Part shown: piece by piece, positions 1 through 64,000 of the stretch | How positions within the stretch are numbered: position 1 is the stretch's first letter | Layout of the letters: every line of letters begins with the position of its first letter | Assembly: GCA_964016885.1 (NCBI GenBank) | Contig: OZ024746.1 | Span: forward strand, 83,390,001 to 83,454,000 | DNA from: Eledone cirrhosa | Taxonomy: Eukaryota | Reading direction: 5' to 3' | DNA: 64,000 nucleotides | The notes under the pieces: generated by a model | The model's input: only the letters and a program-made list of their open reading frames with translations | Told to the model about the DNA's origin: nothing | Database searches by the model: none | Program-made: the position numbers and the translations under genes

Positions 1-1097
1 TGGACTAATACTTTATACTTACTTCTCCATGCAGTGCAGTGCAGTTTATGGGCTTCGTTAGTTTCATAGAGTTGATCTCAAGGAAGCAAGGTTTGAGAGG
101 AAAAGACTGGCAAAGTTATGTTATTCAGCCCTAGGTCAGCCCTGGCTGATTGAACATAATCAAAAGCATCCTAGCCATGACTTTTGTGGAGGGTTTTTTG
201 TTGGGTTTTGTTAATCCAATGTTTTTTGATAGGATATAATTTGGAGGAGATTTAGCTGCTATTTTTAGCAGGTAAAATTACCGTAGTTTTTAAAAAAAAA
301 TACTTTTGTTATTATTTACTTCTATTTGATACATTGTCAGAGACGCATTGCAATGGGAATGTAAGGTGGAGAAGATGAAAGGGGTTTTAACCCTTTTTAA
401 TACTGACATGCCCTAAACTGCTTCTGGTTCTATGAAATGAAATCACCCATTTTAATGGTTTCCTATTTAAATTAAAGCCTTCCAATGTAGTTTTATATGG
501 GAACATAGATGCAGTTAATAATTTCAGTAAATCCTTTGAAACTCTTTAATTAATTAATTAATTAATTTAAGTACAGCATACTTCAGCTAAAAAACAGTTA
601 TAGAAAGTTAAATGGATTTAGATACAGATTTGATGGTATGTTTGGCAATGAGTGTGTACATGAGATACTCTCATAGTGTGTCTGAGCAGTTTGTAACTAC
701 ATGCTACATTGAAAGACTACAACAAACCAAACATATATATATATATCATCATCATCATCATTTTACGTCCATTTTTTCACACTAGCATGGGTTAGACGAG
801 TTCTCCTGTTGTGGGCAATGCCAGGTCAGAAGACCATGTCTTGCTCATACAGAACCGTCTATACTATATGCTTCAACTTCGGCTTGTACCCGTGGGAAGT
901 CGGTTCTACTGTATTATATATATAATGTATAATAAACAATACAATATAATTACCTCATTACCAGAGGTTTCCCGAATAAGACGAATACGAAAGAAACGTC
1001 CTCATTCGTTCGTCGGACAAATACATTAAATTTTGCTCTGGTACTTACATAGAGCACTCTTCACTCCTATGACTTTTCAATTTTCAACGAAACTTCA

Positions 1098-1139
<42 letters not shown>

Positions 1140-1143
<4 letters not shown>

Positions 1144-1420
1144 ATTCTCAGACCGGTGATGTGTTGTTTCCTTGAGCAAGACACTTTATTTCACATTGCT
1201 CCAGTTTACTCAGCTGTAGAAATGAGATGATAGGGACTGGGGTCCCTATCATTCCACTGCAAAGTGGTCGTGGAGGTGCCACAGCAGAAAAGCACCCAGC
1301 ACTCATTGTAAATGAGGTTGGTGTTAGGAAGGGCATCCAGCTGTAGAAATCAAGCCAGAATCAGTTCCCGTCCCACCCTTGCAAGCAGGGAAAAAGCGGA
1401 CGTAAAATGATGATGATGAT
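1140..1420 (+). mobile_element. tRNA-derived SINE family A (5'-truncated), RTE-type tail
   Basis: Near-identical to the copies at 57230-57564, 59990-60316 and 32222-32492(-). Ends ...gcaagcagggaaaaagcggacgtaaaa(tga)n. Confidence 0.85.
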
Positions 1421-2174
1421 ATATATATCCCTTCCCCTACACTGGTGTATGTAGAATAGTTGATATATTTTGGCTGTAATCTTCCTTAGTGGTATGGCAA
1501 TAGGACTTGTTGGATTTACAGATTGTTTACCTCTCTCTATACCTCTCATATTCCTCCACCCGTCCTCTCCTCTTTCCTCTACTCATATGTCTTTTTGTTT
1601 TTCTGAAAGTTTTTCAATTTTCCCTACTTTTTACCATAGATTTTCCAAAACTCTTATTCTGTCTTCCCTCCAGTGGCCTGTCTATAATTGTAGGAAAATT
1701 AAAAAGAATTAAGTTAAATGAGATATGTGTGTGTGTGGAGGAGGAAGAGGCTCAAGTTTTTTCTTTTCTTTTTTCATTCTGTTTACTTATTTTATATGTA
1801 TTCAACTTTCTAAACCCTCTGACTGGTTTTTCAACTTATAAATGTTAATTGGCCTACAACAGTTTGTCATAAGTATACAATAACACTTCTTAGAAAATAT
1901 CCAGTGTCTTTTTCAATTATGTTCTCCTTTTCTCTATCAGCTTTTTTCTTTCTTCTCTCTCTCTCAGCATTTTCATCATATGACAGATGTTTTGATGGTC
2001 TCTTTATTGATTTGATGCTTCAAATTTGAAAATGTGTGGGTCCCAGATGCAGAAATAACTGTAATAATTGTCAATCACTATAGATAATTGAGTAAATTAC
2101 TGTTAGAGGTGAAGAAATGTGGACAGAGAATTTTTCATGCCTGAATCATTTGTCAAAAAATCAGCACTGAAGCT

Positions 2175-2450
2175 ATGGAGTTGGCCCTTGTCCTAGAAGT
2201 TAGTGTTAAACCTCCCCTCTTAGAAGATGTTGAGTCTCTTGTCCTAAAGCTTATTGTTGAGCCTCTTGTCCTAGTTGTTATGTCTCTTGTTCTAGTTGAT
2301 ATGTCTCTTGTTCTAGTTGTTATTGAGTCTCTTGTCCTAGAAATTATTGTTGAGTTTCTTGTCCCAGAACTTAATCATGATCCTCTTGTCCTGAAGATAA
2401 TGTTGAGTCTCTTGTCATAGAAGATATTGTTCACCTTCTTGTCCTAGAAA
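2175..2450. repeat. Degenerate minisatellite, ~21-27 bp unit (tcttgtcctagaanttattgttgagtc)
   Basis: About ten recurrences of the tcttgt(c/t)ct core with variable spacers. Confidence 0.8.
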
Positions 2451-2999
2451 TTGTGCCAAAATGTTTGTATGTGCTCTAAGGTTACTGCAGTTGAGAATGT
2501 TTAGAGACCATTGAACCATATATAGGTTGTTATTGTTAAACCCCAAGTCAACCATGATCAAGCTAACCTGAAAAAACGGACTGTGATCATATCTTGATGG
2601 ATCTCCATCAGTTTCGATAATGATAATGGAATATAAGCAAACTTCTTATTTTATGTCTGAGAAATGGGCAAAAGTCCAAATCCCATGTATAAGCCGAGGC
2701 AGTTAATCAACACATTGTTTAGATTGTGCAGGTTTTGAAATTCTTGTGAGTAGAGGATATATTTAAGAAATTTTGATATTTTAAGTATCGTTTAGAGTAT
2801 AGTTTTTGTTTCACAGCTCCATTGCATAATGATTTTTTTTTGATTTTTTTTTTTTCACCAATTCATCCGTTTTATAAAATTTCAACAAGTTTCTAGATTT
2901 TCTCTTTTGTTTATTTCCAGCCACTCACATACCCTGAGTACTTTGCATTATTTTTTAGCAGACAACAAATTTGTTACATCTGAATGTAACAGATTTTTT

Positions 3000-3037
<38 letters not shown>

Positions 3038-3423
3038 AATGAAATGTATGCCTTAAAAAACTTGGAAACCATTTAACTTATTAAAGCTTTAGCTAGATTT
3101 TTACAATTACATGCATCTTGCAGCAACATACCTTTCACTTAGCTAACTAAAAACTAATTTATGGCCATTTTGAAGGCCATATTCATTGAAAACACAGGAA
3201 AAACAATTTCTCTTCCAAAGCAAAACCAGTGTATTATTCACCTCCAAACCTAAGAGTGCAGTGAGTGCCCCAACCCCACTTTTAACTAAAAACCAAATAA
3301 TTTCCAATGCCTTTGAAAGCTAGATTTGCTTAAAACATCAAAAACACAAATTTCACATCCAAATTCAAATTATGGAAAGTTGTTGGGAATGTTCTCAAGG
3401 GAATGCATAAATAACACTCATAA

Positions 3424-3527
3424 TAATTGTTTTTACTTTTGGCACAAGGCCAGTAATTACCCAGTACATTATTGGTACTTTATTTTATCGACCCCGTAAG
3501 GATGAAAGGCAAAGTTAACCTCGGCTA
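3424..3527 (-). mobile_element. SINE family B 3' fragment (Nin-domain-like)
   Basis: Reverse complement of gccgaggttaactttgcctttcatccttacggggtcgataaaataaagtacc...aacaattatt, as seen at 27456 and elsewhere. Confidence 0.8.
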
Positions 3528-5266
3528 AATATAGAAAATCTGTTTCATTGTAAAATAATCTTTCCAGATATTTATGTAGAATTTGAAGTTGATGAAAATC
3601 AGCAAAATATTGATCTCTCGTTTTACCACATATTTCTCAGCTTATATACAAGTATATACTGTAACTAAAAGGATTTCAGTTGAATCAAAAGATGATTTTT
3701 AACAGAGCAAAGAGCTTGAGTGTTTTTAAACCTTTTTTTTTAAATTAAATGTCCGAGATGAGTTGCTATTCAAATTATAATCGGCTTCCTTGTTGGAGTG
3801 TACATTTGTGCTGGTACTCCATCAGATCTGACGACAAATGTTCCAGTTCTATTAATGTAGCAACATGCTCGTGAAATTAACATGTAAGTGGCTGAGCATT
3901 CAACATGACATTGTGTGATAAGGCTGACCATTGGAATTACAGTTACAGTCCATTTGGCAGGCTTTCAAACAGTTTCTCTGTACCTGATATCACTCACAAG
4001 GGATAGGTTGACCAAAGATTATGGTAAATGACACTTGCCCAAGATATTACACTGTAAGGTTATACCCAGGACCTAGATTTCAAAGCAAGCTTCTTAATCA
4101 TTTGACTATGCTACATCCACACATGACCATATCTAGGTCACCCTATATAGGGTCAAATTTGGCTGCTATTTCTTGCAGGTCAAATCACCCTGTAGAGGCT
4201 TCCTCTTTGGTTTGTTGCTAGAAAACATTATCATCAGCCCCTGATTAAGTAGCAGCCTTACAATATAAAGCTAGTACAATGAAATAATAAGACAAGGCCT
4301 ATTTTTCAGTTATAGTATCTCTACTTAGCTAAAGGACATCATCATCATCATTTTCTGTCCACGTTCCATGTTGGCTGGGTTGTTATGGTCTGATTCAGTT
4401 CTTATTTGGAGTTATTGCTCTCTTACATTGCTTCGAAGACCATATCTTGTACTTTCCAATTTTTGGCATTGTTTTTGTAACTCGATGCCCTTCTTTGCAG
4501 AGTGCACAGGGTGCATTTCGTCGAAGCACTAGTGAGGTGATGTCCTCAGTAGGACCCAAAACTACTCTCAACTCCACATTGTATTTTTGCGACTGCTAAC
4601 CGTTTTACAGAATGTACTGGGTGCATTTCATCATAACACCAACACAGGTGAGGTAATGCTCCAAGCAAGACCCAAAACTCCTCTCAACTCTATGGTGTCT
4701 CTATTTGATCGTTAACCGCTTCACACACCTTAAATAAAAGCAACTTTATCATTTTGCAGTGCCAGCTCCCATCTTCCCATCCTTATCACTCGTGTATAGC
4801 TTGGAAAGGGGTGAGCCCCCAACAAGCTGACTCGTAGATCAGACAAATTCTCTTTCCTCAGTGGTGCTCCTAACAAGCTCAATGAAGCTATTGGGAACTT
4901 TTCACCAACCTGTTATTGTCTATAAATTACATGGGAACATGTATACTACACTATGTGAAAATATATTATGGTGGAAGTGGTCTTTTGAGGTACAGTTTAT
5001 TTTATTTTTTGGTGGGATTTTAATAGGTTACTTCTTTCTCTCTCTTTCCCCCCCCCCCCCCCACCCCCTCTAAATACAATTATACCATAATACAAGCTAT
5101 AAACAGTTGCATCTTCCCTGCTACTTATGTTCTTTCACTTCTCTTTTCTGTCTCTTTTTTTCTTCACTACTCCTCTTTCTATATCTATCACTTCCTTCTC
5201 TCAATCCCTCTCAACCTAACTAACATAACATTAGACTATTTAATATCGTTTGTTGTTCATTTTCAG

Positions 5267-5599
5267 AGGTCAGGTAAAACCTTGTCGAAGCTCTGTTTGA
5301 TGCTCAACCCTAAAAAACTACAATCAGTGTTCGAGAGGAGATACTTACACTTAGATATTTGCTTCCAGATGCTTTATGAGAATTACAAATTGGTGTTAAG
5401 CAGGTTAAAACGTAAGGTATCGTCATCATCTTCATCGTTGTCATCAGATAGAAAGAAAAAACGGAAGAAGAAGAGAAAAAACAACACGACAGAAGAGGAA
5501 GAAACCTCACCACATAATAAAAGAAAGCATAGAACTAGTAAACACAAACACCACAAACGCAAACACAATAAAAATAAAGAAAATACATTAAATAAATAA
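5267..5599 (+). CDS. HAT1: Terminal coding exon, divergent HAT1-like C-terminus plus Ser/Lys/Arg/His-rich tail (putative proximal alternative last exon of HAT1)
   Basis: Acceptor ttgttcattttcag ends at 5266. The phase-0 reading is RSGKTLSKLCLMLNPKKLQSVFERRYLHLDICFQMLYENYKLVLSRLKRKVSSSSSSLSSDRKKKRKKKRK...NTLNK, with TAA at 5597-5599 and AATAAA motifs nearby (~5590-5740). The first ~47 aa align with the 54213 exon and with the recalled human HAT1 C-terminus (L.P..L ... L...FQ.L.E.Y..V..RL). Confidence 0.65.
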   Translation, partial: RSGKTLSKLCLMLNPKKLQSVFERRYLHLDICFQMLYENYKLVLSRLKRKVSSSSSSLSSDRKKKRKKKRKNNTTEEEETSPHNKRKHRTSKHKHHKRKHNKNKENTLNK

Positions 5600-6606
5600 A
5601 AACAAAAGTGGAATTTAAGGAAGATGTGGGTAGTTGTGCTAAGGATAGAAATAATTTGGAATTTGAAAGAAAAATACTTGCTACTTTTATTTGTTTTTTC
5701 TTTCTATTTTTTTTTAAATATTTCAATAAAAAAAATAAAAAAACAATTTCAAAAGAAAAAACAACTTGCTTAAATAGGAAATGTAAATTGAACCAGGAAT
5801 GAGATTTATGTGTTTAGACATGTATATATGTATTTAAATATGTATATGTATATCCACACACACAAACATCTCTCATTTCAAGTTTCAATTCCTGTGTGTG
5901 TGTGTATATATATAATCTGTGCATATTCACACACATGGCATCCAGAGTGTGAGTGGACTTGAAATTTGAAAGTATGTTAACTTAGTGTAAGCTGCTACAA
6001 CGCGAGCTTGACTATTGAATAGTTGAACCTGCTTTGGAGAAGTTTACAGTAAGCCATTGTATTTTCAAATTTTAATATATATGAGTGTGTGTATATATGT
6101 ATATGTGTGTGCGAAGGAAGGTTTAAACCTGACCACGGCACCTAGCAGTTTCAGATAGGTGTCGTTCAGGCTGATACCTTAATCCTTCCCATGCATTCAG
6201 TACTACCCTGATTTTTGATCTCACCGGTCTTAGCACTGCAGACTCTCAATATATTTATGTGTGAATATGTGTATATATATGTATATGTAAAGGCTTGTGG
6301 CTTTGTGTTGAGGGTGTTCAGTTAATGATCATAAAGTTGTGAATTCAATTCTTGGGCCGGGCAGTGTTATGTCCTTGAGTAAGACATTTTATTTCATGTC
6401 GCTCCAGTTCACTCAACAGACAAAATAAGTTGTACCAGTAATTCAAGAGACAAACCTAGTCACACAATGTCACACTGAATCTCCCTTAGAACTACATTAA
6501 AGGTGCATATGTTTGTGGAATGCTCAACCACTTAACATTTATTTAACGAGCACGCATATCCATTCATTGAATCAACTAGAGCACTTGTCATCAGAAATAG
6601 ACCAAA

Positions 6607-13740
<7,134 letters not shown>

Positions 13741-15167
13741 TTAAGAGATTTGAGCTGCTAGTTTGATACACTATTGTTAAGATTGTTTAATCAACTTCTT
13801 TGTTATTACTATTATTACTAGGGAAAGTTAGTGCAAAACATTTGCAGGTTCATAAGAGCAGCAGACAATTCTGTATAGCATTTTGTTACAGCCTTCAATG
13901 TTCTCAGTTCATACCTCTGCTGAAGTTCCAGTCAAATACTGGAATTGATATTACTGTTTCCTATCCTACAAATTTCTGACCTTGTTCTTACTTGTGTTAG
14001 AAATAAGAATATATATTATATATATAATTAATATGTTTACGGCTTATTTGAGTTCCTGTCAACTACTCCCTGCCTTCTTGTCTCTGCTGGAACTCACTAG
14101 GTGGCACCACCATCACCTTTAAAATTTGTAGTTAAAGGTTTTCAAATGTATATTTGTAAACATATTGTATATTATTTGGTATACAAAATTCACGTATATG
14201 CACATGTGTATATATGTATACATATACATGTATGTGTATATATATATACATATATTCTGGCTTTTTTTATGGTATTTCAAAGGGTTGTGAAAAATAATTT
14301 TATCACTAAAATTTGAGGAAAAGTGATGACAGACATGCATGTCTACTTTTCTATCCTTATTCCTAAATTACATAATCATGCATAAGCTATCTGTCCTTTC
14401 AAATGTAATTATAAATCTGCTGGATAGTCTTTAAATAAAATTTTTTTAATCCAGTCAGAACTTGTGTATAGTAATATTTTATGTTCATCATTACCGTTTA
14501 TATCTATTTTTGCATGTTTGCATAGCTTAAACGGGTTGTCACAAACTGTGGCTAGACTAGTCAGATAACCACATCTTCCTCATGTGCTCCGTTTTTGGCT
14601 TGTTTTCTACCTCTGGGTACCCTTCTTAATACCAACCACTATACAGCGTGTACTAGGAGCATTTTGTGTTGGCACCAGCACTACAGCCTTACAGTGTAGA
14701 CATGTATATATGTTACTAAGACTGTCAATTGCTTAGCCTTTAACACGCTGAATTTTTTTATGAATTGCTTCCCTTGATACTGCATTATCTATTAAGGGGA
14801 GATTACTCTGTTGTCGCCGACTGTGTTAAAGGTTAATCTTCAACATAAATACATCCATGTTAAACGAAAACTATACACCAACAGTCGACCACATTCGCAA
14901 TAGCCATACCACTAATATCCTTCTAAACTATGTCCCAGCCCTCCCAACAAAACAATCACCAACCTGCACCTATTATTGGGATAGGGATGACAATGTCATC
15001 AGGTTGCAGTTGTATTATGTAGTTTCTGTGTCATAATATTCTGCAGTGACTACAATCCCATTATGTAATTGGAACTTCCCTGAACCCAAACTGACCTAAG
15101 ATAGCTGAAACACTGCAATCACTCAATTTATTCAAAAATTTTACCCACCTGAGAAGAAAAGCACAGC

Positions 15168-15520
15168 CATCATCATCATCATCATCATCATTTTACGTCC
15201 GCTTTTCCCTGCTTGCAAGGGTGGGAAGGGTCTTATTCAGCACAGCATCTCTCCACTCGTCACGGTCCCTCGTCATCTCCACCGTGAGCTTCAATGATCT
15301 GAGGTCTGTTCTCACCACCTCCGCCCATGTTTTTCGTGGTCTACCTCTACCACGTATTCCTTCAACTGGCATTTCCTGGCACTTCTTCACCCATCGGTCA
15401 TCCTCCATGCGCATCACATGTCCATACCACCTCAGTCTCCTCTCCCGTACACTACATTCTATCCCTCTCAGACACAGTTTCTCTCTCAACACATTTATGC
15501 TGGGTCGTATTCCTGGGTAA
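15168..15520 (-). mobile_element. RTE-clade LINE 3' fragment with (TGA)n tail
   Basis: Minus ORF ...RERRLRWYGHVMRMEDDRWVKK...GRGRPRKTWAEVVRTDL...RDEWR is typical of the RTE ORF C-terminus. The tail is shared with SINE family A. Confidence 0.92.
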
Positions 15521-16858
15521 TAATTAACCAAATAAATAAGACAGCCAATAAACCAACATTAGATAATACGAAACACAAGTCTGGGCAAGGTTGTTTGTGG
15601 AAGACCAGCAGTCACCCATGCATACCAGTCTCTCTTCTCCACGGGACTGATGTTGTCCAAGGCTAAGGCAAAGGCCAATACAGTTTGGTAGCAGTGACGT
15701 CACTTCATTTCTGGAGCAACTTGAAATGAAGTGTCTTGCTCGAAAACTACATATCCTGGTCCGGGAATCAAACTCACAACTCCGATTCATTATATTACCT
15801 AACAGTCAAAGCTATAAAATAAACATTGAAATATCCACTTAGCTGAACCATGTGTATGTACCGTGTATTCTTGAATATGAGCCAAGGAATATGTAACGTA
15901 AATCGTCGATGGTAGAGTCAATATTTTGTCAATTTTCACCAACTTCCAATTCTAGTTAAATAATTGTTTCTACTTTAGGCACAAGGCTAGCAATTTGAAG
16001 GGATGGAGAAAGTTGATTAAATCAACCCCAGTGCATTACTGGTACTTTATTTTATCGACCCCGTAAGCATGAAAAGCAAAGCTAACCTCAGCAGGATTTG
16101 AATTCTAGTTAAATAATGTCTAGATTTTAGCCCATTTCTCAGACATAAAATAGCTGGATCATCTTATATTTGAGTATATACGGTAAATCCTGCTCTGAAT
16201 ACTTTTGAGAAGGCTACATATGTCACTGTGTCCATTCCATATCAAAACTATCAACAGTCATCTGTTGTCATGCCAACCACATTAGCAAATGACTCCGTCA
16301 GTCATTAATTACATATATGACATTAACCAAGTTTGCCCTTTAGTCAAACTCAGAAAATCTAAATTATTCCCTATCTGTTCAAACATTTGAGACTAACGAA
16401 AGCTAAAAAATAAAACAAATAATAGAATTGAAAGTTTAATAGTAAACTCAATATTATACACCACTAACTACAGAAGCCCCTTCTGCTCCCTATTTGTTCC
16501 CAACACTTAGCCATTTTCTATTTTACTGCAAGCTCAAAATAGCCCCGAACCTTCTTAAAATCTCTCCCTCCGTGCCACAAAAGTGCCATATTAACAACTT
16601 ATCAAAACCTTAATTTAGTTACTAATTCTACCATATTTTAATATTTGGCTTTATAACACATTATCATTGGTATACAACTAGAGGCATAGGGCATCCAAGT
16701 TACCTTAAAACTGAAATCTCTAGTCTTGTTGTGAATCTTCATCATTACTGACTTATTCTTCCTTTCAATAGTGATGTTTAAATAGCTGTGTGTTTGTGTC
16801 TGCAGCACGAGGACTGGGAAGACCACAAATTCTGATTTGTGGTCTTCCCACACATGTT

Positions 16859-16914
<56 letters not shown>

Positions 16915-17881
16915 CACGCACATCCAGATGTGAATAACAAATGATTGAATGCCAGGCTAGAAACTTTCAAGTATTTGGTGTAGCACTTGTTCTGAATTCA
17001 AATGCCACTGGAAATAAAATAAACCCATCCTTTACAAATCCGTGGCTTTGTAATAATTTGAGAAATCCTCATCAATATTGATATCAAACCGTCCCTGGTT
17101 CTATGATACAAAGTTATTTTAACCCTTTAAATACAAACCACCTGAACCTGCATCTAGTTCTATGAAATAATTAAAATTTCAATAAATTCCTTTGAATTCT
17201 TCATTATATTGTAACTAATGAATTAAAGTGTTTATATTTAACGAAAAAACTATCAGAATTATCTGTAAGAACCTTTGTTCCAAAAAGTTAAGTTACATTA
17301 CTAAATTCCTCCCAATTTTTGATTATTTTCAAAATGTTTTTGAAAATCATAGTCATAAAAATCGTAATGAAGGTGTTAATGGCATTCAAATATTTCAGAA
17401 AATACTTAGGTACTTTTATGTGTACATCTATCATAACAAAATTAAGTTCGAACAATTCTAGCCAGTACTCTTCTCAACATTATCACACTCACATGTGGTA
17501 CACAGTTTTCTGTATCTAAATACTTCCCAAAATGCTTTCTATCATTCAGTTATCTTGTCCCCTACCTAAGTAACCAATCTCAATTAGCATAATTTCCATC
17601 ATATATTCTCTCTTTTCATTGTTTCCCAAAGTCTGGCTATTAAATGTTTTCTCATTGTTTTTGTTTTACTTTTTTTTTTGTGTGTTGTTTTTTCTAATTA
17701 AGGTGAGCTTTAAATCCATAATTCATGTGTCCATTTTGGAATTAATTTCTGAAATTATTTGTGGCTATGTTAGTTATTACACATTTGGTATTCAGAATCT
17801 CAGTAGAAGTTATTGTTGTTCTTTGGTATGGTTATCTTTACTTTAAAAAACCCCAGCTTTTCTTCATTTCCAATTATATAT

Positions 17882-18206
17882 ATTTTTTTTTTTTTTTTTT
17901 TTTCTTCTTATCCATTGCAGTTCCTTTGGTGGCTGGCAAGGCTGATTTTTGCAACACAAAAATTAGTCCACACAGATCAAATCTGATGTTTGGTGGTGGG
18001 GTCTTGGTAGGAATTGACAAATTTTTTCATTGCAGCCTTTTATCTTCCTCGGATGTCTGCACCAATCTTGATAAGATGATGCCACAGTTTTCTGTCTTCT
18101 GTGTGTTGTTCTTTCTCTGTTTCAATTGGTCTTTGTAGCATTGCATTGGGTGGTCACATGGTCATTTGTCTGTGCTGAATTTGCTGTAGAGGAATTTGCT
18201 GAACTC
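17882..18206 (-). mobile_element. Decayed RTE-like LINE 3' end with zinc-finger remnant and poly(A) tail
   Basis: Minus-strand pieces read ...YKDQLK...EDRKLWHHLIK...DLCG...KISLASHQRNCNG*, followed by poly(A) (poly-T at 17884-17903 on +). Confidence 0.6.
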
Positions 18207-18975
18207 AATCATATAATTTTATTAATTTCCAACTTATATGTTTTTATTCTACATAACATGCACTGTAACATATAAAGATAAACTCCAAGTGAAACAAGTC
18301 TATGAACCATATTCAATTTCTGGCCATACTTCTTTTATTTAGCTGTTTTATCTCTCCCAATGTCATTGAGAAAATATGAGTACCATGATTCTCATTCATA
18401 TACATCTGAAACATTAAAAATTGATCACCTATCGATGGATATCCTATGACAGTCAAGCAATGGTGTTTTATTTCCTGATATAATGAATTTTTATAAGGTC
18501 TCTTTGCTAGTACAGTTAACAGAATATATTGAGATCGAATTAATCACCTGTATTCCTTATCTATTGAATTGTCCATCAGGTATAGTATTTACTCATCAAT
18601 ATTATTGTTTTACTATTTCCACTTTTCTTTCATATATTATGATTTTGCCAGATATTTCTCTTTCTCACTATATTTGTATTTGCTTATCCCTGTTTCCCTA
18701 TATCCTATCTTATCTATATCTCTTTCTCAGATTCCATTTCTCTCTCACTCATATATATATATATATATATAATTTTTGGTGAACCAATCCTGTTTTATTA
18801 CATTTGGAACAATATCCTCATTGGACATTTGAGCTCAATGGGGATAGATCTAATAAGCCAATCTTCTTTTGATGATCTTTCCTTATCTTGTATAATTTCA
18901 TTTGTAATGTGCATCCACCACCACCACCAACCCCTTTCACACACACACGCGTGTGTCAGCATGGAAAAAATGGAT

Positions 18976-19016
<41 letters not shown>

Positions 19017-20764
19017 GTTATTATTGCTTAATTGAGTCAGGATAGTTGTGGTGTTGGAAAAGGATCTATTTTGAAAGTTTGTGTGTGTATTGAAAGTCTG
19101 CAGTATAGAGACTGGGGAGACCACAAATGAGGGTAGTACTCAATGCATGGGAAAAGAGAAGAGTGGGTATAAAGGAAAGTATAAACCCTTGAGTAAGCTT
19201 GCTACAACAAACCAAAACTGCTAGGTGTTGGCAGTCAGGTTTAAGGACCCGTCCAACCCATGTAAGCATGGAAAAACAGACGTAAAAACGATGATAATAT
19301 ATATATAAAATGACTATATATGTCTTTCAACATATATCTATGTGAAGGCATGTAGCTGAGTGGTTAGAGAATTGGATTCACAATGTTAAGGTTGTGAGTT
19401 CGATTCCTGGACCGGGCGATGCGTTATGTCCTTGGGCAAGACACTTTATTTCACGTTGCTCCTTCTACCTGGAGTTGCGACCGATAGATAGTACTAGCAA
19501 CTGGAAAGACCAACGGAAACATTGTTTCCTCGGTCCGATTTGACGAAAGTCGATCGATCCTTTTATATATCTATATAAACCTGTATCCTGGTTTTTATAT
19601 TTCTGTATATGATATAGAGACCTTTTGATATGTGTGCAGTCACATGTATGTCTGTTCTCATAGTTGTTGTTCTTTAGCTCCAGGCCAGCCCTCATTAGGC
19701 AGACCTATCATCAAGAGCATTCCAACCATGACCGTCCTATTTTTCTAGGAATGTGTGAGATTACATTACATAATGTGTCCTTCCCTCTTTTTTTTTAAAG
19801 ACAACTTCCAGTCGATGTGTCTGTGTATATCTAATATGAAAGAATACCTAGGTGTCAAAGGGGCTTTACAATGTGTTTACATTTATATTTGTATGAGTAG
19901 ATCTCTGAATGTGTAAATGTTTATATTTGTAGTGTAGTATGCACCTGTGTAAAAGTTTACATATATAGGTATATTTTGTTTGGAAGCATTTTCCGATTAG
20001 AGGAACTTCCTCATACTTTGTATTATATTGTAAGTAGCTGAGCCTTCCACACAATTAGAGTGACACTGTGTGACAAGACTGGGCTTTTAAATCACAGGGA
20101 CAGTCCATCCAGCAAGCTTTTGTATAGTTTCCATTTACCTAAATTCCCTCACAGTCCTTGGGAGAAGCCAGTGTTATGGTACTCAAGGTGCTGCCTACTA
20201 AAATTGTAACCAGAATCACGTGATTGCAAAGTGAACTTCTTAAACACACTTCTATGGTCAAAGGCACACAAACACATAGATTGAGTTTACAGGCGAGGAA
20301 GAGGTATTGACAGTTGATCTGATGAAATTGTTCATCATGACGGTACAGTCACCAGGTGCTGAATTGTAGAAAACCCATCCTAGCCCTTACAGGCATAGAA
20401 AAACAAACATAAAATGGTGCTGGTGGCAGAAGCAGTATCTAAAATGTGTATATTTGTATTTCTTCATGAATATATTTGTTTGTGTGTATGTACATGCTAT
20501 GTTAAGCTGAATCATCAATATACTTAAACTAATTGCTTAGTTACATCTGGTGTCAGGCTTTATCTGAAGGTTGTAGGCAAACATGTCAACAAGTAGGCTC
20601 TTAGTTTTACTGTTTAGATTGACAGAATTTTTAGAGCATCAGACACTGCTTTGCCATATTTGTTCCAGATCTTTCTGAGTTCAAATCCCACCTAAGTCAG
20701 CTATGCCATTTTTCCGTCAGGACTGAAGGGATAAAATAAAGTAGTGGTTAAGTACTGTTATTGA

Positions 20765-20964
20765 TTTAAACCAGCCATATCCGGCCAGAATTCTCTCACC
20801 TCTTTCTGTTCAAACTGGCCATAACTGCCTGCTCATACCTATGTTAAGTTATTGTTCTCAAAAGAAATAATATCAAAATTTCATAGATACAATATTATAT
20901 GAGATAGTGTTTACTGTGAAAATACAATAGTGAATATAGAGTAATGTAAATGCTAAAGGGTTAA
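20765..20964 (+). mobile_element. piggyBac-type MITE (TTAA family), 5'-eroded
   Basis: Matches the ~210 bp family ttaa-ccctttagcattta...taaatgctaaaggg-ttaa. Confidence 0.8.
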
Positions 20965-21754
20965 TCAACAAACATCCCTGCCCCAAAACATCTGGTTTTG
21001 TGCTGTATTGGAAAGAATTATTATTCATACTCAGTCTAGTCTTTCTTCTGCTCTTTTCAGTCATATTTGCCTTGAACAAACAGAGGCAACTTGGAGTAGG
21101 GAAGTCTCTTTAGTCATTTAATAGTTAACAACCTTTGTGGCATAAAGAGAATCGTTAGTTTTGCTGAGGTGATGATGATAATCTCACTATTACTACCATG
21201 ATAAAATACATCCAGTACTCTCTGTAAGGAGGTTGATGTTAGGAAGAGTATCAAGACTTAGAAATGAAATGTATTAGCAAGACAGCCTCCCAACCCATCT
21301 AAAATGGCTGTAACTCCAAATAGGAGCTGGCTAAGAGTGTCATACCTTGTCTAACCCATGGAAAACAAAGATATGATGATGATTATGTATTTGTATGTGA
21401 GTTATTGACAAATTTGAGAATGAGTATTCAATACTAAAGTAGAGTTTAAATATTAATTTATTATGGCTAAGTGGTAAGCCTTGTTAATCTGGAGTTTCAC
21501 CACTTAGCCATAATAAATGTATATATAATGAGTCAGGAGGACTCTTTAGCTTTTGATTTCCACAATAAATGCACCTTGTACATTCTGTAAAGTAGTTAGT
21601 GATAGGAATGGCATCCAGCTGTAGAAAGCCTGCCAAACAAAAGGTTGAGAGCACTCCTTAGCTGTGTCAAAGACATGACAACTGAGCTCACACGTTCCAG
21701 TTTGGCATGGTTTCTAGAGCCAGAAGTACTAACTCATGTCAAACACTTTATAGT

Positions 21755-21905
21755 GTGGCACAGCACTACCACTTTACAGTGTGGTCGAGGTGCATTTTTA
21801 TCGTGACAACAGTACTACGACTTTACAACATGGATTAGGTGCATTTCATCGTGGCACCAGCACAACCACTTTACAGCATGGATTAGGTACATTTTATCAT
21901 GACAC
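21755..21905. repeat. ~41 bp tandem repeat derived from SINE/LINE 3' UTR
   Basis: Three to four copies of accactttacagcatggattaggtgcatttcatcgtggcaccagc. A similar array lies at ~47125-47300. Confidence 0.7.
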
Positions 21906-22332
21906 CCTTATATGTATATGATGGCATGCTGCAGTTTCTGTCTAGCAAATTTCTAACAAGATGTCAACCCAAGGCTATCGAACTGAAACCATGTGTTTGC
22001 AAATCAAATATTTTTTATCATACAACCATGCCTTCACTCATATTATATGCTTGTGATATTTTTCTTCTCTCTCTGACAAGTATTGTATTTATTTTTTAAC
22101 CATGGCAACAACTCCATGTAAGTGGTTGAATGAATGTTTTAACTTTTTTCTTTCTTTCTATTTTTTTCCAATACAGATATTCTTTACTTTCTTCATATTT
22201 AAGATTGTGGCTGATAGTTTGAGAGTGTCTCATATTTGCAAGACTGTTAACGATACAATATTACAAGCATAAATGAATTGTGATTTATCTGCACATAAAA
22301 AAATGGAAATGTCTTCCTACCTATATTTTATA

Positions 22333-22365
22333 CTAGCTGAAGTACCCGGCTTCGCACAGGAGAAC
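22333..22365 (-). mobile_element. Helitron 3' terminus remnant
   Basis: a|ctagctgaagtacccggcttcgcacagg gives hairpin + CTAG|T on the minus strand, the same architecture as at 29130. The 5' end is not resolved. Confidence 0.55.
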
Positions 22366-22642
22366 AGATGGAGCAGGAGCCTGCCTCTTGCTTATATAAT
22401 TTTTTGCACTCTACTCAACCCTCAGACAAGTCGATTTACTTGCAACTCACAATCCCACACACTTCCAAATGCATTTTATGATGAGACCAGTACTAGGGAG
22501 GTTGTCATAACTTTGACACAGTTGCAGAGTCCTCCTGACTAAAGCCTAATGTTTTCCTACTAGATGAAAGGACAATTAACTTTTACAATTTAATGATATC
22601 ATTAATGTTTATTATACTCTAAGCAGAGACATGACTGTGTGG

Positions 22643-22843
22643 TTAACCCTTTAGTATTTATTATTATATTTTCATGGTAAAGGCTTTATCTCACATAATC
22701 TCAAGTCTACGAGATTTTGATGATGTTATTGTTTATTTTAAGAATGATATCTTAACGTCCGTATGAGCTGCTGGTTACTGCTGATTTCAAAAAAGGGAAA
22801 TAATTCTGGCTGGGTACAGCTGGTTTAAATGCTAAAGAATTAA
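22643..22843 (-). mobile_element. piggyBac-type MITE
   Basis: Bounded by TTAA; reverse orientation of the family consensus. Confidence 0.8.
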
Positions 22844-24138
22844 GGTATACACTTTACAACTATGTGGTTTCGGGTTTAACCACTTAGCATGGCACCTTGA
22901 GTGAGTCTTTCATATCATAACCTTGCATTGACCAATGATTTTGTGAGTGAAACTTGAGAAAATTATGCAGTCCATCATATGTATATATATATGTGTGGCT
23001 GTGTTTACATTAATGCTTATTTGTTTATATTCTGTAACAGCGGTTTGTCAAATAGAGGTTGATAAAATATGTACTGGGGTTGGTATGATCAGATAAATCG
23101 CCTGAAGGTTGTACCCCAGCATGGCCACAGCCTACTGACTGAAACCAGTAAAAGAATAAAAGGGTTGCTCACAGACAATATATCTATTAGATATATTGGC
23201 TAACTTTAGCATATTTAATTATGCATTTGATTTTTACTACTTTCAGATATCCAGCCATAATATACTCGATTGTTTCACCATATTGCTCTCAAAGCCCGTG
23301 TGTCAAGTTATTGTTACACTTAATGATCTATTTTTTTATTCTTCATCATGTTTTGTGGGTTTTTATTATTATTATTATTATTATCATCATCATCATCATC
23401 ACATCTACCATTAACAGTAAATTTCACCATAAAATGTTATGGTGGTCACCATATTTATTTACTTTTAAATACCCCCTTGGTGATTATTCTTTTTGTCTTT
23501 AATTTGCGTGCATCTTCTAATTAGTAAATCATCATGGGTGTATCGTTTTCTTTTGTTTCTTTTAATTACCTCCAACATTTTGATATATGTTCATTGTAAG
23601 CATGATACTATGGTACTCAAGGCATTATCATTGTAGTTGTTATGCTGATATATAACATTTAACTGTGCATTCTTTGAACTAATGTTGATTAGTCTTTCTT
23701 TCACTACTGGAGATGGATTTTTCAGTCAATTTATATAATGTTCCAGAGTCTGAAGCCATATAAGTCAGTTAGTTGTAGTCTAAGATTGGTGATTGATAGA
23801 TATTTTACTGCACTTTCTCCATTTTGTACTGTTGCCATTCTCTTCAGTGTTAAGCTATTGTCTTGAGATCTCAAGTTTCTTACATAATTTAACATGGTCA
23901 GAAGTTCAAATTGTACTACAACCATTGTATTGTGCATCTAAACAAAGCATGCAATTCTGCTTGCTTCAGTTTACCTGACTGACAGAAAATAAATTGTATT
24001 CCTACTCCTTAGATGAAGGTTAGATATAGGAAGAATATACAGTTGTAAAAAAGAATGATTTGGTACAAAGCCGTTCCTTTCTTTGCCAACAAAGGAGAAA
24101 CAGCACAAAAACAAATATTCAAAATGATCAAAGATCCA

Positions 24139-24543
24139 TTAACCCTTTTGATATGAAACCGCCTGAAACCAACCTCTGTTCATTTTAAAGTGTTCATGTT
24201 TATCTAAAACCTTTGTTCCAAACACTGGCTTAACTCTTTAGCATTTAAACTGGCTGTATCTGACCAGAATTCTCACCTCTTTCTGTTCAAACCAGCCGTA
24301 ACTGGCCACTCATATCAACATTAAGGTATTGTTCTCAAAATAAATAATACCAAAATCCCATAGATTCGATATTGTGTGAGGTAAAGTGTTTACCATGAAA
24401 ATACAATAGTAAATATAGAATAATGTAAATGCGAAAGGGTTAATAAGTAAGTAAGTTATATTACTAAATTCTTGCTAATTCTTGATATTTTCAAAATTAT
24501 TTGAAAAATCATAGATATAGAAATATGGTAAGAAAGAGGTTAA
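24139..24543 (+). mobile_element. Nested piggyBac-type MITEs (inner 24230-24443 within a second TTAA family)
   Basis: The outer element is ttaacccttttgata...aagaaagaggttaa, with relatives at ~387-610, ~17078-17291 and ~53620-53756. The inner element is a complete member of the 210-bp family, flanked by TTAA. Confidence 0.8.
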
Positions 24544-25145
24544 TGAAAGCAACTCTGGAATATGAACTCCAATACAATTTCATTTCTTACATATCCACCC
24601 ACACAAAAGATACAAAGTTACTCTAATTATTCTACCCCAGTTAGCTTAGAAATACATTTGCATGAAGTAAAAAGGACAAATGGATTGGATTGACTAATAA
24701 ATTTGTTAATAATAATATACTTTTAGTAATTTGAGACAAAAAACAAAACTTTTACACCCTCTGACTCACACACATTCTCTCTCTCTCTCTCTTTCTCATA
24801 TGTTTATTTATGCATCCTCCTACACAAAGAAACACTGCTTTTATGTAAATCCAAATGGTTGCAATCCCACTTAGAAGTCTATGATTGACATTTCTGCTGT
24901 GTTTGTGCCAATTGCCTGTCATCAAATTGACATCTCTTCTCATCTCAGATAAAGCTTCCTACAGCCTATGTCTAGCTAGTGCCACTGCCACCTAATTGAT
25001 TAGTTGTTCTTCTGGGATGGATAGCTGTTTCACTGATTTCCAAGTGACACTCACTCATCTCTCTATATTTCCTTTCTCTAAATATTTCAGATTTTCTTCT
25101 CTTATTTTTTTCATATTTTCTTTTCTTTGTTGTTGGTTTTAGTGA

Positions 25146-25435
25146 GGGCATATTGACTAATGGTAAGTGAGTTGAACTTACAATCATAATGTTATGGGTT
25201 CAATTCCTAGACTGGGCTGTATGTTGTGTTCTTAAGCAAAACACTTCATTACATGTTGCTCCGGTATACTCAGCTGAAAATAAGTACCAGCAGTAGCTGA
25301 GGGTTTAATCCTGCAATGGACTGGTGCCCTGTCCAGGGAGGGGAGAGGGTCTTGTGCTCTCAGTTGCTTAACGCCTTGAAAATCAGGATAATCACCGGCC
25401 TGATGAGCCTTCAGGCTTGAAGCAGGCTTTAGACT
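25146..25435 (+). mobile_element. tRNA-derived SINE with V-domain-like core
   Basis: tRNA-like head (B-box-like ggttcaattcc), then cctgcaatggactggtgccctgtccaggg...ccggcctgatgagcc, resembling the recalled V-SINE central domain. Confidence 0.55.
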
Positions 25436-25852
25436 TAGTTTTTAGTGGGTAGAGTGGCATATCAACATTAACTCTGGTGTTATTGGCAGGACCTCCAAGA
25501 GATTTTGAAAGGGCAGAATAAGACTGCTTACAAGCCACAGGGGTGGGGACTTGTGTTAGTAGACCTCATCCAATGCACTCACTGACACCTTTCCTAATAT
25601 AATTCTCAGGGAGATTTAACATGACAGTGTGTAAGAAGGCTGGCCCTTTGAATTATTAGTACAGTTCATCTGATGGGTTTCCGTAGTTTCCATATACCCA
25701 ATTTCACTCATAAAACATGAGTTAACCTAAAGCTATGGTAAATGACACTTGCCCAAGATTGCACGCTGTAGAATCAAACCTGGAACCTAATGATTGCAAA
25801 GCAAACTTCTTATTCATTTGAACATGCTACACCCACAGTATGTGGAATTTCC

Positions 25853-26065
25853 TTAATCCTTTAGCATTTAAACCGGCTGTATCCGGCCAGAACTCTCTCA
25901 CCTCTTTCCGTTCAAACCAGCCATAACTGGTCACTCATACTAATGTTAAAGTATTGTTCTTAAAATAAATATCAAAATCTCATAGATTCGATATTATGTG
26001 AGATAAAGCCTTTACCACAAAAATACAATAGTATATATAGAGTAATGTAAATGCTAAAGGGTTAA
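25853..26065 (+). mobile_element. piggyBac-type MITE
   Basis: Complete copy with TTAA at both ends and short TIRs cctttagcattta. Confidence 0.88.
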
Positions 26066-27455
26066 ATAATAATAATAATAATATTGATTTGCTGTATTCT
26101 TGAAACCCTACTATGCACTGCTCCTTCTGTATCTACTACAAACATAAATATAAAGGTGCCACTCCATTGCTACATTAAAGAATGGTGTTGAGATTTGGCT
26201 GCTATTTCTAACAGCACATGGTAACTACATGACCTTGCTCCCTAGTTGAGTCACATGTTTCTAGTAGCTTCAGGCTGCCTCTCAATATCTCCTATTCATA
26301 GCAATTAGTTCTTTCATCTATCAAACAAACTCCGATTTTGAAAGCTGGAGGAAGTTGTCCATCATATATACCAGCGATTATACTTAACACCACACGTGAT
26401 GCAATATTGAAACAGCTGAAAGTGGTCAGCTTAACAGATTTCTTTTTTTATATTTGAAGCCTAACAAAGTTTCATGTGGGTTATTTATGTATTGTATTAC
26501 ATAAAACATCACATACACAGCAATAGAGATTGGTGCTTTTCTCTATTGTTGCGTGTATATCAGATGTCAAAGTACAACGGCAAGAAGCTGTGTTAGAACA
26601 GACCCATCCAACTTGTGCCCATTTGAAGAAAAAAAACAAAATGGACATATAACAATGATGATGATCATATTTATATTCTTGATACAAAGAGTATCTTTAC
26701 ATAATTTCTTTGGATCAAACCATTTAGTTACAATTCTTTGCAATTTTGGCTATAATCTGTAACAAAAGTTTGTATGATGGTTTATTAAATCAAAAACATA
26801 CAAAAGTCAAAAGAAATATTCTAGAACATTCAGTATTAGTCACCAATGATTATTATTATTATTATCATCATTATTAAATGTGTTTAAATCATCATCATTT
26901 CTGATTATTATTTAACATTTGATTTATGGTTTCACATTCAACATTTTCAAGAGAAAAATATGACTGTCACTCAAACAACATGCATGGCCTGCCATTGTAT
27001 TTGGATACTCATAAGCTAATTTAAATGCATTTATAATAAAAAAGATATTTGGATGAAATACAATGCTGGAAATTGATTTTACAATATTTATTTTTACTAT
27101 GGAATATTTATATATATATATTTAGTTTAATCAACTTTCCAACAGTTGTATGTTTGTAACCTCAATCTGGCCTGTAGTGTGTAAGAGTTATTAGTTGAAA
27201 GTAAAAGCAGTGGATTAACAAAATCATTTAGAGAGTCAGACGAAATACTTTGCAACATTTGTCCTGGTCCTTTGCATCATGAGTTCAAATCCTACCAATG
27301 TCAACTTTGTCTTTCATCCTTCCATGGTTGGTAACATAAAGATAAAGAACCAGTCAAATACTGGGGTTGATATAATCAACTTTCCCCTTTCCAGTAAATT
27401 GCTGGCCTTATGCCTAATTCAGAAACTGTTAAATGATGATATTATTTGAAAGTGG

Positions 27456-27640
27456 GCGGTGGATTGGCAGTATCGGTAGAGGGTCGGACGCCATGCTTTG
27501 ATGCATAGAGTTACGGCCCTTGCCATTCTGAGTTCAAATCCCGCCGAGGTTAACTTTGCCTTTCATCCTTACGGGGTTGATAAAATAAAGTACCAGTAAT
27601 ACACTGGGTAATTGCTGGCCTTGTGCCAAAAGTAGAAACA
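27456..27640 (+). mobile_element. SINE family B (Nin-domain-like) with 15-bp TSD
   Basis: Flanked by the direct repeat attatttgaaagtgg (27441-27455 and 27641-27655). Has B-box-like gagttcaaatcc and core gcctttcatccttacggggttgataaaataaagtacc. Confidence 0.9.
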
Positions 27641-29129
27641 ATTATTTGAAAGTGGTTTTGTGTTGGTTTTATTATCAGTTGATGATACAAGGGGTGGTGG
27701 ATTGGCAAGAATCAGCAGAGGGTTTTGTTTAAGTGTTTATTCATGTACTTCTGAATGAGGTTTAAAATTGTTGTTTAACACTAGGTGAGGTTTGATTGAA
27801 TAGACCTGTAATAAGTCGTCACATCCCATTTTTTAGGGATACGTAAGACTACATAATCTAATGTGTTCTTTCCTTTTCCAAGTCAGCAATGTGTGGGGCT
27901 GTTTTTAGCAAGTCTAGTGATCCTGTGTGGGTACAAATTTGATATGTGTAGCAAGATTTTTTTTTTTTCTGGCATTGAAAAAGACAACACCTAAAGATTT
28001 ATCTTTTTTTTATATTCTCATTTAACTATATATATATGTGTGTATGTGTGTGTGTGTGTATATATAATATATGTGTGTGTGTATATATTTAAGTCAGTAC
28101 TTAACCAAATGTATTACCATTCAGATGGGCCAAGAGCCTCATTTCTCTTACTTACATTACTGATATGAAAATAGTAAAATAAACATTTATTCATTGTATA
28201 TAGTAGGGAGTGACCGTCCTTCTGTTTCCCTCAACAATCTCCTGGGCCATCTAAAAATGTTGTAGGAGCTGTCCAGCCCTTCTTCCCTGACTAAACCAAC
28301 GAATATAAATAAGAAAAGAAAACAAACTTATTTGAAACACAAACAAAATGGCTATCAAATTAACTCTGTGTCAGTAAGCCTGCTTTTAATATCAGCGAGG
28401 GTTTCTATGTCTGTGTGCATGCTTGCATGTGTGTCTGCACTCCTTGATATGAGTCAAACCCTGAGCTATTTGACAATTGATACTGCTATTAGCTGTGGAT
28501 TGTGTTTCTGTGTGTGATGAGTTAAGATTGTCTCTGTGTGTGTATGTATAGGTTGCGGTTGTGTGTGTGTGTGATAAGTTGACATCTGTGTCTAAGTATC
28601 ATAGGTTGCGATAGTATGTGTATATGATAGGTTCAGATAGTATGTATGTGTGATGGGTTGAGATTATGTGTGTATGTGTATATAGCATAAGTTGGTAGCA
28701 AAGTTAAATCTGTCTATAATGTGTGTGTGTGTGCGAGAATGTGTGATGGGCTGGTTGAAGACTGATAATGTGACTAAGTGAATGTGTGTGTATATATATG
28801 TGTGTGTAATATTTAATGCTGAACACCATTTCCATAATGGATAGTGTTGTTGTTGTAATTCTTCTGCCAATATTAATGTCAAGCTTATAGATTTTGTTAT
28901 TAGTCCTTTACTTTAGACCAGGTTATCTGGCAATTTATTTTACTGAGTAATAAAACCCTTCTGTGTGTGTGTTGGTTACTTCATTCCTGGCAAATATCTA
29001 AAGGAAATGTTTTGCTTTTGTTTGCTTTGAAAATGACAATATAAATTATAACAGGAAGTAGAGAAAGGGGCAAAAATTATATTTTTCCAACAATTTCTTT
29101 TATTATGTTGTAGGCTTTTATTATACTAA

Positions 29130-29731
29130 CTAGCTGACGTACCCAGCTTTGCCTGGGTAAACAGTTGATAAGAGAAGACATGTGGAACGCTGCACGCACG
29201 CAATCATAAACACACGCACACATGTTAATAGTTATTGCTTTCCTTCCCCTCTTATTTCCACACACATCACACACACACACGTCTCTACACTGACACATAT
29301 ACATAGCGTATAAAAAATGACACAATAATAAATATAAAAGATGTCCGTCAATGTAAAGAAAGGTTCCTATTTACTCCCTTCACAACTCTGTGTATGTTAG
29401 ACTGACAGACAGATAAACTGCGTGGCGATTGTGGAACGCCACACATACACGCATGGAAACGCGCACACACTCACACATGTTGATATTTTTTACTTTCTGT
29501 GGAACGCTGCACGCACACACATAAACATACGCGCATGTACATACACACGCACACATGTTAATAGTTATTGAACACAGCGTTCACACTCTCCATTCTCACT
29601 CCCTCATTGGCATTATGCATATTAATTTCAGTTTGGCGTCGTTGAGGTGGGCAGAGTTGTTTGAAACCTATGAACCAATGATAATCGAGAATTATGACAC
29701 ACGGAATACTGACGTTTTTGAAATTAATAGA
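29130..29731 (-). mobile_element. Non-autonomous Helitron
   Basis: The minus strand begins A|TCTATTAAT and ends with hairpin acccag-gcaaag-ctgggt, then CTAG|T. There is no TSD. Internal repeats of tgtggaacgctgcacgcac are present. Confidence 0.8.
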
Positions 29732-29797
29732 TATCATCATCATCATATTAAGCTATTTTCTACACAGCTTTGTATTTTCAATAAGTTATCATTATTA

Positions 29798-30704
29798 TTG
29801 GCAGTATCGGTAGAGGGTAGGACGCCATGCTTTGCAGCATAGAGTTACGGCCCTTGCATTCTGAGTTCAAATCCTGCCGAGGTTAACTTTGCCTTTCATC
29901 CTTACAGGGTCGATAAAATAAAGTACCAGTAATACACTGGGTAATTTGCTGGCCTTGTGCCTAAAGTAGAAACAATTATTATTATTACATGTTGGCCCTT
30001 GTGGCTAATAAATGAAATCATTAGTATCGGTGGATTGGCAGTATCGGTAGAGAGTCGGACGCCATGCTTTGCAGTACAGTTACGTCCCTTTACGATCTGA
30101 GTTCAAATCCTGCCGAGGTTAACTTTGCCTTTCATCCTTACGGGGTCGATAAAATAAAGTACCAGTAATGCACTGGGTAATTGCTGGTCTTGTGCCTAAA
30201 GTAGAGACAATTATTATTATTGCCAGTGCGTGTGTTGACATACTTACAGATGTGTGTTTGTGTGTTGTATTTTCCATGTTATTATCATTGGATTGGCAGT
30301 GTTAGTAGAGAGTCGGACGCCATGCTTTGCAGCACAGTTACGTCCCTTTACGGACTGAGTTCAAATCCCTCTAAGGTTAACTTTGCCTTTCATCCTTACG
30401 AGGTTGATAAAATAAAGTACCAGTAACGTACTGGGGTAATTGCTGGCTTTGTGCCAAAAGTAGAAACAATTATTACCAGTGTGTATGTGTATGATCTGTA
30501 TAAATAATTGTATGTATATATGTGTCTCCATGCTGTTATAGATATAAATATGTCTACAAGTCTATGCATGTATACACACAGACACATACTGGTAATAATA
30601 ATATTAATGATAATAATTGTTTGTACTTTTGGCACAAGGCCAGCGATTACCCCAGTGCATTACTGGTGCTTTATTTTATCAACCCCGTAAGGATGAAAGG
30701 CAAA
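29798..30704. mobile_element. Cluster of four family-B SINEs (three direct: ~29798, ~30030, ~30288; one inverted partial ~30615-30704)
   Basis: Repeated gattggcagtatcggtagag...gtagaaacaattatt units. Confidence 0.9.
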
Positions 30705-31303
30705 TAGAAAATCCAACACAAATAAACATCAATGAGTGTGGGTGTATAAATGATTGTATGTGTATATATACTGTTATAGATATATAAATATGTTTACAAA
30801 TATATGCGTGCATACACACGCGTTGGTAATAATAATATTAATAATAATAATGATAACTTATTGAAAATACAACACATAAACACACATCTGTGAATGTGTG
30901 TGGTCTAAGATATGGTGTAGCTAAATGATTTGCCATAGCTAAATAAAGAGACATCTATAAGTGAGCCAGATGATGTCCTTGGTCACAACATGGTTTCTAT
31001 AGTCACATTAGTTGCAGCTATGAACTCATTTCTTGTTGTGTATGTGTGTATATATAAATAGCATAGCATCGATATAAAGATATAAACAGTCTCTTGTATC
31101 CATAAAGAGAGAAAGAGGGGTCAGTGGAGAGAGAGATAATTGAGATTTACAAAAGAGACAGATAAATTGATGGGGTAAAGCTAAATAAGGAAATAAATAA
31201 ACTACTATAGTAGAGATATAATTACTAATTAAATGTGTGTATCATCATCGTTTAATGTCCACTTTCCATTAGCAAGGGTTGCATATATATATATGTGTGT
31301 GTA

Positions 31304-31368
<65 letters not shown>

Positions 31369-31706
31369 GTTAGGACCCCGGCGGCTGAGCTCCGGCCGTT
31401 TCGACAGTTAAATCCGAACTAGGCCAGCGGATCCAGCTGTCGAAATGGCTGGAGCTCAGCCGTCTGGGTTCTGACTCTTTTTATATTACCCACTCTACTA
31501 CCCTAAGTATCGAGTACTCTGGTGTGTTATGGTCCACTTGGCATCTTACCACACCTTCTTTGTTATATATATATATATATATATATTCTTTTTCGACAAA
31601 CTTCCGAAGTTCCTATACTGATTTTTTAACAAAATATGTAAGTCTATCTTTATATGTATATAAATACATACACATACATAGTGGTGTTCCATATGTAATG
31701 TGATAT

Positions 31707-31904
31707 TTAACCCTTTAGCATATACATTACTCTATACATATTCTATTTTCATGGTGAAAGCTTTATCTCATATTGAATCTATATGATTTTGATATCATTT
31801 ATTTTGAGAACAATACTTTAACATCAGTATGAATGGCCAGTCACAGCCGGTTTGAAGAGAAAAAGGTGAGAGGATTCTGGCCGGTTTAAATGCTAAAGGG
31901 TTAA
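31707..31904 (-). mobile_element. piggyBac-type MITE
   Basis: Complete copy bounded by TTAA. Confidence 0.88.
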
Positions 31905-32221
31905 ACCTGTTCTGTATTTGAAAATGTGACAGGCTTATCAGGTACATGATGTGTGTGTATGTATGTGTACACATATGTATATGTGTTACTTCTTTTATTA
32001 TTTTACTGGATTTTAGTCAATGGACTGGTCAAGCTGGATCATCACTTTCAAGAGTTTAGTCATTTGTATCATCTCCAGTAGACCCTCTTCAGTACTGACT
32101 CAGTCTGTGAAGACCCATCCAATCCATGGTAGTAAGGAAACCAGAAGTGTGCTGTTGGATCAAACACAGAACTACATGGTTATGAAGCAGATTCCTTAAC
32201 AACACAGTTGTACCTCTGTCA

Positions 32222-32492
32222 TCATCATTCATCATCATCATTTCATTTTACGTCCACTTTTTCCCTGCTTGCAAGGGTGGGACGGGAACTGATTTTGGCT
32301 TGATTTCTACAGCTGGATGCCCTTCCTAACACCAACCTCATTTACAGTTAGTGCTGGGTGCTTTTTTGCCGTGGCACCTCCACAACCACTTTGCAGTGGA
32401 ATGATAGGGACCCCAGTCCTTATCATCTCATTTCTACAGCTGAGTAAACTGGAGCAATGTGAAATAAAGTGCCTTGCTCAAGGAAACAAGGC
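32222..32492 (-). mobile_element. SINE family A
   Basis: Reverse complement of 1140-1420. Confidence 0.88.
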
Positions 32493-32547
32493 ACTCTGTG
32501 TGGTATAAAATTTAATCTAAGATGAAACCCAATTATATATATATAAT

Positions 32548-32590
<43 letters not shown>

Positions 32591-32824
32591 CAAAGAGGGG
32601 GACTCCAAATATCGAGTTCTCTGTTGAGTAACGGGCTAACTAGTTTCAAACTGAATCCATCCTCATATATACATAATCCCGTTCACAGTCGCCATTATTA
32701 TTTTTGTTTACAATGCATGGAGACGTATATCTACTGTGAATAGTTTCAACTAGATTGGACAGTATATTTATTGACAGACATTGTATTAACAAACACATTT
32801 CGCTGAAGAGCCTGCATTATTCTT

Positions 32825-33006
32825 GTGGATTGGCAGTATTGGTAGAGGGTCGGACGCCTACTTTGTAGCATAGAGTTACGGCTCTTGCCATTCTGAGTTC
32901 AAATCTCGCCAGGGTTAACTTTGCCTTTCATCCTTACGGGGTCGATAAAATAAAGTACCAGTAATGCACTGGGATAATTGCTGGCCTTGTGCCAAAAGTA
33001 GAAACA
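32825..33006 (+). mobile_element. SINE family B with TSD attattctt
   Basis: TSD at 32816-32824 and 33007-33015. Confidence 0.85.
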
Positions 33007-33570
33007 ATTATTCTTTAATGCGAGTGAAACATTATGTAAGATTTGTATAAAGACCTTGTTATAACAGCTAGCAACTCCTTCATTTATTCACTTGCTTATA
33101 CCTGCTCTGCTTGAACACTCTACTGAATATTAACTCCTCTCTAATATTTAACTCTGCTAACCCAAGCATTGAGCACACTTCGCTTCAGCCATCGGCATTT
33201 AGTAATCTGTATCACACCTCTCTGTATCTCTCTATCTCCCCTTCTCCTACGATACATATATCCTATTATATATATATAACATCATCATCATCACTAATAT
33301 AAGGTCATATTTTCCCAATGGAAATTGGATCCATCTTTGATTAAATCTTATATCACTTTATGCCATGTATTGTGTACTTTTTCTTGTTTATTGGAACCTT
33401 TGTACATTCACCTCATTCATTATGTATATGTATGTGTCTGTACAAATTAACAAGGATGGTCACAGATGGTTGAAATGCCTTTGATCATAGGTCTTTTCAT
33501 TCTCATTGTTGTCTTATAACTAAGCAACAACAATTTAACAGTTCATGTTAAATGGCTGACATTTATGTAT

Positions 33571-34058
33571 TTAACTCTTTAGCTTTTACATTACTCTATA
33601 TTTACTGTTATATTTTCACAGTAAAGGCTTTACCTCACATAATATGAAATCTATGAGATTTTGTTATTTATTTCGAGAACAATACCTTAGCATCAGTATG
33701 AGTGGCTGGTTACATCCGGTTTGAACAGAAAGAGGTGAGAGAATTCTGGCCAGATACAGCTGGTTTGATGTAAGGAAATAGTGTACAAATTCAGTGTGGT
33801 GGGTGAAATGGCTTCTTGACAAGAAATGGTTTGTGCTCTTCTCAAATAAGTGATTAAAGGGGTTTAATGTTTAACTCTTTAGCATTTCATCCAGCTGTAT
33901 CCGACCAGAATTCTCTCAATTCTTTCTGTTCAAACTGGCCACTCATACTGATGGTAAGGTATTGTTCTCAAAATAAATAACATCAAAATCTCAGATTCGA
34001 TATTATTTATCACAAAAATACAACAGTAAATATAGAGTAATATAGAAATGCTAAAGGG
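33571..34058. mobile_element. Inverted pair of piggyBac-type MITEs (33571-33768 minus; 33871-34058 plus)
   Basis: Two family members ~100 bp apart in opposite orientation. Confidence 0.82.
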
Positions 34059-34553
34059 TTGATAGTCATCATCATCATCATTTTCCTTCAGTTTTCCATC
34101 GGTTGTAATGATCTGTGATTAAATGGGTCAGAGGGACTTCATTTTTTTTGTATGTTCCATATTTGGCAGGATTTCTATGACTGGATGCCCTTTCTGACCT
34201 CAACCACTTTACAGAGTGTATTGGATGCATGCTATTGTGGCACCAACTACCACTTTATAGATTGGGTGCATTTTATCATGTTACCAACACTAGAGAGGTT
34301 GCATATGGTTGGCCAGGCAGAAGAGTTCTGTTTAGCCTATTAAATAGTGTTATATGTGAAAAATCAACAAGAAAAAACATCACAGAACAATACACTATAA
34401 TGGGGTTATATATTAGCTTAACGCTTAATATAATAGGAAAAGTGTCTTAATGTTTCAGGCACATAAAGAGAGAAGAAATAGGAAGATAGATGAAAGTAAG
34501 AAGAGGAAAGCATATGTAAGTTTAGTCAGCCATTTTGGGGAGCTGACTATATA

Positions 34554-34630
34554 TACAGGGTGTCCCAAAAAAATGTATGCATACTTCAACAACATTCTAA
34601 TGTGTGTATATTTTGGGGGAACATTCTGTA
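34554..34630. mobile_element. Tiny Tc1/mariner-type MITE (TA-CAGGGTGTCCC ends)
   Basis: tacagggtgtcccaaaa...ttttgggggaacattctgta. An inverted sister copy lies at 36088-36170. Confidence 0.7.
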
Positions 34631-36591
34631 TAACATCGTAAAAAGGCTCCCAGTCCACACTGTAAATGTGGTTGGTATTAGGAAGGGCATCCAGCTGTAG
34701 AAAACCTGCCAGATACAGCAGTCCTATACGAGCGAGATACGGTCACCTGCTCAATCTTGCTTCAAGCGGGACAATTCCCATCTAACCCATGCTAGCGTGG
34801 AAGATAGACGTTAAATGATGATGATGATGATGATATAAATATATATATATATCATCGCCATTTAACATCTACTTTTCCATGCATGGGTTAAATGGGTTGT
34901 CCTATTTGTGGCAAGTTGGGTCAGGTGACTATGTCTTGCTCACTCAGAACTGTTTCTGGCTTGGTTTCTACAGCTGGAGGCTTCACTACATCTATGGGAG
35001 GGTGGTGCATACTATACATATGCTTCAGCTTCAGCCTGTGCCCATGGAAAGGCAGGTCTTATGTATTATTGTATAACAGCAGATATCTTGGTCCTGTGTC
35101 AATTGAACAAGCTCAGCTTTTATCACCTCATCCCAAGTCTTCCTGAGTCTCCCCACTCCATGGCTTCTATCGACTTTGAACGTTCTGCACCTTTTTATAT
35201 ATACACATCAATCATTTGGTGTATTTGACATGTACATTTTTTGTTCACTGGCCTTTATGGTGAATTCGATGTCTTGGGTGTGGCATATTTGCAGGTGTCT
35301 AAAGTCCTCAATAGAACTAGATCAATCATAAACAGTAGGTGTGTGTTGCATTAAGCCTAATGGCTTGTGACTACACAAGTATAGCACCACCACCATCATC
35401 ATCAACAATTTATCAATCAAGTTCCTGCAACTGGTACAGCCAGTCATTGGAGTGCCACACTAGACTTTTGCCAGTGTGTCTATCATGGCATTTCATTGGG
35501 CCTTAGAAATGTTTGCTTGTCAGTGCCCATCTCCACTCCAACTATCCAGTCCCTCAATGAATTTAGCCTACTAGGATGTAGCTGAAAAATGTATCTGAGC
35601 CACATGTGAGGACCAGTGTTCTCGTCTATCCCTAAGGACACTACAGCCAGACATCAAGGTTTTCTCTCTACTCAAACTCTTGTTTTGAGATAATCTTTCT
35701 TTAACATCCAGTGTTGCAATAACATTTCTTCAAATCACTTCACTCTATTTTTAAAAGAACATTAGCTAAAGCTATGATTAGTATTGAAATAATATACATA
35801 TATGTGTGTGTGAATGTTTATGTATGTATATCATCATTATCATTGTTTAACATTCATTTTTCCTGGAGTTTAGAAGGATTGTCACAGATATAGTTGGTAC
35901 TTAATCTGAGCTACTAAATTCTAAGACAGGCCATGAAGTTCACTATGTGTTTATATACGTTCCAACATTCAACAGTGTGTGTGTATATATATATATAATT
36001 CTAACCATAAAAACAATTTAAATGACATTTATACTCTTGTTTACTATTTTGTGTGTATGTTTGTTTGTGTATATGTATATGTGTGTATACAGAGTGTCCC
36101 CAAAAATATATACACACTTTGATGAGAATGCTGTTGAAATGTGTATACATTTTGGTGGGACACCTTGTGTCTATGTAAATAGATGTATGTATGTATGTAT
36201 GTATGTATGTATATATATATATATATATATGTGTGTATATATAGACACGTGTGTATATATGCATGTATATATGTGTGTATACATGTATATATATACATGT
36301 ATATATGTGTGTGTATGTATATAGATATTATTTAATCAATAAAGATTTTCCTTGGTTTATTGCTAATTAAATAGTGGAGTATGCACCTACAGCTACTAAA
36401 TCTCCTAATGAATTATTGGATTTATTAAAAAGCAATTCTTTGTGTGTGTGCATACACATTCAATTATTAAGTAGGAATGAGTTAATTATAATTGTTTTTT
36501 TCCCTGGATTTGTTTTGAATTTTCAATACATAATTGAAAGAAAACACATCTTTGGTGTTTCCTTCACTACTTTCATTTTTTTTTTCTCTCG

Positions 36592-36674
<83 letters not shown>

Positions 36675-37010
36675 GTATGTCTGTGTGTGTGTGTCTTTTT
36701 CTTTCTTTGATGTCTTGCACCGACCTTTATTCTGAAAAAATTAGATAAATAGAATAACAATCTTAAAACTAAGTACAAAGACATTTCTGAAAAATTATAT
36801 TAAATTTAAATGTGCTCATTGCTTCTTAACTTTTTTTTTTTTTTACTTTATTGACACCCACCAGAGCACTTCAAACATTTTTGTCCTTCACAAGATGAAA
36901 ATGTTGGGTGGTAAAAATATATAATGTAAAATTTAAAAAAAATTGCCTGACTTTCTTTATCTATGGATTCCTCTATTTCTAGGGGAAGTATGTGTATGTG
37001 TATATATATA

Positions 37011-37190
37011 TCTTCTTTGCCCACTTATTCCTGAGAGGGTCCTGTCAGAAGCAACCATTTCCAACTGATCAGATTGGATCCCGAAGCATGACCAGCCAAG
37101 CTCATGGATGTTATCCATCTTGCTCGGGATCTACCCCTGAGTCTCCTGCCGGTTGGTTTTGCCCGTAAAATCTGTCCAGCGATTCTGATG
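37011..37190 (-). mobile_element. Expander/Rex3-like RTE LINE 3' fragment
   Basis: Reverse-complement homolog of 61795-62021. Confidence 0.75.
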
Positions 37191-38694
37191 AGGATATATA
37201 TATATGTGTGTGTGTTTGTGTGTCCAGTTTAGTGTAGGTACACTGTATCCCTCTGCATGTCGTGAAAAGGTTAGTGTTAGGAAGATCATTTATCTGTAAA
37301 ACATTACCTTAAAAAGACTCATCCAACCCATGCCAACGTGGAAAAGTGGATTTTAAAAAGGTTGTGGTGGCAGCGGTGCTGCTGCTGCAACATATGTTTT
37401 ATTTTATTAGTTTCAGTCATTGAATTGTGGCCATACTGGAGCACCAACTTCTGAGTGTAGTCAGTGAAATCAGCTACACCTTAATAATTATTTTATTGAC
37501 CTTGGAAAGATGAAAGACAAAGTGAAATTTGAACCCAAAACATGTAGGAATATTAAATTATCATTTTCGTTATAGTCTTCCCATTACAATTATGGCAACC
37601 TTATAGATTGGTGTGTGTTTAATTGCACAACTGTATTTTAGCATGATTTCAAAAGAGTAATTATACAATCATTATCAGTCTCCTTTCAGCATTGAATTGT
37701 GAGGGAGAAGAGCTAAGCGTGATATGGTTGATGTGAATGGCAGTATGAGATGAGTTACTTAGGGAGAGAGAAGTGTTCGATGTGATAGGTGGTGGAAGAC
37801 AAGAAGGCTTGGTAGTGTAGTGTGTGTGTGTGAGGTAATCAGTGTTGGGCACACAGTTATAAAGGAAAATTAGATAGTAATATTGGGCTGGTTGAAAAAA
37901 AATTTAACAAATTAATACTAATGATGCAATACTGTCAAAACTTCACTATATCATATCATTCATCAGCAGGCATTGTGTTATAAAGTTATTAAATTTGAAT
38001 GTCATATCATCTGGCACTGTATAAAATCAGCATCAGTTTCAAAGATTTTTCTCTGAATTCATCATCATATCTGTATCCATTTTCCATGATTGCATTGGTT
38101 AGATGAGTTAAATGAGTCCTCTCTACTGCAGCATCTCTCCACTTGTTTCTTTCCTTTGTGGGGTTGTAGTTTCTTGACGGCAATCTTCACCATCTTGGTC
38201 TTCCTCTTCTGCAGCTACCTTCCTTCTATTTGAAGCTCCTGGCCCTTCACCATCCATACACATTACTTGTCTATACTAGTGCAGTCTTCTATTCTGCATG
38301 CAACATCTGGTACCTCTTATGCTCAGTTTTTTTTCTCTCAGTTCATCAATACTTCATCGTACATGAACAGTAAACATTACACATCCAACAGAGCAATACA
38401 GAATTTATAGTGGTGTATCATTTCATGTTAAGGTGAAGTAAAGGAAAGTTCTAAAATGTTCCCTTAGGTTTAATAATGATTTCTGATTTAGGCTTAAGGT
38501 CAACAATTTAAGGGAAGGTATTAGTCAACCCAAGGCTATAACAGAAGACACTTGCTCAGGGAGCCACACTGGCTAGAAAAAACTTACTAGCATTAATATG
38601 TGTATACTTTTTACTTGACAATGATTTGAAACTGGATTTTAAACAAAGAAATTAGTTTTGATGAGGATTTTTATGAGCGAAGAAAAATAGTGAC

Positions 38695-39085
38695 CATCAT
38701 CATCATCATCATCGTTTAACGTCCATCTTCCACACTAGCATGGGTTTCGACGGGAATTTTCCTACTTGAGGAATTTATCAAGTTGTCCCAGGTTTTTCTG
38801 GGTCTGCCTACTCCGTCGCTACCGTCTATTTTTATTGCCCTGCACTTTTTTATACAGCTGTCATCTTTCATGTGCATCATGTGACCGTACCAACGTAGTC
38901 TTCTCTCGAGTAAACAGCATCTGATCCCTCTTATTCCTAATTTCTCACTTAGTTCATTTATGCTTTGCCGTTCACGTATATTACTATTACACATCCAACG
39001 GAGCATGCAAGCTTCGTTCCTCTCCAGTCTGCGCAGATCCTCTGCACACAATGCCCAAGTCTCACTGCTATGTAACATTGCTGTT
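38695..39085 (-). mobile_element. RTE-clade LINE 3' fragment with deleted 3' UTR
   Basis: Minus ORF MLHSSETW...LERNEACMLRWMC...RRLRWYGHMM...GRPRKTW, with (TGA)n tail. Confidence 0.92.
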
Positions 39086-39414
39086 CATATGCAGGCAACA
39101 TTTAATAATCATTTAGTGTTGTTGTTGTTGTTTAACCTCCCCTCTCCTCTCTCACAGTTCAACCCTGATTTAACAAAACTATAAATAAAAGCATTCCAGC
39201 TTTAACTATCCTATATTTTTTTTTTCTCCTGGATTACATTATCTAGTGTCTTTTAACCAATGTAGTGTTATTTGATGGACATTTGACTACTATTTTTATC
39301 AGGTTGAGCACTTAGAGGAAAGAGTTTACTTATTCCTAGTTAGTTGTGTAATTCAGTATGATACAAGCTCCTCCTATGCAAGAGATTTGTAACCTTGTGC
39401 CTACGTTATAAAAT

Positions 39415-39642
39415 TATTGGTTGTACTTCCAGAGTCATTTTTACAATAAAAATACACATATGCTTTGTTGAAGTTAATTTCTTCATTATTAGTTAATTAG
39501 TTGATTATCAATTCAATAATTTAATAATTCAAAGCCAATTAATAATTTATTAACGATAAAGAAGTGAACTACAACCAGCATACATGTTTTTACTTTTTTA
39601 TTTAATGTTTAGCATAGTGACCTTTCTAAAGTGCAACTAATA
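39415..39642. mobile_element. Palindromic Tc1/mariner-type MITE
   Basis: tattggttgtactt...aagtgcaactaata with an internal inverted repeat and TA at both ends. Confidence 0.6.
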
Positions 39643-40189
39643 CAAAAATGAAATAGAAGTTAGAGCGTCAGATTAAAGTTTCAACTCTTTACATTCTCAG
39701 TTCAACTCTTTCCATAGTCAGTCAACTTTGCCTTTCATTATTCTACGGTGGAAAAAAATAAAGCACTAGTTAAAAAAAACGGGATGGGAGGAGTAATAGA
39801 CTAATTTTCCAAATTTCTAGCTTTCTAAATAAAAGCATGATAGATTGTGAGTGGGTTTTTTTTACTGGATATCTGTCATTGTTGTTAGTAATCATGGAGT
39901 ATATAAATAAATATTTGTCAATATGTATTTTTAGTTATTAGCTCAATGCCAAATAAGCATTTAAAACAAATGTAAGATAAGGCATATCTGGACATAACTA
40001 TACATACACACCCACATTATCATAATCTAGTTAACATTTAATGAAAGACTCAATATCTAAAGTCCTATAAATCTAGGTGCAGGCATGGCTGTGTGGTGAA
40101 GAAGTTTTCTTTACAACCAAATGGTTTCAGGTTTTGTCCCACTGTACAGTACCTTTGGTGGATGAAAACTGTAAGGAAGTTCATTGTGT

Positions 40190-40192
40190 ATA

Positions 40193-40248
<56 letters not shown>

Positions 40249-40541
40249 ATGTATGTATCTGTGTGTGTATATATATGTGTGTGTGTATGTATGTATCTGT
40301 ATATATATATGTGTGTGTATGTGTGTATATATATGTGTGTGTATATATATATATATGTGTGTGTGTATGTATGTATGTGTGTATATATATGTGTGTGTGT
40401 GTATGTATGTATCTGTGTGTATATATATGTGTGTGTGTGTATGTATGTATCTGTGTATATATATGTGTATGTATGTATGTGTGTATATATATGTATGTGT
40501 GTATATATATGTGTGTGTGCGTATGTATGTATCTGTGTGTG

Positions 40542-40584
<43 letters not shown>

Positions 40585-40668
40585 CTGTGTGTATATATAT
40601 ATATGTGTGTGTGTATGTATGTATCTGTGTATATATATATGTGTATATATATATGTGTGTGTGTGTGT
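40190..40668. repeat. Compound (TG)n/(TA)n microsatellite
   Basis: Directly visible. Confidence 0.97.
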
Positions 40669-41196
40669 CAGTTTACAACATGTGCCTTCATATTGACATT
40701 TAAAGCAACTGGTAAAATGTGTTTATGTTCAACATAAACAATACATCCCCCAGCATAACAGTCAACAAATATTACTGGTATATAGAATACTTATAAAATA
40801 ACATATAGGTTGGTATGAGGAAGGGTATCCAACTCTAGAAAAACCCCTTAACGTCCCATCCACCGAATGATTGAAACTACCAAAATGGAAAAATTTTACT
40901 CATTTATAATTTAAGGATAAAATATTTTTCCTAAAGATAACTCCTCTTGTAGTCTCTATATACATAGGGGTTGTAATGAGGGAGCACTCGATGCGTAGTT
41001 TCCAGTAGGTATATTGGTATTGTGCTAAGCAGAGTGTAATGTTAATAATAATAAAAATGACGAAGTGTTAGATCTGCATTACGTTTATTGAGGTGTGACA
41101 CGCATTTCGCAATTGATCAGCTCAAGGTTCGATCTGTATCGATCCAGCTTGACTCTGGAATTGTCGGACTTCTGTTATGGTAATGACAAACCCATT

Positions 41197-41269
<73 letters not shown>

Positions 41270-41275
<6 letters not shown>

Positions 41276-41460
41276 GGTTGAATGAAAAGTTCATAAGCTG
41301 ACCAAGATATTCTCATGGAATAACCAAATGAGGTTTATATTTTGGAAAGTAACAATGCAGTTATTAATAAGAAGAGTTGAAATTTAATGCATGCAAGATT
41401 TCACAGCTCTGGCATCACTCCTTCATAGTCAACCCGTGAACTTTACAGTTGACCCTCGTA
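41270..41460. mobile_element. Mariner-derived MITE
   Basis: TIR gggttgaatgaaaagttca / tgaactttacagttgaccctcgta. A sister copy lies at 59098-59294. Confidence 0.78.
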
Positions 41461-42485
41461 TAATTACCATTTCCATTTTACGTTTGTTTAGCATGTGTTG
41501 GATGGGTCTTTTCCAGCATCTTTCCATTCATCACGGTCCCATGTCAACTCGACTGAGATTCAGTGATTTGAGATAAGCTTTCACCACCTCTTTCCAGCTC
41601 TTCCTTTACCTACTTTCTACTGGAATTTCTTGGTACTTCTTCACCTAACAATCATCATCCATAGTCATCATATGACCATTCCAGTGCAGTCTTCTCTCCT
41701 GCCTACTAATCCATATCATTGTTTTATTTAACTACTCTTTTCACCAGAAGAAAAGTTTTATTAACAATGTTGTTGTTTATGGTCAGTGTTTACCATATTG
41801 TGATATTATTATAGTTTGAACAATTGCTTATTTGAAAATAAATGGACCTATCAATCAAAAAGGAACAATTGCTTTGACACTCCCTCTCAACCTTCTTCTA
41901 TATCCAATGAATGCTGTTGCTGCTGCTTCCGCCATAATCAAGATCATATGTAATCATATGAAACTATGAAAAAAAACATGTCAGTCAGTCTTATCTTAAT
42001 TGTTACCTTAACCAATGTTAAAGCTAGCAAATTGAGGAGTCATTCAGGTTTTGATACTTTGGAGAGAAACTTTCCAGGTGCAGACCCATTGTCTCGTGAG
42101 ACATGTGGCGGCCCTCATATATAACTAATATGTCTCTATCTCACTGATCTGTCTTATTGTTGCTAAATTTGTTTTGTGTGCTAAAACTGCTTGAATACAA
42201 TACATTTTGATAATCTCACCAGTGACTGTTAAATTGAATACAAGACCCATCCCACTAGAGTACTAAGGACCTATACCGAAAGTTCTCACACACACTTCTC
42301 CAGAAAAAATGCTAACCAATGACGTCACCGTTGCAAGCATAACATGTCAAGTTGTCATTATTGGTAATCAATCCTGCAACAGCTTTTTGAAACATTATTA
42401 CTTCCAGTCTAGTGTGCTACTCTCTAAATTTAGACACAAAATTAATTTGCTGATCCTTTCACGCACCCAAAATCACACACAAACG

Positions 42486-42583
<98 letters not shown>

Positions 42584-44900
42584 CAAAATGAACCCAGTCA
42601 ACCATGACATGTGAATTGTACTTGATTTTCAGTTGGATAGGCTAATACAAACTAGTTTGAATTGCTTGAAGCAACACTAGCAATACATGCATTGACCAAT
42701 GTTCATTTGTATTTATTTTATACTTCACTATAGTTATTCAGTTCTTAAAGCACACTATGACACTTAGAAAATATATACATGCAACCCTAGAGACTCCACA
42801 TAGTCATACAAAGAATTGATAAACCTCCATTAGTTTTGAAAATGAATTTTTTAGTTTGATCATTGGGCCAGCCTTGGGCATTCCACAGATACATGTACCT
42901 TTAGCCTAATTCACAGGGATATTCAGCTTGACAGCGTGTGATAAAGCTAACCCCTTCAATTACAGGTAGAGTCCATCTGATGGGCTTCCAAACAGTTTAC
43001 GTCTTCCCACTTTCACTCACAAGACATAGATTAACCTATGACATTTGCCCAACATATACTGTTGGATTGAACTGGAAACCTAATGATTATGAAGCAAACC
43101 TCTTTACCCTTCAGTCATGATGTGTTCTCTATGATAAAAGTGCAAGTGAGGCTGTGTGGGTTACAAGTTTGTTTTGCATCCACAAGCTTCTGAGTTTGAT
43201 CCTACTTTGCAACACATCAACCATAGCCTGAATGGAAATTGTAGAGAATTTTGTCATGTGTATTTGTGTACACATGTCTAAAAACCAGTGTTGTTTATGT
43301 TCTGCCCCTCTATTTTTCATAATATAGCAGTTAAACAAATAGTTCAATAAAATGAGAACCAGACTGGAATAAATACTGAGTTCAATATGATCTACTAAAA
43401 CACTTGGAAGCAGTGGCCCAGATACTTTTAGTCTAATGACTGAAACAAGTAAAAGATTAAAATAATACAGTTTACTATATATTTGTTGAAGGATGTAACA
43501 AAGTATTTTATAAAGAAGAGAATGAAAGAACTGTGAGATTGAGAAAGAAGGAAGAAATTACGCTCTTATTAAATTGAGCAATCATAGTTGGTTTTCAATG
43601 ATTAGAAAATAGCTTATAAAGTACTATGGTTGTAATGTGTATGTATTGAACTAGTGAATACATACATAATCGTTAAGTTCAATTCTTACTACAGCCATTG
43701 TATTGTACTCCTGAGCAATATAATTATGCTGGTTTCATCAATTTTTTTCTTCTAACAGACAAGAGCAGTTCCATTCCTACTTCAAAGCCGGGTGGTAGAC
43801 AGGGTATCAAGCTGTTAACTCTAGTCATCTAATGAAATAAAAACCCATCCAATTTAGGCAAGCATAGAAAAAAATGCATATAAAACAGAATGTAAAATAT
43901 GATATCAGAAATTGTGTGTGTGTGTATATATATCATGGCTTTCCTGTGATTTCCTTCGAATGAAACAGTACTAGTCCTGTAGAAGCCATTTCTATATTGA
44001 ATATTGTATATACTCTACTATGTTTTGAGTACCTTACTTATTGTGGCTACCCCCGATTGAACCCGGGATATACATACACACACACATTATATATAAGTAT
44101 AATCAATATGAAGCCCTGTGAGATATGTAATAAAAGAGCGATAAGTTTGAAAAGAGGGTAATAGCCTTGAAATATATTGGGTAAAAACATTACTTTGTTT
44201 TGTTTTATTTGTCTTCCTATATCCTTTATATATTTCTACCGCATATGGATTCTTTGCCCAATGGCTAAGCTTATTCTGTTTTGATAGCAAATGAGAAGTT
44301 TCTCATTTGCTATTGAAACAGTATAAGCTTAGCTGTCAGGCAAAGAATCCCTGAGGTAATAATAATCATAATATTATATACATACAACACTAATTGTTAT
44401 TGTTATATTTCAGCATTTCTTCCCACAAAAGAAAAACAATCTTACTCAACAGATATTCTGTTATAAAATTGAATTGATTTCATTGATAGTCTAATTTCTT
44501 AATATTGTATTTCAATTTCATTTAAGTAGAAATTGATCTGGATTTTTGGATTATATAAGGCAAGACGTAAAAACTCTCTGAAAAATATCCTATCTTACTT
44601 ACAATCCAGGAAATATTACTACTCAAAAACTCTCTCTCTCTCTCGTCTGTGTATATATATATATATATACAAAACATTTTTTTTTTTTTCAATTTCTTAA
44701 TTTGTTAGTAGTAATGGGATGAATAAGCATGAACAGTAAGTTCGGGTGGCCACCAATTAGGATATAGCAAATATAGCTGTAGGCATCAAGACACAAACAC
44801 ACATTTATGACTCTTGCTTTCAGAGATGCATTGAACAATGTTATTGTTCACCAATTTCAATAAAATAAAAAGTAAATATAAATAAATATGATAGCTATAT

Positions 44901-44938
<38 letters not shown>

Positions 44939-45340
44939 CTTTTTATTGAAATTGGTGAACATTGTTCAATGCATTGGTAAACACATACGTACATATATAT
45001 ATGTGTGCATGTATGTATGTATTGCAATCTATTGAATTTGTAAGTGGAGACAAGAGAGTTGTTAGCTGTGTCAATTAACTTAGTACATTGGATGTAATGA
45101 TACCATCAGTTACTCTACCTTCTACCTGAGCTTCTATGCAAGCGTGGAAGATGGACGTTAAATGATGATGATGATGATGATACTACTGTACGTCTGTATA
45201 CATACTTATATTTAAGTATCAGCCATACTAAGGGTGAGAAATGAAATTTCATTTTTTCCATTTATCGTTTTCGATACGCCCAGCCGACTAACTCCCTCGA
45301 TATGCATAAGGAAAGTATATATACTTCAAACATTCAATCA

Positions 45341-45411
45341 ACTGACAGGAAGGTATACAGTGCTGATGACAGCTAATAAGCTAGAAACTAGTTCATCGTT
45401 CCTTTGTCAGT
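45341..45411 (+). ncRNA. Minimal type I hammerhead-ribozyme-like motif (Penelope-LTR-like context)
   Basis: CTGATGA (45363), stem II agct-aata-agct, then GAAAC-ta-GTT. Stem I pairs actgaca..ggaa with ttcc..tgtcagt. The C10.1-A11.1 mismatch and GUU site suggest decay. Confidence 0.55.
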
Positions 45412-45647
45412 GTTGAACAAATAGGGCAGCGATGGTTGCCGAACACTGTTCAGCTAATGATTCGAGCTGTTTGTTTACTAACAAACCGAGCATTATAATA
45501 AATGTTCGGTAAACCCATACATACATATATATATGTGTTTGCATGTATGTATATACATACTACTGTATGTCTGTATACATACTTACATTTAAGTATCAAC
45601 TGTACTAAGAGTGAGAAATGAAATTTCATTTTTTCCATTTATATATA

Positions 45648-46310
45648 TCATCATCATCATCATCGTTTAACGTCCGTGTTCCACGCTTGCATGGGTTTGG
45701 ACGGGGGTTTTCCCACTTGAGGCAAGAGTGATTGTCTTGCTCGCATAGGACTGCCTGGCGGGTTTTCTACAGCTGGATGCCCTTCCTAACACCAACCACA
45801 TTTACAGTGTGGGGCTGGGATGTTTTTACCGTGTTGCCTACACGGCCACATTACAGCGTGGACTGTCTGGCGGGTTTTCTACAGCTGGATGCCCTTCCTA
45901 ACACCAACCACATTTACAGTGTGGGGCTGGGAGGTTTTTACTGTGTTGCCTACACGGCCACATTACAGCATGGACTGTCTGGCGGGTTTTCTACAGCTGG
46001 ATGCCCTTCCTAACACCAACCACATTTACAGTGTGGGGGCTGGCAGGTTTTTACCGTGTTGCCTACACGGCCACATTACAGCGTGGACTGTGTGTTTTTT
46101 TGTCGTGACACCTACACGATCTCATTTGTTTCGGCCTGGATTTTGTGGCACCAACATAACTTTACATTGAAAGGGGCAGTGTGGATGGGGTGGGGGTGGT
46201 GGGACGGGGGTGTATTTTGTTAGAGATGCCTACTGACTGTAGTAGGTTTTACTTTGTATTTAGGTAAGGCGGGTCTTCTCTATTATTGAGTACCGCCAAA
46301 GGTCTCGGTT
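45648..46310 (-). mobile_element. RTE LINE 3' UTR fragment containing three tandem 112-bp units (45748-46085)
   Basis: Homologous to 60835-61230, which has a single unit. Units start at 45748, 45860 and 45972. Confidence 0.88.
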
Positions 46311-47910
46311 TCGTTTCTGAATTTGTTTAGCAAGATTCTTTATCTGAAAACGTATTGTTATGCTTTATATGAAAGCATAACAATATATATATGCACACAT
46401 GTATATACATACATATGTATAATATAAATGTGTATCACTTTATATAAGCAAAATGTAAACTAAACCACAATGGGATTGTTTAAATTAATCTTTAGTTACC
46501 AGACATTACTTTGCAATTAGTGTGTTTGTATTAATGTGTATATGTTTGTATTAGTGTGTATGTGTGTTTGTATTAGTGTGTCTGTGTATGTGTGTTTAGT
46601 TTCATGGTTTGTGATGGAAGTATTGCTGCTACCAGTAGTTACCTAAAGTGGTAAATATATTGAAATAGAATAATCTATAAATGCCTCGTTTATGAAAATA
46701 TTTGCACTTGGCAAGGATTGGAAAATAAGGGAGGTTGGGTCTCAGTTGTATGTGGTGGGGGAGTGAAAGCAGTGAATACAACTGAAGTATCATATCATAT
46801 CAAGCTCAGGTAGAAGGTAGAGTAACTGATGGTATCATTACATCCAATGTACTAAGTTAATTGACACAGCTAACAACTCTCTTGTCTCCACTTACAAATT
46901 CAATAGATTGCAATAATGGTTCACTTGAATTTGTTAACCCTTTCATTAAACATCATCATCATTTAACATCTATTTTCCATGTTTGCATGGTTCGATGACT
47001 TGTTACATACTAAGGTAGGCTAGTCAGGTGACTACATCTTGCTGATGCATTTTGGCTTGGTTTCTATAGCTAGATGCCCTTCCTAATGACAACCACCTGT
47101 ACTGAAAGCATTTTATCTTGACTCTGGCACTACCACTTTACACCTTACAAGTGAACTGGATGCTTTTTTGCGATGGTACCAGAACTATGACTTTACAAGG
47201 TGGACTGGGTGCTTTTTACTGTGGCACCAGCACCACCACCTTACAGGTGGACTGGGTGCTTTTTACCGTGGCACCAGCGCTATGACTTTATAAGGTGGAT
47301 GCCTAATTTCCTTAAATTTGTATCTATGCATCCTGCCTTATGATGAGCTACATCCTATGTGGCCCCCTGCTCGAGAAAGATTGTCCAAGCCTGGTTTAGA
47401 AGCCCCCTTTGTTTACTTGTTAGTACTTTGGTATTTGTAGTGGAGAGATGAAATCACACCTCTTTTAACAAATAACTTCTCCCCCACACACACCTTCCCC
47501 AATTTTCTTTTATGAAATAGCTTCAGATTTTTGTTTATTTAACAATATATATTCTATTGATCTCTCATAAGACATTCACCTTACTATATCGATACATAAA
47601 TTGTTCACTCTTTGATGACTTTGTTATCAGTATAGTCTCTCTCTCTCTCTCTATTCCAACTGCAGTTTATCATAGTACTCTGGGTGATTGGATATGAACA
47701 AACATGTTTTGGATTATTTCCAAAAATATCATATTATTCATTGCACACTACATCTCAGTCATGATAATTCTTCCTCTTTTCTTCCTTCGTTTTTTTTCCC
47801 AACCATGCACCCACATCCTAACTTTTTGATTGGTTTTAGTTCAATCCTCTGTCTTTTTGTCTCTTTCTACCTTTTTTTTTTTGCATCTTCATAGAGGTGT
47901 TTGATTGTTC

Positions 47911-47968
<58 letters not shown>

Positions 47969-48521
47969 ATCTCACCTTATTTATTCCCTTTCAATGCTAC
48001 CTCAACCATTGTTTTGTTGTTTGTGCTGTTGTTGTATGTACTGTTTCTCATAACATTTACATTTCCTTAAACATATGTGCTAAGTGGCATTTTCCTGACT
48101 GCTTCGTCTTGCTCTCTGTTTGCGTGAGTGAGCAATCAGAGTTAAGGTGGGTGTTACAATATTCATTCTGTGTAACTCCTCAGAGACAGGCTCAAAAAGA
48201 TATAAAAATATTATCTCTTTTATCATTCTTTTCAAGATAAATGTCTGTCTGAAACTGTGCACACTTCACTACACCAATTATGAAGTGAATGTTTTCCATC
48301 AAAACAGGAGAAATTGCTGGTGCTAGTGATGGTTGACATCATTTTCATTGAATGCTGTTGTAGGTAATGTTGTTGTTGCCACTGCTGTTTGTATGACAAG
48401 GCGTAATATATGCTGTGTAATTCAGTTACGTAATACATGTTGCAAACTTTCTGGAACTTTCTTCTAGATTAGCTTTACATCCATTTCTCAAAGCTGACAA
48501 AGGTGGGATGGAATGTTTTCA

Positions 48522-48715
48522 GGCATTTAAACCAGCTGTATCCAGCCAAAATTTTCTCACCTCTTTCTGTTCAAACTGGCCGCTCATACTGATGTTCTCA
48601 AAATAAATATCATCGAAATCTCGTAGATTCAATATTATGTGAGATAATTATGTAAGATAAAGCCTTTACAAAAATTCATAGTATATATAGAGTAATGTAA
48701 ATGCTAAAGGGTTAA
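48522..48715 (+). mobile_element. piggyBac-type MITE
   Basis: Family match ending atgctaaaggg-ttaa. Confidence 0.8.
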
Positions 48716-50386
48716 TGGTCAAATGCTATTCCTTATGCCAGTAGTATTTGTCACTTCTTATGACATTCAGAAATGACAAATTTGATGTTCAGAAGTTATC
48801 CTAATACCGGAGCTTGACTGACCACTTCTTTTTTTGTGCCAATTGCTGCCATTAAGACTTACAGTGTCCTTGTCATCCACACTGCCATTTTCCTCTGCAA
48901 AATAAGGAGGAGGGCATTTTACCTGACAAAGGAGCCTCATGGGGTAGAGTAGATGTCGCTAGCTGTTCTCTGCTGCAAACCTTTTACCATCTTGTCCGCA
49001 GGTTGAGATGTACCGATTAGCCAGGGATGTAAAGTTTGTGCCTCCTTCCCTCCTCTTTTTGTTTTCATTATACATTTGTATTTTCTCTCTTGTTTATTAT
49101 TATTAGATAATTAGAGTTAACAAACAAAATGTCACACAAGATCCTTGTGTCTCATACTGATTGGTAGATCCATTTAATTATTCCAGCCATTACTCGTAAC
49201 TGAAGATGACTTGGCTGCATGTACAATGCTTTCACTGGTGGTTTCATGTGACATTGTTGTCATAAGCAGATACGAATACGCTCTCTAACCTTTCACCCTT
49301 CACCCAGTCCTATTGATGTGATGGCTCGAAGAAGAGACGGCTGAACCAACAGTGAGCTGGAGCAGCTTTCTTTATTGCTCTTGAAAGAATGAAAGATAAA
49401 CTAGACCTCAGCAGGGTTTGAACAGAGTTCTGGAAGCTGAAACAAATATCTCAATGTATTCTATCTGATAGTTCAATGCCTCTACCAAATCAGTTGTGAT
49501 CCATTGAATAGACTTGTGATCCATTGAATAGACTGTATAAATTAATTTATTTGCAACTGTCCTCAAGTGGTATTGTAAATAATAGCAGAACAGAAGAATG
49601 CAAAGGTTTCTGGTTTCTGGCAGTGGAGAGTGTTTAGAAGGAAGCTAATGCATGTCATGCTCTGAAAGAATTAGATGTGAGTGTGTGGGAAGATGTGATA
49701 TTGATAATTGGATGTATGCATGAGCAGGTGTGTAGAAATATAGGTAGCATTAAAAAGATATAAAAAGGGAGTGTCAACTTCAGTACTGGACTGGTGCTTT
49801 TTTTTTTTATCGAATTTGAAAGGATGAAAAGCAAAGTTGACTTCAGCAGATTTTGAACTCAGGGTGTAGAAAGCCAGAACAAATAGCATCGAACATTCTA
49901 TCTGATGTTTTAACCACTCTACCAATTCACTGCCTTCATTTAACTTTATAACAAGCTAGCGTTTCATTAATTCCTATTTCACCTCTTCTGAATCTGTCAG
50001 GATCTCTTCATATATAAATAAATAAATACAACATCCATCATCATCATCATCATAAGCAGTATTTTTTTGTTTGTTTCTATTGCCATTGTTCTTGAAATAA
50101 ATGTTATATCGTTAGCTGACAGTAGAAAATAAAGATGATTTTCATAAATTATTCTTAACGTATTGTTTCATAAAGCCGCATCAATCATTATCTCTTTTCA
50201 TTCAGTAGAAATGTCTTTTTATCTAATAGCTCATTATTTTCTTTTCTATATTTAAAAATAATTTTATAACTTTTTTTCCTTTATTTTTGAAAGTAGTTTT
50301 TCATTTATTTTCTATAAATTCATTATCGCTTTTTCTTTCCTTCTCACACACTCTGTCTCTTTCTTTTTCCTTTATGTTTGTAGTTT

Positions 50387-50427
<41 letters not shown>

Positions 50428-50959
50428 GTATATATAACGTTCATTTAATACAAACTTATAAATATCCTAACTCATTAATAAAATTGTGTGTGTGTGTTCA
50501 GGTGAGTGCGTGTTCACATTTATGTGTAATTTAGTTAATGAGCAGGAAGGGTTACTAGTGATCATATACAATGTTTGGTCTCAGCAGTTACCATCCAGAA
50601 ATAATCTATGTATGTCACTCTTATTCCAGCTCATTTCTCACTTTCCTATATCCCTGAGGATGACCTTATTAGGTCAGCTGATGATATTGGCAATAATAGA
50701 GAGACTATGATAATCCTGAAAATTTTATTGCTAAGATCTTTTCATTTTTATTAGTTTTAGATTTTTGTTTTTTATTAAAATAGCTGGTGCTAGTGCCTAT
50801 GACATCATTTTCCTTTTTTCCTTTGATGTTGTTCAAAGTAAATCACACACACATGTACACCTGGTCTGAACACAGAGGAACCAAACTCCCACTGTCATCG
50901 CCTCTGTCTCTCCCGCCCTCCCTGTTTCTCACTATTATGAGCAAATGGTGTCTTATGTG

Positions 50960-51400
50960 CTGGCCACCCCGCAGCTCCAACGGACAGAATAGAGAAGGTG
51001 TTTCCCCGGAGGATGGTGAGGGAGATACGCTGGAAGAGCTATTCCAGCTCTCGAGGCTCACTCCTGTGACTAGCCAGCTCTGCACTGATGGTTGTGAGTG
51101 GGAGTTGGCCCCTAGGCCTAGGATACCAGAGGTCTCCACTGCTATGGGCTCAATTGCAAACCTGTTGGAGAGTGACCAATATTTGGAGGGTTTACCTTCC
51201 TCAACCCAAAGTCCAGCAGTGCTTGGGTTTTGTCGTGGCTGGAGAAGCATAGATGGAAGTGGGAAGGTTGCAAATGAGCCATGTGCAGGTTATATAACTA
51301 TATACTGCTTGCCATGGAGGTGGATGCTGTTTGACATATTGTGGGATGTACTAGGCTTTCCTTGATGGCCTGGGTTGGATGGGATATGAGTGAAGAGGGG
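50960..51400 (-). mobile_element. CRE-like (restriction-like endonuclease) non-LTR retrotransposon 3' remnant
   Basis: Minus strand reads EEGKPSKYWSLSNRFAIEPIAVETSGILG and, after a frameshift, LFQRISLTILRGNTFSIL. This matches the recalled K..KY..L....P.AVET.G and LFQR.S..IQRGN motifs. Confidence 0.7.
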
Positions 51401-51654
51401 ACTGTGTTGGGCTGAGAAGGTTTGCCTTAGCTTTCTACACTAGTGTAGTTTTAAAGAAGAAGAGGAATCCAACAGGGTCAGGAGTATACTGGAAGGTGTG
51501 GACCTAAATATTGTATAAATTTAGTTAATGCATTTATAAACTATGGAGGTCATTTAGGCTAGTTTTTATAGTGATAGTTTTACAGTTGATAGCTATTCCA
51601 CATAGATTGAAGGTTATTATAGAAATAACTTTCCCAGAAGTGGTGGTAGCTAAT

Positions 51655-51861
51655 TTAACCCTTTAACATTTACATTACTCTATTTATACTATTATATTTT
51701 CATGGTAAAGGCTTTACCTCACATAATATGGAATCTATGAGATTTTGATATTATTTATTTTGAGAACAATACCTTAATGTTGGCAGGTTACGGCCGGTTT
51801 GAACAGAAAGCGATGAGAGAATTCTGGCCGGATACAGCTGGTTTAAATGCTAAAGGGTTAA
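51655..51861 (-). mobile_element. piggyBac-type MITE
   Basis: Complete copy bounded by TTAA. Confidence 0.88.
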
Positions 51862-53819
51862 TTGAGATACATTGAATAAGTGATTGGCTGAGAAGCTCAG
51901 TAAAACATTTGCACTGGATTCGAACTCAGAACCATAACATGTTAGTCTAAGATATCAGCTCAAGCCATTTTTACTTCACTCTCTCTCCCCTTCATTCTCT
52001 CCCTTCTCTCTCCTCTTCATCCCCTCTTTTTCTCCTCTCTCTCTCTCCATCCACACACACACATACATTATCTAAAACCCATGTTGTAAAATGTCTAAGT
52101 CTCCTACAAGTGTTGATCAAACAAAGACTTTACTGTTGCTTACAGACACTCTGTGAAGGAAGCTGGTGGCAGCGGTGAGAGGGGGTGGGGGCACAACACA
52201 ATAACTTTGCCTTTTTATAGAATCAAATGTTAGTTTTAAAGTCTGACTCATGGTCCTTAATTTTATTTTATTTTTATTATTTATTTATTTATTTAGTATG
52301 GAAGTAGGGGAATTCTGAATAGGAACTGGGATGTGGGTGGTGGTGGTGGTGGTGGTGGTAGCTGGGCCTTGGGAAATGAGATGGTGTGTGTTTGTGTGAA
52401 GTGAGAGAGGGAAAGGAAAGGTAAATGGTTGGAGTGGAAGGGAGGAAGTGGTGGTAATGGTGGTGGTTAGGTCATAACATCCAGTGTGTTTTTTGTGGTC
52501 ATATCCTACTGAGGAGAGAGAAAGAGTGACAGATCATCCAAGGTTTTCTCCGGTGGGTGAGGGTGGTGGGTAGGGGTGAGTTAATAGAAGCAGTGTGTTG
52601 GGGGTAGTGGCAAGGAGAAGATAGTAATCCTTACTGTGTGAGAGTGAGATGCAGGGGATATGTTGAAGTAAGGGGGGGGGGGGGGGGGGACATTAGGATT
52701 TGGTGAGTAAAGTATTGTTTTTCAGGTGGAGGAAACTAGTGCTTTCTTATGGTGGTGGTGGGGAAATAGAAATACAAACCTCAAATTAGGATATCTCCCT
52801 CTCTCCCCTACTTTTCCCCTCTCTATCTCCTCTCCTCTTCTCTCTCTCCCCTTCTCTCTCTCCCCTCCTCTCTATCTCTCTCTCTCCTCTCTCTCTCCTT
52901 CATGTTATCTATTGCTTTACTTTATTTATAGTTCTCTGTTCAATCTCAGTTTCTTCATCTCCTTCTGCTGTTCTTCTAAACATTAGTTGTTTGCCCAGAG
53001 TCAGCCAACAAGAGTGGCTATCTCTATGCCAGTCACTCAACCTGCTAGAAATAACAACTAAATTTCCTATCACACTCTACTTGTCTTCAGAAAGGAAAGA
53101 TGCATTAAATAAAGTCACCCTACCTAGACATACAAAAGGACGGGAGGGTGGTCACTGCTAGAATGCTTGGATCAGACATAACCTGGGGCTAAACAGCATC
53201 ATTCATTCTTTACCTCTTTTTATACACCTCATCCACTATAATATTCACTATTCCTTTTATCTCACAACATGGGGGTTAATTTCTCAGTCTATCTCTATCT
53301 ATCTCTCTCAATTTTTTCTCTCTCCCTCTCTCACACAACAAAAATATAATGAAATCAAAACCTGTTATGCATTGCCCCAAAAAGTCAGTGGTGTTGGCCT
53401 AAAATGGTAAAGTTGTTTAAACACTTTAGTTCATTTACTTTGATTACTTGAGTGATCTAGGTTCAAATCCTGCTAAAGCTTCTTTTTTCTTCTTTTTTTT
53501 TCTGGAATTGCACCATTACAATATTTAAATAAATATATCAATAATCTACACACACGTTTGTTTTAAATTTTTTATATATGTATTTAATATCATCATCATT
53601 ATCTTCCATCATAATTTTATGTAAGAGCCTTTGTTGAGTTATGTTTCAAACACCAACTAAATAAGAAAGTTATTTTACAATTCCTGGTTATCTTCAAAAT
53701 TATTTGATGCACATAGGTTATGTATTCCATTAGAAATATGGTAACAAAAAGGTTAATGACAGTAAATGTCATTTTTTAATATATGTATGTGTGTATATAT
53801 ATATCATCATCATCATCAT

Positions 53820-54024
53820 TTAACCCTTTAGCATTCACATTACTCTACATTTACTATTGTATTTTCACAGAAAAGTCTTTATCTCACATAATATTGAATC
53901 TGAGATTTTTAGATTATTTATTTTGAGAACACTACCTTAATGTTGGTATGAGGGGGCCGGTTTGAACAGAAAGAGGTGAGAGAATTCTGGCTGGATACGG
54001 CCGGTTTAAATGCTAAAGGGTTAA
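53820..54024 (-). mobile_element. piggyBac-type MITE inserted in a SINE tail, ~190 bp upstream of the distal HAT1 exon
   Basis: catcatcat-ttaa[MITE]ttaa-tatccattttccgcacttgcatggg. Confidence 0.88.
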
Positions 54025-54212
54025 TATCCATTTTCCGCACTTGCATGGGTTAGGCGGGTTTTCATGTTATGGAACAAGTCAGGTTCGGAGACCATGTCAT
54101 GCTCGTACGGATCTGTATTTTGACTTTGTTTCTAACACCAACCACATTATATATATATTTGTATTTGGTTATTTATATATTTTTATTTTTATTTCTTTTT
54201 TTTTTTTTTCAG

Positions 54213-54389
54213 AAAAACGGTCGGGACTTTAAAAAATTAGAAACTATCCTTCAACCTGATGAATTATCAGCCACGATGCCAAACCTAAATGCTGAACAGA
54301 AGTATGCTCTGCTTGATAAACAATTCAACGAGACAGTGCAGATCTATCACCACGTCATTGATCGTTTGCAGTGTTTGGCAGAGCCTTAA
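54213..54389 (+). CDS. HAT1: Terminal coding exon of histone acetyltransferase type B catalytic subunit (canonical C-terminus)
   Basis: A long poly-T tract plus cag acceptor ends at 54212. The phase-0 reading is KNGRDFKKLETILQPDELSATMPNLNAEQKYALLDKQFNETVQIYHHVIDRLQCLAEP*. It aligns without gaps to the recalled human HAT1 end KKQRDLAKMRKCLRPEELTNQMNQIEISMQHEQLEESFQELVEDYRRVIERLAQE. Confidence 0.85.
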   Translation, partial: KNGRDFKKLETILQPDELSATMPNLNAEQKYALLDKQFNETVQIYHHVIDRLQCLAEP

Positions 54390-55499
54390 CATGTCAATAG
54401 ATTTGGTTGTTAACATAAATGAATACGTAATGAAGTAGAAATCACCTCAAACACCATTTCTCATCAATCAATCAATCAATCTCTCTCTCACTCTCTTTTT
54501 CTCTCTATCTCATCTGTCTTTAGCCATCTTCTCATTAACTTACTCATTAACACACATATCTCTGCATATCTAAAAGAAAAAAAAAAGATCTGTATACATG
54601 AGATTTCCCTTTATAATGCAATCACCCAAATATTAGGTATGTTTATAAATATACTACATATACACATAGATATAAACATTTATGTAGGCACAGTTTTTTT
54701 CTCTATTACAATCCTATTATAATTTAATCACAGTTATTGCGGTGATTGTTTTGTTAATTACCTATAATATTTACACATCTGTAGTTTTCTGTCAGCAACC
54801 CTATATTGGTAGCAACAGTTTCTTTCAAGAATTAATGCCTAATAATAATCTGAAATTGAAAAAGAAAAGTTGTTCTTTTTTTTTAAATAAATATATTTTT
54901 AATTAATATTCACTTAAGTCTATGAGTTAAATAACTTAAAAAAAATTTTACTTTTGTATACTTAGGGATATGTTTGTTTTTTTAGTGGGGGTGGGGACTT
55001 TAACTAACATAGACTTGACTGACTTCATACGCACATATGCTCGCACACATATACACATATATATACTTGTAATTTTTTCATTTACCTATTGCTGAAAATA
55101 AACAAGTTTATAAAATTTAAATAATCCAGTAATGAGTAAAAAAAAATTTTCAAACTAAAGAAGTATTTAGTTTGTTACATTTTCCTTTTTCTACTTTAGA
55201 CCAGATGAAGCAGTGTGCTATGATTAAAAGCATTATGTGGATACTCTGTCTATATTTTTAATGTGTGTATCTAATGTTTCCTTCTTGTTTTAAGACAGTA
55301 AGGTGTGATTTAAAGGAGATTTGGTTGCTATTTTTAACTCAAATTTGAAAGTCAGAGGCTTTGCTTGGGTACTGGCCAGTCTTTGACAACCTGTCCAACA
55401 CTTGCTAATAGGGAAAACAGATGCTAAATAATGATATTGAGGATGATAATATATCACTCTGTAAGGTGGTAGTGCTGGTACCAGGACAAAAAGCACTCG

Positions 55500-55780
55500 G
55501 GTTTATCCTGAGTTTCATGATTCTGTTGATCACTCTACTTACTGCAATTACACTATTTTTCTGCTAACAGGATACTTACTCCACCCAGCCCATGGTCATT
55601 ACCCACCCGAAAAAATTTCTAACATCACTCTTTGCCTATAAGGAATCTAGCAGATGCTCCTGTCCATCTGGTCTCTTGCACGCAACACACGTCCACTTTC
55701 TTTTGTTCTAACATCTCTACAATCTCACCTGATCTTCCTCTCACAATGCCTATGTTGATGATTGCAGCTCTGAAGTTTTG
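55500..55780 (-). pseudogene. RTE LINE apurinic endonuclease domain remnant
   Basis: Minus strand reads INIGIVRGRSGEIVEMLEQKKVDVCCVQETRWTG...GNDHGLGGVSILL...VINRIMKLRI, with internal stops. Confidence 0.8.
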
Positions 55781-56715
55781 AAGTTTTCTGGAAGAAGGGG
55801 TTGGGTACTAGAGTAGGGGAGCAAGATTGATGCTGGTTTTCCATTCCTGAAATAAAGAAGGTTTGTGTTGTCACCCGGAAATGAGTAATGGGTTCATAGT
55901 AAAATAAAAGAGTAACCAACATTGAATTACCTCTAATCATGCATGATCCTCCACTGAAACAAAGCCTTCACCGTCATCTAATATGAAAGCCAACCCATGT
56001 TCTGTTCACATTAACTTGAGCTGCATACCAACTATATTTATTCCTTTGATCCCATTATAACCCTTTCATAACCATCTATTTCAATTAATTAATTGAGGAA
56101 AAGTAACTTAACATATGGTTCTTATATAAAATTATGTTGGAAAAATGAATAGTTTTGTTTGATAGGACCAGAGCTAATATTGACCAGGTTGGCAATGAGG
56201 GACTACTTTGGGTGTCTCCTCTTTCAACCACATTGCACTTATGTTTTTTTTTTATCTGTTCAAAATACTTGCCTAGTTATAAGCATCATCATTTACCACA
56301 TCTATATATCTATATATGTATAAAGAGATCCCCCATAACTCCTTGTGGAGTCGTAGAGGCACAGTTATACGACATCTCTAGGGTGCTTTTAAACCTGGCA
56401 GAGCCCAACCCTTTCCAGGTATGAGCACAGCTGATTTTTTCTATAGATAAGGAATTGGCTCCAGTACTGGACTAGTACTTTTTTATCGACCTCGAAAGGA
56501 TGAAAGTTGACGACGGCGGGATTTGAGCTCAGAGCACGCAATGAGGTGGGACAAATACTGCACCGCATTCTTTCCAACGTCTTAACGACTTTGTTAATTC
56601 GCCTTTTATATATATATATATATATATATGTAGGAGGTGAGTTTTATTGTAGTACAATAAAGCAATGCAGATATCGGATAAGAAGCACTCTACAGTTTGT
56701 GGGACTGGAGTATGC

Positions 56716-57058
56716 ATAATATAAGATCAAAAGATGGTTAAAGGAGTTCCATATATTTTATTATGCGCATTTCAAAAACAAACATCATCAAACAATAATA
56801 TTTGTGTTTTCATCAGATAAAACAGGAGAACATGATATGAAGGCTAAAAAAACACTTGTTGATAGTGCAGTTTTAAATCAACATATCATATGTTGATTTA
56901 AAACTGCACTATCAACAAGTGTTTTTTTAGCCTTCATATCATGTTCTCCTGTTTTATCTGATGAAAACACAAATATTATTGTTTGATGATGTTTGTTTTT
57001 GAAATGCGCATAATAAAATATATGGAACTCCTTTAACCATCTTTTGATCTTATATTAT
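56716..57058. repeat. Perfect palindrome, 171-bp arms, 1-nt spacer (56887)
   Basis: By eye the right arm is the exact reverse complement of the left. Confidence 0.95.
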
Positions 57059-57075
57059 ATATATATATATATATA

Positions 57076-58289
57076 TGAGGTGTGTCAGAAAAGTTCCAGG
57101 ACAAAAGATTTATTTCAAACCCAAACTTCACACTAAGACTTTTCTCCTTCAAAGTAATCCCCCTGGAGTATGTAACTGTAATCTTAGCTCTGCAGCGATC
57201 ATACTTTTTTCTTCATAATTTTATATACATGGAGGCTTAGTGGTTAGAGCATTGGCCTTGCAATCAAAAAGTTGTGAGTTCAATTCTCAGATAGGGTGAT
57301 GTGTTGTTCCCTTGAGCAAGACACTTTATTTCGCATTGCTCCAGTTTACTCAGCTGTAGAAATGAGATGATAGGGACTGGGGTGCCTATCATTCCACTGT
57401 AAAGTGGTCGTGTAGGTGCCACGGAAAAAAAGCACTCAGCACTCACTGTAAATGAGGTTGGTGTTAGGAAGGGCATCCAGCTGTAGAAATCAAGCCAGAA
57501 TCAGTTCCCGTCCCACCCTTGCAAGCAGGGAAAAGCGGACGTAAAAATGATGATGATGATGATGTCCTTTGTTTCAGGTCGTCAAGCAATGAGCACAGAG
57601 CAACGAACGGTTGGGGAAAACTCCGTCAGAAACACTGGGATTGCTGCAGCAAGTGTATGGAGATGAGACGATGTCACGCTCACGTGTTTTTGAGTGGTGC
57701 AAGAGGTTTAAAGAAGGACGCGAGGACATGGAAGATGACCCCAGGAGCGGAAGGCCTTCAACAACCAGGACTGATGTCAACGTTGAGCGCGTCAGGCAGA
57801 TGGTGCGTAGCGATCGTAGGCTGACTGTTCGACTGATGGCAAATGAGCTGGGCATGAACCGGCACAGTGTCTGGAAGATTCTCACTGAAGATTTGGACAT
57901 GCGGAAAGTCTGCGCGAAGATGGTGCCAAAACTGCTGAACAATGACCAGAAGGGTCGACGCATGCAAGTGTGCCAGGACATCCTCGAGCGTCTTGAAATC
58001 GACTTGCTAGGGACAGTCATCACCGGTGATGAGTCATGGATGTTCAAGGGGGGTCATCAAGAGGACCCGTTTTGAAGACGTAGACGACATCAAAAAGGCC
58101 ATGACGACGGAATTGCGGAGGAACCCAGAAGAATCCTTCCAGGAGTGCATGCAAGCGTGCCAGAAAAGGATAGAAAAGTGCATTAGACTCCAGGGGGATT
58201 ACTTTGAAGGATAAAACTCTTAGTGTGAAGCTTGGGTTTGAAATAAATCTTTTGTGACATCAGTCCTGGAACTTTTCTGACACACCTCG
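57076..58289 (+). mobile_element. Internally deleted mariner transposon (transposase pseudogene ~57589-58214) carrying a SINE insertion
   Basis: TIR gaggtgtgtcagaaaagttccaggac is flanked by TA. The protein reads MSTEQR../GKTPSET...VFEWCKRFKEGRED..DDPRSGRP...KVCAKMVPK..TGDESW, jumps over most of the catalytic domain, and resumes at RFEDVDDIK...GDYFEG. Confidence 0.93.
57230..57564 (+). mobile_element. SINE family A, near full length, inside the mariner 5' region
   Basis: tRNA-like head ggcttagtggttagagc...gagttcaattctc and (tga)n tail. Confidence 0.9.
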
Positions 58290-59097
58290 TATGTGTGTGT
58301 GTGTATATATAAATATATATATACTCTTTTACTGGTGTTTCAACTCTCTCACTCTCGTTTCTTTACCTAAAAATGGACATGATTCTGATGAATGGACTGG
58401 AAAATATTCTCTATAAGTTGCTGAGAATTCCCATCAGCAGAGCTGTTCAGAAAAATAATTGGATAGGTCTTAGAAAATATCAGTTTTTCAACTATACAAA
58501 GATATACTATGATGTCACATAATGTTAATAAATTTAATAACTTATGTGATCCATTGAATATCTTAACACTTTTATTAGTTAAAAATACCCTTTCATGCAT
58601 ATAATTAATCATTTCTCCTTGTATTATCCAGAAGGTTAATTACAACATTAGTATATGTGTATGGACACTATCCTGGATATTCAAAATATTGATATGGACA
58701 ATTGGCAATTTCTCCAATAATTGGTAATGAGGGGGAGAGTAGTTTCATTTCTGTCCACAAAGACATTCATTCATCTTCTCCTAAACAGACTTTTTTTAGA
58801 CTAACACACAATAGATATCCACTGTTGTGGCTCACTGTCCTTTATGAAGAATGCTCACTAATTCAGCAAACCAGGCAGAATGTGTTGACCCAGATATCAT
58901 GTTTGTTCACTACAGAATATGTTGTCCAAGATATCACTTTTGTTCACTGTAGAATGGACTGTAAATTTGGCCAGAGATTTTACAACTGGATACCCTTCCT
59001 AACACCAAACAAATTTACAGTATGGAACTGGATGGTACCGTTATGAGGACGTGAAATATAGAAAAACAAACGTCCACCATTTTATGCATTTCCTATT

Positions 59098-59294
59098 TAC
59101 GAGGATTGGTTGAAAAGTTCATAGGCTGTCGAAGATACTCTCATGGAAGACCTAATGAGGTGTATATTTCAACATAGTCCCTGGAAAGAAACAATGCCGG
59201 TATTAATAAGAAGAGTTGAAATAAATGCAAGATTTTACAGCACTAGCATCACTCCTTCATAGTCAGCCTATGAACTTTTCAACCTGCCCTCATA
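59098..59294. mobile_element. Mariner-derived MITE
   Basis: tacgaggattggttgaaaagttcataggctg / cagcctatgaacttttcaacctgccctcata. Confidence 0.82.
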
Positions 59295-59439
59295 TGTGAT
59301 AATTTCATTGCCCAAATATCAAACCAGCTAAGTTCTCTATAGATGTAAAGATTTGAAACTAATTCTACTCAGTTTAAATATTAGATCAGTCAATTCTGGA
59401 AGAACACGATGGATGACAGAAAGCTTGAATAGGTCCTTG

Positions 59440-59655
59440 TTAACCCTATAGTATTTAAACCGGCTATATCCGGCCAGAATTCTCTCACCTTTTTCTGTTC
59501 AAACTGGTCATAACCGTCCACTCATACCAACATTAAGGTATTGTTCTCAAAATAAATAATATCAAAATCTTGTAGATTTGATATTATGTGTGGTAAAGCC
59601 TTTACTGCGAAAATACAATAGTAAATATAGAGAAATGTAAATACGAAAGGGTTAA
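59440..59655 (+). mobile_element. piggyBac-type MITE
   Basis: Complete copy bounded by TTAA. Another lies at 60531-60736 (minus). Confidence 0.86.
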
Positions 59656-59989
59656 GCAGAAGATTCATCATAACTGCTGGACGAAATATCAGTGACATAA
59701 TGAACTCATCAACCAGAGGAAAAAATCATTCCTAAACAAAATAATATTAGTGAAAGATAACAGAATCTAACATCTGGACAAGTCATGAACAAAAACTTAA
59801 TAGGATCAAGGCATGCCAAATAGAGAAACTTCAGAGGTTGAAAGATCATAGTATGGTATGGCTGTGTGCTGCATGGCCAAATAGTTAAGGAGTTTGCTTC
59901 ACAATCATTGAATCCCAGGTTCTATCCCACTGAATGGCATCTTAGACAAGTGTCATTTACCATAGAATCTGATTGACATGTGCATGTTA

Positions 59990-60316
59990 TGGAGGCATAT
60001 GGCTTAGTGGTTAGAGCATTGGCCTTGCAATCGAAAGGTTGTGAGTTCAATTCTCAGACCGGGTGATGTGTTGTTTCCTTGAGCAAGACACTTTATTTCA
60101 GATTGCTCCAGTTTATTCAGCTGTAGAAATGAGATGATAGGGACTGGGGTCCCTATCATTCCACTGTAAAGTGGTCGTGTAGGTGCCACAGCAAAAACCA
60201 CCCAGCACTCACTGTAAATGAGGTTGGTGTTAGGAAGGGCATCCAGCTGTAGAAATCAAGCCAGAATCAGTTCCCGTCCCACCCTTGCAAGCAGGGAAAA
60301 GTGGACGTAAAATGAT
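59990..60316 (+). mobile_element. SINE family A, full length
   Basis: A/B-box-like head tggcttagtgg / gagttcaattc, internal hairpin gatagggac-tggg-gtccctatc, RTE-type tail. Confidence 0.9.
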
Positions 60317-60834
60317 GTGTACCTGTAATTCAAAGATCCAGCCTTGCCCCACACTGTATCATGCTGAATCTCCTTGTCTGTGGAATACTCAGCCTTTTAC
60401 GTGTTAATTTCATGAGTGGGCTGTTATGTTGATCAAACAACTGAAGCAGTCATCATTGAAACATTCCAGTATATAAGACAAAGTTCATCATAAGTCTATG
60501 AAAGCCATTGTCAACGTCAGTAAATACCAGGTAACCTTTTAACATTTATATTACTCTATATTTACTATTGTATTTTCATGATAAACACTTTATCTCACAT
60601 AATATTGAATCTACGAGATTTTGATATTACTTATTTTAAGAACAATACCTTAACATAAGTATGAGCAGCCAGTTTGAACAGAAAGAAGTGAGAGAATTCT
60701 GACTGGATACAGCTAGTTTAAATACTAAAGGGTTAAATATGTCTGAGGAAACATGGCTAAACAAAAATCTCAACTTTACAACAACCATTGAATGAGTTCT
60801 ATACTTTGAAGTAATATCTCCAATTGAGGAAGTC

Positions 60835-61482
60835 ATCATCATCGTTTAACGTCCATCTTCCATGCTTGCATGGGTTTGGACAGGAATTTTCCCACTTGAG
60901 GCAAGATTGGTTGTCTGGCGGGTTTTCTACAGCTGGATGCCCTTCTTAACACCAACCACGTTTACAGTGTGGACTGGGAGGTTTTTACCATGTTACCTAC
61001 ACGGCTACATTACAGCGTGGACTGTGTGTTTTTTTGTTGTGACACCTGCACGACCTCATTTATTTCGGACTGGATGCTGTGGTACCAACATAACTTTACA
61101 TCGAAAGGGGGGGTAGTGGGACAGGGGTGTATTTTTGTTAAGAGGTGCCTACTGACTGTAGGTTTCGCTTTGTACTTAGGCAAGGCGGGTCTTCTGTATT
61201 ACTGTGTAGCGCCAAAGATCTCGGTCCAGTGACATTGTCTTGGAAAGGTGTAAGTGTGTGAGGTCGGAATTTATCAAGTCGTCCCAGGTTTTTCTGGGTC
61301 TGCCTACTCCATGGCTACCGTCTATTTTTATCGCCCTGCACTTTTTTATACAGCTGTCTTTCATGCGCATTACGTGACCATATCAACGTAGTCTTCTCTC
61401 GAGTAAACAATATCTGATCCCTCTTATTCCTAATTTCTCCCTTAGTTCGTTTATGCTTTGCCGTTCACGTATATTACTATTA
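60835..61482 (-). mobile_element. RTE-clade LINE 3' fragment with intact 3' UTR
   Basis: Minus ORF MKDSCIKKCRAIKIDGSHGVGRPRKTWDDLINSDL...RDLWR. Near-identical to 38760-38990. Confidence 0.92.
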
Positions 61483-61689
61483 GTAGTGGCTTTGAAAATA
61501 CTGGAATCTGTATACTGGCAAATTAAAATGGAAATTGAAACAAGTAGTAGAGGAAGCTAAGCCTCCTAAACCAAACATCATAGTTAGCCTATGAATTTTT
61601 CAGTCTACCATCATATGTGATAATTTCATTGTCCAAATATTAAAGAATGGCTATCAGAATTCTGCAGAATGGTACCAGTCATTTGTATA

Positions 61690-62021
61690 ATCATTGCAAC
61701 TCTGAGATCAGTTAGTCACTTCAGGTAGAGCCACTACTTCTCTGAATTGAGAGATCACAGCTCTGATACTATGGGCATGTGGTTAGAATGTCTCAGGAAA
61801 GAATCACTGGACAGATTTTACAGGCAAAACCAACTGGCAAAGAGACCCAGAGATAAACCCTGAGCAAGATGGTTGGATAACATCCATGAGCTTGGCTGGT
61901 CACGCTTGGGGATCCAGCCTGATCAGTTGGAGACGGTTTCTTCTGACAGGAGCTGCTGGTAGGAGTGTTTGAGGACTTTGCCCCCACGACCCTCTCAGGA
62001 ATAAGTGGATGAAGAAGAAGA
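61690..62021 (+). mobile_element. Expander/Rex3-like RTE LINE 3' fragment with (GAA)n tail
   Basis: Reads VEPLLL*IERSQL*YYGHVVRMSQERITGQILQAKPTG...WLDNIHELGWSRLGIQPDQLE...LPPRPS, with stops and frameshifts. Confidence 0.8.
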
Positions 62022-62024
62022 TTG

Positions 62025-62780
62025 TGTATTAATCACCACAACCCTAGACTGTAACAACTTCCTTCATACAATTTAATGGAATATATTGTTTAGATACTAA
62101 ATGGCTCATGTGACCAACCAATCATAGCTTCATCAATAAAAACTTTTGTGTGTGGATTATAACTTGAAATTTATTTCACACTATATCCATAAAAGACTGC
62201 ACATAAGCAAATATATCATGTCCAGGATTGTTCATTAGGAAGAGTTAGCTGATGTATCTATCATAAAGATTAAAAAATAACCTTAAATGTTCAAAATGTT
62301 CACAAGAAAACATTTTATCTAAGCTAGCTATATGGTACAACATATCCATTATCTCGTATACATCATACGCCGCGAGTGCTACATATATTCCCATCATGAT
62401 GATACATCCTAACAAAGTTTTCATTTCTTTTTTCAGTATATTATAACCATGTTCCATTGGGTCATGTTCCATATATCTTTAGACATATCTATTGCTTTCT
62501 TCAGCTGTAATTTCATATAAATATGCAGGAAAAAATATATTTTAAAAAAAATCTTATCTCGGTCCTATCTCTATCTCATTTTGTGTTATTCCTGAAAAGT
62601 CAGAGCTATTTATTGTGCGACATTATTCGTTCCACTTGTTTATAGAAATATGATTCTCACAACCAACATAAGAAGTATTAATGTCTGTGTCATCTAAAGT
62701 AGATTTAAAACATTTCCTATACATATTTGCATTATCCCTAGTGAAAAAGCCATGAAATTCATCTTCGGAACTAATTGCTT
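62025..62780 (-). pseudogene. Decayed piggyBac transposase, N-terminal half
   Basis: Ordered minus-strand motifs SEDEFHGF, EESNRY, EMKTLLGCIIMMGI, MFSCEHFEHLRLFF, YNPHTKVFIDEAMIG and KQYIP match the recalled piggyBac ETNRYA / EMKAFLG..ILMG / MSR.RF / Y.P....IDESM / KQY.P series. Confidence 0.78.
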
Positions 62781-64000
62781 TTGGTCAAGTAGTAAGAATT
62801 ATTTTTGAAAAAATATGAATTATCATGATTTAACTATTATATACAAGAATTGCATTCTAAAACTTAGTAATGACATTTGTAAAATGTCTTTTTGATTGGC
62901 AGAATCAGTAGAACATTGGACAAAATACTTTGCAGTATTTAGTCATATCCCTTTGTTATGAGTTCAAAATCATACTAAGGTTAACTTTGCTTTTCGTCCA
63001 TCCAGAAATTAAGTACCAGGATTGATTTAATCAACTTATGCCTTCCCCAACAATGGGTGAACAAGTGCCAGGAGTTACTAGTGGAAAGAAACTGCAATAG
63101 AGGAAGACCAGGGCAGAAGTGGTGAGAATAGATCTCAAAATACTGAACCTGACAGAGATGAAGCAATACAGTAGGTTGAGGGAAGCTATGCTAGAAAAGA
63201 CCCATCTAACCTATGCAAGCATATAAAAGGTTGATGATATATATACATATATATATATATATTATTTATACATACTAAATAGTTTCATTTCATTTTTACG
63301 TCCGCTTTTCCTTGCTTGCAAGGGTGGGATGGGAACTGATTCTGGCTTGATTTCTACAGCTGGATGCCCTTCCTAACACCATATATACCCCATCCCACTA
63401 CCCCTACTCCTCCCCACCTCCTATTCCACCCCACCTCACCCCCACTCGCACCAACACCACTCTTTCTCTGTAAAGTTATGTTGGTACCACAACATCCAGT
63501 CCAAAATAAATGAGGTTGTGTAGGTGTCACGACAAAAAAAACACAGTCCATGCTGTAATGTGGCTGTGTAGGTAACAGAAAAAAACCTCTCAGTTCCACA
63601 CTGTAAACGTGGTTGGTGTTAGGAAGGGCATCCAGCCGTAGAAAACCTGCCAGACAGCCCTATACGAGCGAGACATGGTCACCCGACCAATCTTGCCTCA
63701 AGTAGGACAATTCCCGTCTAAACCCATGATGATGATATATATATAATTAATAAATATCAACAGGAGAGAATAGTTTATATATATAATTAATTGTTTCTAA
63801 GTTAGGCACAAGGCCAGCAATTACCCAGTGTATTACTGGTACTTTATTTTATATATATAATTAATAAATGCCAACTTTATCTAATAGAAAAAGCAACCAA
63901 ATTTCCTCCAGGTTGCACCCTACTGATTTCTTTTTTGGTACTCTGTCGGAACAGCATGCTCATGAAATTAATGTGCAAGTGGCTGAACATTCCACAGACA

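Follow-up and report, generated by a model that had tools for sequence, protein, structure and literature searches.

HAT1 is a type-B acetyltransferase that marks newly made histones, acting on K5 and K12 of free H4 together with RbAp46 and not on nucleosomal H4. The 64-kb stretch of octopod DNA analysed here (Eledone cirrhosa; hereafter "the window", meaning the whole stretch) raises the question of whether a HAT1 gene can end in two different ways and, if so, whether one of these ends, which carries a long basic tail, changes where the enzyme works. The original proposal was that exon choice could switch HAT1 between a canonical form and a nuclear, nucleolar or chromatin-tethered form, possibly depending on tissue (for example testis or neurons). 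Two segments of the window carry HAT1-like coding sequence:

5267..5407, forward strand: portion of the proximal alternative last exon with HAT1 homology (47 aa, phase 0, five loop residues fewer)
54213..54389, forward strand: distal, canonical HAT1 last exon (58 aa plus stop, phase 0; profile E = 5.7e-23)

The two exons are homologous, each has its own stop codon, and they follow acceptors of the same phase 0 (ttttcag immediately before 5267 and cag before 54213). The frame entered at acceptor 5267 runs for 110 codons to a TAA at 5597-5599. The distal exon is identical at 56 of 58 positions to the C-terminus of the X2 isoform of HAT1 from O. vulgaris/O. sinensis. We searched the 2012 frames of the window with a profile of 40 last-exon segments, all taken from HAT1 proteins outside Octopus (one of 41 was dropped as truncated); it matched the proximal exon with E = 1.4e-5, from profile position 1 placed at the acceptor, and the next match after these two exons had E = 0.98. 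Because a profile derived from HAT1 ends matches from the acceptor on, the segment 5267-5599 is, judged by this match, a copy of the last exon of HAT1 that has since diverged. In tblastn searches with two full-length Octopus HAT1 proteins, the proximal exon was recovered at 29% identity (E = 0.045 and 0.059) and no further HAT1 exon was detected in the 64-kb window, none lying between the two. The copies are 49 kb apart and their DNA shows no similarity beyond low-complexity matches. Pairwise BLASTP gave no alignment between them, neither reached the Pfam cut-off, and a PDB search with the distal exon returned chance matches only. The best explanation is that the window holds the 3' end of an octopod HAT1 gene, and that an old tandem duplication gave this gene two last exons whose use is mutually exclusive. 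Another frame, at 3519-3665, was considered as a HAT1 exon and rejected on Pfam and tblastn results; it partly overlaps a high-copy repeat. A short interspersed repeat at 3417-3525 has a depth in the millions in all four sequencing runs described below, X3 included.

The proximal exon and its tail also occur in relatives, known as automatic database annotations: XP_029634299.1 (O. sinensis isoform X1, 461 aa), CAI9719859.1 (O. vulgaris, 461 aa) and P0006 (200 aa). The same protein cluster contains the O. sinensis isoforms X2 (412 aa, distal exon) and X3 (357 aa), and the first 354 residues are common to X1, X2 and X3. Thus, in the O. sinensis/O. vulgaris annotation, both last exons follow one and the same upstream part of 354 residues. 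Isoform X3 (P0003) is annotated with yet another HAT1 end, which adds only three residues to the shared exon; a pattern search of the window found no mini-exon matching it. In two O. bimaculoides models (P0002 and P0010), an insert of 100–140 aa, probably an error of the gene models, replaces some of the GNAT core, and two short acidic Logan proteins without HAT1 likeness (P0007 and P0008) are placed in the Octopus HAT1 cluster by clustering noise.

The stretch is present in four sequencing runs of one study, none of which is on record as RNA. Runs X1, X2 and X4 come from a single sample, possibly the very one from which the window was sequenced, and are therefore not independent support; run X3 corresponds to a second sample. 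The contigs of runs X1 and X2 cross the intron continuously, from 5019 and 5053 to 5824. The contig of run X3, a run whose kind is not on record, is 452 nt long with a depth of 10.9 and covers 5267-5689 from contig position 30 with no mismatches and no gaps, so that it starts exactly at acceptor 5267 after 29 off-window letters. Logan contigs are described as non-branching paths at k = 31 (10.1101/2024.07.30.605881). The 29 off-window letters and the first A of the exon make up a 30-letter overlap. Such an overlap would arise where the path forks towards a sibling exon with the same initial A, and the distal exon does begin with A. This suggests that both last exons are spliced in the sample of run X3, an argument drawn from the offset of the fork and not from the off-window letters themselves. 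Several flanking intron bins have no depth in run X3, and this missing cover was not counted as evidence.

A different reading would make the proximal segment a leftover of a partial duplication that is not expressed, or the last part of another gene, a HAT1 paralogue. Its similarity to the distal exon is weak, with no pairwise BLASTP match, and the upstream exons lie outside the window, both of which would suit such an origin. However, the stretch between the two exons holds no other HAT1 exon, O. sinensis X1 and X2 have an identical 354-residue N-terminus, and the X3 contig begins at the acceptor; this reading is largely refuted and retains next to no probability. The tailed isoform is very likely real and translated. 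It had also been suspected that a donor near 5417 might remove the tail from transcripts. There are indeed GT dinucleotides within the exon at 5412 and 5417, but the X3 contig runs unbroken over both and the suspicion was not borne out; since contigs drop rare variants, these donors may nevertheless see minor use.

The signals on either side of the exon are as follows:

5216..5266, forward strand: candidate branch-point motifs and acceptor (CTAAC twice at 5216-5224; AG at 5265-5266; short, interrupted pyrimidine tract)
5600..5790, forward strand: candidate 3' UTR of the proximal exon (AATAAA at 5725 and 5734; contig cover to 5689)

The proximal acceptor looks weaker than the T-run acceptor of the distal exon, and the CTAAC motifs upstream of it would serve as branch points. 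The segment 5600..5790 is probably a short 3' UTR, and the GT at 5783 is a possible donor for onward splicing. Accordingly one may ask whether the exon is an attenuator or poison exon that diverts transcripts to decay, for instance by splicing onward past the stop, the protein itself being irrelevant. The donor-like GT at 5783 does lie 3' of the stop, the 3' end is placed by AATAAA motifs only, and six more of these hexamers occur inside the tail coding region. Yet the X3 contig passes all six, as well as the GT sites at 5608-5636, and reaches 5689 (contigs giving no RNA ends); moreover, amino-acid conservation is centred on the HAT1-homologous helix, and two named species have the exon annotated within a complete coding isoform. 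We regard a poison exon as highly improbable.

Several repeats occur elsewhere in the window. Just downstream of the proximal exon, a (TA)/(TG) microsatellite of ~7 kb with a GC content of 10–15% extends over about 6610-13740, interrupted by a unique island at ~7260-7660. A degenerate tandem repeat with a unit of ~21–24 nt and open frames on both strands occupies 2190-2450. A near-perfect palindrome at 56711-57063 (176-nt arms, 99% complementary, 1-nt spacer) points to an inverted duplication of recent date or else to a fold-back in the assembly. Nearby, inverted repeats at 57056-57169 and 58187-58309 flank broken frames at 57593-58211 (all within 57056-58309), which we take to resemble a Tc1/mariner transposase. 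Three related frames on the minus strand (15196-15558, 38719-39084 and 61179-61556) presumably resemble the 3' end of RTE-type LINE proteins. Within the last intron there is also a non-repetitive open frame of 193 codons (50784-51362), with a 148-codon frame on the opposite strand.

The tail itself can be divided into four blocks:

5408..5449, forward strand: block 1, KRKV, a Ser run (TCA-like triplets) and Asp; longer in P0004-P0006
5450..5479, forward strand: block 2, ten K/R in a row with 5 K[KR]x[KR] matches
5480..5518, forward strand: block 3, Glu-containing spacer, TTEEEE in the window species
5519..5599, forward strand: block 4, Lys/His-rich end with TAA at 5597-5599; HKHHK core common to P0004-P0006

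As first described, the frame stays open for some 60 residues past the HAT1-homologous part: translation of 5408-5596 yields 63 residues, with 25 K/R, 6 H, 10 S, 6 D/E and a pI of 11.2. The KRK, the Ser run, DRKKKRKKKRK, TTEEEE and the Lys/His stretch KRKHRTSKHKHHKRKH are all present in it, and the distal exon ends soon past the homologous helix, with its stop 5–6 residues later. Choosing the proximal exon thus replaces the last 58 residues by 107–110, raises the net charge from −3 to +22 and turns a 48 kDa protein into one of 54 kDa, with a whole-protein pI of 9.4 for the tailed form versus 6.4 for the canonical one.

An open frame of this size is easily obtained in such DNA. The tail DNA is 54% A and composed of TCA-like, AAG-like and AAACAC-like repeats, and its +1 frame is likewise open (60 codons) and basic. 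A 189-nt open stretch arose by chance in 1.2% of mononucleotide shuffles and in 4.2% of samples from a first-order Markov model; of 39811 intron positions, 1993 (5.0%) are open for 189 nt. Elsewhere in the window, 20 or more K/R within a 63-mer are reached only in a (GA)n microsatellite. Taken in one species alone, the open basic tail is only modestly beyond chance. What lifts it above chance is that its frame and block order are kept in three other records, together with the contig that begins at the acceptor. K[KR]x[KR] is the classical monopartite NLS consensus. All four tails have 3–5 matches to it, in a segment predicted to be disordered (pLDDT <50), and the canonical form (412 aa) has none, in agreement with the nuclear signal originally expected from the poly-K/R clusters. 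In canonical P0001, residues 346-362 form a loose bipartite-NLS-like pattern across the last junction, also seen in Acanthosepion, whose second half is changed in the proximal exon.

Conservation is unequal along the exon. In comparison with O. sinensis isoform X1, the helix part is identical at 43 of 47 positions and the tail at 36 of 52 aligned columns (Fisher p = 0.006); for P0006 the figures are 43/47 and 32/54 (p = 0.0002), the tail identity being inflated by low-complexity alignment. The better conservation of the helix part points to selection on the protein. The order Ser run, K/R block, Glu spacer and K/H end is kept across several length changes, as is the charge (21–25 K/R in all four tails), although the tail indels fall in 3- and 6-nt repeats, which preserve the frame even without selection. 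Relatives were compared at the protein level, and the comparison comprises only two independent lineages, since P0004-P0006 are near-identical in the helix part. In the window species, the Ser run is 8 residues shorter and the terminal end 6 residues longer than in O. sinensis X1/O. vulgaris, and the spacer is more acidic; its K/R block has 10 residues, versus 8 at the same place in P0004-P0006. Two observations that would have spoken against the tail, orthologues stopping right after SRL and frameshifts in relatives, did not materialize: in all three tailed records the protein continues past this point, with no frameshift at the protein level. The acidic CK2-type patch fared worse, as TTEE/TEEE exists in the window species only, relatives having CTAEQKE at this place and SPLE, elsewhere in the tail, as their sole S/T-x-x-D/E.

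Among HAT1 proteins, an end of this kind is rare. Our survey of 225 sequences (223 proteins, many of them redundant, plus the two window exons) identified the last helix in 134. Without the four proximal-type ends, 119 of 130 stop no more than 10 residues past this helix (median 4); only four extend at least 25 residues beyond it, none of them Lys/Arg-rich, and none of the 130 has a basic tail like the proximal one. No such tail is found in the other lineages sampled. Likewise, no proximal-type exon outside Octopus was found among the best 150 of 474 matches at 50% clustering or in cluster look-ups, including three members of the Acanthosepion cluster, clustering being a procedure that hides isoforms. 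A search of the proximal exon against proteins of 60–193 aa scored none of 131 candidates, and none of 590 pattern matches in JGI metagenome contigs was confirmed. Five Daphnia HAT1 models of 526–622 aa (P0021, P0026, P0027, P0032 and P0034) also contain PF04670, reflecting either a fusion or the recurrent merging of neighbouring genes. In a tree of 25 last exons, the proximal stem was much longer than the distal one (2.4 versus 0.35 changes per column), with crowns of 0.096 and 0.03, respectively. Topologies joining the proximal exon to its Octopus distal counterpart (p-AU 0.44) or to Acanthosepion (p-AU 0.49) both escaped rejection, and the tree therefore gives no date for the duplication.

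The exon swap leaves the catalytic motif untouched. The window itself contains the two last exons only, and full-length domains were read from Octopus orthologues: the products in the P0004/P0001 cluster have PF10394 and PF21183 and, together with the PDB matches, show Hat1_N, the GNAT core and the HAT1 C-terminal domain. The tailed, full-length P0004 matches human HAT1 (E = 1.2e-104) and its predicted fold superposes onto 2P0W (TM 0.96 by target, rmsd 1.2), one of the available HAT1/KAT1 structures (2P0W, 6VO5 and 9MJG from human; 1BOB, 4PSW and 7XAY from yeast). E266/D267 of P0004 align to the human catalytic motif in the shared part, which for the window species lies outside the window; as far as these alignments go, the catalytic core is shown to be common to both isoforms. 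The AlphaFold models of the O. sinensis isoforms X1 and X2 coincide in the core that both share. For X1, helices are predicted at 360-366 and 369-402, with block-mean pLDDT of 84–95 over 371-400, and a tail (residues 405-461) with pLDDT <50; in X2 the last helix spans 381-409. The confidence of the X1 helix partly reflects distal-type ends, because these dominate its alignment. The five PDB sequence matches end their coverage at residue 327, before the swapped region, leaving out the last ~80 residues.

These data bear on the possibility that selection acted on the altered C-terminal helix, as a different surface for partners, and that the tail is a tolerated read-through into simple repeats after loss of the stop. 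The helix part is much better conserved than the tail, and the proximal helix, after its long stem, changed little among octopods; the tail is encoded by A-rich, repeat-built DNA; and no PDB match extends past residue 327, which leaves room for such a role of the helix. Nevertheless, stops are easily gained in A/T-rich DNA, and the frame, the block order and the K/R content were maintained in all four tails; nor is a long tail usual in HAT1, given how soon after the helix most other ends stop. We consider a neutral tail unlikely, if still deserving serious consideration. Alternatively, the tail might regulate the enzyme directly, as a lysine-rich, histone-tail-like competitor for acidic partners (RbAp46, NASP) or for the substrate groove, or as a site of acetylation, phosphorylation, hydroxylation or polyphosphate binding. 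Its disorder, its 25 K/R and its long Ser run agree with this, and lysine-rich disordered regions are described as modification targets (PMC9371714). However, the CK2-type site is not conserved and the unbroken K/R block fits import signals more directly, so that direct regulation seems very unlikely.

How would such a tail affect localisation? HAT1 is reported to be predominantly nuclear by immunofluorescence (PMC13494561, PMC11616720), nuclear localisation is said to be of importance to what yeast Hat1 does (PMC11616720), and human Hat1 is described as an import cargo of Xpo7, whose block abolishes its nuclear localisation (PMC6028547). In these accounts its site of action is debated, with isoform-specific localisation suggested and unsettled (PMC13494561, PMC10137880, PMC11616720, PMC10092946). 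The original proposal of a switch by exon choice therefore holds in part: there are two alternative HAT1 last exons and the tail is kept and read through, but the cytoplasmic-versus-nuclear contrast is weak. Canonical HAT1 being already mostly nuclear according to the cited work, a plain cytoplasm-to-nucleus switch is unlikely.

We favour, at somewhat better than even confidence, the view that the tail is an import and retention module, namely an autonomous import signal plus a polybasic tether, added through an octopod alternative last exon to an unchanged core. It probably gives HAT1 its own way into the nucleus as well as a hold there. According to this model, transcripts spliced at the proximal acceptor, the weaker of the two, and ended at the poly(A) site of that exon would encode a 54 kDa HAT1 whose K/R block may act as an autonomous importin-alpha-type import signal, the canonical form having none. 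The Lys/His end would be an electrostatic tether to nucleic acids or to the acidic disordered regions of chaperones or nucleolar proteins. Exon choice would then switch between a shuttling, partner- or Xpo7-dependent HAT1 and one that is constitutively imported, more strongly retained and possibly enriched in the nucleolus. Against the import part, an extra NLS may change little in an enzyme that is mostly nuclear anyway, and the readiness with which A-rich DNA yields open basic frames also counts against the model. Lysine blocks with acidic spacers are described as characteristic of nucleolar disordered regions (10.1101/2022.11.05.515292), and the tail resembles such K-block regions in composition only. 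The nearest Atlas clusters, with scores of 0.82–0.85, are the Lys/His tails of NKAPD1 and CIR1; at values <0.9, with low recognition value, this is a likeness of composition without homology. It is distinctly unlikely that octopods have evolved, through the exon duplication, a second HAT1 tethered to chromatin or nucleoli by its polybasic tail, in which the type-B enzyme would act in a type-A-like manner on nucleosomes or rDNA chromatin, with last-exon choice turning it on only in certain cells (post-mitotic neurons or germ cells, for instance).

A review of 2026 names both the workplace of HAT1, cytosol or nucleus, and the role of its isoforms as unsettled (PMC13494561). Two natural isoforms that share their catalytic core but differ in the last exon offer a test of the HAT1 C-terminus, and could show whether the import route or nuclear tethering alters its substrates. 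If functional, the octopus tail is a lineage-specific change to the core chromatin machinery; if neutral, the locus is an ordinary duplicated last exon. We found no literature on the tailed octopus isoform in the sources covered, whose scope excluded the supplementary tables of octopus genome papers and most subscription journals.

A duplicated alternative last exon is a known architecture, and the HAT1 isoform is already in the NCBI annotation. Compared with the HAT1 of other lineages, the octopods have a duplicated last exon with one copy only ~29% identical and extended by a basic tail of 60–63 aa. Human HAT1a and HAT1b (418 and 334 aa) offer a parallel, as isoform-dependent localisation has been suggested for HAT1 (PMC10137880, PMC13494561). 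However, these human forms differ by lost length, with doubt voiced in a review as to splicing or proteolysis as their origin, whereas in octopus the difference lies in a last exon that was duplicated and has gained sequence. The closest likeness in architecture is with Drosophila pip, PGRP-LC and CG42235, which are described as having homologous tandem terminal exons picked one at a time (PMC9013439), as in the octopod pair. Unlike these Drosophila cases, the octopod exons are separated by 49 kb and have lost all DNA similarity save for low-complexity sequence.
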